Positions 1-64,000 of a stretch of 64,000 nt of DNA are shown in pieces; position 1 is the first letter of the stretch; the number at the start of each line of letters is the position of its first letter. This stretch comes from Eledone cirrhosa (lineage: Eukaryota). The stretch lies in contig OZ024755.1 of the NCBI GenBank assembly GCA_964016885.1, positions 26,970,001 to 27,034,000 on the forward strand. Direction: 5' to 3'. The position numbers were made by a program, and so were the translations under genes. The notes beneath the pieces were generated by a model that was not told where the DNA came from, searched no databases, and was given only the letters and a program-made list of their open reading frames with translations.

Positions 1-250
1 TATATATATAAAAATGAAAATGTCTGTCTGTCTGTCTGCAGTCGATGCATTCCCACAGTTTCCATCCAATTTTGTTCAAATTTGATACATAGGTTATTTA
101 GCTCCAGGAGCACGTCAACATATAGTTTAAATCGTGCTCTTCTCTAAAATAGTTCTGGGGTTATTTAAAGACGGTCCTGTTGATGAGAGAGGAGGGTCTT
201 CATTTACAGTGGCGAAAGGTGTGCCTGGCAACGATGGGCTCTTTTGCTAG
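1..250 (+). mobile_element. Non-autonomous Helitron-like element (5' end cut off by window)
   Basis: TATATAAAA start, (GTCT)n, then CCAATTTTGTTCAAATTTG motif. Ends with a GC-rich subterminal hairpin-like GCCTGGCAACGATGGGC and CTAG|T. Same architecture as 2334-2966. Confidence 0.6.
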
Positions 251-286
251 TATATGTATATATATAACACTTAAAGTTATATATAT

Positions 287-780
287 ATTGTTATACTTGG
301 GGAGGATCATATTGTTGTAATATTGCCAGAAATAATAACAGCACACACTCACTGTTTGGTTGGTTTTCGTTTCTGTATCTTTTATATCTCCATAGTTAAT
401 TTATTTGGCAATCAATGTTTCGCATTGATTAACCATCGGTTAAAAAAGAAAATTAAATAAAAATGGTGTAGACATTACAATACAATAGGAGGGAATATAA
501 TAGTACCACTGATGATGTTGCAGATGTGCAACGAAATAACTTTGTTAGACTATATATATATATTCATATCTGCATTTTTAACCGCTGGTCAATCAATGAT
601 AAACATTGATTGCCAAATAAATTAACTATGGAGATATAAAAGATACAGAAGCGAAAACCAACCAAACAGTGAGTGTGTTCTGTTATTATTTCTGGCAATA
701 TTATAACAACAATATGACCCTCCCCAAGTATAACAATATTTGTTTCGACACAGGATTTCATATCAAAAACCTTGCAAAAC
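287..780. mobile_element. Inverted pair of Penelope-like/retrozyme-type repeats in (TA)n
   Basis: 287-445 is the reverse complement of about 575-740. The pair is flanked and separated by (TA)n. Hammerhead-like core at 509-536. Confidence 0.6.
501..552 (+). ncRNA. Hammerhead ribozyme-like motif (degenerate stem I and cleavage site)
   Basis: CTGATGA (509-515), stem II GTTGCA/TGCAAC, GAAA (533-536), TAAC-TTT-GTTA. Stem I pairing is weak. Confidence 0.45.
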
Positions 781-1439
781 AAATATATATATATATATAT
801 ACATACATATATATATATTAACTAGTCTGTGTACAATTATAATATTATGCTGCAGCATTAAAAGAATACTTATAGCCTACAGCAGACCCAAAAGTGTTGC
901 TCGGGGCTGACTGCACCCCTCTAGCTACTGACTCTCTTAGTGTTATTTCAATTGGTTTATGGCTAGGGATTGAAACAAATTTCAATATACTAAGAAGATG
1001 AGGTTGTCATGTATTTGACACAACTGAGGTGACTTTACAGAGTCTACTGGATGTGTTCATCAACACTAGAGAGATTGCCATGCACTTGGTACAACTGAAG
1101 AATCATTTTGAAATGTTTTAGGGACAGGGTTTCTTCAGCTTGATGCCTTTCCTATTACCAACCATCATACAAGGTGTACTTTTTGTGATAACGGCAGACT
1201 CAACTGGAGAGCCCTCTCTACCCTATAGGGGGGGGGGGGTGTAAGAAAAGGGGTTGAGGTAAGAAGGATGATAAGTATGGTGTCATGTCTGGCTGCATAG
1301 CAGATGATATACACATAAGAACTTAAAAAAAGGATAAAGATCCCATAACTCCTTGTGGAGTCATAGGGGCACCGCTATATGGTGTGTCTAGGGCGCATTT
1401 AAACCTGGTGGAGCCCAACCCTCTCCAGGTCTGAACACA

Positions 1440-1625
1440 GTCGATTTTTTTCTATAGAGAAAGAATTGACCCCAGTACTGGACTGGTACTTTTTTTATTG
1501 ACCTTGAAAGGATGAAAGGCAAAGTTGACCTCGGCAGGATTTGAACTCGGAACATGCAAGGAGGTTGGACGAATTCTGTAAAGCATTCTGTCTGACGTCT
1601 TAACAACTCTGCCAATTCGTTGCCT
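1440..1625 (-). mobile_element. SINE family B (diverged copy)
   Basis: Reverse complement of the GAGTTCAAATCC..GCCTTTCATCCTT..GGTCAATAAAA..AGTACCAG core. Confidence 0.7.
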
Positions 1626-1694
1626 ATACATAAGAACTTACAGATATGTAAATTCATTGATTTACATATGTGTATATACTGATACATATACATA

Positions 1695-1950
1695 AATATA
1701 TAATAAGCAAGTGGAAATGAAATATCAATTTAGCAGTATATACATATTTTATTCACCCAAGACGTGTGTTTCACAATTGATCAGCTCAAGAACAATCAGT
1801 TATGATTGAGCTTGGCTCTAGAATTGATAGTCCTTCAGACTTGTGAATTTTCAAATATTCAGCTGATTGATTGTGAAATGTGTATCACGTGTGAATAAAA
1901 TATGTATATGCTGCTAAATTGATACTTCGTTCCCACTTGCTTATTATATA
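1695..1950. mobile_element. Fold-back element with degenerate hammerhead on - strand (1753-1846)
   Basis: Arms TAATAAGCAAGTGG..TATTTTATTCAC and GTGAATAAAATA..CCACTTGCTTATTA. Minus strand reads CACAAGT-CTGAAGG...GAAA-CACACG-TC-TTGGGTG. Confidence 0.55.
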
Positions 1951-1954
1951 TATC

Positions 1955-2330
1955 ATCATCACTGTTTTACGTCCGTTCTTCCATGCTAGCATGAGTTAGA
2001 CCGGTTGTCCTGTTGTGGGCAGCGTCCGGTCGGCTGACCTTGTCTTGCTCATACGGGAACTGATTCTGGCTTGATTTTTACAGCTGGATGCCCTTCCTAA
2101 CACCAACCTCATTTACAGTGAGTGCTGGGTGCTTTTTTTGCCATGGCACCTCCACGACCACTTTGCAGTGGAATGATAGGGACCTCTGTCCTATCATCTC
2201 ATTTCTACAGCTGAGTAAACTGGAGCAATGTGAAATAAAGTGTCTTGCTCAACACATCACCCGGTCCGAGAATTGCACTCACAACCTTTCGATTGCAAGT
2301 CCAATGCTCTAACCACTAAGCCATGCGCCG
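1955..2330 (-). mobile_element. SINE family A (tRNA head, CORE-like body, (GAT)n tail)
   Basis: A-box TGGCTTAGTGG on the - strand; body nearly identical to 14681-15022. Confidence 0.85.
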
Positions 2331-2333
2331 TCA

Positions 2334-2966
2334 TCTATATATATAAAAGCAAGTCGGTCTGTGTGTGTGTGTGTCTGTCTATGTACAAATACTAGGCTCC
2401 TTTTAACTTTTGAAGTACTAGGCCGATTACAACCAAATTTGGCTCACATGTTGCTTATATGCCAGAGCAGGTTTTGGACAAAAACAAATTTGAAAAAATA
2501 TTGGGGCCGAAAAATCGATTTTGTTTGTGTACAAATACTAGGCTTCTTTTAACTTTTGAAGTACTAGGCCGATTTGGCACGTGCTATTGAGGCGACCTCT
2601 CATTGGCTAGCCTATTAGCTGACATAAGCTGACATGCACTCAGAAATTGCTAGCTAAGCCATAAACGACCTTGAACAATTCGCCCGATTGAAGGTCGCGA
2701 TTTCTAATTGGACTAGGCAACTAACATTAGTCAACATGACTGAACATATACCGTGCATATTCCTATGAGAAATACTTTTGATAGCACGACATTACTCACG
2801 TCAATTAACTCAAGCTATCCCATGAATTGTTTTTATGTTGCCGTTTATTTCACTCAATCATGTCACTGTACAACCATTTTGTTTTACAAATACATCCTTT
2901 GGCTCTCTTTATACGGACAAACAGGCTGTCATTCATTTCCCAAGCAATGCCGGGTACATCTGCTAG
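2334..2966 (+). mobile_element. Non-autonomous Helitron
   Basis: A|TC 5' end (TCTATATATATAAAAG), (GT)n tract and an internal duplication. 3' hairpin CCCAAGCAATGCCGGG, then CTAG|T. No TSD. Confidence 0.75.
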
Positions 2967-3187
2967 TGTATATATATATATATACATGTATATAGTTGCA
3001 GAAGATGAGTTGCTTATAAGCAGTTGTTATGTTGTAACTTCTTGAGGATAAGCTGGTCCGAGCGATCCAAAAGCAATTCACGTCAGTAATTTATCCCAGC
3101 TAAGAGTTGGTGATTAGTAGTGACGGAGTATTCATTTATCAAATAAGAGTAGTTAAGATGGGATTATTTCACTATAATTGTTTTATT

Positions 3188-3238
3188 GCATGATATCTAT
3201 TTCTGTTACATGGTTATGCATGTGACTTCATCAGATGC
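3188..3238 (-). ncRNA. Type I hammerhead ribozyme motif
   Basis: Minus strand: GCAT-CTGATGA-AGTCACATG..CATGTAACA-GAAA-TAGATA-TC-ATGC, immediately followed by AATAAA. Confidence 0.65.
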
Positions 3239-3831
3239 TTACCCTATCATGGGTGCAGTTATGCAACTATTGGGATATGCTGCTGGCCATGTATAACCAT
3301 CCTGTTGTGATGGCAGCAGACATATAAATCTTTATACTTATTAAGTTCTAGCTGTAGATCTATCAGTTTTCTGATTGGTTAATTTTGTAGGCTCTGGATA
3401 AAGTTCCAATACTTAATTGTTGACAGATTTACCACTAAATCTCAGCATGTGGTCCATTACTTCCTTCGTGTAATCGTTGTTTTGCTTTTGTCTAGTGTTG
3501 TCTAGTGCAATCGTTACTTCTTTTGCTTTTGTCTAGTGTTGTCTAGTGCAATCGTTAGTTCTTTTGCTTTTGTCTAGTGACAAATGCAGTATTTGCAGCT
3601 CGCTTTTATGATTGCAGTCCTGTCGCCATTGTGGTCAACAACAACTACCATGACAACAACAATAACAACACCATTTACAATAATGAAGACAATGATGGTG
3701 ATGCTAGAAATAACACTACATTAAAATCAAACATTAAACATATGCATACATAGACACACACACACATATATATATATATAAAGACAGAGACCTCAGAAAG
3801 GCACATTACTGGGACTTAAAGGATCACAGTT

Positions 3832-4018
3832 TTAACCCTTTAGCATTTAAACTGACCATATCCAGCCAGAATTCTCACCTCTTTCTGTTCAAACTGGCCA
3901 CTCATACTGATGTTAAAGTATTGTTCTCAAAATAAATAATATCAAAATCTCATAGAATCGATATTATGTGAGGTAAAGCCTTTACTGGGTAAGAGTAATG
4001 TAAATGCTAAAGGGTTAA
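3832..4018. mobile_element. piggyBac-type MITE
   Basis: TTAA|CCCTTTAGCATTT ... AAATGCTAAAGGG|TTAA terminal inverted repeats with TTAA target duplication. Confidence 0.85.
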
Positions 4019-4100
4019 ACATTTGTACAATTAACTTAAATATACAATAATAAATAAGTAACTAGACATCATTGCTATGTCACAGCTTTTTGGGGAATAC

Positions 4101-4291
4101 TTAACCCTTTAGCATTCACATATACTATTGTATTTTCATGGTAAATACTTTACCTCACATAATATCGAATCTATGAGATTTTGAAAGTATTTACCTTAAC
4201 ATTAGTTTGAGCGACTAGTTACAGCCAGTTTCAACAGAAAGAGGTAGAGAATTCAGGCCGGTTTTGGCCAGTTTGAACATGAAAGGGTTAA
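4101..4291. mobile_element. piggyBac-type MITE (opposite orientation)
   Basis: TTAACCCTTTAGCATT ... AAAGGGTTAA; the interior is the reverse complement of 3832-4018. Confidence 0.8.
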
Positions 4292-4564
4292 AGCTGTACA
4301 CAGTCACATGGTTTTATGACTTGTCACATGATTTGGTCTGGGTGCATATGGGCTGTGTAGTAGAAAATGCAAGCTTAGTAATTTTCAAGTGTGGTCAGAG
4401 CAAGAATAGTGAAAAACTTGGTTTGTCAGCTTGCCAATCTGTAAGTTGGAATTTTTATATTTGGGAGAATCAAGCAACATTGTAGGGCTAGCCTAGGATG
4501 TTAAATTCTCTTGATGCTGGTTCTAAATGTGTGTCTTTCTCTCTTTCTCTCTCTATATATATAT

Positions 4565-4830
4565 CATCATTACAATTTAATATCCATTTTCCATGCTAGC
4601 ATGGGTTAGACAGAACTGATTCTGGCTTGGTTTCTACAGCTGGATGGCCTTCGTAACACTAACCACATTTACAGCATGAACTGGGTGCTTTTTATCATGA
4701 CACCAATACGACCACTTTACAGTGTGGACTGGTTACTTTTTGTTGTGTCACCAGCAATACCACTTTACAGTGTGGATTGAGCTTTTTGTCATGATACCAA
4801 CATGACCACTTTACAGTGTGGACTGGGCGC
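4565..4830 (-). mobile_element. SINE A-related 3' fragment with internal tandem subrepeats
   Basis: CTACAGCTGGATG motif, repeated ACCACTTTACAGTGTGGA, (CAT)n end. Confidence 0.6.
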
Positions 4831-4899
4831 TGTGGATGGGGGATGTGCGTGTATGTAGGGTGGGGTTTATGTGTATGTGTGTGTTAGGTTAATACTTAC

Positions 4900-5035
4900 T
4901 CCATACTCAGCAGTAATAGCTAGAGTAAATTGCTCCTTCTTCTATGATCAGTGATATCCATCACAGAGGATTGTGGAACGAGGAGATATGACGTTCATGC
5001 TTTTCTTAAGAGCCATTAAGTAAAACAACAAAAAC
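4900..5035 (-). other. Candidate exon (probably 5' UTR, ending in ATG-GA) of an unidentified minus-strand gene
   Basis: Minus strand has acceptor TTCAG| and donor ATGGA|GTAAGT around unique sequence. All three frames contain stops. Confidence 0.3.
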
Positions 5036-5080
5036 CTGAATATTGAACACAGATAATTTGACTAGGGCTTAGCACCTATG

Positions 5081-5255
5081 CAGACCTGTCAAATCTCTCC
5101 GTCCGATTGGAAGATCTCCCACCCACTTTGGGTGGATGAGAGATGTCTTCTCGTGTGAAAATGGGTATAGCTTTCGTTTTGCTTCATTTCTCCATGTTTG
5201 TAAGCACTTTTTTCATGGTACTCCCTGTTTTGGTATTTAGAGGTTGGCAGGTCTG
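5081..5255. mobile_element. hAT-like MITE
   Basis: TIRs CAGACCTGTCAA / TTGGCAGGTCTG, flanked by CCTATG / CCTGTG (near-identical 6-bp TSD). Confidence 0.55.
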
Positions 5256-5324
5256 CCTGTGTTTTGCCCTAACTCATATATTAATGCAATTCATTATTTG
5301 TTGAGTTGAGAGGGTTTGTTGAAA

Positions 5325-7131
5325 TTAATACAATTGTATTCTGGTAGAGCTATTGTAGTTATTAAACTATTAATACAATTGTATTCTGGTAGAGCTATTG
5401 TAGTTATTAAACTATTAATACAATTGTATTCTGGTAGAGATATTGTAGTTATTAAACTATTAATACAATTGTATTCTGGTAGAGATATTGTAGTTATTAA
5501 ACTATTAATACAATTGTATTCTGGTAGAGCTATTGTAGTTATTAAACTATTAATACAATTGTATTCTGGTAGAGCTATTGTAGTTATTAAACTATTAATA
5601 CAATTGTATTCTGGTAGAGCTATTGTAGTTATTAAACTATTAATACAATTGTATTCTGGTAGAGCTATTGTAGTTATTAAACTATTAATACAATTGTATT
5701 CTGGTAGAGCTATTGTAGTTATTAAACTATTAATACAATTGTATTCTGGTAGAGCTATTGTAGTTATTAAACTATTAATACAATTGTATTCTGGTAGAGC
5801 TATTGTAGTTATTAAACTATTAATACAATTGTATTCTGGTAGAGCTATTGTAGTTATTAAACTATTAATACAATTGTATTCTGGTAGAGCTATTGTAGTT
5901 ATTAAACTATTAATACAATTGTATTCTGGTAGAGATATTGTAGTTATTAAACTATTAATACAATTGTATTCTGGTAGAGATATTGTAGTTATTAAACTAT
6001 TAATACAATTGTATTCTGGTAGAGCTATTGTAGTTATTAAACTATTAATACAATTGTATTCTGGTAGAGATATTGTAGTTATTAAACTATTAATACAATT
6101 GTATTCTGGTAGAGCTATTGTAGTTATTAAACTATTAATACAATTGTATTCTGGTAGAGCTATTGTAGTTATTAAACTATTAATACAATTGTATTCTGGT
6201 AGAGCTATTGTAGTTATTAAACTATTAATACAATTGTATTCTGGTAGAGCTATTGTAGTTATTAAACTATTAATACAATTGTATTCTGGTAGAGATATTG
6301 TAGTTATTAAACTATTAATACAATTGTATTCTGGTAGAGATATTGTAGTTATTAAACTATTAATACAATTGTATTCTGGTAGAGCTATTGTAGTTATTAA
6401 ACTATTAATACAATTGTATTCTGGTAGAGCTATTGTAGTTATTAAACTATTAATACAATTGTATTCTGGTAGAGATATTGTAGTTATTAAACTATTAATA
6501 CAATTGTATTCTGGTAGAGATATTGTAGTTATTAAACTATTAATACAATTGTATTCTGGTAGAGCTATTGTAGTTATTAAACTATTAATACAATTGTATT
6601 CTGGTAGAGCTATTGTAGTTATTAAACTATTAATACAATTGTATTCTGGTAGAGCTATTGTAGTTATTAAACTATTAATACAATTGTATTCTGGTAGAGC
6701 TATTGTAGTTATTAAACTATTAATACAATTGTATTCTGGTAGAGCTATTGTAGTTATTAAACTATTAATACAATTGTATTCTGGTAGAGCTATTGTAGTT
6801 ATTAAACTATTAATACAATTGTATTCTGGTAGAGCTATTGTAGTTATTAAACTATTAATACAATTGTATTCTGGTAGAGATATTGTAGTTATTAAACTAT
6901 TAATACAATTGTATTCTGGTAGAGCTATTGTAGTTATTAAACTATTAATACAATTGTATTCTGGTAGAGATATTGTAGTTATTAAACTATTAATACAATT
7001 GTATTCTGGTAGAGATATTGTAGTTATTAAACTATTAATACAATTGTATTCTGGTAGAGCTATTGTAGTTATTAAACTATTAATACAATTGTATTCTGGT
7101 AGAGATATTGTAGTTATTAAACTATTAATAC
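5325..7131. repeat. 45-bp minisatellite, about 40 copies
   Basis: Unit AATACAATTGTATTCTGGTAGAG(C/A)TATTGTAGTTATTAAACTATT; only one variable position seen. Confidence 0.98.
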
Positions 7132-7599
7132 ACACTGCTCCGTTTACATTTTACTCTGTCAACATTTAGTAATAGTTCATTGTAACATTGACACAAAGAT
7201 AGCAATTTGATGGAGAAGAAAATCAATTATATCGACTCCAGTACCTAACTGGTACTTTATTTTATCAACCCCAAGAAGGATGAACGCTAAAGTTAACCTC
7301 GGTGGTAGGAACACAGATCGTAAAACGTCGTAACTTCCAATCTACCCACCATCATTATTTAGTAATGCCTTTTGATCCTTACGGGGTCGATAAAATAAAG
7401 TACCAGTAATGTACTGGATAATTGCTGGCCTTGTGCCTAAAGTAGAAACAATTATTTAGTAATAACAATATATATTGTTAGACATCGATGTCTTACTTTT
7501 ATTACCTGGTCATTGACACTCGATTTCCCTTTAACTCTTATTTCATGTCATTAAAATGACTATAGTGAGTTTATTTCATCAATCTGCTTTCAAAAAGGG

Positions 7600-8180
7600 A
7601 TTATACGTTTCTACGCCGTATTAAAAAATAATAACAGGTCTTTAAATAAAACAAAACTAACAATTTATTTCCAGTAAATAAACTTAAGAGTAGTGAGTAT
7701 ATTGCATCCAGAGTTACCTACCTTGATACTGGCAAATCTCGAACCTGCTTATTTGCCATCAGTACTTTTAATTAATCATTTGAATCCAAACCTGTTCGAA
7801 TGGATGTACGCTAGATTCCTCCACACGCACTCAATTGGATACTAACTGGATTATGTATATATCATAAATTATAAAGTAAATATAGTTGACGGTTTAACCG
7901 TCTTATTTATTCGATGTCATTGCTGCTTTTATCGAAACCTTTTGTGTGCCATTGTTGTTGTGTTTGTAGTGGGCGCGGTTGTGTGGTGGTGCGTTTATGA
8001 TCACCGCAAGACGGCGCTGCTAGGAACACCGTAAGTCAAAATATATTCTTGCACTCATATTGACACAAGACATCTTTGACTAGGTGTTTCTATTATGATC
8101 GTCTCGAGACTGGTGGCAATGGACCCCGTGTCTTCAACCACCTACCTATGGAATTATTACACTCTCTGAAAGGTAAGTCC
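7600..8180. promoter_or_regulatory. Probable divergent promoter / first-exon region
   Basis: Repeat-free, locally CpG-richer sequence. Minus-strand donor CAAG|GTAGGT at 7722/7721; plus-strand donors ACC|GTAAGT (8030/8031) and AAG|GTAAGT (8172/8173). Confidence 0.4.
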
Positions 8181-9262
8181 TACCTCCCACTCTCCTATTT
8201 CTCTCTATTACTGTTTATTTATTTTTTTTATTTTGAAAGAAAGAAAGTGAGAAAAAATAAATGAAATAGAAACGGCAAGAAAGAAAACACAGTTTAACAA
8301 GTATCTCAACAACATAAAAATGTAGACATTATCTAGTATTTAAACTATTTTCTGCAACCACAGACATACATATACATAATGTTTTTCGTATCTCTCAGTT
8401 ATATTGCTGACATCTTTGCTGCAGTTGTTTGTTCTTCACAATCCGATGTTCGATCATATATTACATTTTTATCTTTCCCTTTTTCAAATTGTTTCAAATG
8501 AAAACCCATTTCTGTATATTGGTTTGTCTTCATAGCTACATCTTTTGATGTCAGTGCTTTTATCGGAATCTCTTTCATATTTATGGAGTGAAAAGGGGGT
8601 GGAGTGTTCCATTTTCTGGAGCATCTGTCATTTTACCCTCTTAGCACGCACAAACAAATATATATGTTCTCATACATATTAACAGAAAAACGATGTTACT
8701 TGTTTAATATTACAAAATTTATAACTGGGAATTTAATATTGGCTCACACAGACATATACATTCATCCATCACGTGTATGTGATATATACATATATAATTA
8801 CTCTTACAACTAGAAATCGATTTCCTTCTGTGTTCAGTTTCAGTTTCAGAACAGTGTATATATATATATAATATATATGTGTGTGTATATATATATATGT
8901 GTGTATATATATATATATACTAGGGAGTCTCGTCCACCGGTTAATGCTATGTTTATTATTTGTTTGAGAAACCGGATAACAAGTACGTGTTAGAAGGGGC
9001 AGGACCCCTAGACATTCCTCTTTTTGTAACGTTAGAGAAATTTAGTATTGAATTTATATATATATATGTATGTATATATGTGTGTGTATATATATATGAT
9101 ATACATTTATATATATATATATATATATATATTTAAAATCAATAAGGATGATGACCTTTTTTTAACATACGATAAAATATATATAAATATATACACATGT
9201 ATTTATGCGCATGTACGAATCAACTTAATATGTAGATGCATACGTATATATATTTATATATT

Positions 9263-9312
<50 letters not shown>

Positions 9313-9482
9313 CACACATACTCTTCATACGTGAGGTATGTTGCGTATAGTTGAAGTATAAAAACTAGTTAATGTCAAGCTTGTGTGTGTGTATATATGC
9401 TAATCGATAAGAATACAATCACTCGTTAAGTCATGTGCAAAATGTGTGTGTGAGCTAGTATGTATATATTTTTGTACGTATG

Positions 9483-9537
<55 letters not shown>

Positions 9538-10044
9538 AAAAGAAAAGTCAACAAGGCAAAAAAAAGAAAAAGAACAGGAGAACAATGCAATACAATGATG
9601 ATATATATGTTTAACGCTTGATATAATTGGAAAATAGTCTTTATTGTGAGTGTGTGTGTCAGTGTATGAGTATGAATTATGAACAACCCGTAACTAAAGA
9701 CTTGTTCGTGAAAGAAGAGGTTTAGCTACAAATAACCAATAATGTCTACAGGAACAAGACAGAGAGAGAGAGAGAGAGAGAGAGCGGGGGAGTGAGAGAG
9801 AGAGAGAAAGAATGAGATTACTATTAATCATAGTGAAAGCAGCAGATTTCTTGTTTCCCCATTGCTATTTCATTGTCGGCTCACCCAAATGTTTATTGAT
9901 TGTGGACAACACTGCTATCATTACCCTCTCTTTCTATCATCATACTCTCTCTCTGGCTTGTACGTTTTTGTGTGCTCAAGTTTGTCCGAGAACCAACTGT
10001 GTACTTGAACCTCCAAGATGAGTTGGCCATCGGAATTCTTTCAT

Positions 10045-11540
<1,496 letters not shown>

Positions 11541-11544
11541 CTTC

Positions 11545-12385
11545 AATTTTCATGATACTTTGTTTCGTGTGGGGAGACCACAGTGGATAACAGTATTCAA
11601 GTTTGGGTTGGGCAAACGTGGAAAAGAGAAGGATAATAGTATGTATATCTCTTGACTGGAAAGTTCTGAGAATCCAGGAACATATTTGCAGGTCATGTCA
11701 ACTTTGCTGTTTATATGAGTGGCCCAGCTTATGTTGTTGTCCATAATTACTCCCAAGTCTCTGATGTTGTTGGATGCCACGACAGTTTCACCTGAAGGAA
11801 AGGAGTATGGGAGTTTCAATGCATCCTCTTTTCCAAAGTGATATCCTCAAATTATCCTCACTCAGCAGCATCTTGTTCTTTTCCGCCCATTGGGTAACAA
11901 CCAGTAGATCTGATTGAAGGTATGTCCGGTCACCCACTCCATTGATGACCTTCTGGAGCTTGGAATCATCTGCAAAGATTATGTTGCTGTGCTTGATGAT
12001 GTCAGTAATGCCATTTATATAGATTATGAAAAGAAGTGGGCCCAACACACTGCCTTGTGGAATGACATTACTGACTTTGGCTGGGCTTGATTTTACTCGT
12101 TGGACTAGAACATGTTGGGTTCTGTATGTAAGGAAACACTTGATTCATTGCAGTAACTTTCCAGAGACACCAATGTTGGATAGTTTTTTCAGTAGAATGT
12201 TGTGATCAACTCTGTCAAAGGCCTTGCTGAAATCAAAGTAGATGACATCAGCGTTGGAACCCTCTTCCAAAGCTCTTAAAATGTTATCAAAGTGAGGCAG
12301 GAGCTGCGTTAGGCAATCCTTTCCATTATGGAACCCATGTTGGAGTTCAATTGTCTGTTGCTTTCAAGAAAGTGAGTTATTTGTG
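11545..12385 (-). mobile_element. Second CR1/L2-group LINE fragment (RT domain)
   Basis: QHGFHNGKDCLTQLL..DVIYFDFSKAFDRVDH..PQGSVLGPLLFIIYIN..FADDSKL..IRDLGVIMD. It repeats RT motifs present in the neighbouring fragment, so it is a separate copy. Confidence 0.88.
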
Positions 12386-12514
12386 TTAATATAATACAAG
12401 TAAAGAACACACCAACACCTGCTCCCATATAAAACTAGCTTACCAACGCCTACACACAAATGTACACACATATTGCTGACACATACATGCATTGCTAACC
12501 ATTACATGCGCACA

Positions 12515-13660
12515 TTGTGAACCATCACATACACACATTAACCATCACATACACACATTGTTAACCATCACATGCACACATTAACCATCACATACACACG
12601 TTAACCATCACATACACACATTGTTAACCATCACATATACACATTGTTAACCATCACATACACATATTGTTAACCATCACATATACACATTAACCATCAC
12701 ATACACACATTTTTAACCATCACATACACTCATTGTTAACCATCACATATACACATTGTTAACCATCACATACACATATTGTTAACCATCACATACACAC
12801 ATTAACCATCACATACACACATTGTTAGCCATCACATACACATTGTTAACCATCACATACACACATTTTTAACCATCACATACACACATTTTTAACCATC
12901 ACATACACACATTTTTAACCATCACATAACACATTGTTGACCATCACATACACACATTGTTAACCATCACATACACATTGTTAACCACCACATACACATA
13001 TTGTTAACCATCACATACATTTTGTTAACCATCACATATACACATATTGTTAACCTTCACATACACACATTTTTAACCACCACATACACACATTGTTAAC
13101 CATCACATACACACATTGTTAACCATCACATACACACATTTTTAACCTTCACATACACACATTTTTAACCATCACGTACACCCATTGTTAACCATCACAT
13201 ACACCCATTGTTAACCATCACATATACACATTGTTAACCATCACATACGCATATTGTTAACCATCACATACACACATTGTTAACCATCACATACACACAT
13301 TGTTAACCATCACATACACATATTGTTAACCATCACATATACACATATTGTTAACCATCACATATACACATTAACCATCACATACACACATTAACCATCA
13401 CATATACACATTGTTAACCATCACATACACATATTGTTAACCATCACATACACACATGGTTAACCATCACATATACACATTAACCATCACATACACACAT
13501 TGTTAACCATCACATACACACATTGTTAACCATCACATATACACATTGTTAACCATCACATATACACATTGTTAACCATCACATACGCATATTGTTAACC
13601 ATCACATACACACATTAACAATCACATACACATTAACCATCACATGCACATTGCTAACCA
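12515..13660. repeat. About 21-26-bp minisatellite (TTGTTAACCATCACATACACACA)
   Basis: Directly visible, with variable unit length. Confidence 0.95.
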
Positions 13661-13761
13661 ATACACACACACAGATCATCATACACACACAGCTAATCAA
13701 CAGAAAAACAAACTCACACACACACTCTCTGTGAATATGATTATATTCATGAATTATTGTT

Positions 13762-13987
13762 GAACTTTACCATTTACATTACTCCATATATACTATTGTA
13801 TTTTTGTGGTAAAGGCTTTATCTTACATAATTATCTGATATAATATCGAATTTATGAGATTTTGATGTTATTTATTTTGAGAACAATACCTTAACATCAG
13901 TATGAACAACCGGTTACAGCCAGTTTGAATAGAAAGAGGTGAGAGAATTCTGGCCGTGTATGGCCGGTTTAAATGCTGAAGGGTTAA
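13762..13987. mobile_element. piggyBac-type MITE
   Basis: Family interior; right end GGGTTAA. Confidence 0.75.
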
Positions 13988-14223
13988 AATATAATAAATA
14001 TCTGTTTTATTGTAACAGTCTATTCTGTTAATCTGTTCATATATATAGTTGTCCCCCCCGGTATTCATGGGGGGGGGTGGGGGGGTGGTTATATTCCTAC
14101 AGCACCCCTGTGAAGAGTGAAAAACCCTGAATATTGGATGTGGTCCATAAAAATGCCTATGAACATCAAAATCATGTAAATAGGCTGGCAAATACGGTAT
14201 ATTGTTATTAATAATTTAGCCAT

Positions 14224-14450
14224 AGGCAGTGGATTGGTGGTATCAGTAGTGGGTCGGACACCATGCTTTGCAGCATAAGCATAGAGTTATGGCCCTTCAT
14301 GATCTGAGTTCAAATCCCACTGAGGTTAACTTTGCCTTTCATCTTTACTGGGTCGATAAAATAAAGTACCAGTCACACACTGAGTTTGATTAAATCGACT
14401 TTCCCCTCCCCCAAAATTGCTGGTCTTGTGCCTATATAAGAAACTATTAA
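14224..14450 (+). mobile_element. SINE family B (Meta/MESC-like core)
   Basis: GGCAGTGGATTGG..GAGTTCAAATCCC..GCCTTTCATC..GGTCGATAAAATAAAGTACCAG. Confidence 0.8.
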
Positions 14451-14680
14451 TAATATAGCCTTAAAAAATATATATATATATTGCCAGGAAAATAGCCATT
14501 AAAATATTACGGAAGATATTTACAATTCTGCGAATATGTGGTGGTTTCTATAAATTATTATTAGTTAGGGTCTAAGGAAAATTCCGCGAATAACTGGGAC
14601 TGAATGCCAGGACCACAAATGCCGGAGGTACACTGTGTGTATATATATATATGTTGTGTGTACCCCATATATATATATAT

Positions 14681-15022
14681 GGAGGCACATGGCTTAGTGG
14701 TTAGAGCATTGGCCTTGCAATCGAAAGGTTGTGAGTTCAATTCTCAGACCGGGTGATGTGTTGTTTCCTTGAGCAAGACACTTTATTTCACATTGCTCCA
14801 GTTTACTCAGCTGTAGAAATGAGATGATAGGGACTGGGGTCCCTATCATTCCACTGCAAAGTGGTCGTGGAGGTGCCACGGCAAAAAAGCACCCAGCACT
14901 CACTGTAAATGAGGTTGGTGTTAGGAAGGGCATCCAGCTGTAGAAATCAAGCCAGAATCAGTTCCCGTCCCACCCTTGCAAGCAGGGAAAAGCGGACGTA
15001 AAATGAAATGATGATGATGATG
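14681..15022 (+). mobile_element. SINE family A, full length
   Basis: tRNA head with A-box TGGCTTAGTGG and B-box GAGTTCAATTC. CORE-like CCTTGAGCAAGACACTT..CTCAGCTGTAGAAATG. (GAT)n tail; head abuts (TA)n. Confidence 0.9.
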
Positions 15023-15025
15023 ATA

Positions 15026-15320
15026 TCATCATCATCATCATCATCGTTTAACTTCTATCTTCCACGCTAGCATGGGTTAGACGGGAGTTGTCCCACTTGA
15101 GGTAAGATTGGTCGGGTGACCATGTCTCTCTCGTATCGGACTATCTGGCAGGTTTTCTACGGCTGGATGCCCTTTCTAACACCAACCGCATTTACGGTGT
15201 GGACTGGGAGCTTTTTACTGTGTTACCTACATGGCCACATTACAGTGTGGACTGTGTGTTTTTTTTTTGTGACACCTACACGACCACATTAGTTTGGACT
15301 GGATGTTGTACTACCAACAC
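15026..15320 (-). mobile_element. SINE A-related subfamily 3' part, tail-to-tail with the previous copy
   Basis: (CAT)n, then CCACGCTAGCATGGGTT..CTGGATGCCCTTTCTAACACCAAC. Confidence 0.7.
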
Positions 15321-15323
15321 AAC

Positions 15324-15381
<58 letters not shown>

Positions 15382-15849
15382 ATGTATGTTTGTGTCAAAT
15401 TGTGCAAGCATCTGTGCCCATGTACAGGACCACAATTAGACGGTGGTTGTGGTGGGGGCACAGTTCAAGTTTAGCAGGCCCTTCATACAACAAAAAACAC
15501 TTTAAAGGCCCCTTTTAGAGGTGCGGGTAGCTGTTTCTAGAGTGGACCCTGTGCATTTGCATCCTTTGCTCTTTAAAAAATGTGGCCCTGCTTATGTGAA
15601 TTTGACCAAATATGTATCCATGTGTATCTGTGTGTATCTGTTCAAATACATAGTCCATATATATCAATGTTTACCATTGACCATTACATATGCTCACAAT
15701 ATAATAAATAGTACATTGTTTAAGGAGTATAAAACCTTTTTGTGTGGTGGTGAGATCTTTTAAGGTTAAAAGGTCATCTTTACACCTACATAAACGGTAT
15801 TTTTATATGCATTTATATTTGCAGGGATATCTACAGTTATGCATGCATA

Positions 15850-16193
15850 TCATCATCATCATCATCATAATTTTACGTCCGCTTTTCCCTGCTTGCAAGG
15901 GTGGGACGGGAACTGATTCTGGCTCGATTTCTACAGCTGGATGCCCTTCCTAACACCAACCTCATTTACAGTGAGTGCTGGGTGCTTTTTTTCCGTGGTG
16001 CCTACACGTCCACTTTGCAGTGGAATGATAGGGACCGCAGTCCCTATCATTTCATTTCTACAGCTGAGTAAACTGGAGCAATGTGAAATAAAGTGTCTTG
16101 CTCAAGGAAACAACACATCACCCGGTCTGAGAATTGAACTCACAACCTTTCAATTGCAAGGCCAATGCTCTAACCACTAAGCCATGTGCCTCC
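15850..16193 (-). mobile_element. SINE family A, full length
   Basis: Reverse complement of 14681-15022. Confidence 0.9.
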
Positions 16194-16439
16194 ATATATG
16201 TTTGCAAATTGGCAGTCATTAGGGTGTCAGATTAAACGCTTTGTATTTGCTCCAATTCACTGCTCACTTATCTAAAATCTCACTAAGGTCATTTTTCCTT
16301 TCATTGTTTTGGGGTCAATAAATGAAATGCCAGCCTAGATATGTTGGATTGACAGAATTGGTAAAGAATTGAAAGGGATTCTTGTGTATTCTTGAGTTCA
16401 ACACTAGCCCTCTTCTGCCAAGAGTTGTGACTACCAAAT

Positions 16440-16635
16440 AATTATTTCTACTTTTTGCACGAGGCCAGCAATTATCCCAGTGAATTACTGGTGCTTTATT
16501 TTATCAACCTCGTAACGATGAAAGGCAAAGCTAACCTCACCGGGATTTGAACTCAGAATGCAAAGGGCCATAACTCTTTGCTACAAAACATGGTGTCTGA
16601 CGCTCTCTACCGATACTGCCAATCCACCGCCTCCA
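16440..16635 (-). mobile_element. SINE family B
   Basis: Reverse complement of the family B consensus. Confidence 0.75.
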
Positions 16636-16904
16636 AATAATATCAGCTTGCAATAGATGTGGTGACTTTTTGCAGTAAAGCAGTCATGAGAAAAAGTTAT
16701 GTTAAAGACAAAGCTTTGACATTGCTTCACCTTCGATGAAACATGTTGACAGTGATGATGCATGCATGGCAAATCTGTTATATGCTGCTGTTTGTTTATG
16801 GTTAATTATGTATTCGTATAGGAGTATGTTTGTGATGCATATATTTCAAACTATGCATACATGTGTGTGTGTGTATGTATATATGTGTGTATATATATAT
16901 ATAT

Positions 16905-17505
16905 GTCAGGTCACCAGTTGGTGCTACTGGTAACATGTATCCCAGTACAACCTGTCTCATGGTCGGGTCGTTGGCGACTAAACTGGCAACCCCACCAAGG
17001 TTTCTTGGTGAGGAGGGTGACTTTGAACATCCTGCAGGACTAAAAACAAAACCTGTCAAAAGGCAAAGGAGCTCTTAAGAGTCAATGGCAATCCAAAATC
17101 ATCGGGAGAGATGACCCCTTAGCCTTTGTCAAGGCAGAATTCTAGGAGAAGGAAAACTCTGATATAACACCTGCAACTCTGATGGTATCCAATGATGTTG
17201 ACTTGTTCTTCTTTTTGGTAAATATCTTCTTGGTTAAGAGAGTGGGACTGGCTTCATGCAGTGCCTTTGCCCACTATAAAAGCTTCACGGCACAGGCATT
17301 GCTTTATATCTGGAGATCTCTCTGCCCTTGTCGTCACATGGTACCATGGGCCCAGCACTGTCTCAATAATTGTCACAAGTGTAGTGTTTGTACCAGAGTT
17401 TTCAAGTCGCTGGCTGGACTAAAAGTCACACTCGTTCAGCGCATCGGTAGGAGTTCTCCTACATGGATATAAAGTAGTGGGCGTATTCAAAAACGAGTTG
17501 GCAGC

Positions 17506-17508
<3 letters not shown>
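16905..17508 (+). mobile_element. Non-autonomous RTE-derived element with possible 5' HDV-like ribozyme
   Basis: 5' pseudoknot-like motif, CTAGGAGAAGGAAAACTCTGA segment, and a 3' zinc-finger-like remnant HKCSVCTRVFKSLAGLK. Bounded by (TA)n. Relatives at 40560-40790, 42362-42402 and 51515-51800. Confidence 0.55.
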
Positions 17509-17523
<15 letters not shown>

Positions 17524-17546
<23 letters not shown>

Positions 17547-17905
17547 GAAGTTATATTTAATTTGTTGGGATACAACAGGCAAAATATTTTTATGTAACTG
17601 ATATAAAGCACTCAACAAGTTATTGGAGTAAAAATACAATATATTAACAAATGGAAACTATATTTATAAAACCATATTTATTTCATTATACATATTTCAA
17701 GGACACCAAAGCAAATTATAGTGCGCTTTCATTATAATATAGATCAGTTTTATAAACAAATATTAAACAATGCGACCATTTCAGTTGGAAGCTCCCGGAT
17801 ATTTTGTCTGATGAAAGTGCACTATAATTTGCTTTGGTGTCCTTGAAATATGTATAATGAAATAAATATGGTTTTATAAATATAGTTTCCATTTGTTAAT
17901 ATTAT
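17524..17905. mobile_element. Fold-back Penelope-like/retrozyme element in (TA)n
   Basis: 17638-17732 is the reverse complement of 17811-17903. Homologous to 55296-55737. Confidence 0.75.
17800..17864 (+). ncRNA. Type I hammerhead ribozyme motif
   Basis: TATTTTGT-CTGATGA-AAG..CTT-GAAA-TATGTA-TA-ATGAAATA; 8-bp stem I with G-U wobbles. Confidence 0.7.
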
Positions 17906-17924
17906 ATATATATATATATAATAC

Positions 17925-18460
17925 TCTGAAAGTACAGTAGCTAGAGTCAGAACTGGATGGAAAAAGTTCAGAGAGCTTATACCACTATTAGCCGCTAGAG
18001 GGTTCTCCCTAAAAATGAAAGGCAGGTTATACGATGCCTGCATACGAACAGCAATGCTGCATGGCAGTGAGACCTGGGCATTGTGTGCAGAGGATATACG
18101 CAGACTAGAGAGGAACGAAGCTTGCATGCTCCGCTGGATGTGCAATAGTAATATACGTGAACGGCAAAGCATAAACGAACTAAGGAAAAAATTAGAAATA
18201 AGAGGGATCAGATGTTGTTTACTCGAGAGAAGGCTACGTTGGTACGGTCACGTGATGTGCATGAAAGACGACAGCTGTATAACAAAGTACAGGGCAATAA
18301 AGATAGACGGTAGCCACGGAGTAGGCAGACCCAGAAAAACATGGGACGAGCTCATAAATTCCGACCTCGCACGCTTACACCTCTCCAAGACAATGTCACT
18401 GGACCGAGACCTTTGGCGGTGCTCAGTAATAGAGAAGACCCGCCTTACCTAAATACAAAG
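17925..18460 (+). mobile_element. RTE-clade LINE 3' fragment
   Basis: ARVRTGWKKFRELIPLL..MLHGSETWAL..RRLRWYGHV..GRPRKTW. Confidence 0.88.
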
Positions 18461-18499
18461 TAAAAACCTACTACAGTCAGTAGGCATCTCTATCAAAAC

Positions 18500-18838
18500 A
18501 CCCCCCCGTCCCACCACCTCCACCCCATCCACACCGCCCCTTTCAATGTACAGTTATGTTGGTCCCACAACATCCAGGCCGAAACAAATGAGATCGTGTA
18601 GGTGTCACGACAAAAAACACACAGTCCACGCTGTAATGTGGCCGTGTAGGCAACACGGTAAAAACCTCCCAGCCCCACACTGTAAATGTGGTTGGTGTTA
18701 GGAAGGGCATCCAGCTGTAGAAAACCCGCCAGACAGTCCTATGCGAGCAAGACAACCACTCTTGCCTCAAGTGGGAAAACCCCCGTCCAAACCCATGCAA
18801 GCGTGGAACACGGACGCTAAACCTGATGATGATGATGA
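18500..18838 (+). mobile_element. SINE A-related 3' part
   Basis: GGTGTTAGGAAGGGCATCCAGCTGTAGAAA; (GAT)n tail. Confidence 0.7.
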
Positions 18839-18839
18839 T

Positions 18840-19335
18840 TACAGCAGCACAGACTCCACTACAGCAATGAAGAGGCGGATTTTCAGGTCTCTACGAAGGT
18901 CCGACTTCCACACCGATCTCAAGCTGTGGGTCTGAGACTTGGACACTGACCAAGAGACTCACTCAGATGGTGGATGGGTGCTACACGAGAATGCTGAGGA
19001 TGGCTCTGAACATTAATCAGTATACACTGAGGATGAAAAACTCAGAGCTGTATGGGAGCATCCCAAAAGTCAGCTCAAAAGTGACACAGAGGAGACTGAG
19101 GTTGGCTGGACATGCTCACCGACATCCAGAGTTGACATTGCACTCAGTGCTCCTTTGGGAGCCCCTACATGGACACACTAGAAGAGGAAGACCAAGGTTA
19201 ACGTATGTTGATGCCCTAAGGACAGACACTGGTCTGTTGGAGATGCAGGACATGGCAGCGATAATGAGGGACAGAGACCGCTGGAGAGAACTCGTCCATG
19301 GATCTCGGGAATTTTACCCGCCTTAGATAGATAGA
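18840..19335 (+). mobile_element. RTE-group LINE 3' fragment (second family)
   Basis: DGCYTRMLRMALNI..RRLRLAGHAHRH..GRPRLTYVD..DRDRWR; (TAGA)n tail. Confidence 0.85.
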
Positions 19336-19420
19336 TATATATATTATGCTTTGGGAGGGTCATGTTGCCAATAAACACACGTTTTCAGATAAAGAATCTT
19401 GCTAAACAAATTCAGAAATG

Positions 19421-19475
<55 letters not shown>

Positions 19476-19477
<2 letters not shown>

Positions 19478-19680
19478 AAAATGTATGACCCCGACGGCAG
19501 AGCTCAAGCTGTTTCGACGGCTATTTCTGGACATAAATAGTCCAGAAATAGCCGTCGAAACGGCTTGAGCTCTGCCGTCGGGGTCATACATTTTTCTATT
19601 ACCCACTCTACTACCTTAAGTATTGAGTACTCTGGTGCGTTATGGTCCATATAGTTCCTTACCACAACTCCTTCGTTTTA
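19476..19680. mobile_element. Fold-back element of the GAGTACTCTGGTG family in (TA)n
   Basis: Near-perfect hairpin 19477-19596 plus a one-sided extension. Relatives at 34820-35283, 42423-42551 and 63147-63281. Confidence 0.7.
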
Positions 19681-19946
19681 TATATATATTTTTTAAAGGA
19701 ACGATCGACTTTCGTCAAATCGGACCGAGGAACAATGTTTCCGTTGGTCTTTCCAATTGCTAATACTATCTATCGGTCGCAACTCCAGGTAGAAGGAGCA
19801 ACGTGAAATAAATTGTCTTGCTCAAGGACATAACGCATCGCCTGGTCCAGGAATCGAACTCACAACCTTACGATTGCGAATCCAATTCTCTAACCACTCA
19901 GCCACACGCCTTCACATTTATATATATATTTATATATATATATATA

Positions 19947-19989
<43 letters not shown>

Positions 19990-20839
19990 ATATATTTGTG
20001 TGTGTGTATATATTTGTTTGTATGTGTATATATTTGCATGCAAGTATTTGTTTGTGGCTGTTTTGGTGTGCATGTATTTCTGCATGTACATGTAAACGCA
20101 TATGTTTATATGTACATATGAAGGTGTGTGGCTGAGTGGTTAGAGAATTGGATTTGCAATCGTGAGGTGATTTCGATTCCCAGACCAAGCAGTGTGTTAT
20201 CTCCTTGCGTAAGACAGTTTATTTCACTTTGTTCCTTCTACCTGGACTTGCACCCAACAGATAGTATTAGCAATTGGAAAGACCAAAGGAAGCATTGTTT
20301 CTTCGGTCTGATTTGATGAGCTCCACCCCACTTTTGAGATGTTGATGTTATTTATTATGTGAACAGTACCTTAACATCAGTATGAGTGGCCAGTTTGAAC
20401 AGAAAGAGGTGAGAGAATTCTGGCCGGATATGGCTGATTTAAATGCTAAAGGGTAAAGGGTACACGTGTCTGTGGAATGATTATCCACTTATACATTAAT
20501 TTCATGAGCAGGCTGTTCAGTTTATTGAACAGATAGAACTCTCATTGTCGAAAGCAACAGAGTTCCATTCCATATATACATATATATATATGTATGTATA
20601 TCGTTTATGGCAAAACTGAAGAGCCCTCTCTACCCTATACTGTCTCCATGCAGTTTCTATACATACATACATATATACATACATTGCACTGTGGCAATTT
20701 AAAAAAAAAAAAGAAATAACAAAATTATCAATTCTCCAAGATGGCTGACTGAATACACATGTGTATGTTTTTTTCTCATTTTCCCCATTCCTTCCTCTCA
20801 TCACTCTTTACTTTCTATTTATCTTCTATTTCTAACTCT

Positions 20840-20877
20840 GTCTTCTGATGAAGGACAAGTGTCCGAAACGTTAAGAC
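20840..20877 (+). ncRNA. Minimal type I hammerhead ribozyme
   Basis: GTCTT-CTGATGA-A-GGAC AAGT GTCC-GAAA-CG-TT-AAGAC: 5-bp stem I, 4-bp stem II, palindromic ACGT stem III. Confidence 0.75.
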
Positions 20878-21728
20878 TACTATTTCAAGTGTTAAACTAA
20901 TATATCATCTCACCAACATTAAAAGGTTGTCTTGCCTTTCAACTTTAAAATCATCTCTGTTTTTTAAACCAAAGATACCCAAGAGTAACTTTGAAGGGGG
21001 ATGAATAGACCAATGGCTACATTATAGTTATTGTTTTCAAAACTAGTGTTTTTCAATCTTTCTATTTCAAGACACACAGAAATTACTGGTGCACTTGGCT
21101 TGGAAATGTTAAAAGACAATAATGTCCAAAAGTTTGAAAAACAAAATAAAATAGAAAACTATGATGTACCTTGTTTTAAAAATCACAATTGTGCATAATA
21201 ACATGACAAATAACACATTTTTAAAATGCTCAAGTATTAGTATGGATTTTCTAAAGGCTTAAATTATATTTTTTTAAATCTGTGATGCACCTAGATACCC
21301 CTTTGCAGTACATCGTTGCACCACATTTCAGAACTAGCATTCTAAACACTGACATATTTGAATAAGGTTATCTGCAAGATTAGATGTATTTGATTGACAG
21401 CTCTTTCTATGAAGTGACTTAATCAAACAGCTGTTAATCCATACTTGTATCATCATTACATTGTTATTATAATTGATAGTTCAGTTCAAGTTTTAAAACT
21501 CAAATCAATGATCCAGTTTCAATTCCTAGCTCAACTCTTGTTACTGTATTTCAAACGAACACACTGTCTCAACTTTGAAAACTAAAAATTTGGAGGAATT
21601 TAATAAAATAACCAACTTTTTTGTTAGTAAGCTGATGTTTAGAACATTGCTTAATAAATTTCTTAAATAAAAAGATGATGGAAGGTTTTAATATAAGTAT
21701 GAACACTTTTATGTGGGCAGTTTATATC

Positions 21729-21953
21729 TTAACCCTTTAGCATTTAAACCGACTGTATCTGGCCAGAATTCTCTCACCTTTTTCTGTTCAAACAGGCCAT
21801 AACCAGCCACTCATATTGATGTTAAGGTATTATTCTCAAAATAAATAACATCGTCTCATAGATTCGCTATTATGTGAGATAATTATGTGAGGTAAAGCCT
21901 TTACTGTGAAAATATAATAGTATATATAGAGTAATGTAAATGCTAAAGGGTTA
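21729..21953. mobile_element. piggyBac-type MITE, intact ends
   Basis: TTAACCCTTTAGCATTT..AAATGCTAAAGGGTTAA. Confidence 0.88.
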
Positions 21954-22641
21954 AATCAAGGGTGGTTTCAGGTGGATCGGTATCAAAAGGTTAAATACTT
22001 CACTTAAATTACTTCCTGGTAGAAATAAGAAACGCCTTTACTTCCCATCTCACATATGTTACTACACTCTACAGAATGCACTGGGCGCATTTTATTGTAG
22101 CACAAAGATTAAGGAATGAATGTACATTGGTAACCTTCATTTCTTTTGTAATTTTGAATATATATATGTCTCAAGAAATACTTTGTATTTATATTAATTA
22201 ATGCAGAATTTGGAAGGTTTTATTAAAATTATTATTTCATTATTAAGATGGTATTTGTTACATAACTAAATGAGGTTTTTATATCAAATTATGTTGGAAA
22301 GAGTTAACATAAATAGGAAATTTTTAAAATGGGTGCTTTTGTTTTATAAAACCAGAGGCAAATTAGGGTGTGTTGGTATCATAAGGGTTGTCCTACCCCC
22401 TACTGTCCTAAATATGGGGAGGGTACATAAGATATTATAATCACAGATATTCCTAAAAAGATGAGATGGGGGATACGTGGAATCTCTTTCATCATAAGTC
22501 TGCTTAATCAGTGTTCACCTGAGATTAAAGCTTTTGATACTACCCCACCTGAAACTGCCCTTGCTAATTTTAAGTTAAGCCTTCCATCATAATTTTATAT
22601 GGAAACTTTTTGTTAAGAAGGGTTCCAAACAATGAAAATGC

Positions 22642-22735
22642 TACCTTATATACTCGAATATCAGCTGAGGAATATGTGACCAAAATATCAAGGTAGAAGA
22701 TGGAAAGGTCAGCTTATATTCAAGTATATATGGTA
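22642..22735. mobile_element. pogo/Tigger-like palindromic MITE
   Basis: TACCTTATATACTCGAATATCAGCTGA ... TCAGCTTATATTCAAGTATATATGGTA inverted ends with TA flanks. Confidence 0.6.
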
Positions 22736-23414
22736 AGTTATGTTATAAAATCTCTCCAAATTCTTCATTAAATTTCCAAATAAATGTAAACACCACTGGC
22801 AAGATATTTCATTAGAAGGTTAATCAATAACAACCACAACAATAACATCATAATTATTAGGTAATGAAAAGATTCTTAATTATGAATTAATCCTGTCTTC
22901 AGGTTTTATTTGGAATGATCTCATAACAGAATTACAAGAGATTTAATGCAACTGACAATGCTTTTGGTAAAATGCCATTGCAGTATTTGTTCTGACTCTT
23001 TACATTCTCTGTTCAAATACTGCCAGAGTTAACTCTGCTTTTCATCCTTCTGGGAATGATAAAATAAAGTACTAGTCAAATACTAGGGTTGAATTCATCA
23101 ACTTTACTCTTTTCATGTGCTTAAATTAGAAATCAATATATCATATTTAAGTAAACTTTAATGGTAACTGTTGAATGGCCCTTTGGACCCCTTTTTCAAT
23201 TCATGCATCCCATGGTACTATTATTCACAAGCGTGACTGTATAGTTCACGGTTTCAGGTTTTATCTCATTGTCTGGTTTTAGTTTTCTACTAAGTTAATC
23301 AATGCTGCTGGCAACACTGTATAGTGCATTCCACTGAATACTAGACTGGTCCCTTCTATTTCCCCCTGAAGAAAAGATTTTATCTTGAAATATCTGGACA
23401 GATAAATATTTTTT

Positions 23415-24057
23415 ATTTAAACCGGCCGTATCTGGCCAGAATTCTCTCACCTCTTTCTGTTCAAACCTGCTGTAACCATCCACTCATACCTATGTTAAGG
23501 TAGTGTTCTCAAAATAAATAATATCACAATCTCGTAGATTCAATATTATGCGAGATAAAGCATTTTCTGTGAAAATACAACAGTATATATAATGCTAAAG
23601 GGTTAAGGAATTTTTAGAATTGCAGAAATCTTTGAAGTAGGTACTATGTATGACCCAGTGTTTGATATTCTCCGAGTTTGAGAAAAATTTTTAATGCTTA
23701 TTTTGAACATTTTATGAGTGTTTTACATCTTTTATCCATCATTTATCATGTTAGTGCATGTAGTATTTGACACTACAAATAAACTTATCACTGGTTGCAG
23801 GATTCAAATATTATTGCCCCATACATCTACACTCACTTAACTCTTCAACATTTACATTACTCTATATATACTATTGTCTTTTCACAGTAAAGGCTTTAGC
23901 TCACATAATAATCTGAGATTTTGACTATATATTTTGATTTTATATTTTGAAAGCAATACCTTAACGCTGGTATGAGGGGCCAGTTACAGCCAGTTTGCAC
24001 AGAAAGAGATGAGAAAATTCTGGCTGGATATGGCCGGTTTATATGCTAAAGGGTTAA
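23415..24057. mobile_element. Two piggyBac-type MITE copies (23415-23606, 23837-24057)
   Basis: Family interior and GCTAAAGGGTTAA ends. Confidence 0.75.
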
Positions 24058-25803
24058 AAGATGTTCTGTACATATAATAATGTACTAATGCTGTTGTTTC
24101 AATCAGATCAGCCAGAATATTTATAGAAAAATGTTTTTCTTTATAATAAGGAAATTTTATTAACATCCTGTTTGTATACTAAAACTAGACTATGAAGTTA
24201 GTCTTTTCTATTTTATAACTGGAGGAGTAAAAACTGGAACTAATAAAATACAAGTCAGACTATAGTAGCAATTACATCATAGAAAAGTCATGATACCAGT
24301 TTAAGTACAAACATACATACCAATATATTTACTTTGGAATTCTATTACAAAAAACAAAAAGGAAATATAGCAGGTATGTTCGTGTATTTTAAATGACTAT
24401 CACGATTCTTCCAAGATCTTAGATCAAGTCATTTGCAAAACAAGTACAACAGTAAAATATAGTAGATTCAATTCAGTTAATCATTGCTTCCTTGCTGCAC
24501 ACTTCACTCCAAGTCCATTTCCTATACTCTATTTTTACAATTACATCATGTTATTTTCTTACACTTTCTTCGTTGTTATTTATTAGTTTTTTTTTCAGAT
24601 ATTTCACTGCAGGTCATGTGATATTGCAGTTAGATGAATATCGTGCTTAACTAAGTTTTTTTTTCCTAATATTTCTTTTCTTATTGTGAAGTATTAACTA
24701 AAATTAGTTTCAAATATCTGGAAAACATTGGCTTAATTTTACATTTCCTGCTGAAAATTTCTTTTTACTATCACTGTTGATGCTTATCTTTGCCATTTTT
24801 CTTTCATCATACATACACATCATCATCATTGTTGTTTAATGTCCGTTTTCTCTGCTATACATTCTCTATATATGAACTATTTACATATTTACATTTTTAT
24901 ATACAGTAAGCCATCCTTGGAGATTTATAGTAACATGTGAATTTTTTTCTATGTGTAGGGACTGCTAGCTACTCACTCAAACCTTTCTCCATTTCTTGAG
25001 AAAGGTACATTGAGAGAGGTTTCCTGTCATCTTTTTCACTGTGTTACTATCATTCTCAAGTCCAATGCTAGTCAAGTAGCACAGCATGAATCTAGCTATA
25101 AATCCACAACATCCCAACTCTACTGGATAGTAGAGAAATATAGTACATCTTTAAGCTTCATACAATTTCATAAGTCTCCTTATTTTTGACTCTTCTTCTC
25201 GTGTGTTCAATGCACTGTCAACTCAATAATCAAGACTTATTTGCAATATGGCTTGGAAACAGTTTCTTAACTAAAAAAGGCAATATTACTTTTGATATCA
25301 ACCCAGTCAAGACAGGCTCTGGTTCGATGAAACAAAACCACCCACTTTAAAGGGTGCTTATTTATATTTTTAAAAATTCCAGCGTAATTTTCTGTTAGAG
25401 CCTTTGGATAAGCTATGTTATAAATAGCATCTTCATAATAAAATAATTAGTAAATCCATCTGAATCCATTAATTCAAATACAATGTATTTTATTAAAAAT
25501 ATGATGGCGAAACTGTAATACATGATGAAGAGTTTATATATAAATTTCCCTCAAACCTTATACTACCATCTTCAAAAGACATTGGATATAATCTCAGGTA
25601 CGCTATGCCTGAAAAAATGTTAGGATGGTCATGGCTAAAATGTTGTTGATGTCATTGCTAAATGAAAAATAACTTGGAGTTTAGCAACATCTCTTAATCA
25701 GTATTTAGAATTTTCATATTTTCAAATAGAACTTATTTTCAGTAACCCTGATGTTCTGGTTTTAACATACACAATTGCACACTTTAAAATGCTCATACTT
25801 ATA

Positions 25804-26022
25804 TTAACCCTTTAGCATTTACATTACTCTATATTTATTATTGTATTTTTGTAGTAAAGGCTTTACCTCACACAATTATCTCACATAATATCGAATCTAC
25901 AAGACATTGATGTTATTTATTTTAAGAACAATACCTTAACGTCAATATGAGCGGCTGGTTAAAGCCAGTTTGAACAGAAAGAGGTGAGAGAATTATGGCC
26001 AGATTAAATGCTAAAGGATTAA
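25804..26022. mobile_element. piggyBac-type MITE
   Basis: TTAACCCTTTAGCATTT..AAATGCTAAAGGATTAA. Confidence 0.85.
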
Positions 26023-26462
26023 AACATTTCATCATAATTTTACTTGAGAAATTTGTAGGTAATATTTCAAACATGAGCTTACTAATGACAAGGTTAGTTA
26101 TCACATGAAATTCTTCAAATTTACAAAATTAATTGATATACATAGGCAGTTTATTTCATTAGAAATGAAAGGGTTAAAATGCTTTGTGTCAATTTTCACA
26201 ATCTCTCTCTCTCTCTCTCACAATTGCTCATTTCCTATGTAAGTGTCACTTGAGCTTTGGGTTGTGGAGAATTCCTTCTGCCTGTCTTTCTACAATCGTC
26301 AACTTTGGTTTTGCTTCAGAGCAATTAATTGAACCTGCTTATATTTCTGGCTCTGTGCTATTAAATACATTTATGGCAGTAATTGTGATGTGTGTGTGTG
26401 TGTTTTAGTGTGTGCATGACATGTCCTTGTCTGTTATTTAATAGTTTCATAATAGGTGCAAT

Positions 26463-26511
<49 letters not shown>

Positions 26512-26514
<3 letters not shown>

Positions 26515-26760
26515 GTGAAAGAATGAAGAAACATGGTCAACAGTACAAAAAGGGTTTTGTAAATAAAACCCTTTTTGTACTGTTGACCATGTTATTCTTC
26601 ACTCTTTCACTATTATTACTCCAAGATTAACCTGCATAGGAATTCCAGAGAACTCGCAAACTCGCTACCTAAGGAAACCTCTTGTTGAGTCAAACTACGC
26701 CATACGCTAAAACTATCCACAATACGGAGTATTCACAACCTCTAACGATAATTTTTTATC
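26512..26760. mobile_element. Fold-back element (same family as 32010-32490)
   Basis: Hairpin 26512-26613, plus an extension homologous to 32330-32460. Lies within (TA)n/(TG)n. Confidence 0.7.
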
Positions 26761-26779
26761 CCATATATATATATTATAT

Positions 26780-27118
26780 ATCATCATCATTTCATTTTAC
26801 GTCCGCTTTTCCCTGCTTGCAAGGGTGGGACGGGAACTGATTCTGGCTTGATTTCTACAGCTGGATGCTCTTCCTAACACCAACCTCATTTACAGTGAGT
26901 GCTGGGTGCTTTTTTGCCGTGGCACCTCCACGACCACTCTACAGTGGAATGATAGGGACCTCAGTCCCTATCATCTCATTTCTACAGCTGAGTAAACTGG
27001 AGCAATGTGAAATAAAGTGTCTTGCTCAAGGAAACAACATATCACCCGGTCTGAGAATTGAACTCACAACCTTTCGATTGCAAGGCCAATGCTCTAACCA
27101 CTAAGCCATGTGCCTCCA
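26780..27118 (-). mobile_element. SINE family A
   Basis: Matches family consensus. Confidence 0.9.
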
Positions 27119-27459
27119 TATATATAAACATATATATATATATGATGTTCTGAGTTCAAATCTCATTAAACTTTATCTTTATATTCATCTAAAATGCATG
27201 TTATTCATTAAATATGTATACACAATTTTTTTTAAATTCTGCATACAGTTTAAATTGATGAGTACTGCCTTCATCAACTTTTAGAGGATTTGTTCACTTC
27301 CCTAGTTTGGTTGTATGAACATCTCTTCTATAGGTTTTTTGTAAGTGTATGCGCGACAAACAGTTCATAAAAGACATACCTCGATGATTATATATACATA
27401 AGCATTTTAATCACTGAAATAAACGAGACAGGTTACTACATCTGTTGCTCCTTGACTGC

Positions 27460-27570
27460 GTGCCAGATATTGTCATAAAGGGGATGCGTCGAAATGTATC
27501 GTTGACCGCATGGTGCATTATAGATGTGACGGGTCAACAAACACGTCTCCTTTATGACAATATCAGACAC
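27460..27570. mobile_element. Short palindromic MITE-like element
   Basis: GATATTGTCATAAAGGGGATGCGT ... ACACGTCTCCTTTATGACAATATC. Confidence 0.5.
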
Positions 27571-27789
27571 ACTGTTGACCAGAGATTACAACAGTTTTGA
27601 TACCTCTGGAGAGGATTGGTCCTTTTATTGGTGTCAAGCATTGATATTAGCAGGGAATCTCCATACTAAAATATGGTTCTGTTCTTGCTTATACATGAAG
27701 TCACCATACCAAACCAGGGGCAGTGGTAAACACTGTAACATGAAGTGTTGTTTTCTGTTTTACCACTTATTGACTTTTTCAAAGCTAGT

Positions 27790-27985
27790 GTTAGAGTGGA
27801 GACAGTGTTGGTATTGACATGTGATGCATGTGGATGTTAATTGCTGGGTGAGGAAATGCCAAGAAGCTGCAGTACATGAAGACTGAGGAAAATCTGGACT
27901 GAGGGGATCAGAGCTGATCTTAAAATGCTGAACCTCACAGAAAATATGGCGAAGAAATACATTGAGTGGAGGCAAATGTATGGCA
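27790..27985 (+). mobile_element. Old RTE LINE 3' remnant
   Basis: WY*HVMH..CWVRKC and RKIWTEGIRADLKMLNLTENMA..EWR. Confidence 0.55.
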
Positions 27986-28859
27986 ACCTACATTTTCAAT
28001 TCAATACCCCATCTTACGGTTGGATGGCTATGGAAGTACATTGATTTCAAAAGGAAACACAATCTACTTAGCTCTACATGATGTTCCAATGTAGATTTCT
28101 TCACATTACCCACTTCTATGATTCTCAGACATATTGATTTTTTAATCCTGACAAATCTCTGTTAGGTATATTGTTTGCACTTATTATTCTGATGGGATAT
28201 CTATTTGTTTACATAACTTACCAGTTCGGTATTTGTTGTAGCTATAATCACATCTATCATTTTCTGGTTCAGCTTTTCTAATTCTATTGGCTATTAATTA
28301 CTGATATTTCTCTTTACAATATAATACCTTATAAAGCATTGCTAACATTTTCATGTAAATAATATTAAACATTATAAGCACCAATTTGAGATGAAGATGA
28401 GCAACAAACTCAGTGATAGAGCTCACACCATGTGTCACCTGCTGTATGACTATTACCAATTACACAACAGTAAGCCTACCATTTCCTTTTCTCAAATTAT
28501 CTGTTACAAATTGTTTCTGTCAGTTGGCCTGTCTAAAATTGGTGTTAATAAGGTTTTAATGTCATTTATATTGTAATATATATTAGTAAACAATTCTGTG
28601 TTTATGGAATGTCATGTCCCATGTTTTTAAAGTACATATCCCTAGAGAGTTCTGACACTGTTTATATATATATATATCATAATATCATATATATATATAT
28701 ATATATCAATGTTACTCACATAACTATCATTCGAAGATTTGTGAGGGCATCTTGCAACCTTCTTTATCAGTAAAATCAAGTTATTTTGATACAAATAGTT
28801 TCTTTATTTTTGTGATGTTTTAGGAGTGAGTTTTGTAAATGATAAGGTGGTATCAGGTG

Positions 28860-29340
28860 ATCTGATTTAAAACTAGAATACCAAGTTTACTGACTTTTGA
28901 GGTCTTTTATTTTTAAAGTGAAGCATAAATTTTTATTTTCTAAGTTTTCTGTCTGGAACTTCTCTAAATTTCTTGTGGTTTCTGCTATGAGTGCTAGATC
29001 ATCAGCATACAGGAGTTCCCAACGACAACCAGTTTGAATTCCTCTGTTATTTATGGTCTGAGGACTATAATAAATAGGAAGAGCCTGAGGTACCATACCT
29101 GCATACTAAATTCATACAGAGCATCTAAAAAAAAAAAGCCTTTTCCAGATTGACAATTGTTATGTATAGGGGCCCTATTCTAGTTAAGTACTTCTGCAGT
29201 TGTCTCACTAGGAAGATGGCAGCGGTAGTGTTTCTCCTTGGCATGAAGCCAAACTGCATCTCACCAAGATTAATTCTGTCCCTGATCAGTCTTGCTATCA
29301 CTCTTTGAATAACCTTCATAACTTGATCCAGCAACTTGTG
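28860..29340 (-). mobile_element. RTE LINE RT fragment
   Basis: MQFGFMPRRNTTAAIFLVRQLQ..NLEKAF; WELLYADDLALIAE. Confidence 0.85.
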
Positions 29341-30559
29341 TCTGGTTAATATGTATGTATTTCCAATTCCATCTGGAATTTCTGTTATATAAGATATCCT
29401 GCATAGAATTATTAAAAAAGATTTATTAGATATTCTATCGTTTATGCAATGTCAGCTTCAGTAATATTTTGAATGCAAATGAGATGAGAAAGCAATAGAA
29501 TTGGTCAATATATGCAGGAATTTATCCGACATAGCTGAATGAAATAATTGCAGGTGTGTGGACATGTAATGTGATTGGTGAATGTATGCTGGATGCAAAT
29601 ATGCTAGGAGATAAAGGGTAATGGTGTAAATGTAGACAAAGATGTCTTGGGATAATGTGTTAAGTTCAGAACTTAAATGATGAAGCTTTAGTTATGAGAT
29701 GATGTAAGTTCAAGGTGGCAGGAAGGTTACTGTGTTGCAGACGTGTGCAACATACACTATCATAGACAATTGGGTATTAAAGGGGTGATATTAAATGATA
29801 ATAAACATAATCTTGCCTCTGAAAGTATAGTTAAAGAATTTGACCACAACTTGATCTTATGTCACCTACATGATTGCAATTGTTGATGTCATTTCTATTT
29901 TTCAATAATTATAACTTTATGTATGATTGACACTGAGTAGTGATAAAATAAACTTTTTTTTTTACTCTCTTCAGTTTTATTTGATAAATCGATGTTATAA
30001 AAGGTGTCCTTGTCTAAGTTGGTGAGATTTGGCTGCTATTTATTACAGATCGAGTAACAACATTGAGGATCACTCATTGGCTTGTACCTTCTGAGGGAGA
30101 TAAGTAGCAGTCAAGTACTGAATTTGATACAATTACCTATGTCTTTCAAGATAGTGTTCCTGCATGGCCACAGTTCAATTCAATAACTTAAACCACTAAA
30201 ACAATCAAAGAATATCTAACACCTTGAAAAGTAGTTGATATTAGGGAGGGCATCTAGCTGTAGAAACCATGCAACGATTGGAATGTTAATATTCAAGATA
30301 TGGGCTTCCAACCCATTGATGAGAGGAGAGTAACTCCAACTAAGTACTGATCTGGTCTGTGACGACTCATTCCATCTATGCTAGCATGGAAAACCAGATA
30401 TTAAATGATAAAATCTATTTTTTTCTTAGTAGAGCCATTTAACTTTTTGTCTTTTGATCAAACTGCTTATGGGTAAACATCACAGAAATTTTATCTTGAT
30501 TCTAGCAAGAATTTACATTTAGTATCCAAAACAACTAATCAAGTGAGGCCATTTTATTC

Positions 30560-30873
30560 TGATAATAATTGTTTCTACTTTTGGCACAAGGCCAGCAATT
30601 ACTCCAGTGTATTACTGGTACTTTATTTTTTATCGACCCCGTAAGGATGAAAGGCAAAGTTAACCTCGGCGAGATTTTATTCTGATAATAATTGTTTCTA
30701 CTTTTTGGCACAAGGCCAGCAATTACCCAGTGCATTACTGGTACTTTATTTTATCGACCCCGTAAGGATGAAAGGCAAAGTTAACCTCGGCGGGATTTGA
30801 ACTCAGAATGGCAAGGGCCGTAACTCTATGCGTCAAAGCATGGCGTCCGACCCTCTACCGATACTGCCAATCC
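30560..30873 (-). mobile_element. SINE family B with duplicated 3' half
   Basis: About 120 bp duplicated (30554-30672 vs 30673-30792). Confidence 0.85.
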
Positions 30874-31224
30874 TAATAATGTTAGCTTGTCTCTCTTTCT
30901 AAGGCAGGATGTTGAGGTAATTTTGTCTTGGAGCATATAACTAGCTATTGGATATTTCAGAATTATTTTTTTCAAATTGAAAATTAATTTTGATCGATTT
31001 TTTTTTTTTTTTTTGTAGCAACTAAGAATGAAGTAAATCTAAATGTTCAGAGTAGTTTTACTAAGACTATTTTGGAATTGGTAGGGAGATAGGGTGTGGG
31101 TGGAGGAGAGAGAGAAGCAGACATGAAGAGAGACTTAGATTGAAAATAAATCATTAAAAACAAATTAGATGGCATTTTATCTTGTAATGAGTTAGAATTT
31201 AATTAGAAATGTGAATATATGCAT

Positions 31225-31267
<43 letters not shown>

Positions 31268-31398
31268 AGAAGAAGGGGGGTATTGAAGTTAATACTAAAA
31301 CATTTCTAATTGTATAAGTTGTAAATTGTGTGTGTGTTATGGTGAGGATGGTCTCTGTGTGTTTATGTGCATGTGTATCTATATATATACCACACATA

Positions 31399-31720
31399 GG
31401 AGGCACATGGCTTAGTGGTTAGAGCATTGGTCTTGCAATCGAAAGGTTGTGAGTTCAAATCTCAGACCAGGTGATGTGTTGTTTCCTTGAGCAAGACACT
31501 TTATTTCACATTGCTCCAGTTTACTCAGCTGTAGAAATGAGATGATAGGAACTGCAAAGTGGTCGTGGAGGTGCCACGGAAAAAAAGCACCCAGCACTCA
31601 CTGTAAATGAGGTTGGTGTTAGGAAGGGCATCCAGCTGTAGAAATGAAGCCAGAATCAGTTCCCGTCCCACCCTTGCAAGCAGGGAAAAAGCGGACGTAA
31701 AATGAAATGATGATGATGAT
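31399..31720 (+). mobile_element. SINE family A
   Basis: Consensus match with a small internal deletion. Confidence 0.9.
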
Positions 31721-32009
31721 GACATAGCTTTATGATAGATATTTTGTTGGTTATGAGATCTGTGATACATTCAACATTGAGCCATAACAGAAATAGGCTC
31801 AACATCACACTACAATAAATAATTTTACACTGTATTGAGTGCTTTCCCTCCATGTGTGTATATGTAATCATATCTCTGTTTGTTAGTTTTTAATCTTGAA
31901 CCATATGCTCACACACATATACATAAATGCATTATATACATAGGAGTAACGATGTGTAGGAGACATCAAAAAGTGAACTTAAACTGAGGATGATGATATA
32001 TATATATAT

Positions 32010-32490
32010 AATGTGGAGAATAACATGGTCAATAGCACAAAAAGGGGGATTTATTTGCAGTCTAACAATTGTTTCATTGATAGAGTTGTCTAAAAATTGC
32101 TGAACACTAAAAACAGTGCCATTCAATTTTAAATACGATATTAACTCTACTAGAACATTGGAAACTGTTTCCGATGATCTAGTAGAGTTAATATCATATT
32201 TAAAATTGAATGGCACTGTTTTTAGTGTTCAGCAATTTTTAGACAACTCTATCAGTGAAACAATTGTTAGACTGCAAATAAATCCCCTTTTTTGTACTGT
32301 TGACCATGTTATTCTCCACTTTTTCAATTTTATTACTCCAAGATAAACTTACATAGGAATACAAGTGAAATCATAAACTCGTCATCTACGTAAACCTCTT
32401 GTTGAGTCAAGCAACGCTGTACGCTAAAACTATCCATAGTAGTAAGTATTCACAACCTCTAATTTGATTACCTATAATGATATTTTGTTA
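32010..32490. mobile_element. Fold-back element with long-stem-II hammerhead-like motif (32167-32272)
   Basis: About 155-bp arms centred on GAAAC-T-GTTTC. Right arm reads GTTT-CCGATGA-..TAGAGTT..AACTCTA..-GAAA-CAATTG-TT-AGAC. Confidence 0.7.
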
Positions 32491-32499
32491 TCCTTTATA

Positions 32500-32882
32500 T
32501 CATCATCATCATTCATCATTTCATTTTACGTCCGCTTTTTCCCTGCTTGCAAGGGTGGGATGGGAACTGATTTTGGCTTGATTTCTACAGCTGGATGCCC
32601 TTCCTAACACCAACCTCATTTACAGTGAGCGGTGGGTGCTTTTTGCCATGGCACCTCCACAACCACTTTGCAGTGGAATGATAGGGATACCTGCCCCTAT
32701 CATCTCATTTCTACAGCTGAGTAAACTGGAGCAATGTGAAATAAAATGTCTTGCTCAAGGAAACAACACATCACCCGGTCTGAGAATTGAACTCACAACC
32801 TTTCGATTGCAAGGCCAATGCTCTAACCACTAAGTCAAGCCCAATGCTCTAACCACTAAACCAGCCCAATGCTCTAACCACT
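32500..32882 (-). mobile_element. SINE family A with triplicated head segment
   Basis: CCAATGCTCTAACCACTA occurs three times at 32815-32883. Confidence 0.85.
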
Positions 32883-32979
32883 ATATATACACACACACAC
32901 ATATATATACATAAATATGTATGTATACATATATATGTGAATATATATACAAAATCCGAGGCCATTATTCATTTACCTT

Positions 32980-33034
<55 letters not shown>

Positions 33035-33399
33035 CACACACATATATTTATACATATATATTTAAATATATGTATACATATATATGTGAATGATAACCAA
33101 AGCACCAGTCCACAACCTATTTATGCAAGGAATATTTTCAAACTCTGGTTTATATTATAGTGTGTGTTTTGAAACAGCAAATGAAAATGTTAAAATGACT
33201 CACTGGTGTTGGACTAACTCTCTCTTTGCTATAACACTTGTGATAACATTTAGTAACTTTGCTATTGAGAACAGTTTCTAGTGATTTGACCACTGAAATA
33301 TTTCAGCCTAATATTGGGGACAATAAACATCTTAGTTAATGACTCTTGAAAATACTTATGAAAGATCATCAAAATTTTAGCTGCATTCCATTGTATTGG

Positions 33400-33745
33400 A
33401 GTAGCTGTAGTAGTAGTTGTAGTGGTGGTGGTAGTAGTTTTTGTAGTAGTGGTGGTAGTAGTAGTAGTGGTAGTAGTATTAGTATTATTAGTAATAGTAG
33501 TAGTAGCAGTAGTAGTAGCATCAGCAGTAGTAGTAGTAGTAGCAGTAGTAGTAGCAGTATTAGTAGTGGTAATAGCAGAAGCAGTATTAGTAGCAGCAGC
33601 TGTAGTAGTAGCAGTAGTATTAGTAGCAGTATTAGTTGTATCAGCAGTAGTAGTAGTAGTAGTAGTAGCAGTATTAGCAGTGGTAGTAGCAGCAGCAGCC
33701 GTAGTAGTGGTAATAGCAGCAGCAGCAGTAGTAATAGTAGTAGTT
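33400..33745. repeat. (AGT/AGC)n trinucleotide tract
   Basis: Directly visible. Confidence 0.95.
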
Positions 33746-34084
33746 TTGATTGAGCAGACATCTGATCAAAAGTGAAGGAGATTTTGCTGCTGCTATTCCT
33801 TGCAGGTCAAGGAAAAAAACAAAGTGAATTGTTTGAAGCATCGCATGAAATATTTTCTCAAGTGTTTAAATGACTTCCAGCAGAACAAATATGAATCTGT
33901 TCTTTACTAACGTGGGAAAGTAAATGGTGGTGGTGGGTGAGATCTTTATCTTAAAAGGATAACTGCTTATCTGAAGTAACAGAAAAATTATATGGATCTG
34001 TTTGACAATAGGATGGAAGTAAGATTTATTTTTAGTCTTAAAATTTATACATGTAAGATGCCTTACATTCATTCACATTCAGTG

Positions 34085-34385
34085 AATATTGATGTCATCA
34101 GACGGTGTCCAACATTTATTGAGTATTTCGACCCTCTTGCTGATGGGTCAGCAGTGGTAAATTACTGCTCATTTTCACCTCCTGGCTTCCAGTTTATCCC
34201 TTCCCTCCTACTCCAAAGCCAGCAAGAAGCCCTTTTGGATGCCACCACCCACCCATTCTGCGAACTGCAGTCTTCTTCTCTTTTCCTGTCATTCCAATGG
34301 CAGTGACCATTATCTATACGGAGTGAGCCAGGGAATCTCCTGCAGCCCACCTCAACTGGAAATAGCATTAGGTTCTTCAGACAAG
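34085..34385 (-). mobile_element. HERO-like (restriction-like endonuclease) non-LTR retrotransposon 3' fragment
   Basis: LFPVEVGCRRFPG-SL ... KRASCWLWSRRE..W motifs, recalled as typical of HERO C-termini. Confidence 0.65.
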
Positions 34386-34476
34386 ACGAAATGTCCAGTG
34401 CCAGAATGACAGTACAAACGTTTTGTGTGTGTGTGTATGTATGTATGTATGTATGTATGTATGTATGTATGTATAT

Positions 34477-34760
34477 CATCATCATCATCATCAGCATCAC
34501 TGTTTTACGTCCGTTCTTCCACGCTAGCATCAGTTAGATGGGTTGTCCTGCTGTGGGCAGTGTCCAGTCGGCTGACCTTGTCTTGCTCATACTGGAACTG
34601 ATTCTGGCTTGATTTCTACAGCTGGATGCCCTTCCTAACACCAACCTCATTTACAGTGAGTGCTGGGTGCTTTTTTTTTCCGTGGCGCCTACACGTCCAC
34701 TTTAGTGTGGGCTGGGGTGCTCTTTTGCCATGGCACCTCCACAACCACTTTGCAGTGTGT
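34477..34760 (-). mobile_element. SINE A-related partial copy
   Basis: Tail and body match; head missing. Confidence 0.75.
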
Positions 34761-34819
34761 GTGTGTGGGGGGGGGGGCATATTGTCTATATGCTTCATAT
34801 ATATATATATATATATTAT

Positions 34820-34917
34820 AGGGGTCCTGACTTTTTCCTATTACCAACTCTACTACTCTAAGTATTGAATACTCTGGTGCATTATGGTCCACTTGGTTCC
34901 TTACTACACTTTCTTTG

Positions 34918-34968
<51 letters not shown>

Positions 34969-35283
34969 AAAGAGTTGGAACCCCCAACGGCTGAGCTCAT
35001 GCCTTTTTCAACAGCTAGTTTCAATCTGGAACTAGCTGTTGAAACAGTAAGAGCTCAGCCATCAGGGTGCCGACTCTTTCATATAACCACACTCTACTAC
35101 CCCAAATATCGAGTACTCTGGTGAGTAATGCTCTAAACAGGTTTTTACTGCATCCATATTGATTTATATATATATATATATAAACAAAGAAGGTGTGATA
35201 AGATACCTGTTTGACCATAATGCTCCCGAGGACTCAATGCTTAGAGTAGTAGAGTGGGTAATAGGAAAAGAGTCAGGGCCCCT
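34820..35283. mobile_element. Cluster of three GAGTACTCTGGTG-family fragments in (TA)n, one a fold-back
   Basis: 34820-34918 (+), 34966-35160 (hairpin) and 35181-35283 (-). Confidence 0.6.
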
Positions 35284-35296
35284 ATATATATATATA

Positions 35297-35635
35297 TCAT
35301 CATCATCATCATTTTACGTCCACTTTTCCCTGCTTGCAAGGGTGGGACGGGAACTGATTCTGGCTTGATTTCTACAGCTGGATGCCCTTCCTCACACCAA
35401 CCTCATTTACAGTGAGTTCTGGGTGCTTTTTTGCCGTGGCACCTCCACGACCACTTTGCAGTGGAATGATAGGGACCCCAGTCCCTATCATCTCATTTCT
35501 ACAGCTGAGTAAACTGGAGCAATGTGAAATAAAGTGCCTTGCTCAAGGAAACAACAGATCACCCAGTCTGAGAATTGAACTCACAACCTTTCAATTGCAA
35601 GGTCAATGCTCTAACCACTAAGCCATGTGCCTCCA
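35297..35635 (-). mobile_element. SINE family A, followed by a long (TA)n tract
   Basis: Consensus match. Confidence 0.9.
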
Positions 35636-35730
<95 letters not shown>

Positions 35731-35834
35731 TATATATATAATATATATATATAATATATATATATATATCATATATATATATAATATATATATAATATAT
35801 ATATATATATAATATATATATATATATAATATAT

Positions 35835-35881
<47 letters not shown>

Positions 35882-36274
35882 AGAGAGAATTAGTGATTTC
35901 ATGGGAAAGGTACAATGAGAAGCCTCAGAAAACAGACGTACTGTAAAATTTGTTTTAGCACTTAACTTTTAGCACTCCTACAGATTATTTCTCAATGTCT
36001 CTTCAACTCATTATCTTTCCCCTTCCTTCACTCTATCTTCACTTTCACTGTTGACCTCCTATAAACATCTGGTTCACCTACTTATCTTCCACCCTACCCT
36101 TTTCTTCTGTCGTATCATTTTCTCTTTGACGCATTTTTAAAACCCATTCAGCATTACCAAAAATATTTTTCTTCCCTAAGAAGAGAGCTCTGATCCAAAA
36201 GTTAGAATTTACATCACTCAACAACACATGAGTTAGACAACACACATTTATATACTGTACAATTGACAAGACAT

Positions 36275-36452
36275 TGCCAGTATCGGTAGAGGGTTGGACG
36301 CCATGCTTTCCAGCATAGTTACGTCCCTTTACGATCTGAGTTCAAATCCCGCCGAGGTTGACTTTGCCTTTCATCCTTACGGGGTCGATAAAATAAAGTA
36401 CCAGTAATGCACTGGGATAATTGCTGGCCTTGTGCCTAAAGTAGAAACAATT
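36275..36452 (+). mobile_element. SINE family B
   Basis: Consensus match; another copy at 36822-37001. Confidence 0.85.
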
Positions 36453-37019
36453 ATTACTATCATTTTACAGCCTCTTTTCCATGCTGGCATAGTATCTTAT
36501 TTATTTGCAATACTAGCTAGTGTGGAAAATGGATGTAAAATGGTGATGAAGAGGATGATACATACATTAAAATAGATGCTGATGTTACATAAATGGTATA
36601 TATATATATTATATAATAAGTTGATTGGACTAGCATAAGTTTCCCTGCTAGTACCGGTTGCATGTTATATATAACTATAGGTACCCGTTTACGTGTGTTG
36701 TATTGAAGCGAATAACTATGTGTATACTCTGGGAGTGTATTTTACATTACCTATTGAGTACGCTGAGATACAACCGGTCCTAGCATTGATAACTATGCTG
36801 GGTCCATCAACTTATTATTATTGGCAGTATCGGTAGAGGGTCGGACGCCATGTTTTGCAGCAAAGAGTTACAACCCTTTATGATCTGAGTTCAAAACCCG
36901 CCGAGATTAACTTTGCCTTTCATCCTTACGGGGTCGATAAAATAAAGTACCAGTAATACACTGGGATAATTGCTGGCCTTGTGCCAAACGTAGAAACAAT
37001 TATATATATATTTATATAT

Positions 37020-37533
<514 letters not shown>

Positions 37534-38149
37534 AAAAAAAAAAAATGTATTCGTGAGTGAATATTAATATTCGGTTTGTTTGCAAACAAACTGCCTCATA
37601 ACACCATGTGTGTTTTCTAGAAGACGACGTTATCCTTTTGTTCCTGCGGGGGCAAAGAAAAAGCAGTCAACAATTGTTTCAGAGTTATTTCCCTTCATTG
37701 AGACTGTGTATCCATGTCACTGCTACCTGTTGGAACTTCTGAGAATACATAGTATTCTCAAATGTATAACATTGGCTGATTAACTTAATTTGCATACTGA
37801 GCGATTTTACTGCTGGCTTTGCCAAAAATTAAAAATTAAATTTGTTTTCGCTCTAACACGATGGATACCTAAATGTATTCTCTCTGATTGACCATTACCT
37901 TATTAGGTTTTGATTAGAAGTACCATGTTTTAAGGCAGGCAATCATGTATACACAGATGACAGTTCTATTCCAAACCTCTTTGAGTGGCTTCTTCTTTTC
38001 ATGTTCAAAATGAACAATCCACTTATATCATAGAGTTTTGAAGTGCAATTGACATGTATCTCATATTCTCATACACAAGATTGTTAGAAGATCCTGTTGG
38101 AACATAATCCTTAGTGTTATTGTGTTATATATCCAGACGCTAACTCCAC

Positions 38150-38430
38150 CAGTTGCAGACTGCGCATCACCATGAGATATTTTTCTCCTCAAAGTTCGAT
38201 CACCAACAGCAGAGTTTAAAGAGCTAAGGTCAAGTCCAGTCCATAAGTTGACATTATCAAGCCATCATTTTGGCTGCCAACCTCTGCTTCTCTTACCAGC
38301 TAACCTTCCTTCTAGGCATAACTTACTCACACCAGGAGTTGATCTTTTGATATGACCATACAGTTTAAGCACTCTTGACCTGACAACTGATGTGATTGTC
38401 TAAATCTGGTGATGTTGAGTAGCTCACCAA
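38150..38430 (-). mobile_element. Old RTE-type LINE 3' remnant
   Basis: LKLYGHIKRS..CLEGRLAGKRSRGWQPK*WLDNV..WTG. Confidence 0.6.
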
Positions 38431-39175
38431 TTGGTAAAACAGCAACAATTGTGTCTATTCTACAAACTGTATTTCTATCCGATCATTTTCAATGCACAAC
38501 TGAATGAAGCCTCAACAAGGGTTTATTTTAAAGAAATTTAAGAACTGCACAAATCTTTGAAGTAGATGCCTTGATACAGTCATTAATATTCTCTGAATCT
38601 GAGAAGCATTTGTAATGGCTATTTTTAACATTTAATGCGTGTTTTGTGTCTTTTTACCATAATTTACTATGCAAGCACATCAAATATTTGACACAGAATG
38701 TAAACTTACTTCCCAAAATTAGATTTAGAATTGCACAAGCAGAAGTCAGCTGCACATTGATATAATCACTAAGTAATTCTGCTAGTTCTATGCCTACTTC
38801 TCCAAGTGTGCGTCGGACAGTGTGCTCCCATTTGCTCTCAGCATACTGAGTGCTGGAACAGATGCCACATGGCATCTTGTATGCATTAAACAATGTTGGA
38901 CTGTTAGCTATAACTATTTTGTTTCTCTATTTACAAATATTTTAAATCATAACAAATAAAATGCTTTGAAAGATTAAACAATTTTTGGACACTAATGTTG
39001 TTAGTTATAGAGCTTTTGAATTTGGATATTTATAGTTGTTGTTTTGACCCATTATTCCTGACTAAGCAGATCTCTGATCTAGTGCATTCCAGTTTTGATC
39101 ACCCCTTAGGTATTAAATATAAAGGACTGTATTAGCTTTTGTGTCCCTCCATTTTCTAGATTGTAGGATATAATC

Positions 39176-39390
39176 TAACCCTTGAGCATTTACATTACTC
39201 TATATTTACTATTGTATTTTCACGGTAAAGGCTTTACCTCACATAATATCGAATCTATGAGATTTTGATATTATTTATTTTGAGAACAATACCTTAGCAT
39301 CAGTATGAGTAGCAAGTTATGGTCGGTTTGAACAGAAAGAGGTGAGAGAATTCTGGCTGGATACCGCCGGTTTAAATGCTAAAGGGTTAA
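39176..39390. mobile_element. piggyBac-type MITE
   Basis: Family TIRs and interior. Confidence 0.85.
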
Positions 39391-39529
39391 AGGAGGTTTA
39401 GTTGCTCTGAAGTGTTAAACATATTCTATTTCTTCATTGCAGCATAAAACTAAAAGCTATATAAATGAACTTCTGTTTGTTAATTTCATCATTTGTTTTG
39501 TTCCTGTTAAATTTTCACTGGATTTACCT

Positions 39530-39720
39530 TACAGTAAATGGGGATATTTAAAGGATAGGGTCGTTGTGTGTGACTGCAACATCGAACCACAGACTATGCA
39601 GCACCTCCTGATATGTCCCCTGCACAGCATTGGACTTGGCAGAGTTTAATGAGAAAGGACAGCAATGTGTTCAGCTGTGACGGAACCACATCTAGCCAAG
39701 CTTTGTATCTGACACTCTTG
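39530..39720 (+). mobile_element. Vingi/Ingi (I-group) LINE 3' remnant
   Basis: KWGY..CDCNIEPQTMQHLLICP zinc-knuckle motif. Confidence 0.55.
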
Positions 39721-39965
39721 TGTCTAACTTCAATTCAAGGACATTCTGGGGGAGTTTTTTTTTTTTACAGCTTTTGTTTGTCAAGTGCCCAGGAATATGA
39801 CAAGAGAATTTGAAAGATATATTTTTAATGGTATGTCAGAGTTATTAACAAGAATATTATCAAGAGTAGAGGGTGAGTGGCATTGTGTAACAAAATGGTA
39901 TTGTGGTATTTAGTTATGTCCCTTTATGTTTCTATGTTACAAATCTTTATTATTATGATCATCAT

Positions 39966-40390
39966 AAGGATGGTGGTTTGGCAGTGTTGGTAGAGCATCA
40001 GACAATTTGTTTCATGGCATAGTTACGTCTCATTACGTTCTGAGGTCAAATTCCACCAATGTTAGTTTTGCCTATCATCATTACGGGGGTCGATAAAATA
40101 AAATACCAGTAATGCACTGGAGTTGATTTAATTGACTTTCTCCTAGCCCCAAATTGTTGGCCTTGTGCCTAAATCAGAAACCGTTATTATGATCATCAGG
40201 GTGGTGGATTGGCAGTATTGGTAGAGGGTCGGACGCCATGCTTTCCAGCATAGTTACGTCCCTTTACGATCTGAGTTCAAATCCCGCCGAGGTTGACTTT
40301 GCCTTTCATCCTTACGGAGTCGATAAAATAAAGTACCAGTAATGCACTGGGTAATTGCTGGCCTTGTGCCTAAAGTAGAAACCATTATTA
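39966..40390 (+). mobile_element. Two tandem SINE B copies
   Basis: 39966-40190 (diverged) and 40198-40390 (close to consensus). Confidence 0.85.
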
Positions 40391-41199
40391 TGATCATTAT
40401 TTTACGTCCGCTTTTCCCCGCTTCCAGGGAGAGGGGGGGGGGAACTGATTCTAGAAATCAAGCCAGAATCGGTTCCCGTCCCACCCTTGCAAGCAGGGAA
40501 AAGCGGACGTAAAATGATGATGATGATGATAATCATTTATAGTTTGCTCTTGACCTACATACATGATGGCTGTAACTCGATTCCAAGTAATGCAATCGCT
40601 TGATACTTAAGCATGAGCATCACAGACATGGCTTTGTCAGTCCATCTAGGGACTTGCCTATGGCCAGCAATACCATGAATTGCAAAAAATGCCACATATC
40701 AACCGATGCCTGTGCTTGAAGCTTTTATAAGTGAGGAAAGGTTTGCACGGAGCCAATCCTACTTTCTGAACATCAAATGTATTTACACAAAAAGAACAAC
40801 ACACACACACTATATGGTACAGGCATTGCTGTGTGGTTAAGAGGTTCATTTCACAACTAATTGTTGCCTGGGTTCGATTCCACTATATGGTGCTCCTGCA
40901 AGGCACAGTTCAATTACTGAAATCAGTAAAAGAGAATACGTGTGTGCGTATGTATACAGAACATATCAAAAGAATAATGTAAATAAACTTTTTCATAAAT
41001 CTTGCAATTAAAATCTTGACTTCTTTGATTGATAAAATAAAATACCAGTCCGATACTAGGGACAATATAATCAACTATACCCTCCCCCTAAATTGCTGGC
41101 CTTGTGCCAATGTAAAGAATTATTTCCAAAACACTGTGGTGCCCTCAATTAAACAGCCTGCAAATTGAACTTTGATGGTAGGCTTAACCCCACAAGCCC

Positions 41200-41613
41200 T
41201 TAACCCTTTACATTACTCTATATTTACTATTGTATTTTCATGGTAAAGGCTTTATCTTATATAATTATCTCACATAATATTGAATATTTATTTTAAGAAC
41301 AACACCTTAACATAAGTATGAGTAGCTGGTTATGGCTAGTTTGAATAGAAAGAGGTGAGAAATATCTGACAGGATACGGCCGGTTTAACCCTTTAGCATT
41401 TACATTACTCTATATATACTATTGTATTTTTGTCGCAAAGGCTTTATCTTTTCTAATTACCTCACATAATATCGAATCTACGAGATTTTGATATTATTTA
41501 TGTTGAGAACAATATCTTAACATAAGCATGAGCAGCTGGTTATGGCTAGTTTGATCAGAAAGAGGTGAGAGAATTCTGGCTGGATACTGCCGGTTTAAAT
41601 GCTAAGGGGTTAA
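41200..41613. mobile_element. Two tandem piggyBac-type MITEs
   Basis: The second copy begins at a TTAA (about 41386) inside the end of the first. Confidence 0.8.
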
Positions 41614-41751
41614 CAGAAGAACCAGGTCCTTGAATTGCTTTTAGTGGAGTGCACTGTTACACAATATGGTTTAACAAAGTGTTTATATTTATCTTAACAA
41701 CATAATTTTATGTAAGAATATTTGTTAAGCTATGTTCCAAACATCAGCTTA

Positions 41752-41941
41752 ATAATTGTTGTCTTTTGGCACTAGGCCAGCAATTACCCCAGTGCATTAC
41801 TGGTGCTTTATTTTATCGATCCTGTAAACATGAAAGGCAAAGATAACTTCGACAGGATTTGAACTCAGAACGTAAAGGGCCGTTACTCTGTGCTGCAAAG
41901 CATGGCATCCGACCCTTTACTGATACTGCCAATCTACCACC
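41752..41941 (-). mobile_element. SINE family B
   Basis: Consensus match. Confidence 0.8.
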
Positions 41942-42567
41942 AATTCACCAACTTAATAATGAGAAATTCTTGATCATTTGAAAACCACAGACAGTGTTGT
42001 CTTTCATGGGAAATATGGTAATGAATGAGTTAAACACTGTATGTATCTGTCTGTGTGTCTGTTAGTGGCTGTATTATTCTTAGTTCCATATCTCTGCTCA
42101 TAGAACTGCTTACAGACTACTACATGTGTAATAAATATGATTGCCGCCACTATCAATCTATTGCTAGTGCAAGTCTGAACATGTCCAAGGTTTGTGCAAT
42201 CACAGGAAAATGACTCATGTTTTCTTCTGTTGAGAAGAAATAACCCACAGTTTATCCAGTTTCCTTCTAATGAGAGCAAATAATCTTGCATTATATCCAT
42301 AGTGGTTAGAGCATTGGGCTTGCAATCAAAAGCTTGTGAGTTCAATTCTCAGACCGGGTGACAAGGTTACATGTTACCAGTAGCACTCAAGAGTGACCCG
42401 ACATATATATATATATATGTGTATAACAGAGGAGTTGTGGTAAGAAACCAGATGGACCATAACACACCAGAGTACTCAATACTTAGGGTTGTAGAGTGGG
42501 TAATAGCCGTCAAAACGGCTTGAGCTCTGCTGTTGGGGTCATACTTTCTCCTATATATATATATATA

Positions 42568-42910
42568 TGGAAGCACATGGCTTAGTGGTTAGAGCATTGG
42601 TCTTGCAATCGAAAGGTTGTGAGTTCAAATCTCAGACCAGGTGATGTGTTGTTTCCTTGAGCAAGACACTTTATTTCACATTGCTCCAGTTTACTCAGCT
42701 GTAGAAATGAGATGATAGGAACTGGGGTCTATATCATTCCACTGCAAAGTGGTCGTGGAGGTGCCACGGCAAAAAAGCACCCAGCACTCACTGTAAATGA
42801 GGTTGGTGTTAGGAAGGGCATCGAGCTGTAGAAATCGAGCCAGAATCAGTTCCCGTCCCACCCTTGCAAGCAGGGAAAAGCGGACGTAAAATGAAATGAT
42901 GATGAATGAT
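42568..42910 (+). mobile_element. SINE family A
   Basis: Consensus match. Confidence 0.9.
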
Positions 42911-43244
42911 GATATATACACACACACATTTATGTATTATCCATGCAATATATACACTTACACATATATTTACTGCACAATTATATGTGTGTGTGTGGGA
43001 GGGGTGCGTGTGTATAGGTGTATGTATGTATACATGGAAGATATGAGCAGGAGGTGGTCCCTGACCTTTCTGGAAGGATAACTCCAAATAAAATCTGACT
43101 CAGTCCATAAAAACTCATCAGAGCAATGCAAGCATGAACTGATGAACATAAAATGATGAGGATATAGTAATACGCACACATCATCATCATCGTTAACATC
43201 TATCTTCCACGCTAGCATGGGTTGGATGGTTTTGTCCAACTTGA

Positions 43245-43246
43245 GG

Positions 43247-43296
<50 letters not shown>

Positions 43297-43672
43297 TCAC
43301 ATGATATATATAGACACACACACAATATATATATGTATATACACACACAACCACACACACACAATATATATATATATATATGTATACACACACACACAAC
43401 CACACACACACTCACATGATATATATATAGACGCACACACACTATATATATATATATATATATGTATATACACACAAACCACACACATGATATATATATA
43501 TATACAGACACACACAATATATATACAGACACACGCACAATATATATACACACACACAATATATATATATATATACACAGACACAAACAACATTCACACA
43601 CACAATCACAAACACACACATACATATACACACACACATATATATACATACACAAACACACTCACATGATAT
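43245..43672. repeat. Compound (CA)n/(TA)n microsatellite
   Basis: Directly visible. Confidence 0.9.
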
Positions 43673-43699
43673 ATGTCCCCAAAAAATGTTTGAACTGAA

Positions 43700-44056
43700 T
43701 CATCATCATCATCACCATTTTACGTCCGTTATTCCACGCTAGCATGGGTTAGACGGGTTGTCCCATTGTGGGCAGTCTCCGGTCGGCTGACCTTGTCTTG
43801 CTCATATGGGAACTGATTCTGGCTTGATTTCTACAGCTGGATGCCCTTCCTAACACCAACCTCATTTACACTGAGTACTGGGTGCTTTTTTTCTGTGGCG
43901 CCTACACGTCCACTTTACAGTGTGGGCTGGATGCTTTTTTTTTTGCCGTGGCACCTCCACGACCACTTTGGTGAGTAAACTGGAGCAATGTGAAATAAAG
44001 TGTCTTGTTCAAGGAAACAACACATCACCCGGTCCGAGAATTGAACTCACAACCTT
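43700..44056 (-). mobile_element. SINE family A, head truncated by (TA)n and the adjacent fold-back element
   Basis: Ends at CACAACCTTT, then (TA)n. Confidence 0.8.
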
Positions 44057-44069
44057 TATATATATATAT

Positions 44070-44455
44070 GTGGGAAAGTAAGAAATCGGAGAATAGACCG
44101 TTAAAACATGTTTATTTAAAACAGCACCTACGTACGTTTCGCCCAGTTGGGCTTCTCAAGGGCATAAATAATCAAAAGTGTTCCTTACATTGCTCGGAAA
44201 GAGTTTTTGGGGTTAAATTCACGTCAAGGTTCATTGCTCGCAAAAATACCTTGTTTTGATTTTGCAGCAGGTCCTGCTGCAAAATCAAAAATGAATCTTG
44301 ATGTGAATTTAACCCCAAAAACTCTTTCCGAGCAATGTAAGGAACACTTTTGATTATTTATGCCCTTGAGAAGCCCAACTGGGCGAAACGTACGTAGGTG
44401 CTGTTTTAAATAAACATGTTTTAATGGTCTATTCTCCGATTTCTTACTTTCCCAT
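44070..44455. mobile_element. Fold-back element with mirror variant hammerheads
   Basis: About 185-bp arms centred near 44271; motifs at 44124-44163 (-) and 44362-44401 (+). Confidence 0.8.
44362..44401 (+). ncRNA. Minimal hammerhead, C3U/G8A compensatory variant
   Basis: GCCC-TTGAGAA-GCCC AACT GGGC-GAAA-CGTACG-TA-GGTGC. Confidence 0.65.
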
Positions 44456-44559
44456 GTGCTTACGCTCTGCTAACTCTCTAACCCACTAAATATTAACACT
44501 TCGAATATTTAATACTGCCGGCGCTAGTATCGAGCACCTTTGGCATACGCTACTTGGCA

Positions 44560-44931
44560 AATAACTTCTTTAAGTATCACTTTAGAAGGAGAATCAGGGT
44601 GGAGAGAGAGGCACTGCACCCCAGTAAATTTACTGAAAGGTGGGTGAATGAAGCGAAAATGGCCCGAGTGATTGGGCCTTCTCTGTTTATAAGCCTGTAG
44701 GTTGAGGAAGAGAGCAAAAGGAAGAAAGGAGCACTTGCACAACACGCTCCTGGAGTTGAGGGTTGTACTATCGACGGGGTATTAAACAACCCATTTGTGG
44801 CGCCTCCCCCCTATTGGGGATTTCGATTGTTGTAATTGTTTGTTTTTATATTTTTTACACGACTGCATGTAAAATCCCCGGCATGTCTTTGTATTGTCCC
44901 CTTTTCTTGTGCGCCCTTGTGGCTAATAAAG

Positions 44932-44935
<4 letters not shown>
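44560..44935 (+). mobile_element. Tx1/L1-like LINE 3' end next to (TC)n
   Basis: NFFKYHFRRRIRVEREALHPSKFTERW..*, then a 3' UTR ending AATAAAGAAA, then (TC)n at 44935-44994. Confidence 0.55.
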
Positions 44936-44996
<61 letters not shown>

Positions 44997-45424
44997 AAAA
45001 ACTATTCATCTATCCAATTTTAGTTCTTTCTTCATATTTATTCTTGTCTTTTCTCCTGCCTTCTTTCTCTTATTTTCCACTATTTACTTCCTTCTAAACA
45101 GCAAAAGAATGTAAATGTCAGTAATATAATTACTGATTCCATTTTACTGTTCATGTCTTGAGAAACAAACAAACAAAAAAACCCCCAAAAAACTAAAAAA
45201 TACAAACCTTCTCAAGACCCATCAAGCCAGATACCAATGTTATGATGTCACAAGCATGTTGTTTTGGGTGGAATTAATTCAAATATATTCTCAGCTGCAT
45301 AGATTTATTGATTGTCATGATAATCTCCATGTTTTTATGACTCAAATCAAAATACTTTACTTACTAATAAGAAGCAGATGTAATATTGTTCATATTTCTT
45401 CTTTTACACATTTTGCTATTTTGT

Positions 45425-45637
45425 TTAACCCTTTAGCATTTACATTACTCTATATTTTTGTGGTAAAGGCTTTATCTTACATAATTATCTCACATAATAT
45501 CGAATCTATGAGATTTTGATGTTATTTATTTTGAGAAGAATACCTTAACATCAGCATGAGTGGCTAGTTATGGCTGGTTTGAACAGAAGGCGAGAGTTCA
45601 GGCTGGATATGGCCGGTTTAAATGCTAAAGGGTTAAA
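45425..45637. mobile_element. piggyBac-type MITE
   Basis: TTAA-CCC..GGG-TTAA. Confidence 0.88.
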
Positions 45638-45884
45638 TAAGATGGTATATTGCAAAGTGAAACTTCATAATACAGTATTAACTATATAATATGATATATA
45701 ACTATATAATACAATATGATGCAGTATAAAATTGTATAAAACAGCCACCTCACTATTTATCATCAACATCACCACCACCACCACCACCACCATCATCACT
45801 GTCATCATCAAAACCCCCACCAACACCATACTGATAACAGAATTTCAAGGAATTAGCATCAGCTAGAAATTAAAACTGAAACAT

Positions 45885-46157
45885 GAGCTAGGATGAACTG
45901 AGCTGGGCTGGTTGGGTCTGAGTTGAGCTGAATTGAGTTTGTCTAAAATTAGCTGGGTCTTGCTGGGTCAGTTTGGCCTAATTTGCTCAGGACAAGGCTA
46001 GTCAATACAGGTTGCTCAGGGCAATACTAAGCTACTCTGGGCTGAGTTAAGCTGAATTGAGTTTTCTGAAATGAGCTGGGCCTAGCTGAGCCAATTTGGG
46101 CTAAGTTTCTCAAGGCATGACTAAGCTACGCTGGTCTGAGTTGAGCTAAGTTGGCTT
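45885..46157. repeat. Degenerate GAGCT/GGGCT pentamer repeat
   Basis: GAGCTGGGCTGG..CTGAGTTGAGCTGAATTGAG, with a higher-order duplication. Confidence 0.7.
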
Positions 46158-47314
46158 GTAGACATTTTCTCTATCTCTCTCTACTGTATTTCTCACCACT
46201 TTGGTTTTCATAATAATACCTTGCCCAATTGTACCTCTCAAAGGCGATGACACAGGACTGTGACCTCTGGCGTTATGCAGTAATACAGAAGATCCGACTT
46301 CCTGCAGTTACAAGCCAAAGCTGAAGCATATAGACGATATGCCCCCACCCTCTCCCACTGCAAAGTGATCGTGGAGGTGACACAACAGAAAAGCACCCAG
46401 TCCACACTGTAAAGTGGTTATGTAGGCGCCACGGAAAGAAAGGATCCAGCACTCACTGTAAACGAGTTTGGTGTTAGGAAGGGCATCCAGCTGTAGAAAT
46501 CAAGCCAAATTCAGTTCCCGTATGAGCAAGACAAGGTCACCCGATCTGGCACTGCCCACAACAGGACAACCCATCTAACCTATGTTGATGTGGAAGAATG
46601 GACTTAATACGGTGATGATGACCAACCACTTCAAATTGAATGGTGGTCCTAGTTTCTTGGTTAATAGCTTATTATTTTGGAAATAATTGATTTAGGTTGC
46701 AGTGATATAGCAATAGTTTGGAGTATTAGCATTTCAATCATGTATAACTCTAGAATTAGAGATTAAGTTGATACAATAAAAAATATCCTTTTGATGTACA
46801 TTTCTAACTGAAAGTAGATTTAATTTATATAGAATAATTTTTGCTGTTTAGTTCCTCTAAATTTCTCTTTGATAAACACCTGTAATTGCTACACTTAGAG
46901 GTGTCGGCATTTATATATGTTTTTGTGTGAGAAAGAAAGAGAGAGTGTATATGAGAAATAATGGTGTATATGAGTGAAATGATTTCTAGACCTGATAGTT
47001 TTATGAGATAGAGAAAGCCAATGAGTGCGTTGTGACATATATATGTGATGTTGCTCAATTAGTGTAGAACCAGACTTTCTGCCAATGGGGTACTAAAGAT
47101 AATGTACTAAGATTAAAATGTTAAAATACATTTGAGTAATTAATGTCATTGTTCTAATTCCAAAGGACATAAATAACATTTTAAAAATAAAAATAAAACA
47201 AACTTTATTATTTCATCAAGAGGAAGGGCAGGGTCCATAACCTTTTTCTGTACACTTTAATCTTAGTCAAAAAGCTGAGAAATGATGACTGGAGTATCAG
47301 AATTGTCAGTGTAA

Positions 47315-48045
47315 GGCAGTGGTTTGGAAGTATTATTATTGGCAGTGGAGGGTAGTGGATTGGCAGTATTGTAAGTGAGGGTGGTGGATTGTCAGTGTTG
47401 GCAGTGAATTGGCAGTATAGAGTGGTGGATTGGCAGTATAGGGTGGTGGATTGGTAGTATTGGCAGTGAGGGTGGTGGATTGGCAGTGTTGGTAGTGAGG
47501 GTGGTGGATTGGCAGTGTTGGTAGTGAATTGGCAGTATAGGGTGGTGGATTGGCAGTGTTGGCAGTGAATTGGCAGTATAGAGTGGTAGATTGGCAGTGT
47601 AGGGTGGTGGATTGGCAGTATTGGCAGTGAGGGTGGTGGATTGGTAGTATTGGCAGTGTAGGGTGGTGGATTGGCAGTATTGGCAGTGTAGGGTGGTGGA
47701 TTGGCAGTATTGGCAGTGAGGGTGGTGGATTGGCAGTATTGGCAGTGAGGGTGGTGGATTGGCAGTATTGGCAGTGAGGGTGGTGGATTGGCAGTGTAGG
47801 GTGGTGGATTGGCAGTGTAGGGTGGTGTATTGGCAGTGAAGGTGGTGGATTGGCAGTGTAGGGTGGTGGATTGGCAGTATTGGCAGTGAGGGTGGTGGAT
47901 TGGCAGTATTGGCAGTGTAGTGTGGTGGATTGGCATTATTGGCAGTGTAGGGTGGTGGATTGGCAGTATTAGTAGTATTGGCAGTGTAAGGTGCTGGATT
48001 AGTAGTAGTATTGGCAGTGTAGGGTAGTGGATTGGCAATATTGGT
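47315..48045 (+). repeat. Minisatellite derived from the SINE B 5' head
   Basis: Unit GGTGGTGGATTGGCAGTATTGGCAGTG(T)AG, continuing directly into the SINE B body at 48045-48197. Confidence 0.85.
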
Positions 48046-48489
48046 AAGCGTTGGACACCATACTTTACAGCATAGTGTTATGGCCCTTTATGTTCTGAGT
48101 TTCAGACTTTGCCTTTCATCCTTACGGGGTTGATAAAATAAAGTACCAGTAATACACTGTGATAATTGCTGGCCTTGTGCCAAAAGTAGAAACAATTAAT
48201 ACATTAGTCTTAATTCTATAATTTCAAAAGGCCCACAAAGCTTAATAGACATGGGGTCCAGTCTTCCTGACTAAGATATGTAAGAAAAAGATTGTCATTG
48301 CCTTGACAATCTCTCAAGTTATATTAAAAACTTAATCTTTTGATAGGAGACATCTTTATGTATTATTCAAGATCTAAGATATAATTAGATAGTGTTGGTG
48401 TTTGTGATGGAGATTCTGAGACAGCCAACAATTGCTCCTCACAGCTCCACCTACAAACACATGTATGTTGTACATCACACATGCAGTGA

Positions 48490-49728
48490 CCACCATGACC
48501 ACCACCTCCCTTCCATCCCCTACTGTCGCTGCCACCACCACTACCACTGCCAACACCACCACTACCAACACCGCCACCACCACTTCCACTACCACCGCCA
48601 CCACCACCACCACCATCACTACCACCACCCACCACCACTTCCACTGCTGCCACCACCACCACCACTACCAACACCACGACTACCACTGCTGCCACTGCTG
48701 CCACCATCACTACCACCACGACCACTACCAACACAACCACCACCACCACCACCACCATCACTACCACCACCACCACCACCACCACCAACACAACCACCAC
48801 CACCACTACCAACACAACCACCACTACCAACACCACCACCACCAACACAACCACCACCACTACCAACACCACCACCACTACCACGACCACCACCACCATC
48901 ACTACCACCACCATCACTACCACCACCATCACCACCACCACCATCACCACCACCACCATCACTACCACCACCATCACCACCACCACCATCACTACCACCA
49001 CCATCACTACCACCACCACCACCACCATCACTACCACCACCACCACTACCAACCCAACCACCACCACCAACCCAACCACCACCACCAACACTACTACCAC
49101 CACCACTACCAACACTACTACCACCTCCATTACCACCACCACCACTACTACCACCACCACCACCACTACCAACACTACTACCACCACCAATACCAACACC
49201 ACCACCACTACCACCACCACCACTACCACCACCACCACTACTACCACCACCACTACTACCACCTCCACCACTACTACTACCACCACCACCACCACTACCA
49301 ACACTACTACCACCACCACCACTACTACCACCACCACCACCACCACTACCAACACTACTACCACCACCAATACCAACACCACCACCACTACCACCACCAC
49401 CACTACTACTACCACCACCACTACTACCACCTCCACCACCACTACTACCACCACCACCACCACTACCAACACTACTACCACCACCACTACCAACACCACC
49501 ACTACTACCAACACCACCACTACTACCACTACCAACACCAACACTACTACCACCACCACTACCAACACCACCACTATTACCACCAACAACACTACTACCA
49601 CCACCACTACCACTACCAACACCACCACTGCTACCATCACCACTAACACCACCACTACTACCACCACCTCCACCAACAACAACACTACCACCACCACTAT
49701 GCTGCACCACCACCACCACCAACAACAA
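48490..49728. repeat. (ACC/ACT)n trinucleotide array
   Basis: Directly visible; source of the poly-P/H/G/V ORFs. Confidence 0.97.
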
Positions 49729-49888
49729 CTCATCTTCTGCCTCCTCTTCTTCTTGTCAAAGAAAAATAAACATGGTAATGATATATCATTTAATCTACTT
49801 TGAAAAAGAAACCAAAACAAAGAATGGTATCATAATATTGGACAGAAGAGATTCTGGCTTGAAAATATTCTATGAATCTAGTTGTTGT

Positions 49889-50747
49889 TTAACCCTTTAG
49901 CATTTCCATTACTCTATATATATACTATTAGTGAAGGTGCATGGCTTAGTGGTTAGAGCAGTAAGCTTGCAATCGAAAGGTTGTGAGTTCAATTCTCGGA
50001 CCGGGTGATGTGTTGTTTCCTTGAGCAAGACACTTTATTTCACGTTGCTCCAGTTTACTCAGCTGAAAATGAGTACCAGCAATAGCTGGAGGTTTAACCC
50101 TGCGATCGACTGGCGTCCTGTCCGGGGGGGGGGGGGGGTCTTGTACTCTCAGTTGCTTCACGCCATGAAACCGGGACAAGCACCGGCCAAATGAGCCTTC
50201 TGGCTTAAGACAGACTTTATTTAGACTTAGGGCCTGTCCGCGAAGCCAGTGGGATGGCGTCATCGTAGGGCTAAAACAGCACGTGCTGTGACCAGCGGCG
50301 CCTGACAGACTGGTCGGTCAAGGTGATCAAGGTGATATATACTATTATATTTTCATGGTAAAGGCTTTATCTCACATAATATCGAATCTGAGATTTTGAT
50401 ATTTATTTTGAGAACAATACCTTAATATCAGTATGAGTGGCTGGTTACAACTGGTTTAAACAGAAATAGGTGAGAGAATTCTGGCCAGTTACAGCAGAAG
50501 CAGGTGAGAGTTCTGGCTGTATATCGCCAGTTTAAATGCTAAAGGGTTAGCATTTGAACTGGCCACATTCAGTCAGAACTCTCACCTCCTCCTGTTCAAA
50601 CCGGCTGTAACCGGCTGCTCGTACTGATGTTAAGGTATTGTTCTCAAAATAAATATCAAAATCTTGTAGATTTGATATTATGTGAAATAAAGTGTTTACT
50701 GTAAAAACACAATAGTATATAGAGTATTGTAAATGCTAAAGTGTTAA
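49889..50747. mobile_element. piggyBac MITE pair, the first interrupted by a SINE
   Basis: MITE 49889-49930 resumes at about 50348-50529. An inverted second copy spans about 50528-50747. Confidence 0.8.
49931..50336 (+). mobile_element. SINE with family A head/core but a different tail, flanked by TSD
   Basis: TSD ATATATACTATTA on both sides. Tail CCCTGCGATCGACTGGCGTCCTGTCC...(CAAGGTGAT)2. Confidence 0.85.
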
Positions 50748-52051
50748 CTCCAAGTCAACCGTGATGAAATAGGTCTATAATGAAACACACTCCAGATTTG
50801 ACTACAATGTTGATTGTGTCCTTCCATTTTTAAAGAGATAGGGTATGGTTTGGGGAGTAATTTGGCTGCTATTTCTTGCACATTGAGAGACTATGTAGAG
50901 GATCTAACACTGGCTCAAAATATGGTAATTCAGTTCAGTGGTGCAAGAATTAATGGTCTCTAAACAATTATGGGAGCACACATTTACTGTAAATACCCCC
51001 TCTCTTTCTTGTTCTCAGCTTCTCTCACTCACTCACTCCCACTGTCTCTCTCTCTCTCACTCACTCCCACTCTCTTCCCTCTCTCTCTCACTCCCAATCT
51101 CTTCTGTCTCTTACTCTCACACACTCCCACTGTTTCTCTCTCTCTCTCTCCCACTCTCTTCTACTCACTCCCACTCTCTTCTACTCACTCCCACTCTCTT
51201 CTCTCTCTCACCCACTCCCAATCTCTTCTGTGTCCTACTCTCACTTCTTCTTTCACATTCACACCCAATCAACATATATTAAATGTCATGGGACATTTAA
51301 AGAAACTTGCCAGCCAGAAAATGTTAACTATAGAGATGATTGAAACTCTCAAGATGCTGAAACCATTCACCATGTTTGGTGTGTGTGTGTGTGTGTGAAT
51401 ATGTATGTATACTCTATGTATGTAAGGTTGGAGGAACTCAGCAGAATCAACGGCCATCCAATAAAGTTTTTTCTTTATTGTGGAGTGAGAGACTCCTAGT
51501 CTTCTTTAAGACATCTCTCTAGGAGAAGGTCACTCTGATATAAAACCTGTGTCTTCTTTTGTATCCAATGATGTAAACCAGTTCTTCTTTTTGGGCAAAT
51601 ACATTGGATGTTCAGAGACTGGGATTGGCTCCACGCAAAGCCTTCCCTCACTTAAAAAAGCCTCAAGCACAGGCACTGCTTGATATGTGACATTTTTTGC
51701 GATGCAAAGCATTGCTGGCCATAGGGAAGTTCCTAGCAGGACCGAAAGGCCATGTCCATGATGCTCATGCTTAAGTACCAAGCAATGGCATTACTAGCAA
51801 TCAAGATGCATCCATCATGTGTGTGTGTGTATAGAGAGAAGGGGGGGGGGGGGGGGGGTGTATTGTTTTCTTGAGCTTCATTTCACATTGCTCCAGTATA
51901 CTCAGCTGAAAATGAGTACCAGCAATAGCTGGAGATTTAACCCTGCGATGGACTGGGGAAGAGTCTTGTACTCTCAGTCGCTTCATGCCATAAAACTGGG
52001 ATAAGCACTGGCCTTACAAGCCTTACATAGCTTAAGACAGACTCTAGACTT

Positions 52052-52241
52052 AGACATTGTAACAGTTACTCTAGCCATTCAAAAACACACCAAGACTGTT
52101 AACTTCACTTTACGTTTATAGTTTATTTCTTGGTGTCAAATTTTTCATAGTAACTGTTTACTGTTGCAGTGGATTTGGACACCAAGAAATAAATAAATGT
52201 AAAGTTAAGCAAACGGTTTTTGTATGGTGTCTAAATGGCTA
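52052..52241. mobile_element. Palindromic MITE-like element
   Basis: TAGCCATT..TTTATTTCTTGGTGTC / GACACCAAGAAATAAA..AATGGCTA. Confidence 0.55.
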
Positions 52242-53446
52242 TATGATCTAATTGCTTAAGTATAAACGAGTCTCAGATCAAATCCCTTGCCAGACAAGTA
52301 CAACTTTGAAAAGTAATAATAATTGTTAATAGTTTCGGCACAAGGCCAGTAATTATGCCAGTACATTACTGGTGCTTTATTTTACAGAGTCGATAAAATA
52401 AAGCACCAGTAATACACTGGGATAATTCCTGGCCTTGTGCCAAAAGTAGAAACAATTATATTCATGTGTGTGGGTGTATAGATATACAAGTTTTTCAGAA
52501 GTAATTCAGTTTTATTACACTGGAGAATTCTAGAGTATAAAAAAAAAAGAAGCTAAACTGTCGATGTGTTTGAAAATCGATGTACATGGAGTTGGGTTGT
52601 TGCTCTGTTGGTTCATAAAACCATTTTTATATTCTTCTAGTGATGGGGTATTATCTGTGAAGTTTAGAATGATTGATAGTTTGATTATTATAAGGAGATG
52701 AATATCACTTATATCTTGTAATATTATAAAATATTAATGTATAACCACTTTGATTATTTTTTTGGTCTCTTTTACTTTTTAGATGTTTTGAATTCTTCAC
52801 ACTCTTACCTTTTACTAACTTCCCAAGTTCTACTTCTTTTAATTTTTTTTTATCTTCCATTAGAAACAAAATGTATTAAAAAAAATTTCTAGAATTTTTT
52901 AATTTATTTTTTTTCTTTTATTGTTTTACACTGGGCTGGAGCTTTTTCTTTGTTGATGTCATAGAAGTTTAGTTAGAAACTAACTTATAAAGAAAATAAC
53001 ACACACACACACACACATAGATGCTGTACTTATATATACATATAGATCATATTCACACTCAGACACACATGCATATATACGTAGACACACACTCACACAC
53101 ACTTAGACAGATAGACACATACTTACACACATACACCTTGAGACAGGCACTTGCTCATACACATACACACACACACACATTCACAGATACACTTAGAGAG
53201 ATAGACACATGCTTACACACATACACACTGAGACAGGCACTTGCTCATACACACACACACTTAGACAGATAGACACAGGTTCACACACATACGCACTGAG
53301 ACAGCTCATACACATATACACACACACACTTAGACAAATAGACACATGCTCATACTCACTGAGACAGACATACACACACACATAAACACTTAAACATACA
53401 CGTATCAGTTTTTCATCTAATTTTTCCCCTATATTCACCTCAACCA

Positions 53447-53546
53447 CAACCCTATGTACCCAACCCTACCCTTTGTACCCAACCCTACCCTTTGTACTCA
53501 GCCCTACCCTATGTACCCAGCCCTACCCTATGTACCCAGCCCACCC
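53447..53546. repeat. 20-bp minisatellite (CCCTACCCTATGTACCCAA-like)
   Basis: About 5 copies. Confidence 0.8.
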
Positions 53547-54335
53547 CTGTCACCTACTTTGCCTTATATAATCTGTGTTTATTTGTTATACATCTTATCT
53601 GTTTCCATGTTATCTTCTTGCTCTACAAAATATAGTTTTCTCTGCAAAAATCTCTTAATCTGGCCAGCATTAAACTTAATGGTAAATCTCTTGCCATTAT
53701 CTTCTTCATCTTCACATTAACCACCACCATCACCATCACCACCACCACAACTATCACCACCACCACAACTATCACCACTACTGCTAATACCAACAACACC
53801 AACATCTAACATCAACCACCACCACCACCACCACCACTGCTAATACCATCATCAACACCAACATCAACCACCATCAATACTATCATCAACATTGACCACA
53901 TAAACATCTACTACCACCAAATTTATCTTCATATCAACTAAACCCCCCACCACCACCAATACCATCATCATCATTTACATCACATTAACCACCACCACCA
54001 CCACCACCACCTCCTCAGTTTTTATCTGCTGCTTTATTGATACAGTTATTTTATGTTTGTCAGTATTTTCAACATGTTCCTGTTGTCAAAATGAGGTCAG
54101 ATATTGTAATATTGGTTTATTTATTTCATTATTTCCTGAGGATTAACCTTATATCTTAGAAACTTTTCACTAAGCTGTTGAGGAAGATGTCAGAAAGTTA
54201 AAGATCTTTCTGGGTTTTTTTTTTCCTGTTTATTTTTATTTTTCAAATCTATTTATTTATTGAGAAAATCTTTTCTTTTCACCGATTTAAAGACTCACTA
54301 CACTCACTGCTTATGTGATGTGATTATTATAGAAA

Positions 54336-54528
54336 GGCGGTGGATTGGCAGTATCGGTAGAGGGTCGGACGACATGCTTTCCAGCATAGTTACGTCCCTT
54401 TACGATCTGAGTTCAAATCCCGCCAAGGTTAACTTTGCCTTTCATCCTTACAGGGTCGATAAAATAAAGTACCAGTAATGCACTGGGATAATTGGTGGCC
54501 TTGAGCCAAAAGTAGAAACAATTATTAT
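54336..54528 (+). mobile_element. SINE family B, full length
   Basis: Consensus match. Further copies at 59552-59750, 60348-60531 and 62118-62300 (all -). Confidence 0.88.
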
Positions 54529-54530
54529 TA

Positions 54531-54564
<34 letters not shown>

Positions 54565-55004
54565 TCATCATCATCGTTTAACGTCCATCTTCCATGCTTG
54601 CATGGGTTTGGACGGGAGTTTTCCCACTTGAGGCAAGATTGGTTGTCTTGCTCAAATAGGACTGTCTGGCGGGTTTTCTACTGCTGGATGCCCTTCCTAA
54701 CACCAACCAGGTTTACAGTGTGGACTGGGAGGTTTTTACCGTGTTACCTACACGGCCACATTACAGCGTGGACTGTATATATATATATATATATATAGGT
54801 GTGGGATGCTTAAAGCGTCCATAAGCGGTAGGCTGTTTGAGCACTCGATGCTCTTACAGAGCAGAGTATAATTTCACATAAGAAACGGGGGAGAATCAGT
54901 GGTGCGACGAATAAGATTTATTAGACATATCACAATAGTTTCTCTGGCGACCAGCTCGAGGCACGATCGATGCAATGATCAAATCTGAATCTGAAATATA
55001 TATA

Positions 55005-55240
55005 TTTAATTAGAAAGTGAACAACACAATATATAACTACTCCATTACCAAAGGTTTCAGGACCCTAGACAATATTGATATACACCTAGATCGTTCATCA
55101 GACAGAGAGGTTATCTGATGAACGATCTAGACATATATTAATATTGTCTAGTGTTCTCAAACGTTTGGTAATGGAGTAGTTATATATTGTGTTGTTTACT
55201 TTCCAATTAAATAGCTCTGTTCTATACATAGAGCACTCTT
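55005..55240. mobile_element. Fold-back element with degenerate mirror hammerheads
   Basis: Both arms start at CTGATGAACGATCTAG near the centre (about 55100-55115); CTAGACA/TGTCTAG stem II. Confidence 0.6.
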
Positions 55241-55339
55241 TTTTCCTTGCCTTTTCTTTGGAAATACTTAACACATATATATATATATATATATACAATG
55301 ATATTAAATAAATGGAAACTATATTTATAAAACCATATT

Positions 55340-55404
55340 TATTTTATTATATATATTTCAAGGGCAACCAAGACAACATTGGTACGCTTTCATCAGATAA
55401 AATA
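55340..55404 (-). ncRNA. Type I hammerhead ribozyme (mirror copy)
   Basis: Reverse complement of 55532-55596. Confidence 0.8.
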
Positions 55405-55531
55405 CAAAGTTTGTTTCATAAATAGAGACATACCCATGAAAATCATACCTTATCGTTGGAAATTCACTGGATATTCCAACCGATAAGGTATGATTTTCAT
55501 GGGTATGTCTCTATTTATAAAACAAACTTTG

Positions 55532-55596
55532 TATTTTATCTGATGAAAGCGTACCAATGTTGTCTTGGTTGCCCTTGAAATATATATAATAAAATA
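55532..55596 (+). ncRNA. Type I hammerhead ribozyme
   Basis: TATTTTAT-CTGATGA-AAG CGT ACCAA TGTTGTC TTGGT TGCC CTT-GAAA-TATATA-TA-ATAAAATA. Confidence 0.8.
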
Positions 55597-56151
55597 AATA
55601 TGGTTTTATAAATATAGTTTCCATTTATTTAATTTCATTGAATATTTACTCCAGTAAATAAATTGTTGAGTGCTCTAAATCAGTTATAAACATTTATATT
55701 TGTCGGACTTCCAACAAATTAAATACCACTTCTACTTATATATATATAATAGAGAGGGATCAGTCAATATATGAATATGATCAACACTCCGAAACAATCG
55801 TAAAACAATGAATGAAATATGAAAAATAGACTTTATCTTTGTTAAATGATATATTGAATTTTTGTTAAATTTTAATATGATATTGTAATGAACCATGTGT
55901 TTTTACATTCTATACAGATTATCTCCTGTTAAAGTTTGATATATTCTATTGTACGTTTATATCATTAGATATATATGTATATATGTCATTCGCTATTTTG
56001 TAATGATTAAATGGTCGGATTTATTCCTTGAATTTCTCTTTAAGCTTATTTTTGGGAGATAAGATGCATGTTTTAAATTATCTCAAAGATGATATCTATA
56101 ACTTTGAATGTAATATGTGTGTGGGTGTGTGTGTGTATATATATATATATA

Positions 56152-56495
56152 TGGAGGCACATGGCTTAGTGGTTAGAGAATTAGGCTTGCAATCGAAAGG
56201 TTATGAGTTCAATTCTCAGACCGAGTGATGTGTTGTTTCCTTGGGCAAGACACTTTATTTCACATTGCTCCAGTTTACTCAGCTGTAGAAATGAGATGAT
56301 AGGGACTGGGGTCCCTATCATTCCACTGTAAAGTGGTCGTGGAGGTACCAAGGAAAAAAAGCACCCAGCACTCACTGTAAATGAGGTTGGTGTTAGGAAG
56401 GGCATCCAGCTGTAGAAATCAAGCCAGAATCAGTTCCCGTCCCATCCTTGCAAGCAGGGAAAAGCAGACGTAAAATGATGATGATGATGAATGAT
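56152..56495 (+). mobile_element. SINE family A
   Basis: Consensus match. Confidence 0.9.
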
Positions 56496-58893
56496 GATAC
56501 ACACATCATTTCATATCTACATGTATATAGGTTTTTTTTTAAGCCCTTTTGTGAAATATTTAAAAGCAAAGAGTTAAAAATAATGAGATGACATATAGAA
56601 AATTAAATGATGTTAACATGACATTCTACTGGGAACTGCACAGTAAGGAAAACTGACAATCTATTTGTAGTAATTGTATTTATTTGTTTATTTTGGGGCA
56701 ATGTTTTTATTTTTCAGAACAAATTTTTCTATTTTTTTTTATTATATTACACCCACACATGACATATGTTCACTTATACTCAAGCTTGTTTAACTATGTG
56801 TTGGATAGGGAGGGGAGCTCTAACGTGGTTGCTTGACCTACTAGATATAACAACTAAATCTCACTCAAATCCTCCCCCCCTTGTCACACTTTATTGCTTT
56901 CTCAGAGGAGAAAGGGCTACACCATGATCCTTTTCTGAGCTCCTGAGACTGGTCGTCTGCTGGGAGGAAAAGAAGGGATTTTCTTTAGATTGGAGACTGG
57001 AAGCTTGGCTCAAATGATTGGCTCAAATGCTTGAAAGAGAGTGGACTCTGCTAAAGGCATCCAAGGATCCTACAATCTTATATGTATATATATATGTGTG
57101 TGTGTGTATGTAAAATTGGAGGACGTTTTGGAAATAATGTTCAAGATACATTGTCTGAAAATATGAGATGGGTATGGCTGGAACACCTTTTAAACATAGG
57201 TATGCTTGATCTGGGCTTCATGGGGATGAACAACAGCAATGTGTTATTAATATTCATTATCATATTTTGAAAAAAATTATCTCTTTGGCCTAGTAAATAG
57301 TTATCATTCACTAACTTATGTGTTTATATCACCTATACAAATTTTGTTGTGCTCTTGGCCAAGTTATTTTTACTTCTTAGAGTTTACGTGAGAGATTGGT
57401 TGAGAAGATTGCCACCCCATGCTAGCAATATCTGTTTTCATATTTTGGCATGAAAAATAAATAAAAACATAACTCTGCTTCTGTTCAGTTAGACTCAATA
57501 TCAGCTAAAGGACAGTTTGGAGGGGAAATTAACAAATGTTATTTCCTGGAATCTGTACAAGTGAATCCAAAGACCCAGTTTTTGTTGGTGTAACATGGTT
57601 AAAGATAAATTACTTCACCTTGCTTTTTTTAAAATAATTTAATCAAGAGGAAGGTGTCCTTCTTGGCGTCCCCTAGATTGAATACTTGCAACTGGCCATG
57701 TCGTTAGAACATCAGAAAGAGGGCTTTGAAGTATTTGTTTTGGCTCTCTGCTCTCAAATCCCGCTTAGGTCAACTTTGCCTTTCATCCATTTGTGATTGA
57801 TAAAAAAAAAAAAACGTCTAGTATTTGGGTCAGTTCTTCCTCTATGTCTCTCTCTCACTTACATTCTCTTACTCTCTATCCTTCTTTGGAAGAAATCTGC
57901 TATATTCAGGCCTCAAAAGGAGATATGCTCCACCAGGTTTAAAAATGTCCTAGAAATGCTGTATGCCAATATGGCATCCCTATGACTCCCTCGGGAGTTA
58001 TAGGGATGTCATATTCATTATCACTGAAACAAACATTTCAGCTGACAATTTATCTCTATGTTGATATTTATAGTCAGAATGAAGTTTTTTGTTCAGAGAT
58101 GTGAAATCTGCTGCTGCTATTCATTCACAATCCAAAAGTAGAAGTAAAAATGAAAGCTATTTTTGTTCTGGACTACAGGGACCAATTAATAATACTTTGG
58201 TCTGTTTTCCTCAGCATTACATGAATGAAAGATAAATCTTCTGGATAACATGCTAGTCTATTTTAACAGCTTGCCTTTTCAATAGGAATAATTGATCTTT
58301 GTTTGGTGAGTCAATTAATGTATGTTAGTCTCCTTTCTCCATGTCAACAATATTATCCAAAGGGAAGGGTTGACACAGCTTGACACCACTGTCATTATAG
58401 TTATGCCCAGCAAAATGTAAAGAGCCAGAACTTTATTTATTGACCTCAAAAGGATGAAATGCAAAATTGGTCTCAGTGGGATTTGAATTTAGAGCACAGG
58501 GAGCCAAAACAAATACTGCAGGGCATTCTGAGATTTGAACAACTCTGCTAATTCACTGCCATATTTAAAATTATAAACTCAGTATTGTTATTCTTTCACA
58601 AATATGTGAAGGTGCATGGCTTGCTGTTTAGAAAATTGGATTCACAATCATGAGGTTGCAAGTTTGATTCGTGAACTAGACGATGTGTTGTCTATGAACA
58701 AGACACTTTATTTCAGATTGTTCCTTTTGTCAGTATCAGCAATGGAAAACATTGTTTCCTTAGTCCGATTTGACGAGCTTCACTCAATTCGGTAAGCAAA
58801 TGAAGCCTGAGATCTTGTCAGTCAATTTTCTTCCCCCCCCATTCTCCTCACACATACTAAATGTTTTTCTTTTACAAATATATATTTCAAACA

Positions 58894-59122
58894 TTAACTC
58901 TTTAGCATTTAAACCGGCCATATCCGGCCAGAATTCTCTCTCTTCTTTCTGTTCATACCGGCTTTAAGTAGCTACTCATACTTATGTTAAGGTGTTGTTC
59001 TCAAAATAAATAATATCAAAATTTCGTAGATTCAATATTATGTGAGATAATTATGTAAGATAAAGCCTTTACCACGAAAATACAATGGTATATGTAGAGT
59101 ATTGTAAATGATAAAGAGTTAA
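58894..59122. mobile_element. piggyBac-type MITE
   Basis: TTAACTCTTTAGCATTT..AAATGATAAAGAGTTAA. Confidence 0.85.
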
Positions 59123-60617
59123 ATAAGCTTTCACATACTGATTTATATCTTTAAGAATACAAATAAAGAAGAATCTTATATAACTTGAGATGTTTTCTGG
59201 TTGCTAGAATTATTGTTCTGCTCTTTTCTTTTTACAAATGACAGTTGAGGCTTTAAAAAAAAAGTCTGCTGCCTTATGCAAACAGGAAGTAAACATAAGT
59301 CACTATACTAGAAACATTTTGGTTGTGGTGATGGTATTGAAAATTGTAATAATGATGATGTTAGAAATAGTTTTATTGGTAGCATTTTTATTGTTGAGAA
59401 AAGCTATTCTACCAGAAAAGTATTCTGTTAGTAACCATCCAGTGTTTTTGGATATCTAGGATTACATTGTGTGATTTTCAGAAATTTGGCTGTTATTTCT
59501 AGCAGACTGAGTAACCATATTAATGTCCCTCATAGCAGCTAGTTATTAGTGATAATAGTTGTTTCTACTTTTGGCACAAGGCCAGCAATTACCCCAGTGC
59601 ATTACTGGTGCTTTATTTTATAACCCTGTAAGGATGAAAGGCAAAGCTAATCTCGGCGGGATTTGAACTCAGCGTAAAGGGCCATTACTCTATGCTGCAA
59701 AGCATGGCGGCATCCAACCCTCTTCTGACACTGCTAATCCACCGCCACAATAATAATGATGAAGATGTCTTCTTGATCTTGGCCAAATGGGGATGATTAA
59801 TGAACATGAAGAAAGAAACCTGCAAGGATGTGTTGGTTTAGTGGAATTGCCTGTAGCCATCTTGTAAGGGCTGCCCACTACACAGTTGTATCTGATGTTA
59901 ACTCTCTCTAGCTTGCAAAATATTTCTTGACTACCTCATGCCCTCTTTACAATCTGTGCTTGCTGATTGATGAGAGTTTTGTTGACAGAAGTATTAAATG
60001 TCAAGAACACAGGTATGACATTTGAAACACCACACATCAACAAGTAAAAAATATGCTATATATTTTCCCCACACCAACCTACAGAGCCTTTCTGATCAAA
60101 TGTGAAGAGTGCTGCTGACATTAGTGTCAGATATAAGTGGGTAATAGTGCTGGGGCGGAGAGAAGAATTCTGTAGCCTGCACATCATGGGAATATCATGG
60201 GAAAATAGTAAATGGTAAACAAGACATTGTAATTATTAGCAACACTTTAAATATATGGAAATTTATGTGAACACAATTTTTCCCCAAACATTGACTTATT
60301 TATCTTCCATTGATCTAAGCCTTTTTTCTGTTAATCTCCAATATCAAGTAATTGTTTCTACTTTTGGCACAAGGCCATCAATTACCCAGTACATTACTGG
60401 TACTTTATTTTATCGACCCCGTAAGGATGAAAGGCAAAGTTAACCTCGGCGGGATTTGAACTCAGACCGTAAAGGGAGGACGTAACTATGCTGGAAAGCA
60501 TGGCGTCCGACTCTCTTCTGATACTGCCAATCTCCAATATCACAATATCAAGTTTGTGGGTTCTGACATGGTACAATAGAAAAATGGAAATTTGATCCAA
60601 ACTGTTATAACTCTTCA

Positions 60618-60748
<131 letters not shown>

Positions 60749-60799
60749 ATGTTAAATAATGATGATGATGAATGTTCTCAGCCAGTATTTCTTTTGAAG

Positions 60800-60837
<38 letters not shown>

Positions 60838-60919
60838 TACATAGCAAAATTGTAAAATTATAAAATTAAATTGTTTAGAACGCCAACTACAAATGAAATC
60901 ATTCTTTTCCTATTTTCAA

Positions 60920-60951
<32 letters not shown>

Positions 60952-60956
<5 letters not shown>

Positions 60957-61063
60957 AAATAAACATATCAAACATTGACAGGGGATAATTTGTAAAGAGT
61001 GTAAACTTTACACTCTTTGCAAATTATCCCCTGTCAATGTTTGATATGTTTATTTTATATATA
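60952..61063. repeat. Near-perfect hairpin in (TA)n
   Basis: AAAATAAACATATCAAACATTGACAGGGG..GTGTAAA-C-TTTACAC..CCCCTGTCAATGTTTGATATGTTTATTTT. Confidence 0.85.
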
Positions 61064-61297
61064 TAGATATATATAGATATATATATGTCAATTGACCTTT
61101 AATTTATATATATATATATATAATAATAGAATATAAAAGAAAAGCGAACACAGATATATAGATATATGTGTTCAAATCGTAAGGGACCCAATTCGCTAAG
61201 GTATAAAGGATACTAACTATAGGCAATTGGGTTCGCTTGTCTCAATTTAAGAAAAAATTAAGAAAATAAATACAAATCAGAATTGTGGTAACTACCA

Positions 61298-61375
61298 ATC
61301 ACCCAGACAACTTGTTGTTGTTTCGCAAATTTAATTGTGAATAGAAATACTAATCCAAGCTCATCAGTGGGTGAT
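61298..61375 (-). ncRNA. Canonical type I hammerhead ribozyme inside inverted-repeat element 61121-61449
   Basis: ATCACCCA-CTGATGA-GC..GC-GAAA-CAAC AACAA GTTG-TC-TGGGTGAT: 8-bp stem I, closed stem III, GUC cleavage triplet. Confidence 0.85.
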
Positions 61376-61528
61376 GAATCAGGTCCCTTACGATTTGAAC
61401 ACATATATCTATATATCTGTGTTCGCTTTTCTTTTATATTCTATTATAATATACGGCTCAGAAATATCTCTTTCTTAGAGCTATTTTGTTGTAAGAGACT
61501 ATTTTTAGTTCCTAACTCAATTTATACA

Positions 61529-61565
<37 letters not shown>

Positions 61566-61686
61566 GGAGGTGAGTTTTATTGTAGTACAATAAAGCAATG
61601 CAGATATCGGATAAGAAGCACTCTACAGTTTGTGGGACTGGAGTATGCATAATATAAGATCAAAAGATGGTTAAAGGAGTTCAATA

Positions 61687-61757
61687 TATTTTATTATGCG
61701 CATTTCAAAAACAAACATCATCAAACAATAATATTTGTGTTTTCATCAGATAAAACA
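61687..61757 (-). ncRNA. Type I hammerhead ribozyme (mirror copy)
   Basis: Reverse complement of 61886-61956. Confidence 0.8.
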
Positions 61758-61885
61758 GGAGAACATGATATGAAGGCTAAAAAAACACTTGTTGATAGTG
61801 CAGTTTTAAATCAACATATGTTGATATGTTGATTTAAAACTGCACTATCAACAAGTGTTTTTTTAGCCTTCATATCATGTTCTCC

Positions 61886-61956
61886 TGTTTTATCTGATGA
61901 AAACACAAATATTATTGTTTGATGATGTTTGTTTTTGAAATGCGCATAATAAAATA
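61886..61956 (+). ncRNA. Type I hammerhead ribozyme
   Basis: TGTTTTAT-CTGATGA-AAAC ACAAATATTATT GTTT GATGATGTTTGT TTTT-GAAA-TGCGCA-TA-ATAAAATA. Confidence 0.8.
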
Positions 61957-61986
61957 TATTGAACTCCTTTAACCATCTTTTGATCT

Positions 61987-62022
<36 letters not shown>

Positions 62023-63105
62023 GTAGAACACTGCTGGGTTAAATACATACATAGTATTTCTCTCTTCTGCCTCTTAGAACAATACATCAATTTTATGGAA
62101 TAGAATGGATTTTTAAAATAATTGTTTCTACTATTGGCACAAGGCCAGCAATTACCCAGTACATTACTGGTACTTTATTTTATCAATCCCGTAAGGATGA
62201 AAGGCAAAGTTAACCTCGGAGGGATTTGAACTCAGAATGGCAAGGGCCGTATCTCTATGCGTCAAAGCATGGCGTCCGACCCTCTACCGATACTGCCAAT
62301 TCATTTAAAATAATGTTTTTGCAATTCCTTCATCCATGTGTGGGTCTGACAAGTATGGTAGGGTTTGATGCATGTTATCTATTTTATTTATTGATTACAT
62401 AGATATTAATTTTGCCCACCTAGACAAAAAATACATCAACAAAAACATACACTCCACGGAAGTGAGGCTTCTCTGTATGTTGTCAGTAGTTTAATGACTT
62501 ACAACAAGTATTGTCTGCCTATTTATTAAACTAGGTAGACAATACTGAGACAATTCAGCCCCCTTTTCTGCTATCTGTTAATTTACATATCTGAATCTGT
62601 TTCTGTTGTCTCTGAAACTTAGTTCTTTCTATGTCTCCTTCTGCTGATAAATATACTGCTATAACTATCAGGTCTATTTATATACTTCCATTATTGATTT
62701 TCTTTCCACTACTAAGAGAAATGAGATTTATTTGAAATATTCTTGTACACTGGCTAGGTTGACACTATTATTAGCCTCCATTGAGGAAGACAGAAACAGA
62801 CTATATAACTGCAGTAGATCCAAGTGAAAATACCAATGCACTACATTACATTACACATGCATTACACTTAAACATACTACACTAGGTACTGTACATAGAG
62901 TGCACATTTCCTCTTCCTGCTCTTCAGAACTGCAACTGTTAACATTTAGATAAATCTCGGGAGGTATTAAGGAAAGGGCATTTTATGATCTGATGTAAAG
63001 ACAATATCATTTTATTTACTTAAATCTATTGAATCAATTTTATTTGAAATACACAGAGATATGTGTGGGTGTTGGTATATGTATGTGTGTGTGTGTGTGT
63101 GTGTG

Positions 63106-63146
<41 letters not shown>

Positions 63147-63148
<2 letters not shown>

Positions 63149-63281
63149 GTAGGGTGTCGTAAAATACCAAGTGGACCATAACCCACCAGAGTACTCGATA
63201 CTGGAGTAGTAGAGTGGGTAATATGAAAAGATTCAGGACCCTGTTCGGATCTAGCTGTCGAAACGGTCCTGAATCTTTTCA
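63147..63281. mobile_element. GAGTACTCTGGTG-family fold-back with the 3' half of a hammerhead
   Basis: ATGAAAAGATTCAGGACC / GGTCCTGAATCTTTTCAT; CTAGCTGTC-GAAA-CG-GTC-CTGAATC. Confidence 0.55.
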
Positions 63282-63718
63282 TATATATATATTATCATGA
63301 TTTAATGTCTATTTTGCATGCTTGAATAGGTAAAGTGGGTTGTCATGTACTGGGGCCAGACTGGTCAGGTAACCATGTCTTGCCCATATGTTTCATTTTT
63401 GGCTTGGTTTCTATGGTTTGATTCCGTTCCTAATGCCAACCGCTTTACAGTATATAGCACTGTATTGTGATTCCGGCACTATCACCTTACAGGGTGGACT
63501 GGGTGCTTTTTCTTGTAGTACCAGCATTGCCGCCTTACAGTGCAGATTGGGTATTTTTTGTCATGGCACCAACGCAACCACCTTACTGGGTAGGCTTGGT
63601 GCATTTATCATGGCACCTGTACTACCTCATTACAACACTAGGGTGCTTAGTGTGTCCTTAATGAGCCTGGGGAAACATTGATGGGAGTAAAGGGTGTGTA
63701 CATGAGAAGGTTGTAGGT

Positions 63719-64000
63719 CAGGCGTGTCAAACATGCAGCCCTTTACAAGCACACCTGCAGCCCGCACAAAGGTTTTTACAGTGCGAGTATGTTTTATCTA
63801 TGTAAAATTAGTTGTAATGTGCGCAATTAGTTGTGGTGTGTAGCCCTCAGACAACACATATGTGACCCATGTGGCCCTCAGACAACACATATGTGACCCA
63901 TGTGGCCCTCAGACAACACATATGTGACCCATGTGGCCCTCAGACAACACATATGTGACCCATGTGGCCCTCAGACAACACATATGTGACCCATGTGGCC
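63719..64000. mobile_element. hAT-like MITE end with a 31-bp tandem array (63843-64000, runs off the window)
   Basis: CAGGCGTGTCAAAC TIR-like start; unit GCCCTCAGACAACACATATGTGACCCATGTG x5. Confidence 0.65.

What the first reader, a model, noticed from the sequence alone, without database searches (positions are those of the whole stretch)
61121..61449. Fully canonical, monomer-competent hammerhead inside an inverted-repeat element
Minus strand 61375-61298 has a perfect 8-bp stem I, a CUGAUGA core, GAAA, a closed stem III (ACAAC/GUUGU with a 5-nt loop) and the optimal GUC triplet. Unlike the minimal palindromic motifs, it should fold without dimerising (inference), although stem II has only 2 clear base pairs. 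It lies between inverted arms of about 65 bp.
Basis: partly seen in the sequence, partly recalled or inferred. Interest (0 to 1): 0.75.

Follow-up and report, generated by a model that had tools for sequence, protein, structure and literature searches.

The report
Braced hammerhead in Penelope-type retrozyme
This stretch is one truncated copy of an abundant 496-base repeat, likely spread by Penelope-type jumping-gene enzymes, whose hammerhead (self-cutting RNA) motif normally comes with a long extra helix that likely braces it; this copy has lost half of that helix and is predicted to fold poorly.

Summary
It is not a solitary ribozyme in a terminal-inverted-repeat element. It is one copy of a ~496-nt non-coding family (at least 578 exact matches to one 21-mer; probably thousands of copies). 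Copies end at two fixed points 84 nt apart, run into (TA)n, and are often tail-out inverted: the Penelope-like footprint. The 78-bp arms come from such an inversion; the insertion spans 61117-61537.

It most likely braces the weak 2-bp stem II as a pseudoknot; an off-switch role is the rival. The inversion left this copy only 7 of these pairs, and its predicted fold traps the core, so 'monomer-competent' is doubtful here. Cleavage, expression and the partner enzyme are not shown. The scan noted the same two-ended layout in other families of this genome and shorter braces in other genomes.

The parts
61117..61537 (.). Whole insertion: tail-out inverted copy of the ~496-nt unit, between (TA)n tracts
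   Evidence: (L001: unit positions 147-412 on minus, 335-496 on plus), flanks
61117..61382 (-). Sense segment, unit positions 147-412; ends at the first fixed end (position 412)
61376..61537 (+). Inverted segment, unit positions 335-496; ends at the second fixed end (position 496)
61454..61537 (+). 84-nt 'tail' present at one end only
   Evidence: compare Frangieh 2024 and Craig 2021
61298..61375 (-). Type I hammerhead ribozyme motif
   Evidence: family model scores it 117 bits (the model was built from relatives, not from this copy)
61361..61367 (-). Core CUGAUGA
61327..61358 (-). 32-nt loop II; 61356-61342 is the strand that pairs with the 5' flank in intact units
61321..61324 (-). Core GAAA
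61305..61306 (-). Predicted cleavage site after GUC
   Evidence: inferred from the hammerhead consensus
61376..61382 (-). Inversion joint: 7-nt microhomology (6 of 7 identical to the native 5' flank); all that is left of the 5' strand of the brace helix
61117..61194 (+). Left inverted arm (78 nt)
61376..61453 (+). Right inverted arm (78 nt)
61104..61116 (.). (TA)n target tract, left
61538..61562 (.). (TA)n target tract, right

Best explanation
The stretch is a truncated, inverted copy of a high-copy 496-nt non-coding repeat with a type I hammerhead motif, likely copied into (TA)n by a Penelope-like reverse transcriptase/endonuclease supplied in trans, and its hammerhead is likely braced by a long pseudoknot helix that this copy has half lost. 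Shown: the motif, the family, two fixed outer ends 84 nt apart, (TA)n flanks, tail-out inversions, read-through beyond one unit, and the covarying 5'-flank/loop II helix (P0). Inferred: both strands of a (TA)n target are nicked and each 3' end primes reverse transcription at one of two internal start sites (unit positions 412 and 496), giving mirror arms plus an 84-nt tail; the template is a circular or multimeric RNA whose cut site is intact or re-ligated; P0 forms first during transcription, occupies the loop II strand that would otherwise trap the core, and holds stems I and II side by side so that a 2-bp stem II suffices. In the window copy the inversion joint replaced the 5' flank, so slow or no cleavage at low Mg2+ is predicted. 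Confidence is about 0.9 for the element type and about 0.6 for the brace role.
For: Family: 1856 first-look candidates, 40 scored, best 93-97% identical; 213 exact core-pattern matches against 0 for the reversed control; 578 exact 21-mer matches. Period 496. Of 124 distinct insertions 66 are tail-out inverted; 164 of 189 outer ends fall on the two sites; 44 of 47 inverted copies with both ends on those sites have one of each (p 1e-10). (TA)4 lies within 30 nt of 129 of those 164 ends, against 751 of 7000 random places. Frangieh 2024 maps the two ends of the tail to two RT start sites; Craig 2021 describes inverted 5' copies, one-sided tails and (TA)n targeting. 47 of 199 segments exceed 500 nt and 140 of 199 run through the cut site. 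P0: 85.5% of cells paired against 36-53% when slid, covariation 0.256 against 0.163 shuffled, 0 of 500; two-sided changes at 3 of 17 pairs; duplex median -14.0 kcal/mol in 32 A-type and -20.3 in 30 D-type motifs, -7.1 in this copy. P0 uses no core, stem I or stem III nucleotide, starts 4-5 nt after G10.1 in all subfamilies (read by eye) and is the same contact as the activating pseudoknot of Perreault 2011.
Against: No cleavage, RNA or partner protein is shown. None of the 227 loci fetched showed a reverse transcriptase frame continuous with the unit in those screened. Only 2 of 199 segments hold two complete hammerheads in tandem, so loci able to release a unit-length RNA are rare in my sample. 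Repeated parts within one insertion are closer than the median other copy (38 of 38 tandem, 60 of 63 inverted) but closer than the nearest other copy in only 6 of 38 and 11 of 63, so a single circular template is not proven. P0 support rests on about three independent events; the number of pairs with two-sided changes (3) does not exceed shuffles (498 of 500 as high); the register was chosen by eye on 36 hand-picked copies. In subfamily D the full helix (about 20 bp) leaves a 4-nt return linker and abolishes stem I in the predicted fold, which fits a block better than a brace. A weak alternative partner for the 5' flank downstream of stem I reaches 80% pairing in its best register. The end at position 412 lies in a TA-like stretch of the unit, which inflates its (TA)n count.
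Confidence: 0.6

Rival explanations
1. Same element, but P0 is an off-switch: the long hairpin blocks the hammerhead in the circular or uncut RNA so that it survives as a template. The window copy, having lost half of P0, would then be freer to cut than intact units.
For: In D and E copies the predicted fold is the full P0 hairpin with stem I probability 0.00 (L112, L136, L105, L098). Two of the three covarying pairs are distal. 140 of 199 segments run through an intact cut site. Cervera and de la Pena 2020 say metazoan circles need some block and found none by self-pairing. In the anole element uncut RNA is the main template.
Against: P0 touches no catalytic or stem I/III nucleotide; ViennaRNA cannot score pseudoknots, so it must choose between P0 and stem I; the position matches activating pseudoknots; the return linker is A-rich in all subfamilies, as for minor-groove linkers (analogy).
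Confidence: 0.25
2. One reading: this copy is an efficient stand-alone monomeric ribozyme as it stands.
Against: Hammerhead fold 5.5 kcal/mol above the ensemble, with both halves of the core paired into loop II; three of the seven residual pairs are G-U or weak, and in a full transcript that strand is locked in the 78-bp arm.
Confidence: 0.2
3. A miniature inverted-repeat DNA transposon, or an assembly fold-back, that happens to hold a hammerhead-like string.
For: Long near-perfect arms, TA flanks, and many other palindromes in the window.
Against: Arm length and joint vary among copies, 56 of 124 insertions have no inversion, the two ends differ by a fixed 84 nt; the arms differ at 3 of 78 positions; compensatory changes in stems I and III; opposite-strand joints also appear in contigs of three public runs of one sample.
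Confidence: 0.03

Closest known systems
Metazoan non-LTR retrozymes (Cervera and de la Pena 2020, PMC7229834, parts 2-4 of 6 read; Li, Clavereau and Pollet 2026, 10.64898/2026.07.22.740005, parts 1-2 of 5 read)
   Same: Non-coding, low-GC unit of a few hundred nt with one type I hammerhead per unit, thousands of copies, tandem read-through, proposed Penelope-like mobilisation; the mussel family also lacks the usual loop 1/loop 2 contact nucleotides.
   Different: Here copies are dispersed fragments of up to 1.7 units with tail-out inversions rather than long head-to-tail arrays (2 of 199 segments hold two full ribozymes); loop II is 32 nt with a long helix to the 5' flank; no RNA evidence.
Penelope-like elements, endonuclease-positive, (TA)n-targeting clades such as Hydra and Naiad (Craig 2021, PMC8557442, passages, section 11 and supplement searches; Frangieh 2024, PMC11167929, parts 1-2 of 4)
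   Same: Two fixed ends defining a one-sided tail, 5' truncation, partial tandems, inverted 5' copy, microsatellite target, hammerhead upstream of the start sites.
   Different: No RT/GIY-YIG frame in the unit; tail is 84 nt, not 30-40; the hammerhead has a long closed helix III rather than the minimal palindromic form of most metazoan elements (Cervera and de la Pena 2014, PMC4209133, passages); parent clade not identified.
Pseudoknot-braced hammerheads (Perreault 2011, PMC3088659, passages)
   Same: Watson-Crick contact between the strand next to stem I and the strand leaving stem II, found in types I-III, with stem II as short as 1-2 bp.
   Different: The examples seen in the passages are 4-6 bp; P0 here is 14-20 bp; activity untested.
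PK hammerhead, PDB 8YDC (Zhan 2024, PMC11300833, passages)
   Same: Very short stem II with a pseudoknot from loop II and an A-rich linker.
   Different: There the partner is the loop of a separate hairpin (helix IV); here it is the strand directly 5' of stem I.

Membership tests
Type I hammerhead ribozyme | Core CUGANGA, GAAA and UH triplet in type I order | tested here: met
   core intact in 29 of 32 A-type and 20 of 30 D-type motifs
Type I hammerhead ribozyme | Three helices supported by compensatory changes | tested here: met
   stem I 1 clear pair, stem III 3 pairs change on both sides; stem II is 4 bp in C/D, 2 bp in A/B, 1-2 bp in E
Type I hammerhead ribozyme | Active fold is the favoured fold in this copy | tested here: inconclusive
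   predicted 5.5 kcal/mol above the ensemble; the model lacks pseudoknots, tertiary contacts and Mg2+
Type I hammerhead ribozyme | Self-cleavage after C17 | not testable with these tools
   only a weak genomic hint: excess of breaks at the cut site, p 0.02-0.17 by how cases are counted
Canonical metazoan hammerhead (Cervera and de la Pena 2014) | Helix II of 4 bp with a small loop contacting helix I; short palindromic helix III | tested here: not met
   2-bp helix II, 32-nt loop, 5-bp helix III; no Rfam hit; definition
Pseudoknot-braced hammerhead (Perreault 2011) | Base pairing between the stem I flank and the strand leaving stem II | tested here: met
   met for the family; only 7 pairs left in this copy
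Pseudoknot-braced hammerhead (Perreault 2011) | The pairing raises the cleavage rate | not testable with these tools
   needs mutants in vitro
PK hammerhead (8YDC type) | Partner strand is the loop of a separate helix IV joined to helix I by a linker | tested here: not met
   partner strand abuts stem I directly
Metazoan non-LTR retrozyme | Non-coding repeat unit with one type I hammerhead, GC under 50% | tested here: met
   496-nt unit; no clean frame
Metazoan non-LTR retrozyme | Two or more consecutive units with complete ribozymes (Li 2026 'active' criterion) | tested here: inconclusive
   2 of 199 segments; not met by the window copy; a master array elsewhere is not excluded
Metazoan non-LTR retrozyme | Expressed as unit-length linear and circular RNA | not testable with these tools
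   no RNA holder listed
Penelope-like element (non-autonomous) | Two fixed ends forming a one-sided tail | tested here: met
   164 of 189 outer ends; 44 of 47 mixed pairs
Penelope-like element (non-autonomous) | 5' truncation, partial tandems, inverted 5' copy, microsatellite target | tested here: met
Penelope-like element (autonomous) | ORF with RT and GIY-YIG endonuclease | tested here: not met
   none in the unit; such ORFs lie near some copies (L014, L027, L061, L075) but belong to other elements
MITE / terminal-inverted-repeat DNA transposon | Fixed terminal inverted repeats shared by all copies | tested here: not met
   arm length and joint vary; 56 of 124 insertions have no inversion

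The most novel reading that the evidence does not exclude
The 5'-flank/loop II helix is a zipper switch: its proximal half braces the hammerhead so that multimeric transcripts cut, and its full 14-20-bp form locks the ribozyme off in the circle, which a Penelope-type enzyme then copies from two start sites into both ends of a (TA)n break. That would be a self-pairing answer to how animal retrozyme circles avoid cutting themselves, in a hammerhead form that Rfam does not see.
Probability: 0.22. Interest if true: 0.7.

Novelty: new variant of a known kind. Interest (0 to 1): 0.43.

Why it matters
Type I hammerheads in animal repeats and their link to Penelope-like elements are known, so the motif alone is ordinary. 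Two things lift it. First, five subfamilies give a natural mutant series for a 14-20-bp helix that trades off against stem II length, and the window copy is a natural half-deletion of it; a few T7 transcripts decide brace versus switch, and the switch outcome bears on a question left open by Cervera and de la Pena 2020. Second, the strict one-of-each pairing of two start sites is genomic support, outside the in vitro anole system, for two-ended priming by Penelope-type enzymes on a non-coding passenger RNA. It also shows that long-loop hammerheads escape Rfam, so counts in animal genomes are too low.

Tried and rejected
Rfam: no hammerhead model hit. Expression: no RNA holder listed; three runs of one sample, kind not on record, hold the family as contigs and say nothing on expression. 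Autonomous partner: not found among flanks of 20 ten-kb regions and the 3-kb loci screened, by a short-loop pattern or by a translated query; six short motifs searched in the Craig 2021 supplement gave no family match. Vestigial ORF from the AUG in the core, as in the anole element: one D copy is open for 82 codons, but the majority of 30 D copies has 2 stops in that frame and another frame has 1; rejected as inconclusive. A-to-G editing skew: none significant in 81, 51 and 70 segments (ratios 1.29, 0.81, 1.20; p 0.17-0.36). Pile-up of 5' ends at the cut site: 1 of 199 segments starts within 5 nt of it; targeted patterns gave 6 starts plus 3 deletions of 10 hits at the site, against 1 of 3, 4 of 5 and 4-7 of 18 at three control sites, p 0.02-0.17: a hint only. 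Stem I extension as partner of the 5' flank: my register was off by one column; best slid register 80% paired, covariation 0.09. RNAalifold does not predict P0 because it crosses stem I. Pfam and PDB gave no passing hit for the neighbouring Penelope-like ORFs, so their clade rests on motifs read by eye.

Full report
Observation. A strict descriptor finds this one hit in the window and none in 300 Markov-resampled windows. Rfam misses it at both thresholds. The arms are 78 nt at 96%, with a 66-nt perfect core.

Host. The window lies in a 3.0-Gb AT-rich animal genome. It is probably an octopus; this rests on a recalled SINE-like repeat and on earlier notes of the scan, and I did not test it.

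Family. The 181 nt between the arms have 1856 first-look candidates; of 40 scored, the best are 93-97% identical. A core pattern has 213 exact matches against 0 for its reversed control, and the 21-mer after the cut site has 578. A diverged copy as query gives 3355 candidates. Several thousand copies is my estimate, not a count. The unit is 496 nt in the window's subfamily. Loop II and stem III sequences separate at least five subfamilies, 72-97% identical to the reference unit.

Architecture. I mapped the loci held at that point (L001-L140) on one real unit and removed duplicates: 124 insertions, 199 segments. All were selected for holding the hammerhead region, 20 of them by hand. 66 are tail-out inverted, 56 single-stranded, 2 other. 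Of 189 outer 3' ends, 80 fall at unit position 400-420 and 84 at 478-6; 25 fall elsewhere. Among 47 inverted copies with both ends on these sites, 44 have one of each (p 1e-10); 19 further inverted copies have at least one other end. (TA)4 follows 129 of the 164 fixed ends within 30 nt, against 10.7% at random places. The window copy is of this kind: positions 147-412 on the minus strand and 335-496 on the plus strand, joined at a 7-nt microhomology, spanning 61117-61537. The overlap 335-412 makes the arms; 413-496 is a one-sided tail. Craig 2021 lists inverted 5' copies, one-sided tails and (TA)n targeting for Penelope-like elements, and Frangieh 2024 shows in vitro that both strands are cut and extended and that the tail lies between two internal RT start sites. 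I infer the same process here, with the enzyme supplied in trans. Penelope-like ORFs exist in this genome (L075 480-2982 and 6890-9253, L014, L027, L061), but none is continuous with the unit.

Template. 47 of 199 segments exceed 500 nt (longest 849) and 140 cross the cut site, so the template was mostly uncut or re-ligated and longer than, or circular at, one unit. Only 2 segments hold two full ribozymes. Repeated parts of one insertion are closer than the median other copy in 38 of 38 tandem and 60 of 63 inverted cases, but closer than the nearest other copy in only 6 and 11. Circle and multimer are therefore not told apart. Breaks exactly at the cut site were 6 starts and 3 deletions among 10 pattern hits, against 1 of 3, 4 of 5 and 4-7 of 18 at three control sites, classified by eye; p is 0.02-0.17. 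This is a hint that some RNA was cut there, no more.

The missed helix. In intact units the 14-20 nt directly 5' of stem I are complementary to loop II (P0). On 36 hand-picked copies from all subfamilies, P0 is 85.5% paired against 36-53% when slid, with covariation 0.256 against 0.163 in shuffles, 0 of 500 as high. Three of 17 pairs change on both sides, and these track subfamily splits, so they are about three events; that number of pairs does not beat the shuffles (498 of 500), and I chose the register by eye. Stems I and III show one and three such pairs on the same alignment. Duplex energies have medians of -14.0 kcal/mol (32 A-type motifs) and -20.3 (30 D-type); shuffled flanks matched four tested copies in 5, 8, 0 and 0 of 2000 trials. 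Stem II is 4 bp in C and D and 1-2 bp in A, B and E.

What P0 does. It spares all catalytic, stem I and stem III nucleotides and corresponds to the pseudoknot that Perreault 2011 found in all three hammerhead types and showed to be needed for fast cleavage of a ribozyme with a one-pair stem II. It also covers the loop II strand that, in the predicted folds of A copies, pairs with the core. I give the brace about 0.6. Against it, the full helix in D leaves a 4-nt linker and the predicted folds of D and E copies lose stem I altogether, although the program cannot form pseudoknots. An off state, or a switch between both, stays open.

This copy. In four contexts from 78 to 419 nt the hammerhead fold lies 5.5-5.6 kcal/mol above the ensemble, stem II probability 0.00. 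Two intact A copies score 5.3-5.4 in the same pseudoknot-free model, so the difference lies in how much P0 can add. Dimer-free cleavage is plausible for the family and doubtful for this copy.

Literature. Searches. The listing for 'hammerhead ribozyme' with 'octopus' shows no paper on such a family; the main text of a 2026 Octopus vulgaris repeat annotation has no occurrence of hammerhead, ribozyme or retrozyme (PMC13282606, passages); Cervera and de la Pena 2014 has none of 'pseudoknot'; a 2019 review was seen in passages (PMC6765202). Supplements of the 2026 preprint are closed, and those of Perreault 2011 and Cervera 2014 and 2020 were not read; they may show similar long-loop motifs. My reading was recorded before those look-ups; they are not independent support.

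Verdict. A real hammerhead motif in an ordinary, damaged copy of a non-autonomous Penelope-type/retrozyme family. The family's long covarying helix is the part worth testing. Interest 0.43; new variant of a known kind.

Noticed in passing
window 61644-61999: 176-bp-arm palindrome next to (TA)n; 98% identical to the end of an element with a GIY-YIG-like, CxCx5C-bearing ORF in L014: a fold-back end of another Penelope-like family.
   Followed up: partly
window 19478-19594 and 63150-63280; L075 6840-9253: Fold-back fragments of the terminal repeat of a 788-codon Penelope-like ORF with Hydra-type motifs read by eye; near-intact, no Pfam or PDB hit.
   Followed up: partly
window 44071-44454; L075 about 6815-6905: Hammerhead-like motifs whose first core strand reads UUGAGAA, i.e. 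U3-A8 in place of C3-G8; the L075 one has a long stem II and closed stem III.
   Followed up: no
window 55303-55633, 17641-17902, 60919-61093, 55020-55196: Further (TA)n-flanked palindromes; the first two match 16 fetched loci each, the last two only the window's own locus or one other. 55107-55040 holds a weak hammerhead-like string.
   Followed up: no
   Followed up: no
L142 and L148, about 1500: Another small hammerhead family with a 5-bp stem II and long extended stem I, beside (TA)n.
   Followed up: no
L195, L198, L201, L206, L209: Copies with 8-37-nt deletions that abut the cut site, as expected from cutting, trimming and re-ligation; two are also explained by a 3-nt direct repeat.
   Followed up: partly
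window 61188-61189: Two adjacent differences between the arms make the sense arm match an internal imperfect inverted repeat, possibly a template-switch correction.
   Followed up: no
alignment A1 columns 65-67: An invariant UUC in loop II can pair with the core GAA in all 36 copies: a second possible inhibitory contact.
   Followed up: no

Follow-up and report, generated by a model that had tools for sequence, protein, structure and literature searches.

Inverted terminal repeats (pLTRs) of Penelope-like elements (PLEs), their tails, palindromic junctions and hammerhead pairs on opposite strands have already been published. In Schistosoma, dual hammerhead motifs lie 100–700 bp apart on opposite strands, and a circular RNA template for PLEs has been proposed (PMC4209133). 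Penelope of D. virilis is transcribed from within its own pLTR (PMC2377424). A PLE of Anolis starts reverse transcription at two internal positions in vitro and extends both target strands (PMC11167929). Full-length L1 insertions carry an extra G derived from the cap (PMC11702581). The formation of PLE inverted repeats and the role of the hammerhead are named as open questions in PMC8557442.

The locus at 61562–61994 of the window (the whole 64-kb stretch of DNA analysed) is a dead, very young back-to-back insertion of a PLE end piece. Judged by the motifs of its longer relatives, the hairpin is the head-to-head pLTR of a young Hydra-type PLE.

Structure of the insertion

The two arms are complementary at 171 of 171 positions and form a perfect inverted repeat of 171 bp within (TA)n, which by sequence reading flanks the hairpin on both sides (Table 1). 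The hairpin described in the first-pass annotation is thus real, and its architecture, with paired arms and one hammerhead per strand, is shared with the insertion at 55296–55737. Only the left arm carries 87 extra element bases, which reach out to 61562 as a one-sided tail; the earlier span of 61562..61995 takes this tail in, and the accompanying text was silent on it. Full-length copies continue past the tail with native sequence towards the ORF, and only these copies have a similar second hairpin, predicted by folding, behind the long fixed end. No target duplication is readable in the (TA)n flanking the 61562–61994 insertion.

Element positions are numbered from the A at 61824 (+1). The whole long arm, +1..+258, matches a natural full-length copy (L094) at 258 of 258 bases, which indicates a young insertion, as had been suggested. 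The centre was also described correctly and reads CAACATAT-GTTG-ATATGTTG. The last G of GTTG (61823) occupies the position of the extra G in sister arms.

Table 1. Features of the insertion at 61562–61994 and its sibling in the window
Feature	Position	Strand	Basis
Sibling head-to-head insertion; different family, same long/short design, same extra-G signal	55296..55737	.	
Left (TA)n target microsatellite	61532..61562	.	sequence; (TA)n also ends sister copies
PLE tail, 87 nt, element +172..+258, long arm only; outer end is the long fixed end	61562..61648	-	
First hairpin of the tail, immediately behind the short fixed end	61618..61648	-	predicted folds, weak alone
Long (left) arm, pLTR +1..+171	61649..61819	-	
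Left copy of the minimal type-I hammerhead, with a cut predicted after 61695	61687..61757	-	
Centre insert GTTG, 4 nt, matches partner arm	61820..61823	.	sequence
Short (right) arm, pLTR +1..+171; transcription inferred to begin at 61824	61824..61994	+	
Right copy of the minimal type-I hammerhead, with a cut predicted after 61948	61886..61956	+	
Right (TA)n target microsatellite	61993..62019	.	sequence

No read or contig spanning 61562–61994 was found among the read data examined, as would be the case for a sequencing or assembly fold-back artefact. Such an artefact is extremely improbable in view of the asymmetric tail, the family-typical ends and the recurrence of the same centre at another locus (L062). 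In addition, short-read contigs of run X1, which may be the source sample, contain sister joints at +1 (11 of the 12 listed joints within the element, with 86 further joints besides those listed).

Family assignment

Searching the genome at the DNA level with the 258-nt arm gave no candidates, and exact sequence patterns were therefore used to count copies across the 3.0-Gb assembly, in which the window lies at G000:C15:26970001–27034000. The exact 28-mer of the hammerhead gave 1,829 matches, mostly divergent pairs among the 100 listed, and a 23-mer of the tail gave 11,620. Longer copies run upstream through a 3′ UTR of ~1.1 kb into an ORF with a reverse transcriptase (RT) and a C-terminal endonuclease. 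In full-length copies the same pLTR and tail also stand in front of the ORF.

Motif reading of the longer copies found DKT, YRDD, CxCx5C, CxxC and CxH, and Pfam assigned 0 families to their ORF. The Hydra-clade traits present are a single ORF with RT plus a GIY-YIG-type endonuclease at the C terminus (read across copies), DKT in place of DKG, the CxCx5C linker, CxxC and CxH flanking E and N, the hammerhead in the pLTR and the (TA)n target. The inverted 5′-truncated copy with a tail on one end, a trait of PLEs, is also found. RWT stands at the place of the RWK motif. The unit exceeds the <3 kb of the clade, a descriptive tendency and no diagnostic motif; it measures 3,673 nt in L171, and tandem spacings are 3.67–3.94 kb.

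A non-LTR retrozyme was considered and rejected. Such retrozymes are tandem non-coding units, each with a hammerhead (bioRxiv 10.64898/2026.07.22.740005), whereas the pair studied here is inverted and its upstream sequence belongs to an ORF-bearing element.

Several variants of the family were observed. In L044 (2875–3940), the 3′ UTR contains two internal duplications of ~210 nt with ~93% and ~80% identity. The ORF linker of L044, before CxCx5C, has a stretch of ~100 residues rich in asparagine and proline between RT and endonuclease, which resembles the N-rich inserts of Adineta PLEs. At the locus L234–L237 (G000:C2 near 216010000), short tandem repeats begin at +129 and extend beyond the long end in mirror image on the two arms; this locus is possibly a retrozyme-like derivative of the present PLE family. 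Many sense-strand A-to-G changes surround the hammerhead on both arms of L232 and L233, like RNA editing written into DNA.

Hammerhead motifs and RNA folding

The type-I hammerhead core occurs once per strand, with CUGAUGA at 61894 (plus) and 61749 (minus) and the predicted cut site AUA at 61948 (plus) and 61695 (minus). Stem I has 8 bp, stem II consists of 3 bp and a 12-bp helix that includes three G–U pairs in the fold, and stem III is the palindrome A-UGCGCA-U, which can pair between two copies. The conserved core, stems I and II and palindromic helix III are those of a minimal type-I hammerhead. The 88-nt motif had a folding z of −2.16, and Rfam at the gathering threshold did not detect a hammerhead in the 64-kb window.

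The first-pass annotation had called stem I nearly identical to that at 55296–55737, and one base differs. It had also given the 12-bp helix of stem II and the stem III palindrome correctly as sequence, and the hammerhead fold is conserved. The description of the stems as covarying goes too far, because the two elements belong to different families and have alignable sequence only in the core, in stem I and in a single tail hairpin. Among 20 variants of the own family, picked by hand out of 65 found, 98.3% of cells pair, and shuffles score as well. These variants contained no compensatory change in stem II (9 pairs altered on one side, 0 on both), so that compensatory covariation is unsupported.

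The two ribozymes lie on opposite strands and never occur within one RNA, and a read-through transcript is predicted to fold as one long duplex of ~ −290 kcal/mol that buries the motif. We infer that the hammerheads at 61562–61994 are passengers. Arm ends showed no excess worth claiming at the hammerhead cut. Arm-start patterns gave 223 matches at the cut and 169 at a control start 3 nt inward; automatic labels over-called junctions, and re-reading by hand left ~15 of 30 as true junctions in each set. A count confined to the youngest subfamily gave four symmetric junctions at the cut.

Outer ends and pairing of arms

The arm sample comprised 160 loci (21 redundant ones dropped), which gave 314 arm calls and 246 arms with a defined end; the loci were the first matches listed, mostly from one contig (C1), and not a random draw. 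The outer ends are fixed at +168/171 (short arm) or +256/258 (long arm) and always pass into (TA)n. In raw reads from a different study, both fixed ends likewise occur as loose ends in (TA)n. Among head-to-head pairs that satisfied the gap rule, 94 of 95 consisted of one long and one short arm, in a sample of which half was tail-anchored and short/short pairs were detectable only in the other half. Two loci (L117 and L151) are possible long/long pairs with gaps wider than the pairing rule allowed.

In 7 of the 94 long/short pairs the arms do not overlap and have no common sequence, and in six more the long arm stops at +146..171. It is the short arm that extends closer to the centre in 41 pairs and the long arm in 17 (p = 0.002); the other 36 pairs agree within 5 nt. 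Neither arm is therefore a plain copy of the other. Among the deeply truncated pairs, 10 of 16 were cut within 180 nt of each other, and the long arm reached further in 6 of 9 unequal ones.

These pairs bear on cDNA fold-back or self-priming at insertion, which the first-pass annotation had proposed from the palindromic centre with its duplicated half. A single cDNA would turn back at the centre and be copied, and the second strand would be cut or stopped at +171. Self-priming at junction palindromes has been proposed for Adineta PLEs (PMC3846280), R2 shows snap-back after full-length cDNA synthesis (PMC11371274), and the commonest centre of the present family is indeed palindromic (19 of 50 listed). 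The close truncation points of the deep pairs would fit fold-back or coupled RTs. However, the pairs lacking common sequence stand against it, and the short arm often has centre sequence that is absent from the long arm, yet lacks the tail. Stops at +1 also occur without a palindrome, and 2 of the first 50 listed centres have an extra base on both arms. We consider fold-back improbable as a general route and possible for some deeply truncated pairs.

Centre junctions and the extra G

A genome-wide pattern count found 1,743 head-to-head junctions at or near one base, +1. In a hand count of the first 50 listed, 19 had a 4-nt ATAT overlap as the commonest centre, 7 had one extra G, 4 had an AT overlap, and 20 were other joins with deletions or short insertions. 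This agrees with the earlier expectation of non-random centres. The centre of the 61562–61994 insertion is absent from these 50 junctions.

One recurring centre and identical arms would also suit a self-propagating hairpin, either a MITE-like foldback element or a functional twin-ribozyme RNA. This is very improbable, as 31 of the 50 listed centres are unlike the commonest one, arms come in a continuous range of lengths that extends to full length, and the hammerhead is predicted to be buried in read-through RNA. The diversity of the junctions largely refutes it.

Arms stop at +1 even with the partner cut at least 15 bases away (13 cases), so the palindrome reflects a fixed end of the template whose sequence is ATAT by chance.

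The native base preceding +1 is C. Among 4,262 arms starting at +1 with a non-native preceding base, a count that leaves out the C class, this base was G in 2,111 and A or T in 2,151. At the sampled loci, the preceding base was G in 25 of 41 arms that start at +1, compared with 9 of 72 for those cut at +8..+258 (p = 1e-7). In junctions with at least 2 inserted bases, G stood just before +1 in 13 of 21, whereas the other inserted bases were G in 6 of 119. Partner-templated Gs are partly confounded with this signal in the own family, where 5 of 12 non-C partner sites have a G in front of ATA. Arms of the sibling family stop at a fixed inner end of their own, and 54 of them had G before it, 24 had T and 22 had A (hand count, first 100 of 181 matches); 0–21% G was expected there from the partner sequence. 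The +1 base of either family is the A that ends a pyrimidine-C-A motif, which resembles the transcription initiator consensus.

The extra G looks like a reverse-transcribed cap, and the DNA junctions would then mark a start site and cap at +1. For the G at 61823, the source may be templating, the cap or the two together. Two points count against the cap: deep upstream truncations also show raised G (25 of 78), and the same G would arise if run-off ends of any kind received an untemplated C. Two-site priming might accordingly be right with +1 as a processed or structural stop and G from terminal-transferase activity, without a cap. The near-absence of stops at the upstream +1 in ORF-bearing arms would also fit such a stop. 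We regard this as unlikely, given the low G at internal pLTR truncations and the initiator-like motif at +1 in both families.

Proposed mechanism

The family has two fixed outer ends, each used once in an insertion, together with a fixed inner end at +1, an excess of non-native G before +1 and centres of the end-joining type. The pLTR-only insertion at 61562–61994 probably arose from two cDNAs that started at two fixed positions of a single capped RNA and were linked where both had run off its 5′ end. The endonuclease would cut both (TA)n strands, and each (TA)n 3′ end would prime reverse transcription at one of the two sites on one RNA. Both cDNAs would run off the capped 5′ end and finish in ATAT, often with a C copied from the cap. 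They could then anneal via ATAT, giving the commonest centre, or join with small insertions. At 61820–61823, the ends may have annealed through ATAT and been extended by 4 nt (GTTG) before they came apart and the last G annealed again, now to the terminal C of the partner. Such extension and re-annealing would leave an 8-nt duplication, the duplicated half mentioned above. The nearly identical cut points in many deep pairs count against independent cDNAs.

ORF-bearing copies

From 100 listed of 158 matches, 99 ORF-start arms were obtained after one locus was dropped. Of these, 44 continue beyond the upstream +1 and a single arm stops near it (1/45), whereas among 174 terminal arms extending to +7 or further, 96 stop at +1 (p = 3e-12). 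The avoidance of the upstream +1 had been set as a test beforehand and held in 69 new arms (29 past, 1 near). Because ORF arms almost never stop at the upstream +1, ORF-bearing copies likely come from a different template, a hammerhead-made circle or tandem read-through. A second test set beforehand was that a circle would give an excess of starts one full turn round, at +259..266, and this prediction failed with 1 of 69 new arms, whose flank is common to an earlier locus. A looser cluster of starts at +251..270 (8 of 99 arms) was seen post hoc only.

If both tail hairpins are needed, a linear transcript could yield only pLTR hairpins, and ORF copies would need a circle or tandem read-through. 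We tentatively speculate that Hydra-type PLEs may use two templates. A capped uncut transcript, with both RT start signals near its 5′ end, would make only pLTR mini-hairpins; hammerhead cleavage and circularisation would put the ORF before the signals and let the coding element be copied. If this is true, PLE hammerheads have a required role, and the centres of mini-hairpins are a genome-wide map of PLE transcription starts.

Other repeats in the window

A third, older head-to-head hairpin at 55003–55213, with a hammerhead-like core per strand (one with a changed GAAA), adjoins the insertion at 55296–55737. An ORF beside L247 was examined as the coding partner of the 55296–55737 family, and its membership was unsupported. 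At 61117–61453, inverted arms of 78 nt surround a minus-strand type-I hammerhead (61367–61306) with a full monomer-type stem III. A further 87-bp hairpin with a 1-nt centre lies in (TA)n at 60919–61093. A minimal hammerhead with the same stem I (17800–17864) lies inside a 117-bp hairpin (17629–17914). The very high-copy repeat to the right of the 61562–61994 hairpin (62114–62335) and the repeats with tRNA-like heads at 31408–31465 and 42578–42635 are probably SINEs.

Comparison with known systems

The insertion at 61562–61994 is in itself an ordinary dead insertion, and its value lies in thousands of countable sister junctions. These argue against published self-priming as a general route, predict the transcription start to a single base, and sort short and long copies by template. 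In the PLE and twin-priming literature searched, which covered few subscription papers and no supplements, we found no report of cap-G at pLTR ends or of the contrast between short and ORF-bearing arms.

The family resembles the Hydra-clade C-terminal EN+ PLEs (Craig et al. 2021, PMC8557442) in its C-terminal endonuclease, DKT, CxCx5C linker, and CxxC and CxH around E and N. It also shares their hammerhead, (TA)n target, inverted 5′-truncated copy and one-sided tail. It differs from them in its unit of ~3.7–3.9 kb (<3 kb in the clade), RWT in place of RWK, a tail of 87 nt compared with 30–40 bp, and the predominance of pLTR-only insertions.

The palindromic helix III is like that of the minimal dimeric hammerheads of metazoan PLEs (PMC4209133), while stem II is longer here. 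The contrast between pLTR-only and ORF-bearing arms comes from the present analysis and does not appear in the accessible part of that paper.

Head-to-head inverted repeats, palindromic junctions and an optional tail are shared with the Adineta vaga PLEs (PMC3846280). Self-priming on an antisense template was proposed for those elements, whereas the arm pairs of the present family favour two primings and a fixed 5′ run-off.

In Poseidon_Ac (PMC11167929), as proposed here, the tail is set by a pair of internal start sites, extension takes place on both target strands, and short insertions do not need hammerhead cleavage. Both strands used both sites alike in vitro there, whereas 94 of 95 pairs here have one site each. 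The accessible text of that study contains no cap-G analysis.

LINE-1 twin priming (PMC11702581) is similar in its two primings on one RNA, microhomology end joining and extra G at complete 5′ ends. The second site of L1 is variable and the RNA is not duplicated, whereas both sites of the present family are fixed and its two cDNAs usually reach the same 5′ end.
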